A stretch of DNA of 60,823 nt, the filler included. It is 4 parts of 4 records of this genome, joined end to end, with 100 filler letters (N's around TTAATTAATTAA, not from the genome) between each part and the next. Parts side by side here need not be neighbours in the genome. Positions count along the whole stretch, not along the records: positions 50,171 to 60,823 come from DRR723986_12562; 3 more parts are not named here. One strand, written 5' to 3'. The position numbers were made by a program, and so were the translations under genes. Below are positions 1 through 60,823 of this stretch, piece by piece (position 1 is the first letter of the stretch; the number at the start of each line of letters is the position of its first letter). The notes under the pieces were generated by a model. That model made no database searches. It was given only the letters and a program-made list of their open reading frames with translations, and was not told where the DNA came from.

Positions 1-130
1 AAAACCCAATAGGCGCATTCAAGGCTATATCTTATTGTATCAGTACACTAATGACTAGGCTTAAATACATAATTACGGCATTTACAATACATTTTATTTA
101 AAAACTATTGTAGGTGGAACAAAGGGATAC

Positions 131-736
131 CTAGCGTTGTGCTTGCTCGATCTCACGTTTTGCAGTTGCACGTAATGCGATATATTTATCAAAATTATCT
201 TTTGCTACTTGCACGCAGTAATTGTTTGATGTGCCCCCTGATACGTTAATAATGGCACGTTGATGGGCGATTCGATAACCAAATTCAAAGCTATAAGCGT
301 CGCTTGCAAGATCAGCCATTAAAGCAGCTTGTTGTTCTTTGGGTAGTGTTTCGATAATGGCGTATTCTGCCTCTTTGAAAATAGCAAGTAGGATTTGCTG
401 CATGTGTCGGTTGGATAAGGCGTTAATGCTTTCCATATCTACATTCAGATCATGGCGTTTACAGACTTGCAGATAAGCCCGAAACTGAGCAGCCTCTCCG
501 ATATATTTATACTGGCGTTGGTTGGTTCTGCGAAATTGTTGCCACCATTCCTGTGAGATAAGGCGCAGTTCTGCAATGTTTTTTGGCACCCACATGCCGT
601 TTCGGTCATCACCGTCAACGATAGGATTTTCTGCCGCCGGCACAACCGGCTGTTCTGGCTGTGCCGTTTCCTGTGCTAGCACAAAGTTGGTTGTAAAGAG
701 GGTTATAAACGCAAAAATTGTCAATCGATTGAGCAT
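131..736 (-). CDS. Hypothetical exported protein
   Basis: 201-aa ORF with Sec-type signal peptide (MLNRLTIFAFITLFTTNFVLA); no family recognised. Confidence 0.75.
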   Translation of the reverse strand: MLNRLTIFAFITLFTTNFVLAQETAQPEQPVVPAAENPIVDGDDRNGMWVPKNIAELRLISQEWWQQFRRTNQRQYKYIGEAAQFRAYLQVCKRHDLNVDMESINALSNRHMQQILLAIFKEAEYAIIETLPKEQQAALMADLASDAYSFEFGYRIAHQRAIINVSGGTSNNYCVQVAKDNFDKYIALRATAKREIEQAQR

Positions 737-855
737 GTAACGTCCTAAAAATGTAGAAAAGACAAATGGACCTTTCCGTTATGCGTCGAATTTGTCAATA
801 TGCAGTGAAAAATAATAGTATAACTTTTCATAACTTATGACAGGACGCACCGTAA

Positions 856-1326
856 ATGAGAGCTATTGTGACAGCATTGCTGTTGATATTTGCGCCTGAG
901 CAGGAAGAGTGCGTCATAAGTGAGACTTCTGTTGAAGGGAATTCACTACAAGGATTGCTTTGGCAGGATCAGGTGATAGAAATTTACAGCCTTGGATGTG
1001 GCATACCCGAACGCTATGATTATGTTGTTTTCAATTCTGCGGAAACTCAGCTCCCTGTGATCAAGCAACTGTGGGGCCAGCCCGGTGATGTTTTGACAGT
1101 GTCGGATAATGGGCGTTTTCAAATTAACGGCGTTGAAGCCATTACTCCTTTTCGGAAGCCATATCGTTTGTTGGGCGCATCAAAAACCCGATTAACCAAG
1201 TTGGAGGGCAAGTTAAACGGATATCTTGTGCTGGGCCATCCAGGCAGTGTTGATTCTACCAGAGTGGGATTGCTGTCAAAGGCCGAAATCTTGGGATATG
1301 TACCCAAAAATTCCGTAAAAAAATGA
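856..1326 (+). CDS. Peptidase S26 (signal peptidase I/TraF-like) family protein
   Basis: VEGNSLQGLL (Ser box), VIKQLWGQPGD (Lys box) and YLVLGHPGSVDSTRVG match S26 boxes B, D and E. Confidence 0.7.
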   Translation: MRAIVTALLLIFAPEQEECVISETSVEGNSLQGLLWQDQVIEIYSLGCGIPERYDYVVFNSAETQLPVIKQLWGQPGDVLTVSDNGRFQINGVEAITPFRKPYRLLGASKTRLTKLEGKLNGYLVLGHPGSVDSTRVGLLSKAEILGYVPKNSVKK

Positions 1327-3096
1327 TTAAGCTGCTTTGGCACCTACCCGTACTAATTTTCCGGGCAAAGCACCGGTCAATTGGTCATTTTTAATGACAG
1401 CTATGCCATCAACATATGTTGCAATATAGCCCTGCGCATTTTGCAGCAGGCGCTGGCCGCCAGCAGGTAAATCTTGAACCATACGCGGCGGTAGCAAGCG
1501 TAATTTGGAGTGGTCAATCACGTTGATGTTGGCCTTCATACCAACTTTTAATCGTCCACGATCTGTGAAACCTGCAAAGTCCGCGATCTCTGACGTCAGT
1601 TTTTTAATGGCATCTTCCAGTTGAATAGACGCACCTTTGTTGCGGTCTCGCGCCCAATAATACAGCAAATAGCTAGGGAAGCTGGCGTCACATATTGTAC
1701 CCACATGCGCACCGCCATCTGACAGCCCCATAATTGATTGTGGATGTGACATCATCTCATAAACTGCGTCATAGTTCAGGTCGGTGTAATTATAGATTGG
1801 GAAATACAGAAATTCTTCGCCATTATTTTCCAGCAGTATGTCATAAATTTTATCAAGCGGTGATACGCCGTCTTGCAGCGCAGCTTTATAGACTGATTTT
1901 TCAATTGGTTGTTCGTAATCTGGGTTTTCGCCCAAGCGAAACATTTTACAGGATACAAAGTCAATTTGTGACAAAAGCATATCTGCTATTGGTGGGATGG
2001 CGGTGCCGTCACCAGCCAGTTTTTCTGAACTTTCCGTTAGCAACTGAGCCTTAAATTCTGGGTCGCGCATGATGGCCACGCGTTCTTCAAGGGGCAGGGC
2101 GCTTATTTTCTTATAGCTGGGAAACCCAATGAAAGGGTGGAAGGTGCACTGCAAGCCCAGAATAACACCAATGCCACGTGGGGCTACTTGCAAGTTGAAA
2201 TTAAGGCCGCGCGCTTTGGCATCTTCACTCCGCGCTAAAATATCGCGCCATTGCTTTGGCGCGAAATCGCGCTGCATTAGCGACAAAGAAAAAGGCCTGC
2301 CATCGGCGCTTTTGGCAAATTGCTCCAGCAGTTTCCATTCACGGTCAAAGGCATCTGGGTCTCCGCGTTCTAGATCAAAATCATTAACCGCCTGGAGAAT
2401 TCCATGATCTAGTCCTTTGAATGCGGCAGCAATGCCCGCAAGCTCTTCGGCATTCGCTTCCGAGGAGGGGGTCCATTCGCCGTCGGCGGAACGATGAACA
2501 TCTGATCGACCAGTTGAAAAGCCAATTGCCCCGGCCTCCAATGCGCTGCGGGTAAGTGCACACATTTTCTCAATGTCATCTTTGGTTGCGGGCTCATTAA
2601 AAACTGCTCGGTCACCCATCACAAAAACACGCAGTGGGTCATGAACAACCTGCGCGGCAAAATCTATGGTGTGGGGAAAGTCTATGGCAGACATATAGTC
2701 TTCAAAACTGGTCCAATTCCATGTTAGTCCCTCTGAAAGTGCTGTGCCGGGAATATCCTCAACGCCTTCCATAAGGCGTACGAGTTTGTCGTGATCTTGA
2801 GGATGAACCGGCGCAAAGCCAACGCCGCAACTACCCATTACAACAGTGGTTACACCGTGATAAACGCTTGGTTCAAAGTTTGCGTCCCAAGAAACCTGAC
2901 CGTCGTAATGGGTGTGAATATCAATAAAGCCGGGCGTAACTATAGCACCGTTTGCGTCAAAAACTTCGTTGGCTTCTTCAGCGCAGTCGCCTATTTCTGC
3001 AATTTTGCCGTCTTTGATGGCAACATTTGCCGTATAAGGCGCACCGCCGTCACCGTCATAAACAAGGCCGTTTTGAATGAGTAAATCGTATGGCAT
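1327..3096 (-). CDS. N-acyl-D-amino-acid deacylase family amidohydrolase
   Basis: PGFIDIHTHYD, HGVTTVVMGSCG and SDGGAH motifs; start reassigned to ATG 3096 (MPYDLLIQNG) with GGGAG upstream. Confidence 0.88.
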   Translation of the reverse strand: MPYDLLIQNGLVYDGDGGAPYTANVAIKDGKIAEIGDCAEEANEVFDANGAIVTPGFIDIHTHYDGQVSWDANFEPSVYHGVTTVVMGSCGVGFAPVHPQDHDKLVRLMEGVEDIPGTALSEGLTWNWTSFEDYMSAIDFPHTIDFAAQVVHDPLRVFVMGDRAVFNEPATKDDIEKMCALTRSALEAGAIGFSTGRSDVHRSADGEWTPSSEANAEELAGIAAAFKGLDHGILQAVNDFDLERGDPDAFDREWKLLEQFAKSADGRPFSLSLMQRDFAPKQWRDILARSEDAKARGLNFNLQVAPRGIGVILGLQCTFHPFIGFPSYKKISALPLEERVAIMRDPEFKAQLLTESSEKLAGDGTAIPPIADMLLSQIDFVSCKMFRLGENPDYEQPIEKSVYKAALQDGVSPLDKIYDILLENNGEEFLYFPIYNYTDLNYDAVYEMMSHPQSIMGLSDGGAHVGTICDASFPSYLLYYWARDRNKGASIQLEDAIKKLTSEIADFAGFTDRGRLKVGMKANINVIDHSKLRLLPPRMVQDLPAGGQRLLQNAQGYIATYVDGIAVIKNDQLTGALPGKLVRVGAKAA

Positions 3097-3127
3097 AGGT
3101 GGCTCCCGTTTCGAAGGTGACAAAGGG

Positions 3128-4057
3128 TTAATTTGCATCAGCAATTTTGCGACGGTCAATGTATCTGAATAGATTAGCCAGAGTAAAGCCGCCAATCAAA
3201 TGCCATATGCTCCATGTACCAACCAGTAAGGCTGCTTCTCCTACGCCGCCTAATTCCGCCATGACAATGATGAGACCAAGCCCCGCGTTTTGGATGCCAA
3301 CTTCGAAAACCAGCGCGCGTGATTTTCGTCGGTCTTTCAAGAAATAATATCCAATCAACCCACCGATCAAAAAGGCGAGAGCATTATGCAAAACGACAAG
3401 CGGCACCATTTGGGCACCGTGAGTGAACAATATATCTTTGTTGGCAATAAGCCCGGCTATAATTAAGGCAAATAATATAATGACTGAAACAGGCATGAAC
3501 TTTTTGTGCAGTTTGGCCGAAAGTTCTGATTTAAAATGCGACAAACCCAACCCCACACTTAATGGCAACAGAAGAATGAGTGTTGTGCGAATAATAAAAC
3601 CGGTTCGGTCGATGTTAATTTGGTCAATCAATCCGCTTGCCGGAGTATGAAAGGATATCCAAAAGAGTATAGCGACCGGTAGCAAGAGCGCAGAAAAAAC
3701 AGAGGATAACATGGTTAATGCAACAGAATAGGCCGCATCAGCACCCGCAATTTTGGTGATCAAGTTCGACATAGCACCGCCGGGGCAGGCCGCGACAATG
3801 ATCATGCCCAGCGCCAAGCCTGGGGAGACCTGTAAAACTTTGATGAGCAAAAGGGTTATAACCGGCAAGGCGATAATTTGCGCACAAAAGCCAACAAAAA
3901 TTGAGGTTGGATGAGCGCGAACAAACGCAAAGTCGTGTGCGCGAAGACCCGTTGCAACCGTAAGCATTGTAAAGGCCAAAGACACAGATAGTAAAATGCG
4001 GGTAATTGGGTCCACGGACAGGGAAACCGTCTCAACTGCAAGTGTTGCTTCACTCAT
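3128..4057 (-). CDS. Bile acid:sodium symporter (BASS/SBF) family transporter
   Basis: Multiple TM segments, ACPGGAMSN and FEVGIQNAGLG motifs; ATG 4057 with GAGGAG RBS. Confidence 0.88.
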   Translation of the reverse strand: MSEATLAVETVSLSVDPITRILLSVSLAFTMLTVATGLRAHDFAFVRAHPTSIFVGFCAQIIALPVITLLLIKVLQVSPGLALGMIIVAACPGGAMSNLITKIAGADAAYSVALTMLSSVFSALLLPVAILFWISFHTPASGLIDQINIDRTGFIIRTTLILLLPLSVGLGLSHFKSELSAKLHKKFMPVSVIILFALIIAGLIANKDILFTHGAQMVPLVVLHNALAFLIGGLIGYYFLKDRRKSRALVFEVGIQNAGLGLIIVMAELGGVGEAALLVGTWSIWHLIGGFTLANLFRYIDRRKIADAN

Positions 4058-4224
4058 AAACCACTCCTCTGGCATCACCGTAGGGGAAAACCACACCTTT
4101 TAGAAGGAGTGCTTTTTGGGAAGTGTATATTGCAATTATCGAGGTCTATCTTTTTACGCAATCGACGCTTTTATCAGCGATGAATGAAGACTAACATGGC
4201 CGCTAACAATGAGAGGATTTATTG

Positions 4225-5628
4225 ATGAATATACTCCGTGTGTGGTTTTGTTGTTTAATTGGTTTTTCCAGTATTGCTTGTGCCAATCAAGCTGAGCCAG
4301 AGCCTGTTGATTTGATTGCTTACGGCGATTATGTCCTGACAATGCAAGCTGAAAATCCCTTGATAGAAGACGGGGCAGTGGCAGTATCTGACGGCAAAAT
4401 TATTGCCGTTGGACCAGCGGAGAATATCCGTAACCGCTATAGCGCAAATACCATTTTGAGCGGGGAAAATAAGGTTTTAATGCCTGGTTTGGTGAACGGG
4501 CATACGCATACTGCCATGGTAATGTTTAGGGGTATGGCCGACGATTTGCCGTTGATGACGTGGCTGCAGGATTATATTTTCCCTATGGAGGGGCAATATG
4601 TGAATCCAGCTCTTATTGAAGCGGGTACTAAACTTGCGTGTTGGGAAATGATACGGGGCGGTGTCTCCAGCTTTGTTGACATGTATTTTTATCCTGATGT
4701 TATCGCGGATGTAGCAGTGGAATGCGGGCTAAGAGCTACCGTCGCTGCACCAATGATTGACTTTCCAAGTCCAGGTTTTTCTGGGTGGGAAGATAGTTTT
4801 GATGCAGGCGTTGAATTTGCCAAAAGATGGAAGGGTAAGCATACACGCATTACACCCGCCCTCGCCCCGCACGCGCCTTATACCGTTTCTGAAAGCCATT
4901 TAAACGCCGCCTTTTCTGCTGCGCGGACACTTGGTGTCCCGGTTTCAATTCATGTGGCAGAAGACCAGTCAGAGGTGGATTTTGTTTCAAAAAAATACGG
5001 TAAAACCTCAATTGAACTTTTAGCAGGTATGGGCATGCTTGAGCAGCAAACCATAGCGGCCCATGTGGTTTGGCCCACAGATGAGGATATTAATCGGCTG
5101 GCCGGCTCTGAGGTTGGGGCTATTCATAACCCCACCTCAAATATGAAAACGGGCGCGGGTTTTTCACCAGTGGCTAAAATGCTGGAAGCAGGCGTGAATG
5201 TGGGTTTGGGTACAGACGGCGCTGCTTCTAATAATGATCTCGATCTGTGGCAAGAAATGCTAATGGCGGCTCTTGTTCACAAGGGTATATCCAATGACCC
5301 GACGCAAATTTCCGCTTTTGAAGCCATAGACATGGCAACCCGTATGGGCGCACGAGCTGCGGGTTTGGGTGGAAAAGTTGGTATCCTTAAAACGGGTATG
5401 CAGGCGGATATGATTCAGGTGTCACTGGCTAGCCCTAGGTTTGATCCGCTCTATAATGTGATTTCACATCTTGTCTATGTTGCCAAATCAACAGACGTTG
5501 TGACAACTATTGTGGAGGGAAAAGTATTGATGGAAGACGGGGCGGTAAAAACTGTTGATATTGAAACTGTAAGGGCGAATGTGGCAAAAATAGCCGACAG
5601 AATTCGGCAAGATTTAAAAAATCGATGA
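4225..5628 (+). CDS. TRZ/ATZ family amidohydrolase, MTA/SAH/5'-deoxyadenosine deaminase-like, with N-terminal signal peptide
   Basis: VNGHTHTAM, APHAPY, HVAE and GTDGAASNN motifs; hydrophobic N-terminus MNILRVWFCCLIGFSSIACA. Confidence 0.82.
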   Translation: MNILRVWFCCLIGFSSIACANQAEPEPVDLIAYGDYVLTMQAENPLIEDGAVAVSDGKIIAVGPAENIRNRYSANTILSGENKVLMPGLVNGHTHTAMVMFRGMADDLPLMTWLQDYIFPMEGQYVNPALIEAGTKLACWEMIRGGVSSFVDMYFYPDVIADVAVECGLRATVAAPMIDFPSPGFSGWEDSFDAGVEFAKRWKGKHTRITPALAPHAPYTVSESHLNAAFSAARTLGVPVSIHVAEDQSEVDFVSKKYGKTSIELLAGMGMLEQQTIAAHVVWPTDEDINRLAGSEVGAIHNPTSNMKTGAGFSPVAKMLEAGVNVGLGTDGAASNNDLDLWQEMLMAALVHKGISNDPTQISAFEAIDMATRMGARAAGLGGKVGILKTGMQADMIQVSLASPRFDPLYNVISHLVYVAKSTDVVTTIVEGKVLMEDGAVKTVDIETVRANVAKIADRIRQDLKNR

Positions 5629-5717
5629 GCCGAACCATACACACCTTTTCAAATATTGTTTTTCGCCCTATAGTGTTTTGAAACTTGGGTGTTTTAACTT
5701 TGATTGGGTGGAATACT

Positions 5718-6683
5718 ATGCCAAATGGCCGACTAGGTTCGGGCAATTTTGCATTAGTTTGCAGCAACTATGCGACTAAATGCATTGCTACAACATTGAC
5801 GTCTGTTTTTTTATTTGGTGCCTTGTGTGTTAGTCAGCCTGTAGCTGCCGGCCAAGCACCATTGACAGGCCCCGTTAAAGAAATTGAAGCCTTCTTTGAT
5901 AGCTTTTTTACCCGTTTCTCAAATTTGTCTAAAGATCGTAGAGGCGCGAAAAAAGAACGCGCGATGATACCCTTATTGCGGCACACCAAAGCAAAATACG
6001 ACCGCAGCCCGGCCACAAAAATAGCGGAAAAACCTGTTGACCCAGCAATGGGTTTGATTTCGAAATTATGGATGCACGGTCCAAAGTCATGGACCATTAC
6101 TGAGTTGGAAATGACAGGCGATGGAGCATTTGCCAAAGTCTATTTTGACTCTGTAGATGAAAACCGCACTGACCCTATCCCATTCGGCTTCAAGTTTCAC
6201 AACTCCGGAAAGAAATGGAAGATTGCAGGCTACGTTGATTTACGGTCCGTCATTGATGGAAGTAGCAATTGGCATGACCTGATCGTTACCGGGAATGACG
6301 CCAGCCCGGAAGCAGTTTTCTCTGCTTATATGGACAAAATTGAATTTTATTACACGCCAAAAAAAGCCAAAGAAAGCATGCAATTAACGCCGCAAGTGCA
6401 GGAAAGCCTGTCGCCTTTATGGTTGCCGACCGAGGATGCGACAAAATCTCTGACGCGGGCAATGATGACATTTTCCCAACTTCAGCCGCGCACTTGGAAC
6501 CTTATTACTTCTGACTTTGTTGATGATACTTCTGAACTTGTTATTCAAGCCAGTGCAGGCAATCCTGTTATGCGCCGAAATGCGAGCATGGCCGCAATGA
6601 TGGGCAGTGGCCTCAAGTTTACCTTGGAGCGCGGTGAAGAAGAATGGCTTTTAAAAAGCTATGGCCGCAGCCGTAAAAAGTAA
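5718..6683 (+). CDS. Hypothetical exported protein with two tandem NTF2-like repeats
   Basis: Signal-like segment ending PVAA; internal similarity PKSWTI..GFKF..WKIAGY vs PRTWNL..LKFT..WLLKSY; start uncertain. Confidence 0.6.
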   Translation: MPNGRLGSGNFALVCSNYATKCIATTLTSVFLFGALCVSQPVAAGQAPLTGPVKEIEAFFDSFFTRFSNLSKDRRGAKKERAMIPLLRHTKAKYDRSPATKIAEKPVDPAMGLISKLWMHGPKSWTITELEMTGDGAFAKVYFDSVDENRTDPIPFGFKFHNSGKKWKIAGYVDLRSVIDGSSNWHDLIVTGNDASPEAVFSAYMDKIEFYYTPKKAKESMQLTPQVQESLSPLWLPTEDATKSLTRAMMTFSQLQPRTWNLITSDFVDDTSELVIQASAGNPVMRRNASMAAMMGSGLKFTLERGEEEWLLKSYGRSRKK

Positions 6684-6757
6684 TAGCTGACCAATTTTGA
6701 TCGACTACGTTTCTTTGCTAAGATCATTTATTGCCGCCTGCAAAAAAAACCTTGGCT

Positions 6758-8653
6758 TTATCCTTGGCTAATTTTGTGCTCGTCGATGGCAACCATTCTG
6801 GTTGTTGGCGGTAACATTTCATAGGCTTTATCGCGCACGGTTGAAACAAACTGGAATGTAGCGGTCACTGTTGAGACGGCAATGTTTAACTCTAGCCAAC
6901 CTCTATGCTCCCCCTCAAAGGTTTTTAATTCCGGGCTGCTTTTATACAGTGCTTCGGACAAAACTTCGGGCGAAACCGGCAAATATTCTTCCATACCGGG
7001 TGAAGACACACCTGCGGTTGCAAACTCAACCGCTACAGCATCTCCGGCCTCGTCCTCCAAATCAAAAGCCCATGCATTGTGTGTATCTCCGGCTAGTAAA
7101 ACTGCGTTTGACTTCGTGGTTTTGAGCGCCTTAAATAAAGTGTTCCGAGCTGCAGGGTAGCCATCCCATGCATCTAGGTTTAGCGGTAGTCCCATAGCCG
7201 CCAGCATACGAAACTCGGCAATTCTGCGTGGACTTACATAGGTGTTTTTGGTGAAATCTATGTCTTCGTCCTGAATACTTGGAATGCCTACTTTTCCGGT
7301 TAAAACCTGTTGGCCAATAATTTGCCATGGCTTGCCCTTTTTGTTAGAGCGCGCCAACTCCCGCGTAAGCCAAAGTTGTTGCGTATCACAAAGCATATTT
7401 CGGGCAGTGTCTGGCAAAATGTCGTCTTTGAATTTGGCAAGGTCCGGCAGGTAGCTAATGCCTGCGGGCATATTTTTTGGGTCAAAAGCTTGTATTTCTG
7501 TCCATTCAAGAATTGGTTCTGCCTTGCCATCAGATAACCTAAAGGGTACAGGCACGTGCTTTATTTGTTTGCGTGTGCTTGCTGAGGCGCGAAGCTGCCC
7601 CAAAGTGTCAATGTCTGTAATGGCCACCGGTGTTGTGCCGGGTTTAAAGTGAAATGGGACAGACCTTAAAGGCAGGTCCTGACTGTAGTTCAATGGCTTG
7701 TCGCGTCCAATGATGCGCGTATCAAGCATGATGAGAGTTGCAAGGTCACCAATTTCAAAACTACGATAAATTACATTTTGGTTTCTTGTGCGGTTATCGC
7801 GGATGGGCAACCATTCATGATAAGCTTGTAAAGCAGCTTTTTTGCGCGCTAGAAATTCGCCTTCGCCTTCGTTGTGGTTTTCGGCGCCAAGTTGCCAAGT
7901 ATCATTGGCAATTTCATGGTCATCCCATATGCAAATAAAGGGGTGGGAAGCATGAGCTGCTTGAAGGTCTGGGTCAGTGCGGTATAGCCCATACCGTGTG
8001 CGATAATCTTCCAGCGCAATAACTTCGCCTTTGGGTACAACCTGTCTGCCATGGTTTTGGGTCATGTTTTCATTACTATAAGTGCCAGCAGGATATTCGT
8101 ATATATAGTCACCCAAATGCAGAACTGCGGCATACTCGCGGTTTGCTATTTCTTTATAAACGTGAAAATATCCTTGCGGGTAATTGGAGCAGGAAACCAC
8201 AGCAAGCTTAACGCTGTCTATGCCGGTGTTTGGTAAGGTTTTTGTGCGGCCCGTTGGGCTTACAATACCGTCGCAAATAAAACGGTAATAGTATGATGTG
8301 TTTGGGCTCAAACCAGTGGCGTCAACCTTCACCGTATAGTCTTTTTTTAGTTCAGATGCCGCGTTGCCGCTGCTGACAATTTGCTCGAAATTGTCAGTGG
8401 TTGAAACCTGCCATTGAACCGGCAGCCTCATGACATTGCCGCCAGACGGTATGACACGTGTCCATAAAATAATGCGGTCAGAAAGCGGGTCTCCACTGGC
8501 GACGCCGTGGGTGAACATAGCCGACTGCCCGTTTGATTGGGCTACTGCGCTGTCAAACCCCCTAAGCGCAATGACGCCCGCAAGGCCTGACGCAGTTTGA
8601 AGCACTTGCCTACGGGTTGTTGTTGCCGCCTTGTCACGGATATTTTTCGCCAT
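6758..8653 (-). CDS. phoD: Alkaline phosphatase D (PhoD family), Tat-exported
   Basis: TRRQVL twin-arginine signal; FTHGVASGDP, HLGDYIYE, WDDHE, LDTR, DAWDGY and GDTH motifs. Confidence 0.93.
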   Translation of the reverse strand: MAKNIRDKAATTTRRQVLQTASGLAGVIALRGFDSAVAQSNGQSAMFTHGVASGDPLSDRIILWTRVIPSGGNVMRLPVQWQVSTTDNFEQIVSSGNAASELKKDYTVKVDATGLSPNTSYYYRFICDGIVSPTGRTKTLPNTGIDSVKLAVVSCSNYPQGYFHVYKEIANREYAAVLHLGDYIYEYPAGTYSNENMTQNHGRQVVPKGEVIALEDYRTRYGLYRTDPDLQAAHASHPFICIWDDHEIANDTWQLGAENHNEGEGEFLARKKAALQAYHEWLPIRDNRTRNQNVIYRSFEIGDLATLIMLDTRIIGRDKPLNYSQDLPLRSVPFHFKPGTTPVAITDIDTLGQLRASASTRKQIKHVPVPFRLSDGKAEPILEWTEIQAFDPKNMPAGISYLPDLAKFKDDILPDTARNMLCDTQQLWLTRELARSNKKGKPWQIIGQQVLTGKVGIPSIQDEDIDFTKNTYVSPRRIAEFRMLAAMGLPLNLDAWDGYPAARNTLFKALKTTKSNAVLLAGDTHNAWAFDLEDEAGDAVAVEFATAGVSSPGMEEYLPVSPEVLSEALYKSSPELKTFEGEHRGWLELNIAVSTVTATFQFVSTVRDKAYEMLPPTTRMVAIDEHKISQG

Positions 8654-8742
8654 CGTATTTTCCTTAGGTTTGATACTCTTTCATGCCAGAATTTATCAAA
8701 AACTACAATTTGTTACGCGCGGCAGTGCTTCTAATTTGTAGG

Positions 8743-9801
8743 CTATAAGTCGGTTAACCTGCAGCCAGGCAGGCCAAATGCAAATGTTGCATCAAAAGCT
8801 GTTGAGGGTGTTTGGAACCCTGGATTATTTTCACCGTTCAGGGTTCTTATCGCGCTTTCTACTGCAGAATCTGCCGTAAGCGTGTAGCCATTCGGTGCCT
8901 CAAGGCGTGAGCGAAATAGTACGCCGTCGCTATCGACAACCTCAGCTTGCAAAATTGATGTATCGCGGATGCGCTCAGCATCCGTTGGACCGGCGGGCAT
9001 TTTGTCTATCTGCTTTTTAAGCATTGATTGAACAAATCCTGATCCCATAACGGGGCCTAAAAACCGGCTCATACTTGTCATGGCCTTAATTGGTCCTTCT
9101 GCAGGGAAGTATACTTCAATGTCGGGAATGCCTGTGCTGTGGTATGCCGTTGAAACATCACCCCAGGATACACCCAAATAAGGTTCTTCACCGGTTCCTG
9201 TATCGAAACTTCGCTGTAAGCTTCCCGCGCGCAGCGACGTGATTTTACCGCCTCTGCGTGCCATTGTCCCTGTGCCGAGTGACTCTACTGCTGTTTTTGC
9301 AGTGCCACGCGATGGGCCACCAAGACCTTTTATTGCAATGGCTAGTGAGATCGGAGCTTTTGCCCGGGCCGCAGTGTGCGCTGCCAGGCAGTCGCTCGGC
9401 ACAACATCAAAACCAACACCTGGCATCAAGGTAATGCCAGCTTTCTCTGCGGGTGTACCCAAACCAGCGGCAAGCTCAAACACGTCAATTTCACCGGTCA
9501 CATCCAAATAATGTGTGCCAGTTTTGATGCAAGCATTCATCATGATGTCGGCGGTGGCAGAAAAGGGCCCTGCGACGGAAAGTACAAGCGCGTGGCTTTC
9601 AAGGGCGGCTTCAATAGCGTCGGCATTATCAACTGAAAAGGCTGCCCATGGCAGACCCAGTTCAGATGCCAAAGCGCTGACGGTTTCGGCATTGCGTCCA
9701 GCAAGCGTTGGCTTTTGGCCTCGCTCAATTGCCTTTCGTGCAATAAGGCCCCCCGTGTATCCGGTAGCGCCGTATATCATCCATTTGCTTGCTGAAGCCA
9801 T
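8743..9801 (-). CDS. Saccharopine dehydrogenase-like NAD(P)-dependent oxidoreductase
   Basis: IYGATGYTG, VAGPF, HYLDVTGE and GFDVVPSD motifs. Confidence 0.88.
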   Translation of the reverse strand: MASASKWMIYGATGYTGGLIARKAIERGQKPTLAGRNAETVSALASELGLPWAAFSVDNADAIEAALESHALVLSVAGPFSATADIMMNACIKTGTHYLDVTGEIDVFELAAGLGTPAEKAGITLMPGVGFDVVPSDCLAAHTAARAKAPISLAIAIKGLGGPSRGTAKTAVESLGTGTMARRGGKITSLRAGSLQRSFDTGTGEEPYLGVSWGDVSTAYHSTGIPDIEVYFPAEGPIKAMTSMSRFLGPVMGSGFVQSMLKKQIDKMPAGPTDAERIRDTSILQAEVVDSDGVLFRSRLEAPNGYTLTADSAVESAIRTLNGENNPGFQTPSTAFDATFAFGLPGCRLTDL

Positions 9802-9845
9802 TTTGTCACCGTTTATGATTTTGTTGTTAGAATGTCGTGCGTCAA

Positions 9846-10538
9846 TCAGATATTTTCATCAGGGTCAATTGTCAGTTTTTTCATCGCTGCAAATGCAGCC
9901 GCCGCTTTCATGTGAGGGCCAGCGAAACTATCTCGCGCGCCTATGCGTTTCATAAAGGCAATGAGATTGGGCCAACGTTTTGCCGAAGGTACGTAACCAG
10001 CGAAGGACAAATTAGCATATTGCACGGCAACAGATATGTCCGCCAATGAGAAGCGAGGCCCAGCAAACCATTCATTTGTGCCAAGTGCCTGCTCAATATA
10101 ATCATTAATACGTGGTAATTTGTTCCGCACGATCTTCATGGCGGCTTCCATATCCGGTTCTTGTTTCTGCATTTGCGGGAAAACGATGGGGCGGAACACG
10201 CCAAGCCCAAATGTCGAAGCCATTTCCGTGTCTGCATATTCCTCAATCCATAGTGCACGGCCAAAGTCTGCGTGATCTTCTGGCATTAAAGAAATTTCTG
10301 GATATTTACGCTCCAGATAATGAAAAATTGCACTTGAGTCTGGTAGTATCCAGTCATTGCCGTTGTCGCTGTCTTTCAAAAGGGGAATACGGCGCAATGG
10401 GTTAATAGCAGTAAAGTCTTCGTTAGCTTGAAACGGGCTTAATACTTCGGTTTCATAACCAATATTTTTCTCATTTAATTGCGTAAGAATCTTCCGGTAA
10501 AATGGTGATCCTGCCAACCCGCATACGGTTAATGTCAT
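9846..10538 (-). CDS. Glutathione S-transferase family protein
   Basis: SPFYRK, NPLRRIPLL, DSSAI and FSLADI motifs. Confidence 0.9.
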   Translation of the reverse strand: MTLTVCGLAGSPFYRKILTQLNEKNIGYETEVLSPFQANEDFTAINPLRRIPLLKDSDNGNDWILPDSSAIFHYLERKYPEISLMPEDHADFGRALWIEEYADTEMASTFGLGVFRPIVFPQMQKQEPDMEAAMKIVRNKLPRINDYIEQALGTNEWFAGPRFSLADISVAVQYANLSFAGYVPSAKRWPNLIAFMKRIGARDSFAGPHMKAAAAFAAMKKLTIDPDENI

Positions 10539-10682
10539 CGCCGATTCCTCGATTGTTTATTCATAAGTAGGTGCCTGTAATCTGGAGCAAACTTTTCGAC
10601 ATTCAACCATTCACACTATTGGCATTGATGATACGGCAATAGTGCTCTTCAAAGGAGATTTTTGTTGTGCCGTGTCCGGAGT

Positions 10683-11306
10683 TTATTCCAATTTTGCGAT
10701 GGCGATACAGCTTTGAATGACAAACTCTAAAGTATCCTCTAGAGACCTATGGGCCTTGTTTTCCATTGCCCATCGTCTGAGGGACAAAATGGTAAAATCA
10801 AACATGACATATTGCCGTGTTACTTTGTCATCATCCGACAAATGCGCCAATTTCATGTTAAGAAGGTCGTAGGTTTTTATCATACCTACAATGTTATACT
10901 CTTGGATTACGCGGTGAAGTTCCCAATTTGGCTGTGTAATGGCTTGGCTCAGGAAATTGAGATAGTTCGCGCCCGCTGCTTTTGTTTTCATCAATTCACC
11001 GAGTGGTAAAATCAAGACTTCAAAAAGCTGGCGCAGACTGGGGTCAGGCCCAACTTTATCCAACATTGCTAAACGTTCTTGGTCTAGTTGTGCAGTGCGT
11101 TCACTTATTGTTGCGGCTATAAGCCCTTTTTTGGACCCAAAGTGATACTGAAGTGCGGACTGATTTCTTTGACCCGCTTCTTGCAAAATCTCTCGTGTTG
11201 ATACGTCGGCAAGTCCTTTTTCAGCGATTAACCGTTCTGCCGCTTCAATTAAGGCAGTTTTGGTTGTATCAGCACGTGTGCTTTTGCGGCTATTTTGAAT
11301 GCTCAA
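10683..11306 (-). CDS. TetR/AcrR family transcriptional regulator
   Basis: N-terminal HTH: LIEAAERLIAEKG..STREI..ALQYHFGSK. Confidence 0.9.
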   Translation of the reverse strand: MSIQNSRKSTRADTTKTALIEAAERLIAEKGLADVSTREILQEAGQRNQSALQYHFGSKKGLIAATISERTAQLDQERLAMLDKVGPDPSLRQLFEVLILPLGELMKTKAAGANYLNFLSQAITQPNWELHRVIQEYNIVGMIKTYDLLNMKLAHLSDDDKVTRQYVMFDFTILSLRRWAMENKAHRSLEDTLEFVIQSCIAIAKLE

Positions 11307-11410
11307 GTTTGTCCCCCCAAACTCTTTACTGTCTTCCCCACTTGGTTAGTTAAGCATTTATTCTCACCAATAGTAAAGTTGTGTTGTGCACTGCAGTTTA
11401 GCGAAATGCG

Positions 11411-12565
11411 TCACGCCCAAACTTCTGTATAGTTTTCGCGCTTTATACCGCGGGTTAACCGGTGTTTGATAAAGGCGGATAGTCCGGCAGATTCAATAAC
11501 CGTATCAACTGCGCCGCGGTCTGCGCCGTTTAGTTTGTCATAAGCTTTATGAATACGGTGTAGCATCCATAGAGAGTAATGCCGTGCTCCTATCGTGATA
11601 TCGGTATCACCTAGTCGAACAGTAATACCGCCCAAAACGCGCTTGTTAGCGTTTGTAATAACTGGCGTTCCAGAGGTAATGTCAGAATTTTCAGCAGAAT
11701 AACTATTGATAAAATCAACAAGTGCAATCACTTCAGGGCCGTAATCCCGGCCAATAATTTTAAGCACGTTTATGAGTGTGTCGCTGATGGTATCATCGGG
11801 CAGAACTGTTCGCTCCATGTCTGGAAATTCTGGCATGTCCGCATTTGCCGCGGTCATTCGTTCAACCCACCTCCAAACCCGGTTTGCGGTGCGCTTCATA
11901 AGCATTTCTGGCGCTGGGTCGCGTGCTAAATGTGCATACATTGATGCATAAAGGCCAAAGTCTGCCATGGTTGGCGCGCCGCCAAGCAAGTAGGGTGAGG
12001 TGAGAAAATGTTGGTCAAGTACTGCAAGAAGGTCTTGGTAATTTTTCTCAATAGTAGGAATAGAAGTTTCGGTAATGCCAAGGCCCGGCAAATATTTTTG
12101 CATGGCTGCTTTAGGCATGGCTGCAAGTTCGTATGCTTCTTCGTTTGTAGCATCTGCTTTCATGAAGCGGCCAAACTCCATTGAGATGAAATAGTCGTTT
12201 TCTTCCGGGAAATTCCATCTATAATGCATGGCAGGGCGCAGCATTCCTTCATCGCCGAACATTTCAATGATCATGCTAATGATTTTCTGACGTGGGCTTT
12301 CTGGATAAATGTCCAATGGGGTGGTTTGGCGGTTTTCAAGAAACTCAATAATCTCTGTGGTGTCCTGCATAATGTCGCCCTCAGGCGTCTCCAGCACTGG
12401 GATAACAAAGCGCTTAACCGTTGGTAGAATGCGGGCGCTATAGTCAGGGTGACTTTGCAGCTTTTCTTCAAAGGGAATACCGGCTTTGCGCAAATAACTG
12501 CGTGCTTTGCCCGAATACAGGCTTGGTGGGCATCCAAAAAGGGTAACTGGCTGAATGGAGGGCAT
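11411..12565 (-). CDS. Extended glutathione S-transferase family protein
   Basis: SLYSGKARSYL, IPVL, QDTTEII and YLLGGAPTMADF motifs plus C-terminal extension. Confidence 0.85.
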   Translation of the reverse strand: MPSIQPVTLFGCPPSLYSGKARSYLRKAGIPFEEKLQSHPDYSARILPTVKRFVIPVLETPEGDIMQDTTEIIEFLENRQTTPLDIYPESPRQKIISMIIEMFGDEGMLRPAMHYRWNFPEENDYFISMEFGRFMKADATNEEAYELAAMPKAAMQKYLPGLGITETSIPTIEKNYQDLLAVLDQHFLTSPYLLGGAPTMADFGLYASMYAHLARDPAPEMLMKRTANRVWRWVERMTAANADMPEFPDMERTVLPDDTISDTLINVLKIIGRDYGPEVIALVDFINSYSAENSDITSGTPVITNANKRVLGGITVRLGDTDITIGARHYSLWMLHRIHKAYDKLNGADRGAVDTVIESAGLSAFIKHRLTRGIKRENYTEVWA

Positions 12566-12588
12566 TTGGGGGGTCCGATCATTTGACT

Positions 12589-12615
12589 AGATAATGAATG
12601 GCATTACTATTATCT
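12589..12615. promoter_or_regulatory. Inverted repeat in divergent promoter region, candidate TetR operator
   Basis: AGATAAT-13 nt-ATTATCT with inner AATG/CATT, between the divergent GST and esterase genes. Confidence 0.35.
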
Positions 12616-12689
12616 TGCGCGCCGCTGTCAAGCTGCGCCATTGATCTTGCGATCAAGCCTATGTGAACTCGAACGCGAAAGAAGGTTGT

Positions 12690-13610
12690 ATGTCCCTTAG
12701 AGCTTGGATCGTTCGGCGCAAAATTAGAAGCCTGTTTCGTCCTGAGTTGTCAGGAAAAGTGAGCGAGTCTGAAAGTATCGACTTTCTTTCTGCCCTAAAG
12801 CTGTCTGAAAGAGCCATTCGTCAGCCGCCTTCCACTGCGGAAATTGAGGCAGTAGACACCCAATTCGGTGGTCAGCCTGTACGCGGAGAATGGGTGGCAG
12901 AACCTGGCGTAAATGCAAAGCGTATTATTTTTTACTCGCATGGCGGCGGGTTTATTTGGGGCGCACCTAAATTTTACCGTGAGCTCGCCTGGCGTTTGTC
13001 AAAAGCCTGTAATGCGCGTGTTTTTCTGCTGGACTACAGCCTGGCCCCCCAAGCAAAATGCCCCGTACAGATAGACGAAGGTTTGGCCGCCTATGATATG
13101 ATCCATGATGCTCACCCAGATGCTCAGATCGTTCTGTCGGGCGATAGCGCAGGTGGTGGCTTGTCTGCTTCGCTGGCAATTGCCATTCGCGATAGTGGCC
13201 GTAAAGCCCCCGCGGCAGTAGCTTTAATAGCACCTTGGGTTGACATGACCGGCTCAGGCGAAAGTTTGAAATTCAACGGTAAAAAGGACGTGATGCTTAG
13301 GCCAAGCGGCGTAGCGAAGGGCGCATACGCCTATCACGGAGACATGGCACCGGACGACCCGAGGTGTTCGCCGCTATTTGCTGATCATAAAGATTTGCCG
13401 CCTATGTTGATTCAAGTGAGCGGTGATGAGATTTTGCTAGACGATGCAACCCGACTGGCAGCCAGCGTTGAACGTGCTGGCGGTAAAGTGAACTTGCGGA
13501 TATGGCAGAAGATGCACCATGTTTGGCATTTGAGCGCGGGTATGGTGCCTGAAGGGCGAAAAGCAATTGATGAGATGGCGGCGCATTTCGAGGCCAACTG
13601 GGCTAGCTAA
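12690..13610 (+). CDS. Alpha/beta hydrolase (HSL-family esterase)
   Basis: HGGG oxyanion motif, GDSAGG nucleophile, C-terminal E/D and H (MHHVW). Confidence 0.92.
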   Translation: MSLRAWIVRRKIRSLFRPELSGKVSESESIDFLSALKLSERAIRQPPSTAEIEAVDTQFGGQPVRGEWVAEPGVNAKRIIFYSHGGGFIWGAPKFYRELAWRLSKACNARVFLLDYSLAPQAKCPVQIDEGLAAYDMIHDAHPDAQIVLSGDSAGGGLSASLAIAIRDSGRKAPAAVALIAPWVDMTGSGESLKFNGKKDVMLRPSGVAKGAYAYHGDMAPDDPRCSPLFADHKDLPPMLIQVSGDEILLDDATRLAASVERAGGKVNLRIWQKMHHVWHLSAGMVPEGRKAIDEMAAHFEANWAS

Positions 13611-13655
13611 AGAATGCCCCGAGAATAAATGCCTATAGTATAGAAGAGAGTTTTG

Positions 13656-14477
13656 ATGAAAACAGCATTCATAACCGGCGCAGGTTCAGGCATTGGCCGA
13701 TCACTCGCACATGCATTAGCCAAGTCTGGTTGTTCGGTTTTTATTACCGACATCAATGCGGAAAACCTTGCCAAAGTGGCTCAGGAACTGCGCTTGATGC
13801 AGGCTAACGTTCATGAACGTGTGCTTGACGTTTCTGATAAGGATGATGTTTTTAAGGCTGTAGACGAAGCAACCAAAAAGCTGGGCTCCATTGAGGGCAT
13901 GTTCAATAACGCGGGTATTTCCTTTTCCAATATGGTTGATGAAATGGACTATGATGACTTTGAGCGCGTTATGAATATTGATTTTTGGGGCGTTGTTCAT
14001 GGCACCAAAGCAGTCCTGCCGCAAATGCTGAAACGTGGTAGCGGGCATATCGTGAATATATCGAGCATCTTCGGTATCGTTGGTGTGCCAAGCCAAGGCG
14101 CTTACTGTGCCGCAAAACATGCGGTTAAAGGTTTTAACGAGTCTTTATTCTATGAGTTGCAGGACACTGGCGTGCAGGTGCATTCAGTGCATCCGGGCGG
14201 CGTTGATACTGGTATAATCAAGCACGGTGTGCATAAGAAAAACATTGACGGCGATATTGATGTGGATGAGCTTGCCAAGCAATTTAAGGCAGACGCAAAG
14301 TCTACGCCTGAGCAGGCCGCACAGGTAATTTTGGATGGAGTTGCCAAATCCCGCTACCGTATTCTGGTGGGCAGCGATGCCCGTATGATTGACCGTATTC
14401 AGCGCTGGTTCCCGAATTTGTGGCGCAGTTTGTTTCCGAAATTGATGTCTAGTTTAATGGTTGATCGATCAAAATAG
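13656..14477 (+). CDS. Short-chain dehydrogenase/reductase
   Basis: TGAGSGIG, NNAG and YCAAK motifs. Confidence 0.93.
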   Translation: MKTAFITGAGSGIGRSLAHALAKSGCSVFITDINAENLAKVAQELRLMQANVHERVLDVSDKDDVFKAVDEATKKLGSIEGMFNNAGISFSNMVDEMDYDDFERVMNIDFWGVVHGTKAVLPQMLKRGSGHIVNISSIFGIVGVPSQGAYCAAKHAVKGFNESLFYELQDTGVQVHSVHPGGVDTGIIKHGVHKKNIDGDIDVDELAKQFKADAKSTPEQAAQVILDGVAKSRYRILVGSDARMIDRIQRWFPNLWRSLFPKLMSSLMVDRSK

Positions 14478-14564
14478 CTTCTGTTTGCGTAATAGGTGGC
14501 ACCGTCAATGTGAAGGCGGTAAAATACATTCGATTCTTATTATTTTATCCTGAAAGGGTGATAG

Positions 14565-15998
14565 ATGCGTATTCTCGACAAACATTACATTAACGGCAGT
14601 TGGGTTGCACCAGCAGGCGGTGATTTCCGCGATTTGGTCAATCCAGCAACAGAAAAAGTTTCCGGAAAAATGGCGCTGGGAAATGCAGCAGACGTTGACA
14701 CTGCGGTGGCTGCAGCAAAAGCAGCGTTTGATAGTTTTTCGCAGACTAGTCGTGAAGAACGCCTTGCCATGCTGGACCGCATTATCACCGAGTATAAAAA
14801 ACGCATGCCGGAAATGGCAGAGGTTATTACGCTTGAAATGGGTGCACCAGCCTTTCTGGCTCAGAAAGCCCATGCGCCTTCTGGACTTGGGCATTTAATT
14901 ACAGCAAGAAAAGTGCTCGAAAACTTTGCCTTTGAAGAAGATAATGGCCTTACCCGAGTGGCAAAAGAGGCGATTGGCGTTGTGGGAATGATAACGCCTT
15001 GGAATTGGCCGATTAACCAAATTGCCTGCAAGGTCGCGCCTGCGATTGCCACCGGCTGCACCATGGTCTTAAAACCCAGCGAAGTAGCACCATACAGCTG
15101 TCAGCTTTTCACAGAAATCATGGATGCTGCTGATATTCCTGCTGGTGTTTACAACGTGGTTTACGGCGAGGGTATGTCTGTCGGGGAAGCAATTTCTGGC
15201 CATCCTGACGTGGACATGGTTTCTGTTACCGGTTCAACCCGCATGGGCGCAGCGGTGCAAGCCAATGCGGCCAAGACCATTAAGCGTGTTACGCAGGAAC
15301 TGGGCGGCAAGTCAGCCAATATTCTTCTAGATGATGCTGACTTTGAAAAAGTGGTTACGCGTGAAACGCTATCGGTCATGAACAATACAGGGCAAACCTG
15401 CACGGCGCTTACGCGTATGTTGGTGCCTATGAACCGAATGGATGAAGCGGCGGCCATTGCAGCTAAAGCAGCAGCAACTGTTGTAACCGGTGACCCTTCC
15501 AGTGCTGATACAAAAATGGGGCCGATATCAAACGGTCAGCAATTCCAGAAAGTAGGCTTGCTGATTGAAAAAGGCATTGAAGAGGGTGCTCGAATTGTGG
15601 CTGGCGGGCCGGGCCGCCCTGAAGGACTTGAAAAAGGCTATTTCGTCAAACCGACAGTGTTTGCTGATGTAACACCCGACATGACAATTGCGCGGGAAGA
15701 AATATTCGGGCCGGTGCTTTCTATCATTGGCTATGAGAGTGAAGAAGAAGCTGTACGTATCGCTAACGACAGTCCTTATGGGCTTTCCGGTGCTGTACAA
15801 AGCGCAGATGTTGACCGCGCCCGTAAAGTGGCATCTAAAATGCGTACAGGCATGGTTTACATCAACGGTGCAAGCGGTGATTTGAATGCGCCGTTTGGCG
15901 GCTATAAGCAATCAGGCAATGGCCGTGAATGGGGCGCTCATGCTTTTAATGACTTCCTTGAGTTAAAGTCAGTGCTTGGCTATCACGCGGCCGAATAG
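14565..15998 (+). CDS. Aldehyde dehydrogenase
   Basis: ITPWNWP, QELGGKS, GQTC, EEIFGPV and PFGGYKQSG motifs. Confidence 0.95.
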   Translation: MRILDKHYINGSWVAPAGGDFRDLVNPATEKVSGKMALGNAADVDTAVAAAKAAFDSFSQTSREERLAMLDRIITEYKKRMPEMAEVITLEMGAPAFLAQKAHAPSGLGHLITARKVLENFAFEEDNGLTRVAKEAIGVVGMITPWNWPINQIACKVAPAIATGCTMVLKPSEVAPYSCQLFTEIMDAADIPAGVYNVVYGEGMSVGEAISGHPDVDMVSVTGSTRMGAAVQANAAKTIKRVTQELGGKSANILLDDADFEKVVTRETLSVMNNTGQTCTALTRMLVPMNRMDEAAAIAAKAAATVVTGDPSSADTKMGPISNGQQFQKVGLLIEKGIEEGARIVAGGPGRPEGLEKGYFVKPTVFADVTPDMTIAREEIFGPVLSIIGYESEEEAVRIANDSPYGLSGAVQSADVDRARKVASKMRTGMVYINGASGDLNAPFGGYKQSGNGREWGAHAFNDFLELKSVLGYHAAE

Positions 15999-16015
15999 GA
16001 TACTTTCTTTTCCGC

Positions 16016-16043
16016 AAAAAGGCGCTCAAATGAGCGCCTTTTT
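16016..16043. terminator. Intrinsic terminator (potentially bidirectional)
   Basis: AAAAAGGCGCTCA-AA-TGAGCGCCTTTTT just downstream of the ALDH stop. Confidence 0.85.
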
Positions 16044-16078
16044 AGTATTTAGGATAAAGATATTTGGAGTAGCAGGTA

Positions 16079-16804
16079 ATGGCTGGAAGCAAGTTGCGGC
16101 GCATATCGCTCACACTTCATAACTGGATGGGCCTTTTGGTCGGCATACAGATCATTTTCTGGTTTGTCGGCGGTCTTGTAATGACAATGATCCCGCTTGA
16201 TTTGGTGCGCGGTGAAGTGAATATGGCAGCCCGCGAAAAAGTTTCCATGTCATCCGATCAAGTGTTGGCAGTTCTTGCGAAAATAGGCCCGCTAGACGTA
16301 AATAATTTGGCCTTGCGTTCCCTTGCCGGTCGTAAAGTGGTTCATGTGTCACGCGAGACCGGCAAAGATAAGATTTTTGACAGCGATACAGGCATGCTGT
16401 TGTCGCCAATTGATGCGAAAATAGCTGAAGAGGTAGCTCTGGCAGACTTTTCTTACCGCGCAGCGGATGCATTGAAAACAGGCGTTAAAGTTATTGCTAG
16501 CGAGCTGCTAACTGAAGAGCCTGGCGATTTTCGGCGCACGCTTCCCGTATGGCAAGTAAAGCTTAGTGACCCCGATGGCACCCGGATTTATGTGTCGCCG
16601 GACACGGGGCAAGTGCTGACTAGGCGCAATGACTATTGGCGGGTGTTCGATTTTTTCTGGATGCTGCACATCATGGACTATGACGAGCGGGAAAATTTCA
16701 ATAATCCACTATTAATCGCTACTACGATAACGTCAACTTTGTTTGTTTTTACTGGTATAATTTTGCTGTATTTTCGCTTTTGGCCCCGACGCAAGAAAAC
16801 CTGA
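16079..16804 (+). CDS. PepSY-associated TM helix domain protein
   Basis: LHNWMGL N-terminal helix, YVSPDTGQV and FDFFWMLHIMDY motifs. Confidence 0.85.
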   Translation: MAGSKLRRISLTLHNWMGLLVGIQIIFWFVGGLVMTMIPLDLVRGEVNMAAREKVSMSSDQVLAVLAKIGPLDVNNLALRSLAGRKVVHVSRETGKDKIFDSDTGMLLSPIDAKIAEEVALADFSYRAADALKTGVKVIASELLTEEPGDFRRTLPVWQVKLSDPDGTRIYVSPDTGQVLTRRNDYWRVFDFFWMLHIMDYDERENFNNPLLIATTITSTLFVFTGIILLYFRFWPRRKKT

Positions 16805-16851
16805 CCTTGATTCCGGTTTACTTCAGCGTGATTAGCTCATTTTCGGGCTGG

Positions 16852-17436
16852 CTAGGACACCGCGGCCAGCTTTTCCATAAAGTGCTTGCGACAGAGGGCT
16901 ATATATCGATCATTGCCGCCTATTTCTATCGACGCGCCAACTTTCACGGCATTACCTTTTTCATCAATTCGTAAGTTCATGGTTGCTTTGCTTCCACAAG
17001 GGCAAATGGTTTTTAATTCGTGAATTTCATCAGCAATCGCGAGCAACCACTGACTGCCAGTAAATAAATTTGCCTGAAAATCAGTTCGAAGTCCGTAGCA
17101 TAAAACGGGAATGCCTAACTCATCTGCTACGGCTGCCAATTGAAACACATGATCGCGGGATAAAAACTGTGCTTCGTCGATTAAAACGCAGTTAACGTTT
17201 CTATTTTTTAGCTCTTCTTCCACTTTTTCACGAAGATTTACGGACGATTCGAAAAGTGTTGCGTCAACCTTGATGCCAATTCTGGATGAAATTGTGCCTT
17301 TTTCCTGGCGGTCGTCAATCGCTGCTGTGAACAACATGGTTTCCATGCCTCGTTCGCGGTAATTGAAGCTTGACTGCAGAAGCGTTGTAGACTTCCCCGC
17401 ATTCATAGCGGAATAATAAAAATACAGCTTGGCCAT
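16852..17436 (-). CDS. tdk: Thymidine kinase
   Basis: [11 protein letters not shown]-loop, IDEAQFL, YGLRTDF and Zn-binding CPC...CRKH. Confidence 0.96.
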
Positions 17437-17621
17437 TATTAAATTGCCCTATGTTCTTTTTGATTTGGCTCGGTTAGGCTGGCTTCGGGGAGAGTAAACT
17501 TAATGACCGAAGCGCCGATACCGCAATTAATTTTTGCGACCGTAGAAAAGTGTGGCCCTGAAGGCAAGTCCGAACGCAAGCACGATGGCAAGAATGTACG
17601 TATGTCCATGAGGAGTTTTTG

Positions 17622-19169
17622 ATGCGTTTTTTGATAAGCGGATTGGTATTGTGTCTTCAAACTCTTGCTCCGGCCAGCGCTGTGGCCCCGCAAGACGATA
17701 AAATGGCACGTGTCGCCGGAGATGCAATGTTGTGGCACATGCAAAATGGCCGTTCACGTCAGGCATTTGAAATGATGCCTAAGGGGGGCGATATTCACAA
17801 CCATTTGCGTGGTGCCATATATGCTGAAAGCTGGCTTGAGTGGGCGGCTGAAGACGGACTGTGCGCAGACATGAGCCGTGCTGCACTTGTTTTCCGTGAG
17901 GAAGCAACATGTGAAGCCAGTGGTTGGGTGGACGCAGCCACCGCCCAGGCAGATGACGGTATGCGCCTTCAACTTATCAATGGTTTAAGCACGCGTAATT
18001 ATGTGCCTTCCAATGGCTGGTCGGGCCACAACCAGTTTTTTGCCACTTTTGGCCGTATCAGCGCAGCCCCAGAGCGGTTAGGTGATCAGCTTGCTGCAGT
18101 ATCTGAACGCGCAGGCAAGCAAAATATTCTTTATCTCGAATTGATGGAAACCTTGGTTTTGCCCGAATTGTTTCCTCTAATCGCCGGTGTAAAAATGACC
18201 GGTAATGTATCGGATGATTATCGTACATTAATGAGCGGTAGATTAGGCTCTGCCTTGGGCGACCTTACGGAAAAAATCCGCCTTCAACTTGATATTGCAA
18301 AGCAGAAAAAGGCAAAGCTGTTGGGCTGCAACACTGGCGAACCTGCTGCTGGGTGTGATGTGGAAATTCGTTTCTTGCATCAGGTTATCCGCGAATTTGA
18401 GCCCGCGATGGTGTATGCCCAAATTGTCCTTGGTTGGGCGGTTATGGAAAATGTGCCTGAAGTGGTTGGGCTTAATTTGGTTGCACCGGAAGATGGTTTC
18501 CGTGCGCTGCGCGATTATACACTGCATATGCAGATGCTTGATCATTTGTATAACGAACGCGGCCCTCAAAATATAACCTTGCATGCAGGTGAACTGGCCA
18601 TGGGGCTTGTGCGCCCGAAACAGCTTAAGTTTCATATTCGCGAAGCTATTGAGATTGGCCATGCGAAAAGAATTGGGCACGGCGTTGCGATTAAATATGA
18701 AGAAAATAGTGAGCAGCTTTTAAAGAAGATGGCCGAGGACGATATCTTGGTTGAAATTAACCTAACGAGCAACGCTGTCATTCTGGGCATTGAAGGCGCA
18801 GCACATCCATTGGTGCTATACCGGGACCAAGATGTTCCATACACGGTGAGCACTGACGATGAGGGCGTGTCACGAATAGATCTGACCCATGAGTATATTC
18901 GTCTGGCGCAAACTTTTGATGTGCCCTATTTTGAGCTACGCCAAGTATCGCGTAATTCATTAACTTACAGTTTTCTTGACGGCGAAAGCCTATGGAACTC
19001 GTCCGAGTGTAAAGCTGATTTGAATGCCGGTGGACCTGCTGGAACAGCTTGCCAGCAACTGTTAAACTCTAGCGATAAAGCGCGACTGCAATGGAAGTTG
19101 GAAGAAAAATTCAGAGAATTTGAAAATACGCTGAAAATTCCTGAGCGAAAACGAAACTCATTTAACTAA
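17622..19169 (+). CDS. Adenosine deaminase family protein with signal peptide
   Basis: DIHNHL, TLHAGE, RIGHG and STDD motifs; N-terminal signal MRFLISGLVLCLQTLAPASA; AGGAG RBS. Confidence 0.88.
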   Translation: MRFLISGLVLCLQTLAPASAVAPQDDKMARVAGDAMLWHMQNGRSRQAFEMMPKGGDIHNHLRGAIYAESWLEWAAEDGLCADMSRAALVFREEATCEASGWVDAATAQADDGMRLQLINGLSTRNYVPSNGWSGHNQFFATFGRISAAPERLGDQLAAVSERAGKQNILYLELMETLVLPELFPLIAGVKMTGNVSDDYRTLMSGRLGSALGDLTEKIRLQLDIAKQKKAKLLGCNTGEPAAGCDVEIRFLHQVIREFEPAMVYAQIVLGWAVMENVPEVVGLNLVAPEDGFRALRDYTLHMQMLDHLYNERGPQNITLHAGELAMGLVRPKQLKFHIREAIEIGHAKRIGHGVAIKYEENSEQLLKKMAEDDILVEINLTSNAVILGIEGAAHPLVLYRDQDVPYTVSTDDEGVSRIDLTHEYIRLAQTFDVPYFELRQVSRNSLTYSFLDGESLWNSSECKADLNAGGPAGTACQQLLNSSDKARLQWKLEEKFREFENTLKIPERKRNSFN

Positions 19170-19248
19170 TACGACAGAATGAAAGCGCTTAAATGCCTTG
19201 GGGGATAAGGCGTTCAAGAAGCCCGCATAAGGGAAAAGAGGAGTGCCC

Positions 19249-20871
19249 ATGTCAGACCAATCCACCGCTGAGCGCACCGTGCCAGATGCTTTTGTAGGTG
19301 CTGAGCCGCCGTCTTCGCAGATATCGGCGGATATAAACGCCGGTTTCGCCTTCTTTCTGGACGTAGTTGTCAACATGTTCGTGCTGGCGAATATTTTGCT
19401 GTTTGCGTTTAATTTCCCTAATGAAATTGTCTTTGGCCGCATCATACCCGGCGCAATTGCAGGAATACTTTTTGGTAATATTGTCTGCATTTGGTTTGCT
19501 AAGAAAACCGCCCGCGAAACAGGTAACGAAGCGCTGACCTCAATTCCGCTTGGTATCGATTTGCCGACAGTTTTCGGCATGTGCTTTTTCATTCTTGGTC
19601 CAGTTTACCTGATGAATGTGGAAGCACTGGGGTCCATTGAAGCCGCGGAAAAAGCATGGATTATTGGCATGGCCAGCACGTTGTGGATGGCCGTGATTAA
19701 GCTGGGCTTGTCTTATTTTGCTCGGGCCATGCAACACGAGCTGCCACAAATGGCACTTGTTGGCGCAATGGCTGCCATCGCCACGGTGTGGCTTGGTGCC
19801 GAGGCTATTTACGGTGTTTTTGAGCTGCCAGAGGTTGGCATAGTCTCGCTGATTATTATGGCATATGCGCTGATCGCAGGGCGGCAATTGCCGTTTAATA
19901 TGCCCGGCGCGGTAATCGCAATTTTGGGTGGAACAGCGCTATATTATATTTTGGCATTTGCGGGCGCGGGCGATAGCTATGTGGTTAACCAAGCCCCTGA
20001 CCTTATTTCAGCAATTCCAATGCCGACCCTTCAGGGCCCTATGGCCTTGTTTGGGGATGTTACCAATTATCTGGGTATTATTCTGCCTTTTGCCCTGCTT
20101 ATCGCTGCAAGCAGTGTTAATGTGGTGGCTGGCGCGCGGGTGATCGGTGACACATACGACGCCAGCAAAGTTGTAAGGATTGACTCCGCGGCAACAGCGG
20201 TTAGCGCCTTATTTGGCGGTGTGGTTCAAACCACACCCTATTTTGGCCACGCCACATACAAGCGCATGGGCGCGCGGGTTAATTACGCGATAGGGTCTGT
20301 ATCCGTTATAACCATTGGTGGTTTTCTGGGCGTTATAGCCTTTGCATCTCAGATGATTCCAGCGGCAGTGTTAAAACCTATTTTGGTGGTTGTAGCCTGT
20401 GATATCATGCGGTTGGCTTTTTCAAGCGGGGATGCACGCCATGCACCTGCGCTTTTGTTTGCGGTTGTACCGGGCATCCTTAATTATACGCACACAAAAG
20501 TGTCAGAACTTTATGGAAAAATAGGCGCCACGGTTCAGCAGTCTTTAGGGTCTGACTGGATTGCGGGCTATAACTTGCTTGGGGCTATGTCCAAGGGGTA
20601 TATTTTAACCAGTATTATCTGGGCTTCGATGATTGTGTGGATTATTGATAACCGGTTGATGCGGGCGGCGATGGCAGCAATTGTTGCTGTGATCTGCACT
20701 GAAGTGGGTATCATCCACTCTGTGTCGCCGACAGGGGGCATGTACCTCCCCTGGGCCATTGGCGACCTTGGTGGGCTTGAGGCCTTGCCGCACCGATTAG
20801 CCGCAGGATATTTGATCGCAGGATTGATGCTTTTTGGTTTCCATTTGAGCAACAAGGAAACCAGAGCCTAA
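19249..20871 (+). CDS. NCS2/AzgA-like nucleobase or nucleoside permease
   Basis: Many TM helices; TSIPLGIDLPT and TTPYFGHATYKRMGA motifs; GAGGAG RBS. Confidence 0.78.
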   Translation: MSDQSTAERTVPDAFVGAEPPSSQISADINAGFAFFLDVVVNMFVLANILLFAFNFPNEIVFGRIIPGAIAGILFGNIVCIWFAKKTARETGNEALTSIPLGIDLPTVFGMCFFILGPVYLMNVEALGSIEAAEKAWIIGMASTLWMAVIKLGLSYFARAMQHELPQMALVGAMAAIATVWLGAEAIYGVFELPEVGIVSLIIMAYALIAGRQLPFNMPGAVIAILGGTALYYILAFAGAGDSYVVNQAPDLISAIPMPTLQGPMALFGDVTNYLGIILPFALLIAASSVNVVAGARVIGDTYDASKVVRIDSAATAVSALFGGVVQTTPYFGHATYKRMGARVNYAIGSVSVITIGGFLGVIAFASQMIPAAVLKPILVVVACDIMRLAFSSGDARHAPALLFAVVPGILNYTHTKVSELYGKIGATVQQSLGSDWIAGYNLLGAMSKGYILTSIIWASMIVWIIDNRLMRAAMAAIVAVICTEVGIIHSVSPTGGMYLPWAIGDLGGLEALPHRLAAGYLIAGLMLFGFHLSNKETRA

Positions 20872-20953
20872 AACAATTCTTGACCAAATGGTCAATATTG
20901 GGGTTTATGCACCCTTGAAATGTTAACTCTATCTGTTGTTCAGGACAATAAAC

Positions 20954-21910
20954 GTGACCGAAACACTGGTAAATCAAGGGACAGCTTTTCACGCCGACTG
21001 GCTGGATGGCATCCGGGTAAACAAAAGCGCTGTTGAGAGACGCACATCCTCTCTCGGGGGTAGGCGCGCCGTAAAAAAAGACAGCCAAATCGCCTTTATG
21101 TTGAAAGCGGTTAGTTGCATTGACCTTACCACTCTTGCAGGTGATGACACGGCAGGACGCGTTAAGCGCTTATGCTTGAAAGCGCGCAGCCCTGTGCGGC
21201 GTGATATTCTGGAGGCTTTTGGCTTGGGCGAGATGCGCCTGACCACCGGTGCTGTTTGTGTATACCACGAAATGGTTGATGACGCGGTGGCTGCTCTTGA
21301 AGGGTCTGGTGTGCCGGTGGCGGCAGTATCAACGGGGTTCCCGGCCGGCCTTGCGCCGATAGAAACCCGGATTGAAGAAATCAAACGGTCTGTCGCTGCA
21401 GGGGCTAGCGAAATTGATATCGTGGTTACACGCTCGCACGTTCTCACCGGTAACTGGCAGGCACTGTACGACGAAGTGAAGTCTTTTAAAGAAGCCTGCG
21501 GCCCGGCATTAATGAAAACTATTCTGGCAACTGGTGAGCATGGTAACCTGACACAGGTTGGTAAAGCCTCAATGACTGCCATGATGGCAGGTTCTGATTT
21601 TATCAAAACTTCAACCGGTATGGAGGGCGTCAATGCAACCTTGCCGGTGTCACTGGTGATGATGCGGCAAATTCGCGATTTTTATGAGCGCACCGGCCAA
21701 AAGGTTGGCTACAAGCCAGCAGGCGGCATTAAGGCGGCCAAAGAAGCAGTGTTATATTTGGCGTTGGTGAAAGAAGAGCTTGGCCGTGCTTGGCTGGAAC
21801 CTGAAATGTTCAGGTTTGGTGCATCCAGTTTGCTGGGCGACCTTGAACGTCAGTTAGAATATCATGCCACCGGTGCATACTCGGCGGCGTACCGGCATCC
21901 GATGGGTTAG
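20954..21910 (+). CDS. deoC: Deoxyribose-phosphate aldolase
   Basis: IDLTTL, EIDIV, FIKTSTG, YKPAGGI and RFGASSLL motifs; probable GTG start at 20954. Confidence 0.95.
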   Translation: MTETLVNQGTAFHADWLDGIRVNKSAVERRTSSLGGRRAVKKDSQIAFMLKAVSCIDLTTLAGDDTAGRVKRLCLKARSPVRRDILEAFGLGEMRLTTGAVCVYHEMVDDAVAALEGSGVPVAAVSTGFPAGLAPIETRIEEIKRSVAAGASEIDIVVTRSHVLTGNWQALYDEVKSFKEACGPALMKTILATGEHGNLTQVGKASMTAMMAGSDFIKTSTGMEGVNATLPVSLVMMRQIRDFYERTGQKVGYKPAGGIKAAKEAVLYLALVKEELGRAWLEPEMFRFGASSLLGDLERQLEYHATGAYSAAYRHPMG

Positions 21911-21919
21911 GGGGCTATC

Positions 21920-24328
21920 ATGAGTGTTAAAGAAAAGTTTGAATCGATGGATTATGGCCCTGCAAAAGAGAGCCGTGCCAATGTGGACAAGTGGCTTGCA
22001 GACCATGACAGTACATTTGGCCTGTTCATAAATGGTGAATGGGTAAATCCCGCTGGTGCAGAGAAAATAGATAGTTATTCGCCTTCAACCGGTGAAAAGC
22101 TTGCCAGTATAACCTCTGCCCGCCAGGAAGATGTTGATGCTGCCGTTGCTGCGGCGCGCACCGCTCAGGGCAAATGGGCAAAAATTGGTGGCCATGCCCG
22201 AGCGCGCTATTTGTATGCACTGGCCCGTTTGGTGCAGAAACATTCCCGTATTTTGTCAGTTCTAGAGTCTCTTGATAACGGAAAACCTATCCGCGAAAGC
22301 CGCGACATTGATATCCCGCTGGTTGCCCGGCATTTTTATCACCATGCAGGCTGGGCGCAGTTGTTGGACGACGAATTTCCTGACCATGAAGCGGTTGGTG
22401 TTGCGGGGCAGGTAATTCCTTGGAATTTCCCATTGCTGATGATGGCATGGAAAATTGCCCCTGCGCTGGCGGCGGGCAACACAGTTGTTATGAAGCCAGC
22501 AGACTTTACCTCTCTGACAGCCTTGATGTTTGCAGAATTGTGTCAGGAGGCTGGTCTGCCCAAAGGTGTGGTTAACATTGTTACTGGCAAAGGCGATGTT
22601 GGGGCCATGGTGGTAGACGCCGATGTGGACAAGGTTGCCTTCACTGGTTCAACCGGTGTTGGTAAAATGATCAGGCGCTCAATTGCGGGAACTGGCAAAA
22701 AACTAACGCTTGAGCTCGGCGGAAAGTCTCCGTTCATTGTCTTTGAGGATGCTGACCTGGACGGTGCCGTAGAGGGCATTGTGGATGCTATTTGGTTTAA
22801 CCAGGGTGAGGTATGTTGTGCGGGGTCGCGTCTGCTGGTGCAAGAAGGCATCGCTGACGTCTTTTTTGCCAAGTTGAAAACTCGCATGGGCAACCTTCGT
22901 ATCGGCGATTGCCTAGATAAATGCATTGATGTGGGCGCTGTGGTTGATGACATTCAAAAACAACGCATTGAAGCCTTGATAAAGCAGGGTGTTGAAGAAG
23001 GTGCAGAGGTTTTCCAGTGCAGCGCACCCATGCCAGAAGGCGGCTCTTTCTTCCCACCAACACTGGTGACCGGTGTGGGTACTGACAATACGTTGTTCAA
23101 GGAAGAGGTATTCGGTCCGGTATTAACTGCAATGACTTTCCGCACACAAAATGAAGCTGTTGGGCTTGCCAATAACACGCGGTACGGCCTTGCGGGTACG
23201 ATCTGGTCTGAAAGCATTAGCCGTGCGCTTGAAGTTGCCCCGGCGTTAAAGGCAGGCATTATCTGGATTAACGGCACCAACATGTTTGATGCCGCAGTTG
23301 GTTTTGGTGGCTACCGCGAAAGTGGGTTTGGCCGTGAAGGGGGCCGCGAGGGTATGGTGGCCTATTTAAGGCCCAAGTATGAGAAAACCTTGAAAGACTA
23401 TTCAGCGATTCCGGCTCCGAAAGATGTGGCTGTGCCTAAATCAGGCACGGGTATGCCGGGCGTTGACCAAACAGCGAAAATGTATATTGGCGGTAAACAG
23501 GCGCGCCCTGACGGCGGCGATTCAACCGCTATTGCCACACACAAAGGCGCGTTTGCGGGCCTTGTGGGTGCCGGTAACTACAAAGACATTAGAAATGCTG
23601 TTGAAGCCGCTACCAAGGCGCAAGGTTGGGCTAAAGCCAATGGCCACACCAAAGCACAGATACTCTATTATGTTGCTGAAAATCTTGGTTACCGCGCCGC
23701 AGAATTCGAGAAGCGGCTGATTGAGCTAACCGGCGCTTCTGCAAAGGCAGCAGCCCGCGAAGTTGAACTTTCGGTTGAACGGTTGTTTGCAGCTGCTGCA
23801 ATGGCAGACAAGCATGATGGTGCCGTCCATGCGCCGCCTATTCGCGGTGTGGCACTGGCGATGAATGAAGCTGTTGGCACACTAGCTATTGTTTGCCCTG
23901 ACGAAGCGCCGCTATTGGCGTTTGTCACGCTCACCGCATTCGCAATTGCAGCAGGCAATACCACCGTTGTTGTTCCGTCTGAGCGCTATCCGCTGTTGGC
24001 GACAGACTTTTACCAAATTCTGGAAACGTCAGATGTGCCGGGCGGCGTGGTGAACATCGTTACAGGCGAACGCGAGGCCATGGCAGCACCTTTGTGCAAA
24101 CATTACGGTGTAGACGGCATGTGGTACTTTGGTAGCCGTGAAGGTTGCGCGGATGTGGAACGCGAAGCCGCAGAAAACATGAAACGCACATGGCTCAACT
24201 ACGGCAAGGCATACGATTTTACCAGCAATGATCAGTTCGGTGCTCGTGCCATGATGGAGCGCGGTTCAGAAGTGAAAAACATCTGGGTGCCATACGGCGA
24301 CGCCAACGAAGGCGGCAAAAGTTATTAA
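21920..24328 (+). CDS. ALDH16-type two-domain aldehyde dehydrogenase
   Basis: Complete N-terminal ALDH (PWNFP, LELGGKS, NQGEVCC, EEVFGP) plus a second truncated ALDH-like domain; directly after deoC. Confidence 0.9.
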   Translation: MSVKEKFESMDYGPAKESRANVDKWLADHDSTFGLFINGEWVNPAGAEKIDSYSPSTGEKLASITSARQEDVDAAVAAARTAQGKWAKIGGHARARYLYALARLVQKHSRILSVLESLDNGKPIRESRDIDIPLVARHFYHHAGWAQLLDDEFPDHEAVGVAGQVIPWNFPLLMMAWKIAPALAAGNTVVMKPADFTSLTALMFAELCQEAGLPKGVVNIVTGKGDVGAMVVDADVDKVAFTGSTGVGKMIRRSIAGTGKKLTLELGGKSPFIVFEDADLDGAVEGIVDAIWFNQGEVCCAGSRLLVQEGIADVFFAKLKTRMGNLRIGDCLDKCIDVGAVVDDIQKQRIEALIKQGVEEGAEVFQCSAPMPEGGSFFPPTLVTGVGTDNTLFKEEVFGPVLTAMTFRTQNEAVGLANNTRYGLAGTIWSESISRALEVAPALKAGIIWINGTNMFDAAVGFGGYRESGFGREGGREGMVAYLRPKYEKTLKDYSAIPAPKDVAVPKSGTGMPGVDQTAKMYIGGKQARPDGGDSTAIATHKGAFAGLVGAGNYKDIRNAVEAATKAQGWAKANGHTKAQILYYVAENLGYRAAEFEKRLIELTGASAKAAAREVELSVERLFAAAAMADKHDGAVHAPPIRGVALAMNEAVGTLAIVCPDEAPLLAFVTLTAFAIAAGNTTVVVPSERYPLLATDFYQILETSDVPGGVVNIVTGEREAMAAPLCKHYGVDGMWYFGSREGCADVEREAAENMKRTWLNYGKAYDFTSNDQFGARAMMERGSEVKNIWVPYGDANEGGKSY

Positions 24329-24377
24329 ATGAAGTAGAAAGCTTTTTTGAGGCCCTACAGTGTTTTCGGGACCTTCT

Positions 24378-25153
24378 TTATTTTATTTCAATCACCATAA
24401 GGTCTTCGCCCCATGTGATTGGGCCGTTGTAGGTTGATGCCGTCTGCTTCAAGATTGCTTCTTTGCTGCCGCCAAAGTGACCAAAAACCAATTGGTGATA
24501 TAACACTAATGATTTCACGTTGGCGTTTGCTGCCAGTCTGCCAACATCTTCGCCGCTCGTGTGCGCTTTACTATGGTAATTTTGCCATTCTGGTTTGCGT
24601 TTGGCGAGCGCTGCGCTGTCATACACTTCGTGAATTAATACATCGGCATTGCGTGCAGCAGCTTCCAGAGCAGGGCAATAGGTTGTGTCGCCTGAGATAA
24701 CCAACACTTTGCCATCGTGGGTAAATTTGTAACCGAACGCGATATCCCAGTCGCCGTGACAAACCGGTATAGCTTCTATGGTCAACGACGCAGTTTGAAC
24801 GATAATGTCACCTGTGGTTTCCATTACCTCAGTTTGCCATCCGTTTTGAGATGCTGGCTCGGCCCCTTCCAACCGCATTTTGAGATCAGCTGTATAAGCT
24901 TCTTCAATATTGTGCGTCATATCTTTGGTGCCAGGCGGCCCCCAAATTTGAAGCGGTAAGGTGCGTCCCAGTGTCCACGGCGAGTACATGATATCCGGTA
25001 AACCAAGCGTGTGATCAGAGTGTAAATGGGTAAGCAGCAACCGAGACAAGTTTGGCTGGGCGAGGGCAGCTTCACCTCCAATATGGGCAGCAGAAGCACG
25101 CCGAACCACACCGGGGCCAGCGTCAACTATCCATGATACACCGTCAACAATAA
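24378..25153 (-). CDS. MBL-fold metallohydrolase (RNase Z/AtsA-like), 5' truncated
   Basis: DAGPG, THLHSDH, SGDT, IHEV and HTS motifs; frame open to the contig edge. Confidence 0.85.
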
Positions 25154-25253
25154 NNNNNNNNNNNNNNNNNNNNNNNNNNNNNNNNNNNNNNNNNNNNTTA
25201 ATTAATTAANNNNNNNNNNNNNNNNNNNNNNNNNNNNNNNNNNNNNNNNNNNN
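25154..25253. other. Artificial contig linker
   Basis: 44 N + TTAATTAATTAA (stops in all six frames) + 44 N. Confidence 0.98.
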
Positions 25254-25349
25254 GGGTACCGCAACAGGCTGCTGGTTCGGCACCTGCTGCACGATCTGGG
25301 AGGGCACCTGGTTGGGTACCGCAACAGGTTTAGGGTTTGGCACTTGCTG
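25254..25349. repeat. 60-bp-period coding direct repeat
   Basis: GGGTACCGCAACAGG...GGCAC.TGCTG at 25254 and 25314; the contig breaks inside the repeat. Confidence 0.75.
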
Positions 25350-25706
25350 CTTTGCCTTATTCGGCACAATCATCGGCTGTGGCACCATTGGAGGTGTGGC
25401 CACCGGTACCATATTGGGCACCGGTGACGGGACCTGGTTTGGCACTGCCTGCGGCGTTGCGTAAGGCTTAACAAGTGCAACCGGCGGCTGGCTCGTGCCT
25501 CCGGCCGTACCCAGGTGTTGATTGGTCGTCGATGGGTTCGGGCTTTGGCCGGTGGTCGCTAATCCGCTTCCAGTCTGTGACGCCTGCGGAGAGCTACTGA
25601 GATGTTGCTGACATTGCCAGGAACTGCTGTGCGCACAATTCGCAGCGGCCCAGCCCTCTGCCGAAAGCACAAGGAAGAACGCAATAATGAGCTTGATCGT
25701 TTTCAT
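25254..25706 (-). CDS. Exported Pro/Gln/Val-rich repeat protein, 3' truncated
   Basis: Signal peptide MKTIKLIIAFFLVLSAEGWA, then VPNQ/PVAVP repeats; start lies within 10 nt of the TpsB stop. Confidence 0.75.
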
Positions 25707-25715
25707 GGTCCGCAC

Positions 25716-27455
25716 CTAGAAGTAATAGATTGCTTGCACCCAGCCCCGGTAATCGTCATCGGAGCGGTCACTGTCTTCTCCCGTCTCCGGGTCGCGACCG
25801 TCGTTACTGCCGATTTGCCAGCCTATCGAGGCGCGCAGTACCAGACCTGTTGGCCAGGTCTGGCTGGCAGTCAGGCCCCAGGAAAGCAGGGTGATATTGT
25901 TTTTGAGGGTGCTATTGGAACCCTGCCAGCCATCCCAGGTTTCATCATGCAGTTGGGCCCAGCCGGCCGTGTAAAACAGTGAGGTTTGCAGGTCTCCGCC
26001 CCAGGGCAATTGCGGGAAATCGTAGCGCACATCTGCTTGCAGGCGCGCGCCGTGATCCCCACTTAGCTCCCCTGTTGGATAGCCGGGAATACTGAACGGG
26101 CCACCGAGATAAAACTTCTGGGATGCATCAAGGTTCCCGCTTGCCCATTGCCCTGCAAGGCCACCAAAGGCCGACCAGGCGCCCTTGAGGTGCTGGAGTC
26201 GCGACACATCGAAGTTGAAACGGGCAAAGCTGCCATCGGAGCCTACATTCGCCCGATCGAAGGCTTTGAAAGCATCTCCACCCCGGATATCCACCGAGCC
26301 ACCGGTGAGGCCGGCATAGTAATAACTTCTGCCATTGGCCCAGCGGTCGTCATCGTGATCGCCGCTAGCACTCGCAGTCAGGGTATGTAGCCGACGATCA
26401 GCCTCCTGGATGCCACTGTCATCATTATCCTCCAGGGACAGATAGGCGTACTCAAGGCGACCTGTCAGGTTGCTGTGGCGTGAGCGGATATATGGCTGGC
26501 TTGCAAAGAGACGCAGTGAGGAGGCATCGCCCTCGAACCCGAAGCCGCTAAATTCCTCGCCCAGTTCATAGTCGAGATAGTCCACACTGGCGCCGATGCG
26601 CAGGCCATTACCTGCAACCGGTACGCTGTAGTCGACAAAGACGTAATTTGAGTCACTGCCGCTGGTCACTGCCCGCAGGGTAAGTTGGTCGCCGCTCCCG
26701 GACGGGCTGTTGATGTAAACCGTAGCGCCCAGGCGGCTTTCTCCGGTGTAATAGCTGCCGAAATTATCAATATCCACATTGCCGGTGACCAGCGGTGTGT
26801 CCTCGGTACGCATCAGGAATCGCGCTTCACCGGGCTCGGCGCCGGGATAGATCAGGGAGTGTGAGGTGATACCCGGAAGATCGTCTACCAGCAGGATAGT
26901 GCGCTCAAACTCCTCTCGAGTCATCAATGCACCTGTCGCCAGGTTCTCCTCCAATATTGCGGCGATCACCTCGTCATCGACCCGCTGCCCTTCGTTTTGT
27001 AAGGCTACCCCGCCTTCTTCCAGGCGCCCCTCATAAACGTGCAGTGTAACCAGGCCATCTGCTATTGCCTGAGGTGGCAGATATACCTGCGCGGCAAACA
27101 GCCCGCGCTCACGATAAGCACTCCGCAAACTGTCAATCGCCTGCTGTAAGTTCCCGGCATCTAATTCCTGGTCAGAGAACGGCGCCAACAGGCTTGAGAC
27201 CTCCTCATCGGAAAGCGAGGTGTTACCGTAAACCACGAAATGACTGACGGCGATTGTTTCTTCTCCCCGGATTACGGGCTCTTCAGGGGCTTCAACTTCC
27301 ACCTTACTATCAGTGGACCTGGGTCTTTCGATAAGACGATTATCCCTGACATCTTGATAGAGTGATCCACTGTTGGGGAAGGGAAATGCCCAGGCGCTTG
27401 TCGTTACGCTGAGGCTCAAAGCTATCAATAGTGTCTGGCGCTTCTTTATCGGCAT
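25716..27455 (-). CDS. ShlB/FhaC/HecB (TpsB, Omp85) family outer-membrane transporter
   Basis: Signal peptide, POTRA-like region (YRERGL..AQVYLPPQ, LVDDLPG), DNFGSYYTG, beta-barrel ending in YYF. Confidence 0.9.
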   Translation of the reverse strand: MPIKKRQTLLIALSLSVTTSAWAFPFPNSGSLYQDVRDNRLIERPRSTDSKVEVEAPEEPVIRGEETIAVSHFVVYGNTSLSDEEVSSLLAPFSDQELDAGNLQQAIDSLRSAYRERGLFAAQVYLPPQAIADGLVTLHVYEGRLEEGGVALQNEGQRVDDEVIAAILEENLATGALMTREEFERTILLVDDLPGITSHSLIYPGAEPGEARFLMRTEDTPLVTGNVDIDNFGSYYTGESRLGATVYINSPSGSGDQLTLRAVTSGSDSNYVFVDYSVPVAGNGLRIGASVDYLDYELGEEFSGFGFEGDASSLRLFASQPYIRSRHSNLTGRLEYAYLSLEDNDDSGIQEADRRLHTLTASASGDHDDDRWANGRSYYYAGLTGGSVDIRGGDAFKAFDRANVGSDGSFARFNFDVSRLQHLKGAWSAFGGLAGQWASGNLDASQKFYLGGPFSIPGYPTGELSGDHGARLQADVRYDFPQLPWGGDLQTSLFYTAGWAQLHDETWDGWQGSNSTLKNNITLLSWGLTASQTWPTGLVLRASIGWQIGSNDGRDPETGEDSDRSDDDYRGWVQAIYYF

Positions 27456-27667
27456 CAAAGGAAACCTGTGCTTTTACGAGATCAAGGTCTCGCTGAGAAT
27501 CTTTGGATCGGCATCAGGGGGCTAGACTGCGTTCTTGTTCGTGCTCTCTGATCGATGACGCGCAAAGATAGAGACATTGACCCGGTATGTGCCGGTTGGA
27601 CCATGAACCTGGTTGTATTGGCGGTCATCCAGCCTTCCCCGGTTAACCCCGTAAATCTTTAAACATT

Positions 27668-27689
27668 TTTACACATTTAAGGGTGTAAA
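27668..27689. promoter_or_regulatory. Inverted repeat upstream of tpsB-like gene
   Basis: TTTACAC-8 nt-GTGTAAA in an AT-rich intergenic patch. Confidence 0.35.
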
Positions 27690-27761
27690 GTTAGTGTGCG
27701 TGGAAGTGGTAGAGAAATGCCAAATGACAGGCCCTTCAGGACCCTCTTACGAAAAGTGGAT

Positions 27762-28649
27762 CTATGCGCCTCTCAAGGTGTCAGAGCGAAGATCAGGGCC
27801 ATCGTGACTCCATCCCGGCGCCTTGAAGATATAACTCAGCTTGTCGCGCCATCCCTGGGCACGACGTACATCACGCCACATTGCCGCATACTCACCGAAG
27901 GCTACTTCCAATACCTTGTGCGTGCTGATGTTTTTAGTGAGTCCGTACTTAACAGGTTCCTCGGGTAATTCTTCGGCGAAGGTCCCAAAGAGTCGATCCC
28001 AGATAATCAGCGTTGCTGCGTGGTTCCGGTCCAGGTAGCGCACGTTAGATCCATGATGTACGCGATGGTGCGAGGGCGTGTTGAATAGAAATTCGATGGG
28101 CCTCGGGAACTTGTAAAAGGCTTCTGTGTGGAGCCAATACTGATAGATCAAACTGATACTCAGCATGGTGACGATCATCGCAGGGTGGAACCCAATCAGG
28201 GCAAGGGGCACCCAAAATGGATATTTCAGAATACGCTCACCTACGCCCTGTCGCAGAGCTGTGCCCAGGTTGTAATACTTCGAGCTGTGATGCGATACGT
28301 GTCCTGCCCACAGCAGGCGAACTTCATGGTTCCCCCTGTGAAACAGGTAGTAGGTGAGATCATCGAGGAAGAAAAGCACTACCCACCAGTACCAGCTTGT
28401 ATCGATGACATTCTTGAACGGAGACACCGAATACGCGGCAAACATCAACGAGACACCGAGGAACTTGGGTAGCAAATCCACGAAAACGGTCAATGCCATA
28501 ACCCGCATGCTGGTCCAGAAGTCGACACGCTCGTAGTGCTGAGTATGGCTTCGATAGGCCCAGAGCACTTCGATTACCAAGGCGGCAAAGAAAAAGGGCA
28601 GGGCGAGCACAACCCAATCTCCTTGCAGTACCGCTAATACGTCATTCAT
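27762..28649 (-). CDS. Sterol desaturase/fatty acid hydroxylase family protein (alkylglycerol monooxygenase-like)
   Basis: His boxes HRGNH, HVSHH, WLHTE and HHRVHH; WDRLFGTF. Confidence 0.9.
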   Translation of the reverse strand: MNDVLAVLQGDWVVLALPFFFAALVIEVLWAYRSHTQHYERVDFWTSMRVMALTVFVDLLPKFLGVSLMFAAYSVSPFKNVIDTSWYWWVVLFFLDDLTYYLFHRGNHEVRLLWAGHVSHHSSKYYNLGTALRQGVGERILKYPFWVPLALIGFHPAMIVTMLSISLIYQYWLHTEAFYKFPRPIEFLFNTPSHHRVHHGSNVRYLDRNHAATLIIWDRLFGTFAEELPEEPVKYGLTKNISTHKVLEVAFGEYAAMWRDVRRAQGWRDKLSYIFKAPGWSHDGPDLRSDTLRGA

Positions 28650-28911
28650 GGACTGTGCGCCCCAGGGAGCTAGAGAAGGCGAGCAAGTATAAGCCTATGA
28701 GATTAATAAAAAAATGCCGGGCATAATTCGATCTGGCCTGGATGGCATTAAGCTGCGACATATCGGTGGCGTTGAAACTATGCCTGATTACGTAGATCCG
28801 CGTGGCCAGGCAGTCACTGAAGGGTTAGCGCTCTGAAGATCCGGGCTGCCGGCGAGGGAGGAAACTACCAGCCGAACTCAGGTAAACTCAATTTTTTGGT
28901 CGGAAATCATC

Positions 28912-30672
28912 ATGTCCCTTCTTCGACTCATCCTGGTGGCCCTCCTGCTTGCCGCCTGCGATTCCCAGCCCCCTGGCATCGACCAGGAAAGCCCCGACGA
29001 GCGCCTGCAGGCCTTATATGAGCGGGAATGGGAATGGCGCCAGGACCAGCAAGCCCAGGTGCGCGATGGCGACGACGAGTGGACCGATGCCGACCACTTT
29101 CCCGACGTATCACCGGAAGCCTACGCCGCTCGCCTGAGTTATTGGGAGGACGCACTGGCTACCTTGAACGAGATCCCCCGCGAGCAGCTAAGTGATGAAG
29201 AGCGTATCAATGCCGCGGTGTTCGAGCAGATCGTCACTTCGCTGGCCAGCAACGCACGCTACCGCACTTTTGAGGCACCCCTGAACTCCGACTCCTTCTT
29301 CTGGGGCGGCTTGCACCCGCAGGCCTGGGGCTTCGACAGCCTCGCGGACTATGAACGCTACGTGGGAAGGCTCCGCGACCTGCCGCGGTACTTCGACCAG
29401 AATATCGCCAATATGCGCGCCGGCCTTGAACGCGGCTATACGCCTCCAGCTATTACCCTGGTCGGTCGCGACGCTTCTATTGAGCCCTACCTTGGCTCGG
29501 GCCCGGACAATCCCTTCGCCATTGTGCTCAATCACTTTCCGGCAAATATGGGCGACGCCGAGCGCGAGCGCATCAGCCGGGACGTTCTCGCCGCCATTGA
29601 TGGTGGCGTGACCGAGGCCTATGCAGCGCTGCTGAGCTTCCTGCGGGAAGAATACCTTCCCCATGCCCGTACCGAGCTCGCCGCCCGGGACCTGCCTGAC
29701 GGAGAAGCCTTCTACCGGGCGCAGATTCGGGAATACACCACTCTTGACCTCACGCCTGAGGAGATACATCAGCGCGGGGTGGCGGAGGTCGCCCGCATCC
29801 GCGAGAAGATGGAAGCTATTCTTGTGGAAGTTGCGTTTACCGGCGATATGGCGGCGTTCTTTGAGTTTCTGCGTACCGATCCCCAGTTTTATGCCAGTAC
29901 CCCGGATGAATTGATGGGCGTGGCCGCCTATGTTGACAAGCGCATGGCAGGGCAGCTCGACAAGGTGCTGGGCTTTCTGCCTCGCCAGCGCCACACCATC
30001 CTGCCGGTACCTGACGACATCGCACCGATCTACACCGGCGGCCGCGGTGGCCTGGGTCGCTGCTGGATCAATACCTACAACCTGCCGGTCCGGCCGCTGT
30101 ATACGATTCCCGCCCTGACCCTGCACGAATGTTCACCGGGACATTCCCTGCAGGGTGCCATTTCCCTGGAAGGGCCAGGAGATATTCCCGAGTTCCGCGC
30201 CCATAACTACTTCTCCGGTTACGGTGAAGGTTGGGGGTTGTATACCGAATGGCTGGGCGGCGAACTGGGCATTTACCGTACCCCATACGAACGCTTCGGC
30301 CAGCTGACCTACGAGATGTGGCGCGCAGCCCGCCTGGTGATAGACACTGGCGTTCACCAGTTCGGCTGGAGTCGCGAACAGGCACAGGCGTTTCTACGCG
30401 ACAACGCAGCGTTGTCTGAGCATGAAATTACCACCGAGATTGATCGCTACATCTCCTGGCCCGGTCAAGCCCTCGCATACAAACTTGGTGAAATGCTGAT
30501 TCGGGAGAAGCGTGCAAAAGCTGAAGCTGCCCTGGGTTCCGATTTTGATCAGCGTTACTACCACGACAAGATTCTTGCCCTGCGTTCTGTACCCTTATGG
30601 GTGCTGGCAGAGGAGCTGGACGCCTGGATTGCCGCTCGTGGGCCGAATCCGTATGAGGGTATAGACCTTTAG
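28912..30672 (+). CDS. DUF885 family lipoprotein (probable metallopeptidase)
   Basis: Lipobox LAAC; HECSPGHSLQ, EGWGLYTE, WRAARLVIDTGVH and EIDRYISWPGQALAY motifs. Confidence 0.9.
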   Translation: MSLLRLILVALLLAACDSQPPGIDQESPDERLQALYEREWEWRQDQQAQVRDGDDEWTDADHFPDVSPEAYAARLSYWEDALATLNEIPREQLSDEERINAAVFEQIVTSLASNARYRTFEAPLNSDSFFWGGLHPQAWGFDSLADYERYVGRLRDLPRYFDQNIANMRAGLERGYTPPAITLVGRDASIEPYLGSGPDNPFAIVLNHFPANMGDAERERISRDVLAAIDGGVTEAYAALLSFLREEYLPHARTELAARDLPDGEAFYRAQIREYTTLDLTPEEIHQRGVAEVARIREKMEAILVEVAFTGDMAAFFEFLRTDPQFYASTPDELMGVAAYVDKRMAGQLDKVLGFLPRQRHTILPVPDDIAPIYTGGRGGLGRCWINTYNLPVRPLYTIPALTLHECSPGHSLQGAISLEGPGDIPEFRAHNYFSGYGEGWGLYTEWLGGELGIYRTPYERFGQLTYEMWRAARLVIDTGVHQFGWSREQAQAFLRDNAALSEHEITTEIDRYISWPGQALAYKLGEMLIREKRAKAEAALGSDFDQRYYHDKILALRSVPLWVLAEELDAWIAARGPNPYEGIDL

Positions 30673-30760
30673 AGCCACATCAAGCACATCGTTAGCCCAG
30701 TTGTTATAGTGTACAGGCAGCGTCGGATGACAGCAGAAATGGCAGTTTGCTGGGTTACCA

Positions 30761-33091
30761 ATGGAGGGGAGAAACACGTTAAGCATGGAATTTAACAAGC
30801 GTCTGCTGTTGGTTGGCATCGCCATTATCACCCTCTTCTCTTACACGGGCACGATGTTGCACCTCATCGAGGGAGAGGTTCGTAGCAAGACTGGCGAATC
30901 CCTGACCACGGTACTGAACACCACGCACAAGGCCGTCGAGCACTTTGCCGAAAAGCTCACTACCCATGCGTTGGCCTGGGGTAATCAGCCTGATGTGGTC
31001 GGGCTGACCGAGACACTGCTTGCCACGAATCATAACCGGCCAGCGCCTGGCGACGCGCAGGTGCGGAAGCAGCTCGGCGATTTTCTGAGCCTTTCGCTGA
31101 CCGAACATGAGTTCGAGAATTTTTTCTTGATCGGTCCGGATTACATCAACCTCATCTCCAGCAACGACGAATACTCAGGCGCGGTGAGCTTGCTGGCCAA
31201 CGAGACCGGGGTCCTCGAGCGTGTTTTCGCCGGCGAATCGGTGCTCAGCCTGCACGGTCCGATGGTCACCGGTGGCTCACTGCGCGACCGGGATGGCAGC
31301 ACGATCGAGCTCAAACCGAGGAATTTTGTCGTCGCCCCGGTGCGCTCTGGTGCGGGCGAGGTGATTGCGGCACTCGCCTACAGTATTGATCTGAGCGCGG
31401 AATTCACCGAAATGCTCTCGTTCGGGCGGATTGGCAAGTCGGGCGAGACATATGCCTTTGACCGCCAGGGCTTGCTGCTCTCCGAGAGTCGCTTCGACCC
31501 GCTGCTGCGTCGCTCAGGACTTATCGGTCCGGATCAGGCGGGTATACGGAATCTTCGCCTGAGCGACCCGGGCAGGCTGCTGCAGGAGGGCGTGGCGGTG
31601 GAGGGTAACCCTGCATCGTGGCCCTTGACCCGGAGTGTAGCCAGTGCGACCGCTGGCTATGATGGCGTGGTGCTCGAGCCCTATCGTGACTATCGTGGAA
31701 TCAATGTGATCGGAGCCTGGCTGTGGGATGAGTCACTCGCGATCGGCATGACAACCGAAATCGATGCCCAGGAAGCTTTTGCCGATTATCGCGCCTCACG
31801 GAAAACGCTGCTGGTCCTCAGCGGGCTGTCCGCCGGGATGGTCATTCTGCTATATGCAGGCTTTGAAAGACGCCGTCTGCAACATTTGCGCCAGCAGCGG
31901 GAGATCGAACTTCTGGAGCTTGAATACCGGCAGCTATTCGAAAACGTCGGTGTGGCGATCTGGAACGAGGATCTGCGCGAGGTCCTCGCGGCATTTGATC
32001 ATTTGCGTCAGTCAGGTGTAGAAGATCTGAAGCAGTATCTCCAGACAAACCCAGCGGAGGTCGAGCGGTTGATCGGTGCGGTGCGGATCGTGCGCCTCAA
32101 CTCCGCAGCGACCGCACTGTTCGGCGCCGGGACACCCGGACTGGAAGACGAGGTTCGGAAGCAGGTCTACAACAGCGTCGGCCGGGAGGTACTGGTCGAC
32201 CGTCTCTGCGCCATCTGGGGAGGTGGCAGCGTGTTCAGTGCCGAGATCAACATTCAGCTCAGCAGCGGCAACTCGCTGCGCGTAATCTATTCGCACATGC
32301 TGCCCGACCCCGGGCTCGAGATCACCCGTGTTCCGGTCAGCATCGTTGACATTACCGACTGGCGGAACGCCGAGGCCCAGGTCATTCAGTCGTCCAAGCT
32401 CGCCATGCTCGGCGAGATGGCCACCTCGGTTTCCCACGAGCTCAACCAGCCGCTTAATGTGATTGCCCTGGCGGCCAACAACCTCATCCGCCACCTCGAC
32501 GGCGCTGAAATTGATCCGGAATACCTGGGCTTGAAGGCCGATCGCATCCTGGCGCAGGTGACTCGGGCGTCGAAGGTGACCGATCACATGCGGAACTTCG
32601 GCCGGCTGTCCACGGAGCCCGCCGATCAGATTGATCCCCTGATTGCGATCCGTGAGGCGATCAACATGATAAGCAGCCAGCTGAGGCTTTCGCAGATCCA
32701 ATTGGATATGGATCTACCCGATAAGTGTCCCTTGGTCCGCGGCCATGTGGTGCAGCTCGAGCAGGTAATTCTCAATCTGCTCGTTAATGCAATCGATGCG
32801 ATCAGCGCGCATAGCGACCCTGTACATGGCTGGATCCGCGTCTCTCTTGAATCCGATTCCAGCAGCGTGTGGATCGCGGTCGAGGACAGTGGCGGCGGTA
32901 TCCCGGACAACATGGTCAGCCGGATATTCGAGCCCTTCTTCACGACCAAGAAGTCCGGCGAGGGAACGGGGCTGGGCCTGTCGGTGAGCTTTGGCATCAT
33001 AAGGGACATGGGCGGCAACCTGTCGGTGAGCCAGGGCAAGGAGGGTGCACGTTTCCTCATCAGCCTGCCCGCTAACCTTGTTCCCATCTAA
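30761..33091 (+). CDS. Membrane sensor histidine kinase (Cache-like, PAS-like, HisKA, HATPase)
   Basis: Two TM segments, YRDYRG Cache-type motif, HELNQPL, NLLVNA, DSGGG, FEPFFTTK and GTGLGL; start may be 30785. Confidence 0.92.
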   Translation: MEGRNTLSMEFNKRLLLVGIAIITLFSYTGTMLHLIEGEVRSKTGESLTTVLNTTHKAVEHFAEKLTTHALAWGNQPDVVGLTETLLATNHNRPAPGDAQVRKQLGDFLSLSLTEHEFENFFLIGPDYINLISSNDEYSGAVSLLANETGVLERVFAGESVLSLHGPMVTGGSLRDRDGSTIELKPRNFVVAPVRSGAGEVIAALAYSIDLSAEFTEMLSFGRIGKSGETYAFDRQGLLLSESRFDPLLRRSGLIGPDQAGIRNLRLSDPGRLLQEGVAVEGNPASWPLTRSVASATAGYDGVVLEPYRDYRGINVIGAWLWDESLAIGMTTEIDAQEAFADYRASRKTLLVLSGLSAGMVILLYAGFERRRLQHLRQQREIELLELEYRQLFENVGVAIWNEDLREVLAAFDHLRQSGVEDLKQYLQTNPAEVERLIGAVRIVRLNSAATALFGAGTPGLEDEVRKQVYNSVGREVLVDRLCAIWGGGSVFSAEINIQLSSGNSLRVIYSHMLPDPGLEITRVPVSIVDITDWRNAEAQVIQSSKLAMLGEMATSVSHELNQPLNVIALAANNLIRHLDGAEIDPEYLGLKADRILAQVTRASKVTDHMRNFGRLSTEPADQIDPLIAIREAINMISSQLRLSQIQLDMDLPDKCPLVRGHVVQLEQVILNLLVNAIDAISAHSDPVHGWIRVSLESDSSSVWIAVEDSGGGIPDNMVSRIFEPFFTTKKSGEGTGLGLSVSFGIIRDMGGNLSVSQGKEGARFLISLPANLVPI

Positions 33092-33181
33092 ATTCTAAAA
33101 GGGGTCAGAGCCCTTTTATCCCAGCGCTAACGACTAATTCTAAAAGGGGTCACACTAAAAGGGGTCAGAGCCCTTTTATCC
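33091..33181 (+). repeat. Cluster of GGGGTCAGAG palindromic repeats (two full, one partial)
   Basis: AAAAGGGGTCAGAGCCCTTTTATCC at 33097 and 33157; partial AATTCTAAAAGGGGTCA at 33136. Confidence 0.85.
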
Positions 33182-33355
33182 GCTGATGATTTGCTCCGGC
33201 CGGCATTTGGTCCACAGCCTATAAACCCCGCTTCCCTCTGAAGTCAGTTCTTACACTGCCGACTGTCGCCCAAAATCATGCTGTTGGCGGTCCCGGCCAT
33301 CCAAATGGCATCCATAGGTCAGGACAATGACTCCATCAGCTGGAGGACAAAAGTC

Positions 33356-33550
33356 ATGGCAGCAAACGAAAAACTACAGATCAGATTGAATCCTGAGCAG
33401 AGAGAGCGACTGCGCCAGGTGGCTGCCGCTCGTGGCGTCACGGCCAGTGATGTTCTCAGGGATGCGATAGCCGAGCAGTGGTTCAAGCTGCGTGAGCAGG
33501 GCAGGCTCTCGGCCTTAACCCGTTCTGCCAGGCATCTGGACCAAAACTAA
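33356..33550 (+). CDS. Ribbon-helix-helix (CopG-like) DNA-binding protein
   Basis: GGAGG RBS; LQIRLNPEQRERLRQVAAARGVTASDVLRDAI pattern. Confidence 0.7.
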   Translation: MAANEKLQIRLNPEQRERLRQVAAARGVTASDVLRDAIAEQWFKLREQGRLSALTRSARHLDQN

Positions 33551-33595
33551 AACCACATGCACCGCCTTGCGGGGAAGAATAAAACGGAGAAGAAC

Positions 33596-34117
33596 ATGGA
33601 ACTGACGATCCCTTACGCGAAGATGGAGCTGGAGGTGCTTGACGCCCAGGCAGCTAAAGTTGAAAGAATCGATGTCGTCACTGAACTGACCAATCTCGGT
33701 CTGTCTCAGGAGGGCGTAGCCCGGATGGAGCACCTTTGGGACCAGAAACGCGTGATAGACGATCAGGTCTTTAACGTAGGACGGGTCTTCGTGATTGAAA
33801 TTCTGAATTTTGTTCGGGCCAACCCCAACATGGCCATCGGAGTAGCCGTTGGTGCGTCGGTTGGAGCGCTGGCCAAGCTGATCCCATACCTTGAATCGCT
33901 GCTTGCTCCTGTCGCTGTGTTTTTCGGCGCAGCTGCTGGAACGGCCCTGGGGTCTCAGATCGATCGAGGCAGATCATCTAATGGCATCGTGTTTGTTGTC
34001 GGAGAGGAGATGATAGAGATGGCCAAGCACTTCTATGGCCTGGTTGCGGCGATTTTTAACGCCCTCCAGAACGAGCTCGTGCCAAATCGTGAATTTAGCT
34101 ATATCCGGGCCGTCTAA
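33596..34117 (+). CDS. Hypothetical membrane-associated protein with Gly/Ala-zipper hairpin
   Basis: GGAG RBS; AIGVAVGASVGAL...FGAAAGTALG hydrophobic segments. Confidence 0.72.
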   Translation: MELTIPYAKMELEVLDAQAAKVERIDVVTELTNLGLSQEGVARMEHLWDQKRVIDDQVFNVGRVFVIEILNFVRANPNMAIGVAVGASVGALAKLIPYLESLLAPVAVFFGAAAGTALGSQIDRGRSSNGIVFVVGEEMIEMAKHFYGLVAAIFNALQNELVPNREFSYIRAV

Positions 34118-34130
34118 TGGTCCGGGCTGT

Positions 34131-34153
34131 AAAAGGGGTCAGAGCCCTTTTAT
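34131..34153 (+). repeat. GGGGTCAGAG palindromic repeat
   Basis: AAAAGGGGTCAGAGCCCTTTTAT, identical to the 33097 copy. Confidence 0.85.
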
Positions 34154-34240
34154 GCCAGTGACCCGAAACTCCTGTTCAGGTGCCGGTGATTCAGCTGTCT
34201 TGGCGACCTGCGGTTCCGGGGCGACGCTCTCGTCGTCATA

Positions 34241-34756
34241 CTACTGGCCGTCCTCCGGCTTCCGCAGGGCCACCAGCACCATGGGTACCACCAGTACAGC
34301 GGCCGTCACACCAGCCCAGGCACCTTTGAAAACGGCGTAATGAAACGGCGCAATCTGTTCAATTCCGGCAAGAAAGAAACCCAGCAGGGTCAGTGGTGCG
34401 ATAAGGCACAGGCCTATCAGCCCGAAAACGCCGGCGCTGTGCACCGTTGCCCAGGGGAGTCGATTCGCAAATACCTGAACGGGCGATCCCGGGCCAAGGT
34501 CAATTGCCTGCAGGCGGCCTTTACGGAGTTGGCCGCGCTGCAATGGGATGACAATCAACGCTACGATGAGCGGGAGCAGCAGCGCTGTGGCAACAATGTC
34601 CACCGCGAAGCTATGTTCGCCGCCCCAGGCTAAAGGCGGACCATTTCCAATCAGCCACCAGGCAATCAGCCCATTGAATAACGCATTGGATACACCGCCT
34701 ACGAGCACCTCGTGCCTGAGGTGTTGGCGGGCGGCTAAGGGGTTTGTCTCAATCAT
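34241..34756 (-). CDS. Hypothetical integral membrane protein (about 4 TM)
   Basis: ATG 34756 with GAAGGAAAGG upstream; four hydrophobic segments. Confidence 0.72.
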   Translation of the reverse strand: MIETNPLAARQHLRHEVLVGGVSNALFNGLIAWWLIGNGPPLAWGGEHSFAVDIVATALLLPLIVALIVIPLQRGQLRKGRLQAIDLGPGSPVQVFANRLPWATVHSAGVFGLIGLCLIAPLTLLGFFLAGIEQIAPFHYAVFKGAWAGVTAAVLVVPMVLVALRKPEDGQ

Positions 34757-34911
34757 CGTGCCTTTCCTTCCAGTATCGGCGAATTCTCGCACAGCGTGGT
34801 TGCCGGGTTCAAAGGCGTACCCGCTGTGGCAATGCGCGGGTGTCCGGCTGGAAACCGTGACGTAGGTTGTGCACTGGTATTTCTGCTGTCGCCGACTTAA
34901 TCTCGATACCC

Positions 34912-35682
34912 ATGAACCGCATCGGCCTCCACCTCGCCCGCTTTCTCGAGCAGCCTGTCGCTCACGCGCCCCCGTTTCAGCCGGTAGATCCTGCAACACT
35001 GCAGGCCACACTACGGCCGGCGGATGTGCTACTGGTGGAGGGCTCGAGCCGCATCAGCCTGGCGATCAAGTACCTCACCCAGTCCACCTGGTCCCACGCC
35101 GCCGTTTACGTGGGTGAGGAATTGCGTAAGGTCCGCTCGCCGGCGCCGGCGGGCGCCCTGATAGAAGCGGATCTGCAGCGCGGAGTGGTCGTGGTGCCGC
35201 TCGCCAAATACGCCGTCTACAATGTTCGCATTTGCCGCCCTGTTGGGCTCACCGATGAAGATCGCGCCGCTGTGGTGGGGTACATGATCAATAGCATCGG
35301 TATGCAATACGATCTGCGCAACGTTATCGACCTCATGCGGTACCTGCTGCCCCAACCGCCAGTGCCTTCACGCTGGCGCCGGCGCATGCTGGCGCTCGGT
35401 TCAGGCGATCCCACGCGGGCGATTTGCTCCACCCTGATTGCTCAGGCCTTCCAGTCGGTGCGCTATCCCATACTTCCGCAGGTGAGCAGCATATTCGTGC
35501 GCGAGGAAGGGACCCGAGACCTCCTGATCAGGGAATTGAAGCATATCCGCCATCACAGCCTTTTTACTCCGCGGGATTTTGACGTGTCGCCCTATTTCCA
35601 GGTGATCAAGCCCGCCCTGGAACAACATTTCGATTACCATGCTTTCTCCTGGACAGAGAAGCCGGAGGATTCACCGCTGTAG
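34912..35682 (+). CDS. YiiX/YebB-like permuted papain-like (NlpC/P60) amidase
   Basis: DVLLVEG, STWSHAAVY (His) and later AICSTLIA (Cys), i.e. permuted catalytic order. Confidence 0.85.
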   Translation: MNRIGLHLARFLEQPVAHAPPFQPVDPATLQATLRPADVLLVEGSSRISLAIKYLTQSTWSHAAVYVGEELRKVRSPAPAGALIEADLQRGVVVVPLAKYAVYNVRICRPVGLTDEDRAAVVGYMINSIGMQYDLRNVIDLMRYLLPQPPVPSRWRRRMLALGSGDPTRAICSTLIAQAFQSVRYPILPQVSSIFVREEGTRDLLIRELKHIRHHSLFTPRDFDVSPYFQVIKPALEQHFDYHAFSWTEKPEDSPL

Positions 35683-35699
35683 CCGTGCCGGAGATGGGG

Positions 35700-35722
35700 A
35701 AAGGGGTCAGAGCCCTTTTTTT
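35700..35722 (+). repeat. GGGGTCAGAG palindromic repeat
   Basis: AAAGGGGTCAGAGCCCTTTTTTT 17 nt after the YiiX-like stop. Confidence 0.8.
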
Positions 35723-35752
35723 CGGGCAATAAAAAGGGCCGCACAATGTGCG

Positions 35753-35852
35753 NNNNNNNNNNNNNNNNNNNNNNNNNNNNNNNNNNNNNNNNNNNNTTAA
35801 TTAATTAANNNNNNNNNNNNNNNNNNNNNNNNNNNNNNNNNNNNNNNNNNNN
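35753..35852. other. Artificial contig linker
   Basis: 44 N + TTAATTAATTAA + 44 N. Confidence 0.98.
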
Positions 35853-36010
35853 ATGTTGAATTCTTTTTCGAATTCCATAATCAATTCTACAGTATCAAGA
35901 GAATCAGCACCAAGATCATTGGTAAAGCTCGCCTCCAAAGTTACTTCAGACTCTTCTACGCCAAGTTTGTCAACGATGATGGCTTTTACTTTTTGTGCAA
36001 TTTCAGACAT
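35853..36010 (-). CDS. acpP: Acyl carrier protein, 3' truncated
   Basis: [20 protein letters not shown] phosphopantetheine motif. Confidence 0.96.
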
Positions 36011-36132
36011 TTTGTGATCAGTTTAGTTAATAACACTTCGCAAAGAAATATATTAAATGCCTAATTGGCAAAGAAAAGATTCAAGTAAATTTTTATACAA
36101 ATAGCTGCACCTTGAAGTTGAATTATATTTTC

Positions 36133-36140
36133 TAACTTTG
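36133..36140 (+). promoter_or_regulatory. Bacteroidota -7 promoter element
   Basis: TAACTTTG matches TAnnTTTG, 22 nt upstream of ATG 36163. Confidence 0.5.
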
Positions 36141-36162
36141 TTTTCATTGATTTTTTCACTGA

Positions 36163-36591
36163 ATGAAGAAGGCCAAGTTACTAATTGAACATACCTATGA
36201 TTTCGAGCTTTTGGGGCTTGTATCGCCTGTTAAGGACTATAAAATGGCCTGGCTAATTAACAGGGATTTAGACTTGAACCTTATTAAATCTGATGATCTT
36301 TTATTGGAATTTATGACCCTTCCAAGCCTAAAAATCTCTCAATATTTCCTTTCTTTACCACATGGATTTGTTCAACTTTTAAGAAATAAAGCACTCAACT
36401 CCACAAATCAAGTGTCTTATCTGATACCAGAATTGAAATCAATGGATTATTTCCTTTTGGTCCAAGACGAGACCTTTCAAATAAGTATTAATACATTTGC
36501 GAACCAGCTGGCGAAAAATCGCTACATACAAAATGTCATGAAGCTGGATGTGAGCAAACTTAAATCAAAAGAAAACCTATTAACTTATTAA
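36163..36591 (+). CDS. IPExxxVDY family protein
   Basis: LIPELKSMDYFL motif; directly upstream of pyk. Confidence 0.8.
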   Translation: MKKAKLLIEHTYDFELLGLVSPVKDYKMAWLINRDLDLNLIKSDDLLLEFMTLPSLKISQYFLSLPHGFVQLLRNKALNSTNQVSYLIPELKSMDYFLLVQDETFQISINTFANQLAKNRYIQNVMKLDVSKLKSKENLLTY

Positions 36592-36598
36592 TCCCCTA

Positions 36599-38023
36599 AT
36601 GAGCCAATTCAATAAGACAAAGATTCTAGCAACTATAGGCCCTGCTTCAAATAATTACGAAACAATCAAAAGCCTGGCAGCTGCCGGCGCGAATGTATTT
36701 CGTTTGAATTTTTCACATGGTACGCACGATATCCATGCTGAAGTAGCAGGTATTATTAGACAAATTAATAAAGATGAAGGATTAAATCTCGGAATCCTTC
36801 AGGATCTGCAAGGTCCCAAAATCCGTGTTGGCGAAGTTGAAAACAACGGTGTGGAGATCAAGCCAGGTGAATTGATCACTATTACTAATGACCCGGTAAT
36901 TGGAACAAGCCATCTAGTTAGTACAGTTTACCAAAATCTTCCAAATGATGTAGTTACAGGAGATAGAATCTTGATCGATGATGGTAATCTGGAAGTAAGA
37001 GTAAATGATACGGATGGGAAAAATGTCAATTGTACTGTAATCCACGGTGGTATCCTTAAGTCTAGAAAAGGGATCAACCTTCCTAATACTAAAGTAAGTG
37101 CACCTTCCCTTACGGAGAAGGACATTGAAGATTTGGCTTTCGGACTTGAGCAGGAAGTGGATTGGATCGCACTTTCATTTGTGAGATCAGCCGAAGATAT
37201 TATTGATTTGAAAGAGCGGATTGAAGCGAAAGGCAAAGTTTGTAAGATCGTTGCTAAGATTGAAAAGCCTGAAGCGCTTGATAACATCGATGCAATTATC
37301 GAAGCTACTGATGCAATCATGGTTGCCCGGGGTGATTTGGGAGTAGAAGTTCCAATGGAAATTGTTCCTCTTTGGCAAAAAAGAATTGTTGAAAAATGTA
37401 AGCTTGCCTGTAAGCCTGTGATTATTGCAACCCAAATGATGGAGAGCATGATTACTAATCCTCGTCCTACCCGTGCAGAAACTAATGATGTTGCAAATGC
37501 TGTGTTGGACGGTGCAGATGCTGTGATGCTTTCTGCTGAAACTGCCTCAGGAAAATATCCTGTAAATGCAGTAAAAGCCATGAGTAGCATTATTAGCTAT
37601 TTGGAGGAAAATGCAGATATCTATCACAATCTGTACAAAATCCCTGAGGACGATGATACCTTCTTGAGCAATAACTTGATCTTGATGGCTTCGAGACTTT
37701 CTAGAAATGTAAAGGCAAAGGCTATTGTAGGGATTACCTCTTCTGGCTTTACTGGATTTAGAATTGCTTCTCACAGACCATCTGCCAGCATTTTTGTGTT
37801 TACAAGGAATAAGCCATTAATTACTCAGATGAGCTTAGTTTGGGGTGTGCGTGCGTATTTTTACGAAAATCAAGTGTCTACTGATGCCACGTTTACAGAC
37901 ATAGAAAATACATTGAAGTCAGATGATCACGTGAACTCAGGTGACATCATCGTAAATACAGGTAGCATGCCGCTAAAAGCAAATGGTAGAACCAACATGC
38001 TAAAAGTGCATATAGTAGAATAA
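36599..38023 (+). CDS. pyk: Pyruvate kinase
   Basis: TIGPAS, RLNFSHG, DLQGPKIR, AKIEK, MVARGDLGVE and PTRAE motifs. Confidence 0.97.
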   Translation: MSQFNKTKILATIGPASNNYETIKSLAAAGANVFRLNFSHGTHDIHAEVAGIIRQINKDEGLNLGILQDLQGPKIRVGEVENNGVEIKPGELITITNDPVIGTSHLVSTVYQNLPNDVVTGDRILIDDGNLEVRVNDTDGKNVNCTVIHGGILKSRKGINLPNTKVSAPSLTEKDIEDLAFGLEQEVDWIALSFVRSAEDIIDLKERIEAKGKVCKIVAKIEKPEALDNIDAIIEATDAIMVARGDLGVEVPMEIVPLWQKRIVEKCKLACKPVIIATQMMESMITNPRPTRAETNDVANAVLDGADAVMLSAETASGKYPVNAVKAMSSIISYLEENADIYHNLYKIPEDDDTFLSNNLILMASRLSRNVKAKAIVGITSSGFTGFRIASHRPSASIFVFTRNKPLITQMSLVWGVRAYFYENQVSTDATFTDIENTLKSDDHVNSGDIIVNTGSMPLKANGRTNMLKVHIVE

Positions 38024-38031
38024 GCTACTTC

Positions 38032-38087
38032 TCAAAAACAAAAAAAAGAGTCCTGGGTTTAATTCAGGACTCTTTTTTTGTTTTTGA
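38032..38087. terminator. Bidirectional intrinsic terminator
   Basis: A-tract-GAGTCCTG/CAGGACTC-T-tract hairpin between the convergent pyk and NFACT genes. Confidence 0.88.
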
Positions 38088-38138
38088 TTCTTTTATAAAA
38101 ATACTAAACAGGACAAAGCAAATGTTGCTTTTCAAAAA

Positions 38139-38197
38139 GCACAAGTCTGAAGACTTGCGCCAATTTTGAGAGAACTGATCACTGCAACTGATCACTG
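38139..38197. repeat. REP-like palindrome plus 13-bp tandem repeat
   Basis: GCACAAGTCT-GA-AGACTTGCGC (38139-38160) and AACTGATCACTG(C) x2 (38173-38197). Confidence 0.6.
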
Positions 38198-38205
38198 TCT
38201 AATTT

Positions 38206-39786
38206 TTAATTCCCCTTTCCGAAAATCTCTTCCGGACCTTTAGGTATCACCATCAGTACTTTTTCTTTTTCTACGACCACCGAGCCAGCCGGAGAGCCTT
38301 TTACTTTTCTTACGTATTTTGCTTCAGTATGGATCACAGGAGCTAGAGTTTCATTCTTGTTTTTTGAATAAAACGCAGCCAAGGAAGCTGCAGTCTCAAT
38401 TACAGCCAAGGGGATGCTTTTAAGCCCTGAAGTCTTAATGAGTACATGAGAACCCGGAACCATACGTGCGTGCAGCCATAGGTCATCTTTCTTAGTGTAG
38501 CCACGAAGCATTTCATCATTTGCCTGTGCGGATTTGCCTACCCAGATAGGAAAGCCCTCAAATTCAAAAGTTTTGAACGGTAAAATGACTTCATCTTTTT
38601 GTAAAGCCTTGTCCTCACCATGAGATTTCTTATAGCTTTTTAAGGAACGGAAATCATCAATTGCATTCAATTCCGAGATTTTGGATTCTAATATTTCAGC
38701 TTGGTTAACCTTCGCCGCAATTGTTTTTTCCAATTGCTCCCATTCTAGCTTTCGGTTTTTACTCTTTCGGTAAAGTGATGCAGCGTGATCCTGAGGCTTT
38801 TGATTTGGCTTGAGTTTAACATGGATGTTTTCTCCCGTATAGAAGTCCATTAATTCAGCTTCAAGTTTTCCATCTTGAAAAACATGCAAATTAGCCATGA
38901 TCACATCGGCTAGATTGGAAGGGGGCGGGGAATTGCGAAGCTCATCCAGTTTTAGCCTGGACTTTTGAATATATGATTTGGTACGTTTAAGCTGCTCTTG
39001 GTATTTTTTGAGCAAGGAGTTTTTGTCTTTTTCAAAGTTCCCTCTTACCAATGCCAAATAAAACAACTCATTGATCGCGTGGATAGGATTGGAAAAGCTT
39101 TTGACAGAATTGTCATTTGGCAGAAGGCTTAGCTGAATATCTCCGTGTTGGTCTATTAAGGAAAATAGTGGCGTTTCCAGCATATCTAGCAATTCCAGCA
39201 TAAGACCCCATTTAGTCTGTAGATCTGCATTTGGATATCCTCTTTCCTTAAGCCAGCTTCTCGGGATTGATCCTAAAGTAGGTAAAAACTGAGAGGCATT
39301 TCCTTCCAGTTTTTCAAAGCTTTCCCAGCTTAAATCATAATCTTTGTTTAGCGTGCTCCAGTCCAATTCCCGGTCTTCTGCTATACCATTTCGGAACAAC
39401 TTACTCGGTACGGCTCTATCCTCCTCATAGAGCAAGATGTTACTTCGGTTGGCATGCAATTTAAAAAGGAGGGTTTTTTCCGAACTGAGAATGAAATAAA
39501 ATGCACGTTCAAAACTCAATACTTGACAGCCTAGGATCTTTTCTCCGATTAGCTCCTTAAAAAGGTTGATGCTGTTTCTCTTGGCACGCTGAAAATTTGT
39601 TGGAAATGAAAGGTAGATCTGAGGCGGTAAAAAATGAGCTCGGATGAATCGCGACTCTTCGTCATCTTCAGTTTCTATAATTAGCTCGCCTTTATTTTGT
39701 GAAAAACAAGCCACTATTTTTTTGCCCAAAAATGCTTTTTCCAGCTCAGGACAGAGGTATTTCAGGAAATGATAATTAAGATGCAT
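38206..39786 (-). CDS. NFACT family protein (RqcH/FbpA-like)
   Basis: NFACT-N-like region (ER...NRSNILL), coiled coils, NFACT-R domain (VGKSAQAND, LWLHAR, PGSHV, AAFYSK, YVRKVKG). Confidence 0.88.
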   Translation of the reverse strand: MHLNYHFLKYLCPELEKAFLGKKIVACFSQNKGELIIETEDDEESRFIRAHFLPPQIYLSFPTNFQRAKRNSINLFKELIGEKILGCQVLSFERAFYFILSSEKTLLFKLHANRSNILLYEEDRAVPSKLFRNGIAEDRELDWSTLNKDYDLSWESFEKLEGNASQFLPTLGSIPRSWLKERGYPNADLQTKWGLMLELLDMLETPLFSLIDQHGDIQLSLLPNDNSVKSFSNPIHAINELFYLALVRGNFEKDKNSLLKKYQEQLKRTKSYIQKSRLKLDELRNSPPPSNLADVIMANLHVFQDGKLEAELMDFYTGENIHVKLKPNQKPQDHAASLYRKSKNRKLEWEQLEKTIAAKVNQAEILESKISELNAIDDFRSLKSYKKSHGEDKALQKDEVILPFKTFEFEGFPIWVGKSAQANDEMLRGYTKKDDLWLHARMVPGSHVLIKTSGLKSIPLAVIETAASLAAFYSKNKNETLAPVIHTEAKYVRKVKGSPAGSVVVEKEKVLMVIPKGPEEIFGKGN

Positions 39787-40550
39787 TAGTCCAAAGTTAG
39801 CTGAAGCCCATCATAGGCCAAGGCTATTCCCTCAGGTAATTCCTTATCTACTGCACTATGCAGGCCAAGTTTATGCGAAATATGTGTAAAGTAGGTTTCC
39901 GTAGCTCCGATTTTCTGAGCCATTTCTACAGCTTCATCCAATGTGAAATGTGAGATGTGGGATTCTTTTTGGAGGGCGTTGAGGACAAGGATCTCGGTGC
40001 CTTCTATCAATTGCAGGGATTCCTCGGGAATATAATTAGCGTCAGTGATGTAGGTGAAGTCACCAATTCGAAACCCCAAAATTGGAAGCTTGTAATGCAT
40101 CACTGGAATAGGAGTGATGGTGATTCCTTCAATACTGAATGGGCTTTCACTGATTTCTATGGTTTGTACTTGCGGCACACCAGGATATCTTTTCCCACTG
40201 AAAATATAGGCAAACTCACGCTTGATTTGTTCTAAAACCTGAGGCTTTCCAAACACTGGCATGTCTTTTTGCTGTTTGAAATTAAATGGGCGAATATCGT
40301 CTAAACCGGCAGTGTGATCCTTGTGCTCGTGCGTGAAAATCACTGCGTCAAGGTCTGTGATACCCGCTCGGAGAACTTGTGTGCGGAAATCAGGTCCAGT
40401 GTCGATTACTAAGCTCAACTTACCCACCTGTAGATGGACGGATGATCTGAATCGCCTGTCTCTAAAATCTAATGAACGACACACTTCGCATGTACAGCCT
40501 ATCACTGGAACTCCCTGAGAAGTACCAGTTCCTAAAAAGGTTACTTTCAA
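39786..40550 (-). CDS. MBL-fold metallohydrolase (PhnP-like)
   Basis: LGTGTSQGVP, CTCEVC, THEHKDH, YITD and FTHISH motifs. Confidence 0.9.
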   Translation of the reverse strand: MKVTFLGTGTSQGVPVIGCTCEVCRSLDFRDRRFRSSVHLQVGKLSLVIDTGPDFRTQVLRAGITDLDAVIFTHEHKDHTAGLDDIRPFNFKQQKDMPVFGKPQVLEQIKREFAYIFSGKRYPGVPQVQTIEISESPFSIEGITITPIPVMHYKLPILGFRIGDFTYITDANYIPEESLQLIEGTEILVLNALQKESHISHFTLDEAVEMAQKIGATETYFTHISHKLGLHSAVDKELPEGIALAYDGLQLTLD

Positions 40551-40825
40551 AATTTTAATTGTGTTTGCCTCAATTCTGTGAGGAAGTCATGATTTGCTTT
40601 ATCCTTAAAATCGGATGGATCAAGATTTAGTTCGATCAGAATGTCAACCAGAGCGTTGATTTTCCCTTCTAAGGGAAAATATTTATTGACAATTACGATC
40701 TTAGCTTCATTCAATACACAATAGCCGGATTTGAAATTCCCTTTTTCATACCGCAGCATGTAATCTGATGAGGCGAATAGATTTTCGAGTTTATCTAAAA
40801 AGTGCTTGGTGTATTTTATAGCCAT
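40547..40825 (-). CDS. Conserved hypothetical protein
   Basis: 92-aa ORF in a tight operon; RYEKGNFKSGYC motif. Confidence 0.75.
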   Translation of the reverse strand: MAIKYTKHFLDKLENLFASSDYMLRYEKGNFKSGYCVLNEAKIVIVNKYFPLEGKINALVDILIELNLDPSDFKDKANHDFLTELRQTQLKF

Positions 40826-40827
40826 AG

Positions 40828-41205
40828 TTATACTAGAAATTTCTTGACTGTAGCTAATAGCCTGTCGTAATCCAGAGGTTTTTGAATAAAATCATCAAAC
40901 CCCATCTTTCTGAATTCATCCATTGTGTAATTGTTCATGTTTCCGGTAATCGCAATTATTGGAAGTTTAGATTTGGTTTCATCATTAAGTTCCCGGATCA
41001 TTTTAGTACAAGTAGCTCCATCAAGGACAGGCATATTTAAATCCATCAGAATAAGATCAAAATCCTCTTTTTCCAGTATATCCAGCACTTGCTTGCCATT
41101 TTTAGCGGCTTTCATTTGATATTTTTCAAACGAAAGAATGCTCCTAGTCAAGTTTAAAATGACTGAACTATCCTCTCCAACGAGGATTTTTTTTGAATTA
41201 TTCAT
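40828..41205 (-). CDS. Single-domain response regulator
   Basis: VGEDS, ILMDLNMP (phospho-Asp), AITG and QKP motifs. Confidence 0.92.
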   Translation of the reverse strand: MNNSKKILVGEDSSVILNLTRSILSFEKYQMKAAKNGKQVLDILEKEDFDLILMDLNMPVLDGATCTKMIRELNDETKSKLPIIAITGNMNNYTMDEFRKMGFDDFIQKPLDYDRLLATVKKFLV

Positions 41206-41945
41206 GGGTTAAAAATAGTTTCTTCTTCAAGATATTTTTTAAATATGACACGTTCATTTATCAGGTTTTTTAATGCTGTTCCCAAAGCGTCCCAGTTCTC
41301 AGCTCTAGCTAACAGATCAGCTTCACTGGAAAAAGTAAAAATAGCATTGACCCCTAAAGTGCCTGAATTACCTTTTATGGTATGAAGATGTTTGATGAGG
41401 GTCTGCTTATCCTTTTCTTGGAAAGCCTTATCTATTAGATGTATTAGCTCATCAAATTCTTCAATAAATTCAATATACAAAGACCTTAGGTTAATTACTG
41501 AATTAAATTTGGATAGTTGTTGAAATACCTTTTCATCAATTATTTCAGGAGGTTTACTAAAGGTGATTTTTTCGTCTTCAGTGCAGGAAAGAATGTCTGA
41601 CACAGCTTCCAGAAAATCCTTTGGACGAATTGGTTTTGAAATCAATGCGGTAAAGCCCATTTCCAATAGGCATTTTTTTGAATGAGCTTCGGAATAGCTT
41701 GAAACAGCTATTATTGGGCAATTGTATGGAGACTTTCTCCATATAGTCTGGGCTGTGGTTATCCCATCCATTACTGGCATTTGAAGGTCCATCAGTATCA
41801 GATCAAACGCTACTTGGGATGCTTTTTCTACAGCTTCTAATCCGCTTTTCACCGATTCATATCCACATAAGTGCTCAATCAAGTTTTCAATTAACCGTCG
41901 ATTCATATCATTAGCATCAACAATCAATACCTTTTTGGTTTTCAT
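41202..41945 (-). CDS. Response regulator with C-terminal Hpt domain
   Basis: ILMDLQMP and SKP motifs; HTIKGNSGTLG Hpt signature. Confidence 0.9.
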   Translation of the reverse strand: MKTKKVLIVDANDMNRRLIENLIEHLCGYESVKSGLEAVEKASQVAFDLILMDLQMPVMDGITTAQTIWRKSPYNCPIIAVSSYSEAHSKKCLLEMGFTALISKPIRPKDFLEAVSDILSCTEDEKITFSKPPEIIDEKVFQQLSKFNSVINLRSLYIEFIEEFDELIHLIDKAFQEKDKQTLIKHLHTIKGNSGTLGVNAIFTFSSEADLLARAENWDALGTALKNLINERVIFKKYLEEETIFNP

Positions 41946-41991
41946 TACAATACTTTGGATTTTTGGCCTTCGACTACCTAACTAATTCACT

Positions 41992-42900
41992 TTGATAAAT
42001 CAATCCTATTTAATCTTAGTAGTGGGACCCACTGCAGTTGGGAAGACAGATTTATGTCTAAATCTAGCTAAAAAATTCAAGACTGAAATCGTCTCTTGCG
42101 ATAGCCGACAATTTTATAAGGAAATGATTTTGGGAACGGCAAAGCCCAATTCTGAGGAGTTGAAGCAAGTTCCACATCATTTTATAAATAATTTGTCCAT
42201 CGAGGATGAATATGATGTTAGGAGATTTGAGCGGGAAGCATTGGTTTTGCTGCAAGCTTTATTTGCACAGCATAAGCTAGTCATTATGACGGGTGGCTCC
42301 GGGCTTTTTGCAGATGCTGTTGTAAATGGATTGGATGAAATGCCAGAGCTGGATCCGAAGATCCGCAAGGAGATAATTCAGGAATATGAGCAAAAAGGGT
42401 TAGAATTTTTGCAGGAAGAAATTGCTAAAAATGACCCTGAGTATTTTGAAAAAGTTGATCAAAAGAACCCTCAGCGACTAATGCGAGCCTTGGAGATTTG
42501 GCGAGGTACTGGAAAAAAATTTAGTTCATTTAGGGTAAAATCAAAAAAGCATCGACCATTCAAAGACATCAAAATTGGTTTGGAAAGAGATCGGGAGGAA
42601 TTGTACTCCAGAATTGACCAAAGGATGGATCAAATGATCGAAGCTGGCTTATTTGATGAGGCAGACGCACTCTTCGGTAAGCGTCACCTGAATGCATTGC
42701 AGACTGTCGGTTACTCAGAGATCTTCGGGTTTTTAGAAGGGAAGTATGATAAGGAAGAAGCCATCCGATTGCTCAAAAGAAACTCAAGACGTTATGCTAA
42801 GCGTCAGATGACTTGGTTCAAAAAGGATGAATCAATTCATTGGTTTTCTCCTGATAAGCAAGATGAAATTTTAAAGTTTGTAGCAGATCAAATTGCTTGA
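41992..42900 (+). CDS. miaA: tRNA dimethylallyltransferase
   Basis: GPTAVGKT, DSRQFY, GGSGL and RRYAKRQMTWF motifs; TTG start. Confidence 0.95.
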   Translation: MINQSYLILVVGPTAVGKTDLCLNLAKKFKTEIVSCDSRQFYKEMILGTAKPNSEELKQVPHHFINNLSIEDEYDVRRFEREALVLLQALFAQHKLVIMTGGSGLFADAVVNGLDEMPELDPKIRKEIIQEYEQKGLEFLQEEIAKNDPEYFEKVDQKNPQRLMRALEIWRGTGKKFSSFRVKSKKHRPFKDIKIGLERDREELYSRIDQRMDQMIEAGLFDEADALFGKRHLNALQTVGYSEIFGFLEGKYDKEEAIRLLKRNSRRYAKRQMTWFKKDESIHWFSPDKQDEILKFVADQIA

Positions 42901-43223
42901 AACCGAGCGATTTTTCCAACCCAATTATAAGGAGCTTTTTTTAGTAAGGCATTGTATTGAATACGGTTGACCTTTAGATCGCGTATGATTTTCAATGCTT
43001 TTTCTGTAATGCCTTTTTCAGTTTGCTTTTCCTTAAGCGCAGCAATAAGCAAGTCTGGATCGGATGAATCATCTACCAGAATTCCCAATGCTGGGTTCAA
43101 GGAGTTTAATTTGAAAAGCAGCTCTTTCTGCTGATTGAGTTTTCGCTGCAGCTCATTTTTCACAGTAAGGAAAAAAAGGAGAGCACCGCCTCCCAGCATA
43201 ATAAATAGTGGTATGAACCCCAT
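42888..43223 (-). CDS. Small LemA-like membrane-anchored protein
   Basis: N-terminal TM helix; C-terminal YNALLKKAPYNWVGKIARF resembles the LemA terminus. Confidence 0.55.
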   Translation of the reverse strand: MGFIPLFIMLGGGALLFFLTVKNELQRKLNQQKELLFKLNSLNPALGILVDDSSDPDLLIAALKEKQTEKGITEKALKIIRDLKVNRIQYNALLKKAPYNWVGKIARFQAI

Positions 43224-43224
43224 C

Positions 43225-44199
43225 TTAAATACTTAAGATTTTCATTAATTTAAGGTGATCTTCGATCAGCGGCTTGGTCTTACCTATACAATCTGCAAAT
43301 GGTGTAAATACCACTTCTTGATTTACTACTCCAGCCATGTGAAATTGATGACCTGCAATTAATCCTTCGACTGCAGACATCCCGCATCTACTAGCTAAAA
43401 CCCGATCACGGGCAGTAGGGTTTCCACCTCGCTGAATGTGTCCAAGAGTAGTTACTTTGAAATCCTTACTAGGATCATTGACCTTGTTTTTGACAATTTC
43501 CATTACCGTTTGAGCATTACCTGCTTCATCACCTTCAGCTACAACAACAATACTGGAGAATCTGTTTTTTCTGTTGTTTTTTAATGACTTTACCACATCA
43601 TCCAAGTTGGTTTTTGTTTCTGGCACCATCACAAATTCCGCTCCTCCACCGATACCAGATTCAATTGCAATAAATCCTGCATCTCTTCCCATTACTTCAA
43701 TGAAGAAAATACGATCGTGTGCGGCGGCTGTATCACGGATTTTATCAATTGCTTCCAAAGCTGTATTTACGGCAGTGTCAAATCCAATGGTATAGTCAGT
43801 GCCATACAAGTCGTTATCAATCGTCCCTGGACAGCCAATGGTAGGGATTCCAAATTCTTCGAAAAACACCTTTGCACCTGTAAAAGTACCGTCTCCGCCG
43901 ATTGCGACCAGGCCTTCTATGCCATGTGCTTTGAGATTGTCGTAGGCTTGCTTTCTTCCTTCTGGAGTTTTGAATTCCATAGACCTGGCAGACTTAAGGA
44001 TTGTCCCTCCTCGCTGTACAATATTACTTACAGAGTGAGATTGCAAGCGTTTAATGTCACCATCGATCATGCCTTCATACCCACGGTATATCCCGTAAAC
44101 TTCTAATCCTTTGAAAATGGCTGTACGTACGACCGCTCTCACGCAAGCGTTCATGCCAGGACTATCTCCTCCAGAAGTAAAAACTGCTATTTTCTTCAT
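43225..44199 (-). CDS. pfkA: ATP-dependent 6-phosphofructokinase
   Basis: TSGGDSPGMN, GGDGT, TIDND, EVMGR and LGHIQRGG motifs. Confidence 0.96.
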   Translation of the reverse strand: MKKIAVFTSGGDSPGMNACVRAVVRTAIFKGLEVYGIYRGYEGMIDGDIKRLQSHSVSNIVQRGGTILKSARSMEFKTPEGRKQAYDNLKAHGIEGLVAIGGDGTFTGAKVFFEEFGIPTIGCPGTIDNDLYGTDYTIGFDTAVNTALEAIDKIRDTAAAHDRIFFIEVMGRDAGFIAIESGIGGGAEFVMVPETKTNLDDVVKSLKNNRKNRFSSIVVVAEGDEAGNAQTVMEIVKNKVNDPSKDFKVTTLGHIQRGGNPTARDRVLASRCGMSAVEGLIAGHQFHMAGVVNQEVVFTPFADCIGKTKPLIEDHLKLMKILSI

Positions 44200-44426
44200 A
44201 TGCTAATATTGTTTTTCAATGGTCATAAGGAATCTCGCAACTTGAAAAAAATCGTCCCTATTAGTGACTTCTGAGTTATGCTCGATTTCATTGTTCATAG
44301 GTTTAAGATCCCAAAAATAGGGATAAATGAAAGAATGCTTCCAGTTTCTCAAATTATTAAACCTTTAATAAAAGCTAAATAATTAAGCGGTTTGAATTCC
44401 AGTATTAATAATGTGAATTTGGGAGT

Positions 44427-45317
44427 ATGGAAAAGAGAAAACTACCTGCTTTGTCATTTGAAGTAAGTCCACTTGCACTTGGATGTATGTCTTTGAAAGG
44501 CAGTTTAAAAGAAGATCAACAAATCATTGACGCTGCAGTTTCTATTGGAATTAATTTCTTTGATACAGCAGATTTGTATCAAAAAGGCCTCAATGAAGAA
44601 ATTGTAGGCGCTGCACTTAAAAATAGACGTAAAGACATTGTTTTAGCCACCAAGGTAGGCAACCAACTTCGACCAGATGGCAGTGGCTGGGATTGGAATC
44701 CTAGGAAATCCTACATCCTACAAGCTGTGGAGGCAAGTTTGAAAAGATTACAAACGGATTACATTGATGTTTACCAATTGCACGGAGGCACGCTGGAAGA
44801 CCCTTGGGAGGAAACCTTGGAAGCTTTTGAAATTCTTAAAAGTCAAGGCAAAATCCGGGCTTTTGGGATTTCTTCCATTCGCCCAAATGTGATCCGAAAA
44901 GTACTAGCAATGAGTAGTCCTGCTACCATTATGATGCAATACAATCCTCTGGATCGTCGGCCGGAAGAGGAAGCGTTTCCATTAATTGCTGATTCTGACA
45001 CAAGAGTTTTGGTGCGTGGTGCTTTTGCAAAAGGACTTTTAATCAATAAGTCTGCTGAGCCATTTCTTGATTATTCTGCTACCGAAGTAAAGGAAGTACG
45101 CGAGTTGATTGGGGATTCTGGAGTGCTTCCGGAAGCTTTTCTAATTCATTTTGGTCTAATACAGCCAGCGGTGGGTGCTTTAGTGATTGGAGCAAGTTCG
45201 GTTCAACAGGTCGAAAAAATGATTTTGGCTTATCAGCAGCATGAAATGTTTTCGGAGCAATTAATGCAAACGATCACTGCCAAAATACCGCTAAACCAAT
45301 ACACCCAGCATAGATAA
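44427..45317 (+). CDS. Aldo/keto reductase
   Basis: LGCMS, FDTADLY, ATKVG and DYIDVYQLH motifs. Confidence 0.92.
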   Translation: MEKRKLPALSFEVSPLALGCMSLKGSLKEDQQIIDAAVSIGINFFDTADLYQKGLNEEIVGAALKNRRKDIVLATKVGNQLRPDGSGWDWNPRKSYILQAVEASLKRLQTDYIDVYQLHGGTLEDPWEETLEAFEILKSQGKIRAFGISSIRPNVIRKVLAMSSPATIMMQYNPLDRRPEEEAFPLIADSDTRVLVRGAFAKGLLINKSAEPFLDYSATEVKEVRELIGDSGVLPEAFLIHFGLIQPAVGALVIGASSVQQVEKMILAYQQHEMFSEQLMQTITAKIPLNQYTQHR

Positions 45318-45394
45318 AATTCCCATTGCCTAGAGACCACAAAAAGTCTATTTTGGAAGAATATATATTATTCCTCCTTTTAAATCACCCAACT

Positions 45395-47581
45395 ATGAAA
45401 GTTAGACTGTTACTTTTTCTATTACCAGTGGTAATCTGGTCTTGCGAACCAAAAGAGCTTACCGAGACCGAACGTTGGGAGGATACCGCTAGTCGGGTTG
45501 AAATAATTAGAGATGATTTTGGGATTCCTCACATTTATGGGAAAAGCGATGCAGATGCGGTTTTCGGATTACTCTATGCGCAGTGTGAGGATGATTTCAG
45601 GAGAGTAGAACGAAATTACATTTGGGCGACAGGCCGTTTGGCTGAGTTGGAAGGTCCGGAAGCTATTTACAGTGATTTGAGAGCAAATCTCTACATGACT
45701 GAAGCAGAAGCAAAAGCTGCTTATGAAACAGCACCTGATTGGTTGAAGGAACTTTGTGTTGCTTTTGCCGACGGCATAAACTATTACTTGGCTACACATC
45801 CGGAAGTGACACCTCAAGTGATTACGCATTACGAACCTTGGATGCCAATGTTCTTCAGTGAAGGATCTATCGGTGGAGATATTGAGCAGATTCCAACTCG
45901 CAGAATTCAGGCATTTTATGCCGAAAAAGAGCCAGACGTAATGGCTTTATATGAGGAAGAAATTACCAGAGAGGCTTTATTAGACGAACCAAAAGGTTCC
46001 AATGGTATCGCGCTGAATGGTAAGATGACAGCTTCAGGTAATGCGATGCTACTCATCAATCCACACACCTCCTTTTACTTCAGGCCTGAAGTTCACGTGG
46101 TTAGCGAAGAAGGTTTAAATGCTTATGGTGCAGTGACTTGGGGACAGTTCTTCGTTTACCAAGGCTTCAATGAGAAAACAGGCTGGATGCATACTTCTAC
46201 TCAAGTGGATTTTATTGATGAGTTTGTGGAAGAGGTGACAGAGAAAGATGGGAAATATGAATACCAATATGGAGATGAGAGTCGTGCAGTCGAGGAGTTT
46301 CAAGTTTCATTGAAATATAAGTCAGGAACAGAATTAAAGGAGAAACCTTTCACGTTTTACCGAACTCACCATGGCCCGATTACACATAAGATTGGAGATA
46401 AGTGGGTGGCGACTAAGATCAATTGGGATCCTGTCAATGCCTTGATCCAAAGCTTTACTAGGACAAAATTGAGCAATCACGAGGAGTTTAAACAAATGAT
46501 GGACATCCGTACCAATTCCTCCAATAATACGGTTTTTGCGGATGCTGATGGAAATATTGCGTATTTCCATGGCAACTTCATCCCAAAAAGAAATGAAGGT
46601 TTTGACTTCTCCGAACCTGTGGATGGTTCAGATCCAAACTCGGATTGGCAAGGTTTGCATACCGTGGATGAAAGTATTATGGTCTTAAATCCAGGCACAG
46701 GCTGGATTCAAAACTGTAATTCCACTCCCTTTACTGCGGCAGGAGAGTTTAGCCCTAAACAGGAGGATTATCCTTTTTATATGGCTCCAGATCGCGAAAA
46801 CTATCGTGGAATTCATGCGATGAAAGTGTTGAATGATACTACAGGTTTGACTTTGGATGGTTTGATAGATTTGGCATATGATCCTTATTTACCAGCATTT
46901 GAGGAACTGATTCCTATGCTGCTCAAAGCACATGAAAAGCGTGGTGTGGCAGATCCTCAATTCATGGAGCCAATAAAAATCTTGGAGGCTTGGGATTACC
47001 GCACTTCCAAAGAATCTGTTGCGATGTCATTGGCTCATTTTTTTGGGATGAATTTTATGAGAAATCATGGCAACATCAATAATTTGATCCCATTTAATAT
47101 TGATGAAAACACGAATGTTCCTAAGCCTTCCCCTACAGCATTGCTAGCAACTTTCGCACAAACATTGGATCAGATGAATGCCGATTTCGGAACATGGAAT
47201 ACGCCTTGGTCAGAGATCAATAGATTTCAGCGATTGACAGGAGAAATCGATCTGCCTTTTGATGATGACAAGGAGTATAGCCCGGTTGGTTTGGCTTCTG
47301 GAACCTGGGGTGCTTTGGCAGCTTTCGGGGCGAGGACCTTTCCTGGGACGAAGAGATTGTATGGTTACAGAGGAAATAGTTTTGTAGCTGTAGTGGAATT
47401 TGGAGAGAAAGTAAAAGCCAAATCCATTCTTGCTGGTGGCCAGAGCTCAGATCCAAATTCTCCTCATTTCTACGATCAAACTCAGGACTATATCGACGGG
47501 AATTTCAAAGATGTTGCTTTTTACCGGGAAGATGTGGAGGCTAGAATGGAGGAGCGATATGTGCCAGGGAAGAGGGAGTAG
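45395..47581 (+). CDS. Penicillin acylase family Ntn-hydrolase (lipoprotein)
   Basis: IWSC lipobox, RDDFGIPHIYG, GSNG (N-terminal nucleophile Ser), NPH and QNCN motifs. Confidence 0.9.
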   Translation: MKVRLLLFLLPVVIWSCEPKELTETERWEDTASRVEIIRDDFGIPHIYGKSDADAVFGLLYAQCEDDFRRVERNYIWATGRLAELEGPEAIYSDLRANLYMTEAEAKAAYETAPDWLKELCVAFADGINYYLATHPEVTPQVITHYEPWMPMFFSEGSIGGDIEQIPTRRIQAFYAEKEPDVMALYEEEITREALLDEPKGSNGIALNGKMTASGNAMLLINPHTSFYFRPEVHVVSEEGLNAYGAVTWGQFFVYQGFNEKTGWMHTSTQVDFIDEFVEEVTEKDGKYEYQYGDESRAVEEFQVSLKYKSGTELKEKPFTFYRTHHGPITHKIGDKWVATKINWDPVNALIQSFTRTKLSNHEEFKQMMDIRTNSSNNTVFADADGNIAYFHGNFIPKRNEGFDFSEPVDGSDPNSDWQGLHTVDESIMVLNPGTGWIQNCNSTPFTAAGEFSPKQEDYPFYMAPDRENYRGIHAMKVLNDTTGLTLDGLIDLAYDPYLPAFEELIPMLLKAHEKRGVADPQFMEPIKILEAWDYRTSKESVAMSLAHFFGMNFMRNHGNINNLIPFNIDENTNVPKPSPTALLATFAQTLDQMNADFGTWNTPWSEINRFQRLTGEIDLPFDDDKEYSPVGLASGTWGALAAFGARTFPGTKRLYGYRGNSFVAVVEFGEKVKAKSILAGGQSSDPNSPHFYDQTQDYIDGNFKDVAFYREDVEARMEERYVPGKRE

Positions 47582-47582
47582 G

Positions 47583-47641
47583 CAGTGACCAGTTGCAGTA
47601 ATCAGTTTGTTGACCTTTGAGGTTTCTAAAACCTCGAAGGT
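47583..47641. repeat. 13-bp tandem repeat plus REP-like palindrome
   Basis: CAGTGACCAGTTGCAGTAATCAGTT (47583-47607) then ACCTTTGAGGTTT-CTA-AAACCTCGAAGGT (47613-47641). Confidence 0.6.
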
Positions 47642-47787
47642 TTTATGTTTATAGTAAATTGTACCAGTAAAAATTAAAATAAATTTATAGTCAGCTTATC
47701 AATTCAATGCTTCGTTTATTCCCATTGTTTGCCGGAGGAAAGGATATTTTGCTGAGTTATCCATCTTGAACAAACCCACCTTTACTT

Positions 47788-49779
47788 ATGAGAAAAATAC
47801 TTTTTTTGATGCTCCTGAGCAGTTCAGTTGCTTTTGCGCAGCAAGAAACTAAACCACTGCGATCATCAATAGAAACGGATACCCGCACTATCAGACAGGA
47901 CGTCCCGATGACGAATTCTATTCGAAAAGCTTTCGAGGAAGGCTCAAGAAACTTTACAGGAAAACCAGGTCCAAACTACTGGCAACTTGAGACTGATTTT
48001 ACGATCAAGGCTAGCTTGGATCCAAGTACACAGACCATCAAAGGTTCCGAAAAGATTTTGATACATAACAATAGCAAAGAGGATATGACTTCCATTGTGC
48101 TGCGGTTGGATCATAATATATTTAGGGGAGATGTTCCTCGTGGGTCGTCAGTTCCAGCAGAAAATACAGAGGGGATGGTAGTGACTTCAATCAAAGTAGG
48201 AGGGGAAGCTGTGGACTTGAATGCTCCGCCTATTCAGAGAAGAAGAAATGAGCCAGCCCAAACTCCAAAACTTAGCGTTAGAGGGTTGCAGACCACTGTA
48301 GCTACGATCACCTTGGCTGACCCAATCAAAGCTGGTACCACGGCTGAACTGGAAATTGACTGGCATACGAAACTGCCGGGGGGAGATAATGGCCGAGGTC
48401 ATAGAATGACGCAACGTTTTGACAGCACCTTATTTCAGCCAACTCAATGGTTCCCCAGATTGGCGAAGTTTGACGATCTAAGAGGATGGGAAACCAGCCT
48501 TTACCTAGGTCCTGCTGAGTTTCATAACAATTTTGGGAAATTCGATGTGTCGATCACTGTTCCAGCTGGCTGGATAGTAAGTGGTACTGGCGTATTGCAA
48601 AATCCAACGGAGGTTTTGACTCCGACTGTTGCGGAGAGATTTGCAAATGTTCTTAAATCTGACGGTGAAGTTACCCTGGTTAGTGAAGATGAAAAAGGTC
48701 CTGGAAAAGCGACTAAAGCAGGAGATAAATTGACATGGCACTTTGTGGCAGATAAAGTCAATGATTTTGCTTGGGCGACTTCAGATAGATTTATCTGGAA
48801 AGCAACCAAAGCTGATATTCCGGGTAAAGGTCCAATTCCAATTTACATGGTTTTCATTCCAGAAAGAGCCAGACTTTTTGAAAAGGCCGGTGACTATACC
48901 AAGCATGCTTTGGAGTTTTATTCCAAGCTTTGGGCGCCTTATCCTTTCCCTCAGCTTACGCTTCAAGACGGTCCGAGTGATGGTATGGAATACCCGATGG
49001 TAATCAATTCAAATGAGCGAGCAGCAGATCATGAGGCAGCACACCAGTGGTGGCCTATGATGGTAGGGACGAATGAAACCCGCTACGGCTGGATGGATGA
49101 AGGTTTTAATCAATACATGAATATACTCTCCGGTGCAGATAGCCGAGGAGTGGATTATAATTTGGATGGATTGGGACAAAGCTACGGGCGTGTAAGTGGA
49201 CTTGAGGATGAAGCGCCTATGATGTGGAGCGCGAATGACGCAGGAAATATGTATGGCTTTCAGACCTATTCGAAGACGCCATTGATGTTATCCATGCTTG
49301 GTGGTATAGTGGGTGATGAAGCGGTGATCAATGCTATGAAAAAGTATACAGCGACATGGGCTTATAAGCATCCATCTCCTTGGGATTACATGTTTTTCAT
49401 GAATAATGAATTGGGGCAAAATCTGGAGTGGTTCTGGTATTATTGGTTGTTTACCACAGAATCTGTGGAAGGATCTATCCAAAATGTGACTACTTCAAAT
49501 GGTGAAACGACCGTGACGGTACATCAGGCAGGGCAAATGCCTTCTCCAGTTGTGCTTCAAGTTGAGTTTGAAGGGCCGGCGGATGTAAAGATGCCACATG
49601 CTAAAAAGATCAATGATACTACTTTTGAAATGACCTGGCCAGTTTCGGTGTGGTTTGATGGAAGTAAAACTTTTGATGCGGTGATGGATTTCGGAGATTC
49701 GAAAATCAAGAAAATTACGTTAGACCCTCATGGGCGATTCCCGGATAAAGATAAGGCTGACAATGTTTGGCCAAGATGA
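47788..49779 (+). CDS. M1 family metallopeptidase, exported
   Basis: Signal peptide; GMEYP and HEAAHQWW...WMDEG zinc motif. Confidence 0.92.
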   Translation: MRKILFLMLLSSSVAFAQQETKPLRSSIETDTRTIRQDVPMTNSIRKAFEEGSRNFTGKPGPNYWQLETDFTIKASLDPSTQTIKGSEKILIHNNSKEDMTSIVLRLDHNIFRGDVPRGSSVPAENTEGMVVTSIKVGGEAVDLNAPPIQRRRNEPAQTPKLSVRGLQTTVATITLADPIKAGTTAELEIDWHTKLPGGDNGRGHRMTQRFDSTLFQPTQWFPRLAKFDDLRGWETSLYLGPAEFHNNFGKFDVSITVPAGWIVSGTGVLQNPTEVLTPTVAERFANVLKSDGEVTLVSEDEKGPGKATKAGDKLTWHFVADKVNDFAWATSDRFIWKATKADIPGKGPIPIYMVFIPERARLFEKAGDYTKHALEFYSKLWAPYPFPQLTLQDGPSDGMEYPMVINSNERAADHEAAHQWWPMMVGTNETRYGWMDEGFNQYMNILSGADSRGVDYNLDGLGQSYGRVSGLEDEAPMMWSANDAGNMYGFQTYSKTPLMLSMLGGIVGDEAVINAMKKYTATWAYKHPSPWDYMFFMNNELGQNLEWFWYYWLFTTESVEGSIQNVTTSNGETTVTVHQAGQMPSPVVLQVEFEGPADVKMPHAKKINDTTFEMTWPVSVWFDGSKTFDAVMDFGDSKIKKITLDPHGRFPDKDKADNVWPR

Positions 49780-49787
49780 TTGAAATT

Positions 49788-49819
49788 AAAATGAGGCTTG
49801 AAAGAGCCTCGTTTTTTTT
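49788..49819 (+). terminator. Intrinsic terminator
   Basis: GAGGCTT-GAAA-GAGCCTC followed by a T-tract after the M1 peptidase stop. Confidence 0.85.
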
Positions 49820-49827
49820 CGTTTTTT

Positions 49828-50070
49828 ACCGCTTTGGGCGCGAAGGATTACGTAGAGGTCGCAATTTAAAGTTGTCCAGCTTCTCCAGAAGCTGGACTTT
49901 GTAGATCTATCTGCGAATTTCAAGGTTTTTATTTAACCGCAGTGGACACAGAGGGTCACGCAGAGGGCGCAATTTAGAGTTGTCCTGCTTTTTCAGAAGC
50001 AAGACTTGATGTTATATCAGAAAAAGGGCTGAAAGTCCTAAATAACTAAGCCCAGCTCGATAGGGCTGGG
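49828..50070. repeat. Composite REP-like repeat cluster (108-bp period)
   Basis: ACCGC...AGAGG.CGCAATTTA.AGTTGTCC.GCTT.T.CAGAAGC..GACTT at 49828-49899 and 49936-50007; further hairpins to the contig end. Confidence 0.7.
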
Positions 50071-50170
50071 NNNNNNNNNNNNNNNNNNNNNNNNNNNNNN
50101 NNNNNNNNNNNNNNTTAATTAATTAANNNNNNNNNNNNNNNNNNNNNNNNNNNNNNNNNNNNNNNNNNNN
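50071..50170. other. Artificial contig linker
   Basis: 44 N + TTAATTAATTAA + 44 N. Confidence 0.98.
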
Positions 50171-50465
50171 TTTCGTCTTCATCGGACTCATCTTCATCGG
50201 ATTCATCTCCGTCGCTGTCACTGTCTTCGTCGGCGTCACTCTCTGCGTCTGAATTACCGTCGCCATCTTCGTCGGCGTCTTCACTTTCGTTGTTCGCGTC
50301 GGCATCTGAGTCCTCAAGGTCTGCTGATTCCAACTGGGCCTTGTTCTGGTTTGAAGTTTCAGGCAAGCTTTCTAGCGGGCCGGCGCCGTCTTCACAAGAA
50401 CATAGTCCAAAGATTGCCAGGATTGAGAGTACTGTGAGCAGGTGTCTGATTGTGTGAATAGTCAT
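50171..50465 (-). CDS. Asp/Glu-rich putative lipoprotein, 3' truncated
   Basis: ATG 50465 with GGAAAGGAAG upstream; signal peptide ending GLCSC; DEDES-type acidic repeats. Confidence 0.72.
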
Positions 50466-50552
50466 TCTTCGGCTTCCTTTCCAGCTGTTGATAAGATGGC
50501 CGCCTGATTCCCATGTAGTAAACTGCAGTAGGCGGCGTTTCTGTCGTTGGCG

Positions 50553-50585
50553 GCATGAATACAGTTCAATTTTGATTGTTACAGC
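50553..50585 (-). promoter_or_regulatory. Putative ECF promoter, copy 1 (towards acidic lipoprotein)
   Basis: Minus strand reads GCTGTAACA-ATCAAAATTGAA-CTGTATTCATGC. Confidence 0.75.
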
Positions 50586-50619
50586 GTGCCCAGGCTGGAA
50601 AATTGTAGCGATATTTGTA

Positions 50620-50652
50620 GCTGTAACACTTTCCACGAATCTGTATTCATGC
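50620..50652 (+). promoter_or_regulatory. Putative ECF promoter, copy 2 (towards sigma gene, autoregulatory)
   Basis: GCTGTAACA-CTTTCCACGAAT-CTGTATTCATGC; both boxes identical to copy 1. Confidence 0.75.
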
Positions 50653-50678
50653 GCTGTTACGCAAAAAAACGGTGAGCA

Positions 50679-51224
50679 ATGAAGGTTCAAACTACGCACA
50701 GCAGCGACGATGAGGTCCTCCTGGACCGCATCAAGAACAAAGACGCAGCGGCATTTAATGTCCTCTACGATCGCTACGCCGAGCGCCTTTTTGGCTACTG
50801 CCTGGCAGCGACGAAAGACCGCGAGATGGCGGAAGACATCTATCAGACAACTCTGATGACTGTTTTCCAAAAAGCTGAACAATTCAAAGGTGGCGACTTC
50901 GCAGCATGGATGTTCACAATTGCGCGTAACAACGTGCGCCTCTCACAGCGCAATAAGCTGCAGACAAGTGACATCGACGCAGCCTTTGATTTGGCTGGAG
51001 ATGGCGAAAGCCCGGATAAAGACATCTTCTTTTCCGGCGCCCTGGAAAACGCAATTGCGGATCTTCCGCCCGAGTTCCGCGAAGTCTTTGTCCTCAAATA
51101 TGTGGATGGCTTTGCGTACCACGAGATAGCCGAGAAATGTGACATTTCAATGTCGCTGGTTAAAGTGCGCATCTTCCGCGCTAAAAAACTTTTACGTAAT
51201 TCCCTACAACCGTATCTAAGCTGA
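50679..51224 (+). CDS. ECF-type RNA polymerase sigma factor
   Basis: Region 2 (AEDIYQ, WMFTIARN) and region 4 (LPPEFREVFVLKY..YHEIAE..VKVRIFRAKK). Confidence 0.94.
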   Translation: MKVQTTHSSDDEVLLDRIKNKDAAAFNVLYDRYAERLFGYCLAATKDREMAEDIYQTTLMTVFQKAEQFKGGDFAAWMFTIARNNVRLSQRNKLQTSDIDAAFDLAGDGESPDKDIFFSGALENAIADLPPEFREVFVLKYVDGFAYHEIAEKCDISMSLVKVRIFRAKKLLRNSLQPYLS

Positions 51225-51230
51225 AACAGT

Positions 51231-52244
51231 ATGCGATCCGATGAACTGATAGCTAAAAAACTCGATGGCGAGCTGAGCCCGGAAGAAGCTGCGGAACTGC
51301 AATCACTGCTTTCCGCCGATCCGGAATTAGCGAAGGAACTGCGCGAACTCGAAGCGCTGGAAGAATCACTTGATGTGCAAAACCACGTAAATTCGGCCGG
51401 TGCACGTGCTTTCCGCGCAGACCATAAGTCTGAGCTGCAAGCCAGCCTGATGCGCAGTGGAAATCGCAGATCCGGTGGTGTATATTGGTTGGGTGGAATG
51501 CTCACCATCGTCGCCGTTGTTCTGGTGACCTGGTTGACGCTACCGCAAGACCCTTCCGAACAACAACTAAAACAAACAGCTGCAAACACAAGCAGCGCGG
51601 ATCAAGGCACTCAGCCGGCAAACCCCAATTCCCAAAGCTCTCAGCCTGAAGCCGCTCAGCCTCAAAACTCCCAGCCGGCGGATCCGCAGAACGAGGCTGT
51701 GAACAACAAGCCTACACCCAATCAGACACATGCCGCCGCGCCCCAGCAACAGAGTCGTCCTGCTCAGCAGCCCGCCAATTCGGACGATGCCGAGACGCCG
51801 AATCCCACAGATCAACTGACATCAGCGTCAGAAGCACGTGCAGTAACACAGGCGGAAACCCCTCCTGCACAACGTGGACAGGGACAGGCAAGCCTCAGCA
51901 GCGGAAAAATCAATCAGGCACTTGGTGCTGAAATTGAACGCCTGAACCGCACAATTGCAAGTGAAACCAAAAATATCCTCAACGCCGTCAGCCTGCACAA
52001 ACGCGCCAAAATTGAGCGTGCCATGCAAGACTTTACAACCGCCGAAGCCACGCTGCTCGAAGCGCTCGAACTTCTTAAACTCGACAAGTCAACAGCCGTG
52101 GAAAGTGACATTCTAAGCACGCTCGCGCGCACAGCTCACGATCTTGGCAAACTGGACGATGCGCGCACGTACAAACAACGCGCCCTCGAAATTTGCTCAC
52201 CGAACCGACTAGAGCGCATTCAACAAGAGCTAAGCGGTATCTAA
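51231..52244 (+). CDS. Putative transmembrane anti-sigma factor with low-complexity linker and TPR-like C-terminus
   Basis: 6 nt after the sigma gene; N-terminal LDGELSPEE anti-sigma-like helices, one TM, Q/P/N/S-rich linker, helical repeats. Confidence 0.75.
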   Translation: MRSDELIAKKLDGELSPEEAAELQSLLSADPELAKELRELEALEESLDVQNHVNSAGARAFRADHKSELQASLMRSGNRRSGGVYWLGGMLTIVAVVLVTWLTLPQDPSEQQLKQTAANTSSADQGTQPANPNSQSSQPEAAQPQNSQPADPQNEAVNNKPTPNQTHAAAPQQQSRPAQQPANSDDAETPNPTDQLTSASEARAVTQAETPPAQRGQGQASLSSGKINQALGAEIERLNRTIASETKNILNAVSLHKRAKIERAMQDFTTAEATLLEALELLKLDKSTAVESDILSTLARTAHDLGKLDDARTYKQRALEICSPNRLERIQQELSGI

Positions 52245-52293
52245 ACTTGTAGACTGATGAACATCTGTTGCCGGCGGCTATGCCATAGCTTGA

Positions 52294-54417
52294 CTATTTT
52301 CTGGAAACGATGTTCCCCGGTTTAAAGATCAGCCACACCAAATTGGCGTTTTCCTGCGACCGGCCAGTAACTGCCTGCCCATTATTCTCACTCGCCCTGG
52401 CGGCTAACACCGTCGGAGCGGCGTGAATCTTGACGAATCGATTCCGTTTTTCGATTAAATCGACTAGCTCTGTAAGTATTTTGCTTGCCCCACTGTTCAT
52501 TGCTGGTTCGATTGAATACATGAGGCCAAATACGCCCTCATCTTGCATAATAGAGCGATAGGGCTCCAGTAATTCTACTGCTGAGCCACTGTCCAGATTT
52601 ATGCCAACGCGATACGCGCTTCCAACGACTGTATCAGACTTGCTCACTCGACTAAAGCTGAGCTCGACAGGGTCACTCATTTTGCGGGCACCGGATCCGT
52701 CAACAACCCAAAGCTTGCCCTGAAGTTGCCCGCCACCGCTTAGAATAGCTGGTATGATCACCGATGGAATGCGCCATTCGATTTCTTCCGGTAGATCAAA
52801 ACCAGTGCGCTCATAGAATTGCAATTTCTTACCTGTGGCTTGAAACAGCCCCAAACGCCAGTAGTACATCCCTGCCTCTGCGAGCACATAGGGAATGAAA
52901 CGCACAGTCACCGGTCCCATCATTCTGGCACTATTGCGCTGAAGCCGCAAAGGTGCAAGAATTGCGGATTGCGAGCTGGAGAGCCTGGCGCGAACACCCG
53001 GCCTGGATCCGTCAGTTCCGGCCGAAACACTGCGATGCAGAATGCGCTGCGGCTCAATTTCCCATTGCTTTTGCATCCATGCTTGCAATTCGTTAAACAG
53101 GTCCAGTTCATCAGTCTCAATGGTCAATTCAGCGCGGTGACGTGACTGCAGGCGGTGGCCAATTGAATCGAGTACATCCAGATCTTGATCGGGAGTAGCC
53201 AACTGCCAAATTTCCGCGGTCTTGCCTATAAGCCGCGCTGCAGGCATAGCCGAACTGTACCAGTTCGTAGAAATCGGCACGTAAATCTGCTCGTCAATCA
53301 GATCCATGTCGAGTGTGATATTCGCGCCTGTCTGTCCGCTGCCATCTTCAAGCTCTGCTTCCAGGGCTACAACCAGCAAAGATTCAGGCTGCGGAATGCG
53401 GCGCAGGTAGCTTTCGCGAATCGTCGAACGCAAAATGATGCGCGTAGAGCTCAGCGTATCGCGTTCAAGTGTTTGTGTCTGGTTGCGCAGAACCACACTC
53501 TCTGCGGCCAGATCGTCAACCAGAGTCGTCACCGTATCACGCACAAATACCGTATCGCGCAGCAGGATCACTTCTTCTGACTCTGCGGGCCGCCAGGCCA
53601 GACGCGCTCCCAGCTGAATGGCGCGCGCCGACCAATCAACATCACTATCAAAACTGTAGCTGCGCGGCTGGATGCGGATTTCGGGGCTGAGAGATAACTG
53701 CTGCGCCGAATTCAGGTAGAACTCATATCCCAAGGCCAGGTCCAGGCCAAAAGAGCCGCCGTCCAGAACAATCTGCTCATCATCCTCGGTGATTTGACGG
53801 ATTGTTCCGCCTTCGGGAAACTCACTGCCGGCCGGCGATAGAATCTCTTCCGTTTGATCGTATTCATCATTGATGGGCAGGAGCAGTTGCGGCCCCGTAC
53901 GCAGGTACCAGTTCCTGAATTGCAGCGTCAGGTGCGGCTGGAAGCTCAGCGCGCGCATGTTAAGCGAAACCAGATGTTCGTTGCTGCCTGACGTCGGCAC
54001 ACCTTGCACGATCAGATCGGTTGTCTCGATGCTGCTGAACTCGGTGCTGAAGTCGCTATAGCCGATTTCGACGCCCGCACTTAAAGCCAGCTCCGCCGAA
54101 AAACGATACTCAAGTGGACTGAACGACAGTGCAAACGCAGCCGAAGGACTGACTGCAGACTCAAATGCGGGTGCATCAATAGGCAGGTTAACAGGATTTA
54201 CGCCAAAGGGGTTGCCGGAATGTGCATTCAGGCCGAGACCAGCAAAAAGCTCAAACCGCCAGCGCAGCTGAAGCGGATCTGTAGTAGAAAGTAGCGGCTC
54301 CGACGATTGCTGAGAAACGGCACAAACAGGCAGCGACAAAAACCACAGGCTAAGGCCAAGAGCCAGCGGAATACGTGCAAAAATCGAATGGAGCAGAGTG
54401 GAGTTGGGGTCGCGCAT
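52294..54417 (-). CDS. Probable outer-membrane beta-barrel protein with C-terminal extension
   Basis: Signal peptide and alternating amphipathic strands (FELFAGLGLN, LDLALGYEF, IQLGARLAW); function not recognised. Confidence 0.6.
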   Translation of the reverse strand: MRDPNSTLLHSIFARIPLALGLSLWFLSLPVCAVSQQSSEPLLSTTDPLQLRWRFELFAGLGLNAHSGNPFGVNPVNLPIDAPAFESAVSPSAAFALSFSPLEYRFSAELALSAGVEIGYSDFSTEFSSIETTDLIVQGVPTSGSNEHLVSLNMRALSFQPHLTLQFRNWYLRTGPQLLLPINDEYDQTEEILSPAGSEFPEGGTIRQITEDDEQIVLDGGSFGLDLALGYEFYLNSAQQLSLSPEIRIQPRSYSFDSDVDWSARAIQLGARLAWRPAESEEVILLRDTVFVRDTVTTLVDDLAAESVVLRNQTQTLERDTLSSTRIILRSTIRESYLRRIPQPESLLVVALEAELEDGSGQTGANITLDMDLIDEQIYVPISTNWYSSAMPAARLIGKTAEIWQLATPDQDLDVLDSIGHRLQSRHRAELTIETDELDLFNELQAWMQKQWEIEPQRILHRSVSAGTDGSRPGVRARLSSSQSAILAPLRLQRNSARMMGPVTVRFIPYVLAEAGMYYWRLGLFQATGKKLQFYERTGFDLPEEIEWRIPSVIIPAILSGGGQLQGKLWVVDGSGARKMSDPVELSFSRVSKSDTVVGSAYRVGINLDSGSAVELLEPYRSIMQDEGVFGLMYSIEPAMNSGASKILTELVDLIEKRNRFVKIHAAPTVLAARASENNGQAVTGRSQENANLVWLIFKPGNIVSRK

Positions 54418-54462
54418 CACTACAAATGTACTGATTTGCGCGCGGAAATTGCAGGGAAGCTG

Positions 54463-54972
54463 TTAACGCTGTCGGAACGCTTTCATCTCAGCATGCAGCG
54501 CCTTAAAATCGAGCACACCATTGTGAATTTTAAGATGTTCCAGGATCAGGTGGGCATTCTCCAGACGCTTTTGTGGTTTTTTGACCTTGCCCGCCACGTA
54601 AATTAACTGGCGCATTTTGCCTGGCGTGAGTGCGTGGAACAGCCTATCACCTTCCGGATCCTGTTCCAATAGAGACGCAAACTCGTCCGGCATGGGCAGT
54701 CCGTACTTCGATTCGTCCGGCGCAAGTGTGACCGCCACTGGATCACCTTCCACGATTCCGAGTGCAGTGCGGTGCTGCTTGTTGACGTTAATAAAGTAGG
54801 TGCCGTCACCCTTGGGCATCAGTGCGCAGTGAAACGTGGTGGACTCATTCAGGGTACAAATTACGCGCGTTCCGCTGCCGGCGATAAAATGTTGGGCAAC
54901 GTCGTCCGGGATTGGAATGTAGTAATACCACAGTTCCGAATAGAATTTGCGCAGCTCACTCAGGAATTCCAT
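54463..54972 (-). CDS. DUF1905 + YdeI/OmdA domain protein
   Basis: RVICTLN, HCALMP, YGLPMPDEF and FHALTPGKMR motifs. Confidence 0.82.
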   Translation of the reverse strand: MEFLSELRKFYSELWYYYIPIPDDVAQHFIAGSGTRVICTLNESTTFHCALMPKGDGTYFINVNKQHRTALGIVEGDPVAVTLAPDESKYGLPMPDEFASLLEQDPEGDRLFHALTPGKMRQLIYVAGKVKKPQKRLENAHLILEHLKIHNGVLDFKALHAEMKAFRQR

Positions 54973-55101
54973 TGGCGTCTTGTTTGAGGTTTCTGCAAAG
55001 CCCTTCTTGTTAGGCAATGTACCCAAAGCCGGAAACAGGCGATTCTACGCACGGTGACGTGCGCGTCTTTTCATGAACTCATGAGGGCACAATTTACACA
55101 A

Positions 55102-57204
55102 TCAACGCACAATCAGGCTGCGTACCATAGAATGTGTTCCGGCGCTGATGCGGCAGTAGTACATGCCGCTGCGTAGTGTTGAAATATTGACATCGATGTC
55201 AAATGTGCCCGCCGCTGTGGGTAAAAGTTCGTCCAGCGCCAGGACAACACGCCCCAGATTGTCAAGGATACGCAGCTGGGCGGGAGCGGCGTCAAAATAG
55301 CCCTCAATGCGCACCTGGTCCGTAGCCGGATTAGGTGAATGGAACAGGGCCAGCTCACCTTTATTACTGTTGATATAGCGATTGCCGCCAAAACGCCAGA
55401 TATTCGTGATCTGCAGCTCAGATGATTGGCAAACGTTGCTGACGTCCAAGGCCTGGCCCGCGGCAAACCACTGCAATGTGAGGCAGTCAATTTCGAGGCT
55501 GCTGCGCTCGGCGCTGCCCAGGCCACTGATGCAGGGCAAGGTCAGAATCGCCTGGCCTGCCTGCGGGCTGACCGGCACATTCTCAAGCGTCACAAACTGG
55601 CGGCCAGAGCTGATGGGGCCTCGCGTGGCGGGATCCACGGGCGTCAGAAGGTCCGCGTCAAAATGCAGTGTGGCTGTCAAGCTCAGGTTGTTGAGCGCAG
55701 CGAGGTCATCACTCAGCTGATCGACAATAATACTCAGGTTAACTTCTTCACCGGCATCGGTTTCGAGCGGCAGCACGCGCAAATCGGCGCTGTAGACTTC
55801 AGCGAGCGCCGCCAGGTCAAACAGGCACACAAAAGCATCGGAATTGCCGGCATAATTGGGCTGAAAAGCCGCAGCGCTGGTCGGAAGATCAAGCGAAAAG
55901 GTCATTCCAGCCAGCCGCAGTTGCTGATCCGTCACAAAACTGAGTCCGGCGGCCTCATCTGCAGCGATGCCACCAAAAAATCCCTGTACAAATGCTTCGC
56001 CGCCGGCCGGATCAAAGACTGTCAATAAAACGTCAATGTCGGCCGCAAATTCAAACGGCCAATCGCTGTCTGGACGCACATCACCTGAGTTGCTACTGGC
56101 TGCAACTGCTATCTGGTCAAGCGAGTTTACGGCGAGAACGGCTGATTCATCGACGCCAATTCCGCCAATCAACCATGTCGTCAACGCCTGACCGTTTACA
56201 TCCAAAAGTGCTACAAAAAGATCGGTTTGCGCAGAGCGCATGCGTCCAAAATCGCCGTTGCGCGCAGGCAAGTCGTCGGACGCAGTACCGCCGGCAATTG
56301 CGATACGGCCGTCACTGAGAAGCGCAATTGCGTCCGGCTCTTCGTCGGCGGCGCCACCCCAGGCGACCGAGCTTAGCAGTGTGCCGTCCAGGTCAAAGGT
56401 CAAAACGAAGGCGTCGCTGTCCCCCCGCAGCGATCCGGCAGTTAAGGGGAAATCTGCCGATTCGGTGCTGCCGGCAAGGAGGAAGCGGCCGCCATTCGAA
56501 ATTAAAGCGCGCGCTTCGTCATCCGAAGCGCCTCCGATAAATGTAGAGGCGATTAGTGAGCCGCCGTCAGCTGCAAGTATGCAGAGATAAGCATCTCCGT
56601 CGCCATTATAGGTTGGGTCAAAAGCATTTTCGATTGGAAAGTCGTCACCCGATTCAACTTCGCCACAGAGTGCAATCCTACCGTCGGCGGCGACGGCCAC
56701 AGCATAAAGTTCTTCTTCGCTCTCGCCACCAATTCTGGTGGACCACAGCATTGTGTTTCCGTCAAGAGTCAGCTTAGCGGCAAAGATGTCGCTGTTGGAA
56801 TCATCGTCATCATCGCCAAAGTGCAGACCGGGAAAGTCTTCGGAATCAGTCTCGCCGGCCAGGATAATAGCTCCGTCGGCGGCCCAGGCCAGTGCTTTAA
56901 TTTGATCATCACCTTCAAAATCAAAATAGCTGGCCCAGATAATTGAGCTAAGGTCGGCACTGATGCGCGCAACAAAGCCGGCCTCATCATCGGTCGCCAC
57001 GGTTTGAAACGCTCCGAGGGTTGCGGGGAAGTCGGCGGAACTGGTCACTCCGGCAACAATCACCGAGCCGTCCGGCGCGGTCAACATCGCCGTAATTTCA
57101 TCAGCTGCGGCGCCGCCCAGGAAGCTGGAATTCACAAGTTCTGTAGCGCGCAGTGGCAGAGTCAGGCAGAGAAGTGCTGATATTAGGAGTACAAATGGGC
57201 GCAT
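55102..57204 (-). CDS. SBBP-repeat beta-propeller protein with T9SS type A C-terminal sorting domain
   Basis: Repeated GG...D.A..(A/G)G.T.S.DFP units; C-terminal PNPATD..ILDNLGRVV..LRSGMYYCRI. Confidence 0.88.
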   Translation of the reverse strand: MRPFVLLISALLCLTLPLRATELVNSSFLGGAAADEITAMLTAPDGSVIVAGVTSSADFPATLGAFQTVATDDEAGFVARISADLSSIIWASYFDFEGDDQIKALAWAADGAIILAGETDSEDFPGLHFGDDDDDSNSDIFAAKLTLDGNTMLWSTRIGGESEEELYAVAVAADGRIALCGEVESGDDFPIENAFDPTYNGDGDAYLCILAADGGSLIASTFIGGASDDEARALISNGGRFLLAGSTESADFPLTAGSLRGDSDAFVLTFDLDGTLLSSVAWGGAADEEPDAIALLSDGRIAIAGGTASDDLPARNGDFGRMRSAQTDLFVALLDVNGQALTTWLIGGIGVDESAVLAVNSLDQIAVAASSNSGDVRPDSDWPFEFAADIDVLLTVFDPAGGEAFVQGFFGGIAADEAAGLSFVTDQQLRLAGMTFSLDLPTSAAAFQPNYAGNSDAFVCLFDLAALAEVYSADLRVLPLETDAGEEVNLSIIVDQLSDDLAALNNLSLTATLHFDADLLTPVDPATRGPISSGRQFVTLENVPVSPQAGQAILTLPCISGLGSAERSSLEIDCLTLQWFAAGQALDVSNVCQSSELQITNIWRFGGNRYINSNKGELALFHSPNPATDQVRIEGYFDAAPAQLRILDNLGRVVLALDELLPTAAGTFDIDVNISTLRSGMYYCRISAGTHSMVRSLIVR

Positions 57205-57268
57205 GCTGTGGCCGGTGCTTGGTTCGTTAAGGGAGCGCATCCTGCAGTAAGATGCATTGTTTGACTGC

Positions 57269-57300
57269 GCACGAATACACTTGTAGTGTGATTGTTACAC
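57269..57300 (-). promoter_or_regulatory. Putative ECF promoter, copy 3 (towards T9SS beta-propeller gene)
   Basis: Minus strand reads GTGTAACA-ATCACACTACAA-GTGTATTCGTGC. Confidence 0.72.
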
Positions 57301-57433
57301 AGAATTATTATTACGCTCGGGCAGTATCAAATTTGTCGTAATTTTCGGCTCGGGCATGCAAGGTTGCTCCCCCAAACCAATCATGTACACTTGCCCGAAC
57401 TCTTCCCGGCTCGCCGGCGCAGGAACCACCTCA

Positions 57434-58051
57434 ATGCACAAGTCAACCAATCTCAATACAGGCACAGACTTAAGTACAAGATCCAAAACCGCCAGTTCTT
57501 CAACGCGGCAGCAGACTGAAAAACAGGAGCCTGAACAGGAATCGCGGCGCAGTTTTTTGCGCACTTCCGGCGCGGCTTTGAGCGCGGGCATCTGCGGCCT
57601 GAGTCTTGGCGCTCTGCTGCAGAGCTGCGCAGATGAGCAGGATGGCGACTCAGGCATCACGGAGCCAGATCCCGACCCAGATTCCGACCCAGATTCCGAC
57701 CCTGGCCAGACAGCGGGCCTCAAGATAGATGTGCGTGCCGAGGCGGCCCTGCAAGCGCCGGGCGGTTTTATCCAGCGCCGTTTTGCCGACTTCAACGACG
57801 GACATCCACTGATTGTGATTCGCGCTGAAGCGGACACTTTTCTGGTTTGTAGCGCGCTGTGCACCCATGAGCGCTGCATTGTGGAACCGCCACGCCCCAG
57901 CGACGGAAAAATCGTGTGCCCCTGCCACGACTCCGAGTTTAGTTCGCTGGACGGCTCCTGGATCGCAGGTCCGGCGCAACGTGGCTTGTGGACCTTTAAC
58001 TCGCGTTATGATGCTGTGAGCGGTGAGTTGAGCGTCGGCAGACGCAGCTGA
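57434..58051 (+). CDS. Rieske [2Fe-2S] protein with Tat/lipoprotein signal (paralog 1)
   Basis: SRRSFL, LLQSC, CTHERC and CPCHDSEF motifs; start uncertain (57356/57383/57434). Confidence 0.9.
   Translation: MHKSTNLNTGTDLSTRSKTASSSTRQQTEKQEPEQESRRSFLRTSGAALSAGICGLSLGALLQSCADEQDGDSGITEPDPDPDSDPDSDPGQTAGLKIDVRAEAALQAPGGFIQRRFADFNDGHPLIVIRAEADTFLVCSALCTHERCIVEPPRPSDGKIVCPCHDSEFSSLDGSWIAGPAQRGLWTFNSRYDAVSGELSVGRRS
57665..57700 (+). repeat. 12-bp coding tandem repeat x3 (PDPD/PDSD linker)
   Basis: CCAGATCCCGAC CCAGATTCCGAC CCAGATTCCGAC. Confidence 0.85.
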
Positions 58052-58134
58052 AGCGCGCCGGACTGCCCGCAATCAACAGCTTAATCACGGCCAGGTTCAG
58101 GCAGCCGCCAGACAGGTTTTTACGCTATATCCCC

Positions 58135-58160
58135 AAAAAAAACGGCCCGACTGCGGGCCG
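58135..58160 (-). terminator. Intrinsic terminator on the minus strand
   Basis: Minus strand reads CGGCCCG-CAGT-CGGGCCG-TTTTTTTT; no T-tract in the plus orientation. Confidence 0.78.
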
Positions 58161-58183
58161 ACCACACATGCCCACAATCACGC
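58135..58183 (-). ncRNA. Candidate ECF-dependent small RNA (~45-50 nt)
   Basis: Lies between promoter copy 4 and a same-strand intrinsic terminator; no credible ORF; 5' end inferred. Confidence 0.5.
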
Positions 58184-58187
58184 ATGC

Positions 58188-58215
58188 GAATGCAGTTTTG
58201 TGCGCATTGTTACAG
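58188..58215 (-). promoter_or_regulatory. Putative ECF promoter, copy 4 (towards candidate sRNA)
   Basis: Minus strand reads CTGTAACA-ATGCGCACAAAA-CTGCATTC. Confidence 0.7.
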
Positions 58216-58238
58216 TGCGTTTGGTCTCAGTTTTTGGC

Positions 58239-58265
58239 CGTAACAAAGTCTCCAAATCTGCATTC
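58239..58265 (+). promoter_or_regulatory. Putative ECF promoter, copy 5 (towards Rieske paralog 2)
   Basis: CGTAACA-AAGTCTCCAAAT-CTGCATTC. Confidence 0.7.
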
Positions 58266-58330
58266 CGGCATTGAGACAACAAGCAGCGCCTGCGGCGGTG
58301 TGTTTAATGCAGAATTTGGGGGATAACACC

Positions 58331-58849
58331 ATGTCAGTACAGAAAAAACAAAAAACAGACAAGCAGGAACAAGCCTCACGCCGCGACTTTCTGCGTAGGT
58401 CCGGCACACTTATTGGCGTCGGCTTGTGCAGTGGTACACTTGCAGCAATTATACAGAGTTGTGACGATGAGGCCGGTCCGGCCTATCCGGCGCCGGGCAC
58501 AATTTCGGGCAACTTTGTGCTTGATGTTAATAACGAGCCGGACCTGCAAACACCCGGCGGAAATATTCGCCGACGCTTTGGCAGTTTTTATGATGGACAG
58601 CCCGTCATAATCGTGCGGCGCGATGCCACAAGTTTTTTGGCACTCAGCGCTATCTGTACTCACGAGGTTTGTGTGGTGGATCCGCCACGCCCCGGCGATG
58701 GGATTATCGTATGTCCCTGCCACGAAGCCGAGTTCAGCTCAGCCGATGGTTCGGTCCTGCGCGGCCCGGCCAAACAGGGACTCTACATTTTTGATACGAA
58801 TTTTGACGCCGAGAGCGGCATGCTGACCGTCGGCCGTGTTGAGGGATAG
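58331..58849 (+). CDS. Rieske [2Fe-2S] protein with Tat/lipoprotein signal (paralog 2)
   Basis: SRRDFL, IIQSC, CTHEVC and CPCHEAEF motifs; ATG 58331 with GGGGGA upstream. Confidence 0.9.
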   Translation: MSVQKKQKTDKQEQASRRDFLRRSGTLIGVGLCSGTLAAIIQSCDDEAGPAYPAPGTISGNFVLDVNNEPDLQTPGGNIRRRFGSFYDGQPVIIVRRDATSFLALSAICTHEVCVVDPPRPGDGIIVCPCHEAEFSSADGSVLRGPAKQGLYIFDTNFDAESGMLTVGRVEG

Positions 58850-59082
58850 AGATCAAAACTCAAAACGATTAGACAAAACCAGTACGTGTGTCAAGGCCTT
58901 TGCGGCATTGAAGAGTCAGGCCGAACGCGGGGATGCCGCGCGAGTTTGGCTCCGCGGCAGCGAACTGAAAGTTGCCATGTTTACCTAAGCAAAGCGCTGG
59001 CATATCCTGGTGGTTTCTGGCATGCTGTTGACCCATTTTTTGGGCCAATTAATGATTTGACAGCCGAACACCGCCGTCAGAC

Positions 59083-60477
59083 TCAGGCGGCGGCTGAGAG
59101 CGGGAAGGCCAGGCGGAACATGGTGCGGCCCGGTTCAGAACGCACGGCGATATCGGCTTTGTGGTTGCGAACGATGCGCTGCACAATATCCAGCCCCAGG
59201 CCGGTGCCTTCGCCAACGCCCTTGGTCGTATAAAAAGGCTCAAAAATTTTGGAGATGTCCGCCTCGGCGATACCCTTGCCGTTGTCGATCACACAGATCA
59301 CAACATGTTCAGCTTCCTTGCGCCCCTGAATTTCGAGTACACCCGCCGTGTCCATCGCGTCGATAGCATTGTCAATCAGATTTGTCCAGACCTGGTTTAG
59401 TTCGCCGGGCATAGCCAGAATGGTTGGTAAATCTTCCGGCAAATCGAGATTTGTGGAGATATTTTTGGCGCGCAGTTTATGCCCCAGCATCGTCAGCGTG
59501 TTCTGAATGCCATCCTGAATCTTCGTGACACTTTTGTCTGCCGCCTGATCCATGTGTGTATAGGACTTAACCGATTTGACCAGCGTAGCGATTCGTTCGG
59601 AGGCGTCCTGGATCTCAACCACCAGTTTTTCGGAGGTCTGGACATCTTCCAGCCAGGCGATGACGGGCCCCAGGTATTGGGGACTAACCTGCTCCAGGAC
59701 TTCTTCCAGCTCAGCAACTGTCCAATCAAACTCTGTGAGCGTTTCGGCGATCTGGTCCGCATTGTCCACGTCGTGATCTTCAAGCCAGTCGAGCAACTCA
59801 TCTTCGCGTTCGCTGCGTTGCATCATCGTCATGTCGTTGTTTACGCCGCTGTCGATTTTGCGGAACATGATGTTGTTAACGTGATCTACCTGCTCATCTG
59901 TCAGGCGGATGGCAATCACGGCTTTAAACTTATCGGGAATTGCGCGCCAGTGTTCACGCAGGCTGTGTGCAGCACGCACAACGGCTGAAGCCGGATTGTT
60001 AATTTCATGTGCCAGCCCGGCGGAAAGTTTTCCAAGGGCCATCAGCTTTTCATTGAGCAATTCTGTTTTGGTGACGTCACGTACGCGCGTCAGCATGCGG
60101 TGCACCAGACATTCTACCAGCTCGTGCTGCGAGCGAATCATTTCCGGAAAATGCTCTATATTCAGTCGTAGAATCCGCGTGGGCTCCAGGACTATTCCGC
60201 GTCCGATAGATTCCTGCATGCGTGAGTATGGCAGTTTACCGCCAACACCTTTCTCAATTGTCCCGGCCGATTTAAGTTGTCCGCCATAGCGCAGCGAAAA
60301 CGAAATTTGCCCTTCAAGAACCACCCACATGTCGTCGGCCTCATCACCAACGTCAAACGCTACCGTACCCACTTCCAGCTCCTGGACTTCTGACTTTTCG
60401 ACCAGCCAGCGCAGCTGTTCTTCGGGCACTTCGGTAAAGGGTTCGATTGTACGTAGTTCATCAACGATCGATTGCAT
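59083..60477 (-). CDS. Cytoplasmic sensor histidine kinase with N-terminal cNMP-binding-like domain
   Basis: cNMP-like N-terminus; AHEINNP, NLIDNA, DNGKG, FEPFYTTK and GTGLGL motifs. Confidence 0.92.
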   Translation of the reverse strand: MQSIVDELRTIEPFTEVPEEQLRWLVEKSEVQELEVGTVAFDVGDEADDMWVVLEGQISFSLRYGGQLKSAGTIEKGVGGKLPYSRMQESIGRGIVLEPTRILRLNIEHFPEMIRSQHELVECLVHRMLTRVRDVTKTELLNEKLMALGKLSAGLAHEINNPASAVVRAAHSLREHWRAIPDKFKAVIAIRLTDEQVDHVNNIMFRKIDSGVNNDMTMMQRSEREDELLDWLEDHDVDNADQIAETLTEFDWTVAELEEVLEQVSPQYLGPVIAWLEDVQTSEKLVVEIQDASERIATLVKSVKSYTHMDQAADKSVTKIQDGIQNTLTMLGHKLRAKNISTNLDLPEDLPTILAMPGELNQVWTNLIDNAIDAMDTAGVLEIQGRKEAEHVVICVIDNGKGIAEADISKIFEPFYTTKGVGEGTGLGLDIVQRIVRNHKADIAVRSEPGRTMFRLAFPLSAAA

Positions 60478-60823
60478 AGTGTCCTTTTCCTGTTTCTGAT
60501 GGCTGGTTTGGGGCTGCTGGATGATTTTCTTGTTTGGCGCTGCACCGGAATTGCGCCGTCTGTCAACTAGCTCGTAAACGCTGATTTATCGCGTGCATTG
60601 TTTGGGCTTGCCCATCTTGAGAGTTCTGCGGGCTAGTGTTTGGGCTAGCCGGCTGCGGCAGTTTGGTTCAGAGCGCCGTTCTGGGTGGATGGTGGATCTG
60701 GCCACTTATATTTTTGGTTTTTTACGCGCGGGATGTGGTCAAAAGGATTGGGGTTTGGGGTTCAGCGCGCGCAGCGCGGGTCTTTATTCGATTTTGGGCG
60801 GATTTTTGCGTGATCAAGGGGTC

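Follow-up and report, generated by a model that had tools for sequence, protein, structure and literature searches.

A five-copy promoter motif suggests a small, mostly local ECF sigma factor regulon of exported proteins in an uncultured Kapabacteria-type lineage

Introduction

Autoregulated local ECF regulons are an already known, ordinary bacterial circuit, here encountered in an uncultured Kapabacteria-type lineage. Those described by Todor et al. 2020 (PMC7776599) share with the locus analyzed here a bipartite promoter before the sigma factor's own operon, few promoters near the sigma gene, a patchy distribution and adherence to a residue-base code, and their consensus TGTAAC(C) (Table S1) is the -35 found here. 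In contrast, their consensus -10 is CGTC while ours is YATTC, combined with a Leu at the position of RpoE Asn84, and the positions covered by Table S1 include neither -15/-14, which are TG here, nor Val170. The limit of a "small regulon" in that study is three promoters, whereas five or more are present here. According to the available part of PMC8103513, CGT in the -10 was the original, later relaxed ECF criterion.

ECF regulons that combine envelope proteins with small RNAs have been described for Escherichia coli RpoE (available part of PMC8103513), and the Flavobacterium psychrophilum motif SM6 was inferred to cover T9SS genes, an ECF/anti-sigma pair and the RNA Rfp11 (PMC9723704, Table 2C). 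Both systems are precedents for the mixture of targets that an earlier note on this DNA did not recognize from any described ECF group.

Results

Five motif copies and their target genes

The window, i.e. the whole stretch of DNA analyzed (60,823 nucleotides), consists of four N-joined contigs. An exact pattern search for YGTAACA-N12-STGYATTC returned exactly five matches, all of them confined to the fourth contig (50171-60823; 10.6 kb, 53.8% GC), while the remaining three contigs contained none. Dinucleotide-shuffled versions of the contig (n = 1000) contained 0.001 matches on average and at most one, and 0/1000 reached five; this test flatters the motif because the pattern was derived from these very copies, and position and conservation served as the independent checks. 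All five copies fell within the 14.4% of the contig outside gene calls (0.144^5 = 6e-5), and a gene start followed 30-91 nt downstream of four of the five, each copy pointing at its gene. The motif was missed by an unbiased search for gapped 5-mer pairs (top count 4, the same as in shuffles), because the Y splits its count. The earlier note's central observation of five exact, intergenic copies in a single 10.6-kb contig was thereby reproduced; its sites were placed correctly, with ranges that take in a few flanking bases.

Copy 1 (50557-50583, minus strand; TGTAAC-N14-TG-TATTC) faces the gene for an acidic lipoprotein (50171-50465, minus strand) with its ATG 91 nt downstream. This gene is truncated by the contig end; its 98 visible codons (36% D+E) encode a signal peptide and a lipobox-like Cys, had no Pfam match, and are 48% identical over 25 aa at the N-terminus to the gene in the same place in the related locus L001. 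Copy 2 (50622-50648, plus strand) lies 30 nt upstream of the ATG of the sigma/anti-sigma operon and would be autoregulatory. The two copies have the boxes GCTGTAACA and CTGTATTCATGC in common, as previously claimed, and stand back to back at a distance of 39 nt here and 38 nt in L001 and L002; the copy 1 site is also present in L001, L002 and L003.

Copy 3 (57273-57299, minus strand), an exact pattern match, faces a T9SS-sorted, SBBP-like beta-propeller protein with a Por_Secre_tail (55102-57204, minus strand), for which the Atlas leads (0.87) were SBBP and Por_Secre_tail clusters and whose L003 homolog has SBBP. A further in-frame ATG for this gene is found at 57240. It is possibly co-transcribed with the two genes behind it, a DUF1905/OmdA protein (54463-54969, minus strand; Pfam match, same place in L001) in the middle and, in last position, again possibly co-transcribed, a 708-aa probable outer-membrane beta-barrel protein (52294-54420, minus strand). 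The latter had no Pfam match of its own; its best Atlas lead (0.91) was "OMP beta-barrel", and its L003 homolog carries OmpA.

Copy 4 (58188-58214, minus strand; exact match) stands back to back, at 25 nt, with copy 5 (58239-58265, plus strand; CGTAAC variant), which faces a Rieske [2Fe-2S] lipoprotein (paralog 2; 58331-58849, plus strand). Both this protein and its paralog 1 (57434-58051, plus strand; start codon uncertain), to which it is 49% identical, match Pfam Rieske and carry a TAT motif and a lipobox, with the TAT signal of paralog 2 scoring 16.5 bits, just below the 16.7 cut-off. No intact motif copy faces paralog 1. A cNMP-domain histidine kinase adjoins the locus; relatives have a receiver-domain oxidoreductase in the vicinity.

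The sigma factor and its putative anti-sigma factor

The gene behind copy 2 encodes an ECF (group 4) sigma factor of 181 aa (50679-51224, plus strand) with Pfam Sigma70_r2 at residues 29-86 and Sigma70_r4_2 at 121-172, joined by a short linker; no sigma3 domain was matched in Pfam. Its TIGR02937 score was 82 bits against a cut-off of 42.9, while the 24 subfamily/equivalog NCBIfam models among the best 25 listed were all below theirs. Among relatives with a solved structure, E. coli RpoE is the closest in sequence (E 1e-15), and the alignment equates Leu88 with Asn84, Lys162 with Arg171 and Val163 with Ser172; helix 74-105 is continuous in the structure model.

Six nt past the sigma stop codon begins the gene for a probable single-pass anti-sigma factor of 337 aa (51231-52244, plus strand), recognized by Pfam TPR_12 and a TM scan. 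From the N-terminus it comprises a zinc-free domain, a single TM helix around residue 86, a low-complexity linker and a C-terminal TPR region, and its outer part of about 230 residues had TPR matches only. NCBIfam anti-sigma matches were weak and below cut-off (E 3e-5 and 2e-4), and HxxxC was found in the first 60 aa of none of the homologous proteins encoded at the +1 position of 75 loci. Position and architecture make this +1 gene the candidate for the cognate anti-sigma factor.

Register, spacing and fit to the residue-base code

In its correct register the motif consists of TGTAAC(A) and YATTC, AAC being separated from YATTC by a 16-nt spacer that ends in TG. As the -10 begins at the Y of TGYATTC and not at TG, the AAC distance is 16 rather than 14, and the spacer suspected by the earlier note of being slightly short has the length used by the whole sigma clade. 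TGTAAC occurs no more than 200 nt upstream of 67/80 clade sigma genes (background, 209/5000 windows), T stands at -11 at spacer 16 in 63/67 clade promoters, and spacer 16 was the only one of 13-19 to give a positive code score. At sigma loci, TG directly precedes the -10 in 15/19 sites and A follows TGTAAC. A pyrimidine-purine step at the expected start was present in 20/21 sites against a background of 0.515, although orthologous sites are non-independent; the sole exception at either expected start position was copy 3.

The sigma residues fit the published ECF code (RpoE numbering), with Lys171 predicting -31C, Val172 predicting -34T and Leu84 predicting CA/TA. In the mutagenesis table (PMC7776599 Dataset S3), Lys171 gives -31C at 0.98 and Val172 gives -34T at 0.39 (top base), while for Leu84 CA ranks top of 16 (0.27) and TA fifth of 16 (0.06), in a table that was made in another sigma factor. 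Positions -13 to -11 are YAT instead of CGT, which the code permits for Leu at the Asn84 position; the TA type is the commoner one here (3/5 sites). Across the clade the sigma4 recognition helix is near-invariant (SLAKVRVFRAK in 67/80), and the Asn84-equivalent residue tracks -13/-12: Lys goes with a G start in 50/53 cases, Asn with TG in 8/10 and Leu with TA in 4/4. The Leu84 sequences form a single branch of four and therefore represent one evolutionary event, not four.

Conservation of the sites in relatives

A sigma ortholog was found in only 3/254 genomes of the order. In all three, the copy 2 site is kept upstream of the sigma gene and further sites precede the divergent lipoprotein, a Rieske lipoprotein (3/3) and the T9SS operon, with few elsewhere. 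Genome-wide placement was assessed in relatives' genomes: strict matches numbered six in G001 and five in G002 versus none for a reversed control, while G003, the most distant ortholog genome, had one, its other sites requiring TATCA/TA variants. In 148 other sampled genomes of the order we found 15 single matches versus 10 in the control, 14 of the 15 inside long stop-free frames. In relatives the motif cluster occurs at the same neighbour genes and only where the Leu84 sigma is present. Rieske homologs in other settings had no YGTAAC within 350 nt in 17/18 cases, the remaining one having a far CGTAAC. Targets in relatives include cytochrome c and PepSY lipoproteins and a thioredoxin-ApbE fusion.

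Taken from sequence comparison, the motif very probably represents the -35 and -10 promoter elements read by the ECF sigma encoded at 50679-51224, and the evidence supports its marking a regulon that is small, mostly local and composed of exported proteins, including a Rieske lipoprotein. The earlier proposal that this sigma co-regulates envelope proteins and a redox lipoprotein draws its support from ortholog conservation (3/3), code fit and the start-site signature. Its third element, an sRNA, was not supported, because the homologous promoter in relatives faces a protein gene and a copy of the RNA is absent.

Possible roles of copy 4

Copy 4 is followed by a predicted 45-nt transcript (58135-58179, minus strand; start taken from the register), which ends, as the earlier note had described, in a terminator, a 7-bp G:C hairpin (58160-58143) and then a T run. 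In G001-G003 the homologous site is placed to drive a protein gene, encoding a 561-aa exported ASH/Ig-repeat protein, and in G002 a second copy of this type of site faces what is left of that gene (47 codons). We tentatively favor the reading that copy 4 is a promoter left behind after gene loss and duplication of the Rieske cassette, a reading to which we give somewhat less than even weight.

That the 45-nt transcript is instead a functional trans-acting sRNA, forming the repressing arm of the regulon, appears doubtful. The promoter is perfect, with its predicted +1 at a T-G step; hairpin and U8 run follow about 20 nt past the +1 on the correct strand; the copy 4 consensus was retained even though the Rieske paralogs diverged to 49%; and the RpoE sRNAs and Rfp11 are precedents. 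The fold z-score of -3.2 for a 52-nt stretch is partly owed to the terminator itself. Against such a role, nothing resembling the RNA was found in G001-G003 (best E 0.21) or in Rfam, the homologous sites precede a protein gene or its remnant, and the preferred fold, a competing 5' antiterminator stem (-18.0 versus -13.7 kcal/mol for the terminator fold), disrupts the terminator and pairs the would-be seed.

The same stem could make the copy 4 leader an attenuator in which the antiterminator forms first, so that antisense transcription would cover Rieske paralog 1 and continue into the copy 3 operon while copy 5 activates paralog 2, amounting to a sigma-triggered Rieske swap. The antiterminator stem begins exactly at the predicted +1 (58179), and a transcript starting there pairs its terminator with a probability of 0.002, versus 0.67 for one starting a base later; the stem contains G-U pairs and forms on the transcribed strand only, and paralog 1 lacks a motif copy of its own. 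However, with random leaders the terminator was likewise broken in about 5-6% of 3000 trials (141-195), the fold was noticed post hoc, the RNA has no conserved counterpart in G001-G003 and a regulator for the switch was not found, which leaves this scheme improbable. Slightly less probable still is its fullest form, in which the attenuator gates antisense over both paralog 1 and the T9SS operon in an ECF-triggered, excludon-like swap between the two periplasmic Rieske paralogs, and the same sigma may read TG as an extended -10 without region 3.

Other candidate readers of the motif

G001 and G002 each encode at least three paralogs of the same sigma clade, with the recognition helix and TGTAAC in common, and it is conceivable, albeit very unlikely, that one of these reads the sites, alone or additionally, possibly in a TGY register at spacer 14. 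TG at this spacing suits Asn84 in the code table, the five sites scoring 1.57 for an Asn84 sigma versus 0.85 at spacer 16 for Leu84. On the other hand, spacer 14 is not used by the clade and puts C at -11 in 2/5 sites, the paralogs' promoters carry distinct -10 boxes at spacer 16 and make up a set of their own (3, 3 and 7 sites) without overlap, and the motif cluster is found only alongside the Leu84 sigma. We infer that the sigma at this locus is insulated from the paralogs sharing its -35 by its -10 box, in which YA is read by the Leu equivalent to RpoE Asn84. An operator for another regulator, e.g. the response regulator paired with the histidine kinase next door, is the least probable reading. 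The kinase itself and the receiver-domain oxidoreductase close by in relatives speak for it; against it, the site shows no palindromic or direct-repeat structure, is oriented strictly toward gene starts, has the general ECF -35 consensus TGTAACC (PMC7776599 Table S1) as its left box and a right box that varies with one sigma residue across paralogs.

Discussion

For the motif as promoter of the Leu84 sigma, we propose that at rest the sigma would be held by the single-pass anti-sigma encoded alongside, and that an envelope signal, sensed by or via the periplasmic TPR domain, would release it, by analogy most likely through regulated proteolysis. The freed sigma would then amplify itself via copy 2 and turn on the lipoprotein, the T9SS surface-protein operon and the TAT-exported Rieske lipoprotein. 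The targets in relatives hint, tentatively, that the signal concerns maintaining redox or electron-transfer proteins outside the cytoplasm.

For an ECF sigma from an uncultured Kapabacteria-type lineage, these results provide both a promoter consensus and a regulon; the literature searched yielded no description of either for this sigma. They are useful mainly for testing the ECF residue-base code on natural variation: within one clade whose members share the sigma4 helix and the -35 box, one sigma2 residue (Lys, Asn or Leu) tracks the -10 (G-, TG or YA). This accounts for how several paralogs per genome stay insulated, and it offers ready-made orthogonal sigma-promoter pairs. The importance would be greater if a sigma lacking region 3 did read TG at -15/-14, or if copy 4 were an attenuated antisense switch between the Rieske paralogs.

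Comparison with known systems

As in E. coli RpoE (ECF02) and F. psychrophilum SM6, an ECF sigma appears to drive envelope proteins, there together with small RNAs. Those regulons are large and conserved and their RNAs mapped, whereas the regulon here is local and its RNA predicted and not conserved; no RseA/RseB match was found at this locus.

ECF120 (PG0985 of Porphyromonas gingivalis; PMC7826278) has a -35, TGTAACAAA, close to TGTAACA(AT) here, and shares inferred autoregulation and a membrane protein at +1. Its -10 is TCGTCAT in place of TGYATTC, and its studied member has a DUF4252 outer-membrane protein at +2, while the operon here has only two genes, without a co-oriented +2 gene and without a DUF4252 match among the nine contig proteins scanned. 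In ECF235 (YlaC group; PMC7826278) the TGTAAC -35 is conserved and the -10 differs between subgroups, the same pattern as in this clade though not a likeness in sequence, and a single-pass anti-sigma likewise sits at +1; its anti-sigmas have sigma_reg_N/C or a zinc finger, whereas the one here has neither and ends in TPR.

A membrane anti-sigma with an extracytoplasmic TPR region, as predicted here, is also known from Myxococcus xanthus DdvS/DdvA (PMC6061681) and from ECF35, a group listed as 100% Proteobacteria. The outer domain of DdvA comprises about 900 residues with a CHAT protease, compared with about 230 residues without a CHAT match here, and DdvS/DdvA controls a CRISPR-Cas locus, whereas the targets here are exported and redox proteins and none of the contig's genes is a cas gene. 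Like the local set described here, the promoters read by DdvS, four copies of GTAA-n16-CGT, are clustered around its own gene (PMC6061681).

Motif copies and the genes they face

The bipartite promoter pattern described in an earlier note matched the last of the four N-joined contigs (50171-60823) exactly at 50557-50583, 57273-57299 and 58188-58214 on the (-) strand (copies 1, 3 and 4) as well as at 50622-50648 and 58239-58265 on the (+) strand (copies 2 and 5), with zero matches in the other three contigs. GC contents of the four contigs were 48, 57, 40 and 54%. Five copies were reached in none of 1000 dinucleotide shuffles (maximum 1), a test in which the pattern itself derives from the copies tested. 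The claim that all copies are intergenic held for 5/5, the non-genic share of the contig being 14.4%. Two pairs stand back to back, at distances of 39 and 25 nt, and the fifth copy is on its own; a start codon lies 30-91 nt ahead of four of the five.

Copy 2 faces the ORF of an ECF sigma factor of 181 aa (50679-51224, (+)), in which domain profiles detected sigma2 and sigma4. The following gene encodes a protein with one transmembrane helix, a C-terminal TPR and weak matches to anti-sigma profiles; homologous genes occupied the +1 position behind sigma in 75 loci, and a zinc motif was found in the first 60 residues of none of these 75 proteins. The target of copy 1 is an acidic lipoprotein truncated by the contig end (50171-50465, (-)). 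Its D/E-rich tract follows the signal peptide almost directly, while in the homologs at L001 and L002, two loci of relatives, a folded domain of ~130 residues lies between the two. Copy 3 faces a T9SS-sorted beta-propeller protein, and the DUF1905 and beta-barrel genes behind it possibly belong to the targets of this copy too.

Copy 5 precedes Rieske paralog 2 (58331-58849, (+)), which is 49% identical to paralog 1 (57434-58051, (+)); a twin-arginine motif and a lipobox can be read in both, and no intact site faces paralog 1. A decayed -35 look-alike (AGTATCA; 57323-57349, (+)), back to back with copy 3 at a distance of 24 nt, sits where duplication would place the promoter of paralog 1 and is followed by no -10 box. 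The relatives' genomes G001 and G002 encode a single Rieske lipoprotein in which two Rieske domains stand in tandem (L002:18677-19564; L088). Both single-domain window proteins resemble domain 1 of this tandem protein, and the Rieske protein of a third genome, G003, resembles domain 2. A cNMP-domain histidine kinase gene without the motif upstream (59083-60477, (-)) is convergent with Rieske paralog 2 in the window and in G001/G002, and relatives carry a receiver-domain pyridine-nucleotide oxidoreductase on the opposite side of the locus. The stretch 1-50070 consists of three unrelated contigs whose genes are those of ordinary metabolism (amidohydrolases, PhoD, aldehyde dehydrogenases, pyruvate kinase, phosphofructokinase and the penicillin amidase family), plus, at 25716-27458, a two-partner secretion transporter of the ShlB/FhaC type; each N gap of the window contains the spacer TTAATTAATTAA.

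Conservation of the sites in relatives

Relatives of the sigma factor were collected by genome scan as the best 79 loci of 553 relatives, from at least 600 candidates. The titles of those listed included 29 of Candidatus Kapaibacterium/Kapaibacteriota and 18 of Ignavibacteria/Melioribacter, several others being apparently mislabelled, and from these relatives we infer a Kapabacteria-type lineage for the window. Orthologs among the listed loci were L001 and L002 (90%; genomes G002 and G001, respectively) and L003 (70%; G003, titled Ca. Kapaibacterium), while none further was found at E 1e-55 in 254 genomes of the order of Ca. Kapaibacterium. A further ortholog, P0002, was 86% identical, and a JGI metagenome scan for closer ones gave one distant fragment among the matches listed.

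All three ortholog loci carried sites before sigma, the divergent lipoprotein gene, a Rieske gene and the T9SS operon; those of G003 include TATCA and TA-CATTC variants, and its divergent lipoprotein has cytochrome c domains. The genome-wide motif scan that the earlier note had proposed was run on the relatives' genomes and gave six, five and one strict matches in G001, G002 and G003 and 0 for the reversed control. Among the other genomes, 15 of 148 had one strict match each vs 10 for the control, and 14 of those 15 fell within long frames. Extra sites in G001/G002 precede genes for a PepSY lipoprotein and a thioredoxin-ApbE fusion. On these counts the regulon is small and, for the most part, local.

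In the thioredoxin-ApbE target (L081/L082) 240 nt separate the start codon from the site, an unusually long leader kept in both G001 and G002. An identical promoter and PepSY-lipoprotein gene occur at G001:C16:129417 and G001:C41:15247, reflecting either recent duplication or a duplicate in the assembly. None of the DoxX, YceI, haem-binding and receiver-oxidoreductase genes that flank the locus in relatives had its own site in our scans. Relaxed-pattern matches away from the locus were rejected as regulon members, 6 of 12 checked falling within long frames, and one common to G001 and G002 was excluded as it overlaps a gene start. Ancestral control of Rieske genes in the order was likewise unsupported: among the best 20 Rieske matches, a site at promoter distance was present only in two, from ortholog loci.

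Promoter register and specificity

Of the 80 clade sigmas (the window sigma and its homologs), 67 had TGTAAC in the 200 nt upstream, against a background of 209/5000. With the -10 placed 16 nt from AAC, its third base was T in 63 of these 67 promoters, and of spacers 13-19 only 16 scored positively across the clade; the -10 element is therefore YATTC, at a distance of 16 nt from AAC. The alternative register with spacer 14, in which TGY would serve as the -10, was rejected, as it breaks the -11 T in 2/5 sites and scores negatively across the clade. The slightly short spacing about which the earlier note had cautioned thus disappears. At either of the two start positions expected from register 16, which lie 8-9 nt after YATTC, a pyrimidine-purine step occurred in 20 of 21 sites (background 0.515).

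The residue at the RpoE-Asn84 position varied with the first two -10 bases: Lys with G- (50/53), Asn with TG (8/10) and Leu with TA (4/4), a count that omits the 13 loci without TGTAAC in range. For other sigmas, the accessible text of Todor et al. (PMC7776599) gives measured preferences of Lys for GA/GG/GC and Asn for CG/TG; for Leu, CA tops the list (0.27) with TA no higher than fifth place (0.06); it also pairs Lys171 with -31C (0.98) and Val172 with -34T (0.39). Equivalence of Leu88 in the window sigma to Asn84 comes from an ungapped alignment across an unbroken predicted helix, where pairwise HMMER alignments are gapped. A quick tree, used solely for this check, placed the Leu84 set and the Asn84-TG set each in a single clade, and because of this the pattern counts as conformity to a code measured elsewhere and not as a statistic of co-evolution. 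Together with the site before sigma in all three ortholog loci, this fit upholds in silico the proposal that the sigma recognises the motif.

In the ortholog genomes the paralog promoters make up a set of their own. TG preceded the -10 in 15 of 19 sites at four sigma loci vs 10 of 63 paralog promoters; this TG may be read by the sigma protein. An A directly after TGTAAC was seen in seven promoters, all belonging to sigmas whose residue at RpoE-Val170 is Val (window, L001-L003, L011, L012 and L059), and in 0/60 of those with Ala. This pairing, based on about two independent lineages, is absent from Table S1 of PMC7776599 in the form available. Nine paralogs forming one well-supported subclade (L018, L020, L021, L023, L027-L029, L034 and L036) lack TGTAAC in the 200 nt upstream; in three it stands 268-296 nt upstream, and the subclade may have long leaders or have lost autoregulation.

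Copy 4 and the proposed small RNA

In G001/G002 the counterpart of copy 4, back to back with the promoter of the Rieske gene at a distance of 25 nt, drives a predicted 561-aa ASH/Ig-repeat exported protein, whose gene heads the T9SS operon. A duplicate promoter in G002 faces a 47-codon remnant of this gene (L088:1475 (-); L108 = G002:C16 9403-12290), with unrelated frames between the two promoter copies; this example shows that orphan promoters do arise at the copy-4 spot. The window has no 561-aa ASH/Ig gene and two Rieske genes, consistent with the promoter pair and Rieske gene having been duplicated together. We favour copy 4 as such an orphan promoter, at slightly under an even chance, the retained promoter consensus speaking against a pure relic.

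A trans-acting sRNA is rather unlikely, and the lack of conservation of the RNA stretch speaks against an old one. The stretch behind copy 4 had no significant match in G001-G003 or in Rfam, which gave one chance match on the contig (mir-5345, E 0.72, within a gene) and none on seven loci of relatives, L082 included. With the homologous site in relatives driving a protein gene, the earlier note's sRNA is thus unsupported as a regulon member.

An attenuated antisense switch is improbable. The predicted RNA of 45 nt from 58179, a start set by the register, has a terminator fold of -13.7 kcal/mol and a preferred 5' stem of -18.0 that destroys it; a start one base later reverses the preference, and 5-6% of random leaders likewise break the terminator. 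A 12-bp repeat (58064/58169), through which the 3' region of Rieske 1 might base-pair with the 5' arm of the RNA, did not exceed chance level among the 21 families of short repeats within 1.2 kb. A 19-codon frame 2 nt after copy 4 was discarded as a leader peptide, its ATG lying upstream of the predicted +1.

Proposed mechanism

The sites, their register, their conservation and their fit to the code are established in silico. In the model we propose, the anti-sigma would hold sigma at the membrane until an envelope signal frees it, presumably via proteolysis, on the model of other single-pass anti-sigmas, for which such release is known. Freed sigma would then induce exported lipoproteins, the T9SS operon and the Rieske protein, with copy 2 providing positive feedback on sigma itself. 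The Rieske, cytochrome c and thioredoxin-ApbE targets tentatively suggest that the regulon serves extracytoplasmic redox upkeep, a role we hold possible but somewhat doubtful.

Comparison with known ECF systems

Searches of the literature on Kapabacteria sigma factors, ECF/Rieske/TGTAAC and ECF TG motifs found no account of the system, although subscription papers or supplements may contain one. The window sigma was set beside the numbered ECF groups by features and descriptions. In the accessible part of the PMC7826278 supplement, a TGTAAC-type -35 is listed for ECF16, 40, 120, 127, 218, 231, 235 and 264; the text searched has no TATTC. By promoter the closest are ECF120 and ECF235, by TPR anti-sigma DdvS/DdvA (PMC6061681) and ECF35; as far as the available descriptions go, each differs in one or more of the features tested. 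The -35 is the overall consensus of PMC7776599 as seen in its accessible text, and in that paper's 7+5 convention the distance is 15, within its 15-18 search range. The combination of envelope genes and an sRNA, part of the one that the earlier note did not recognise from a described ECF group, is already known under ECF control from the portions of PMC8103513 and PMC9723704 available. Local autoregulated ECF regulons are a class already described, and that of the window is a real and well-supported member, ordinary in kind, which offers a clean Leu84/YA example of the ECF specificity code.
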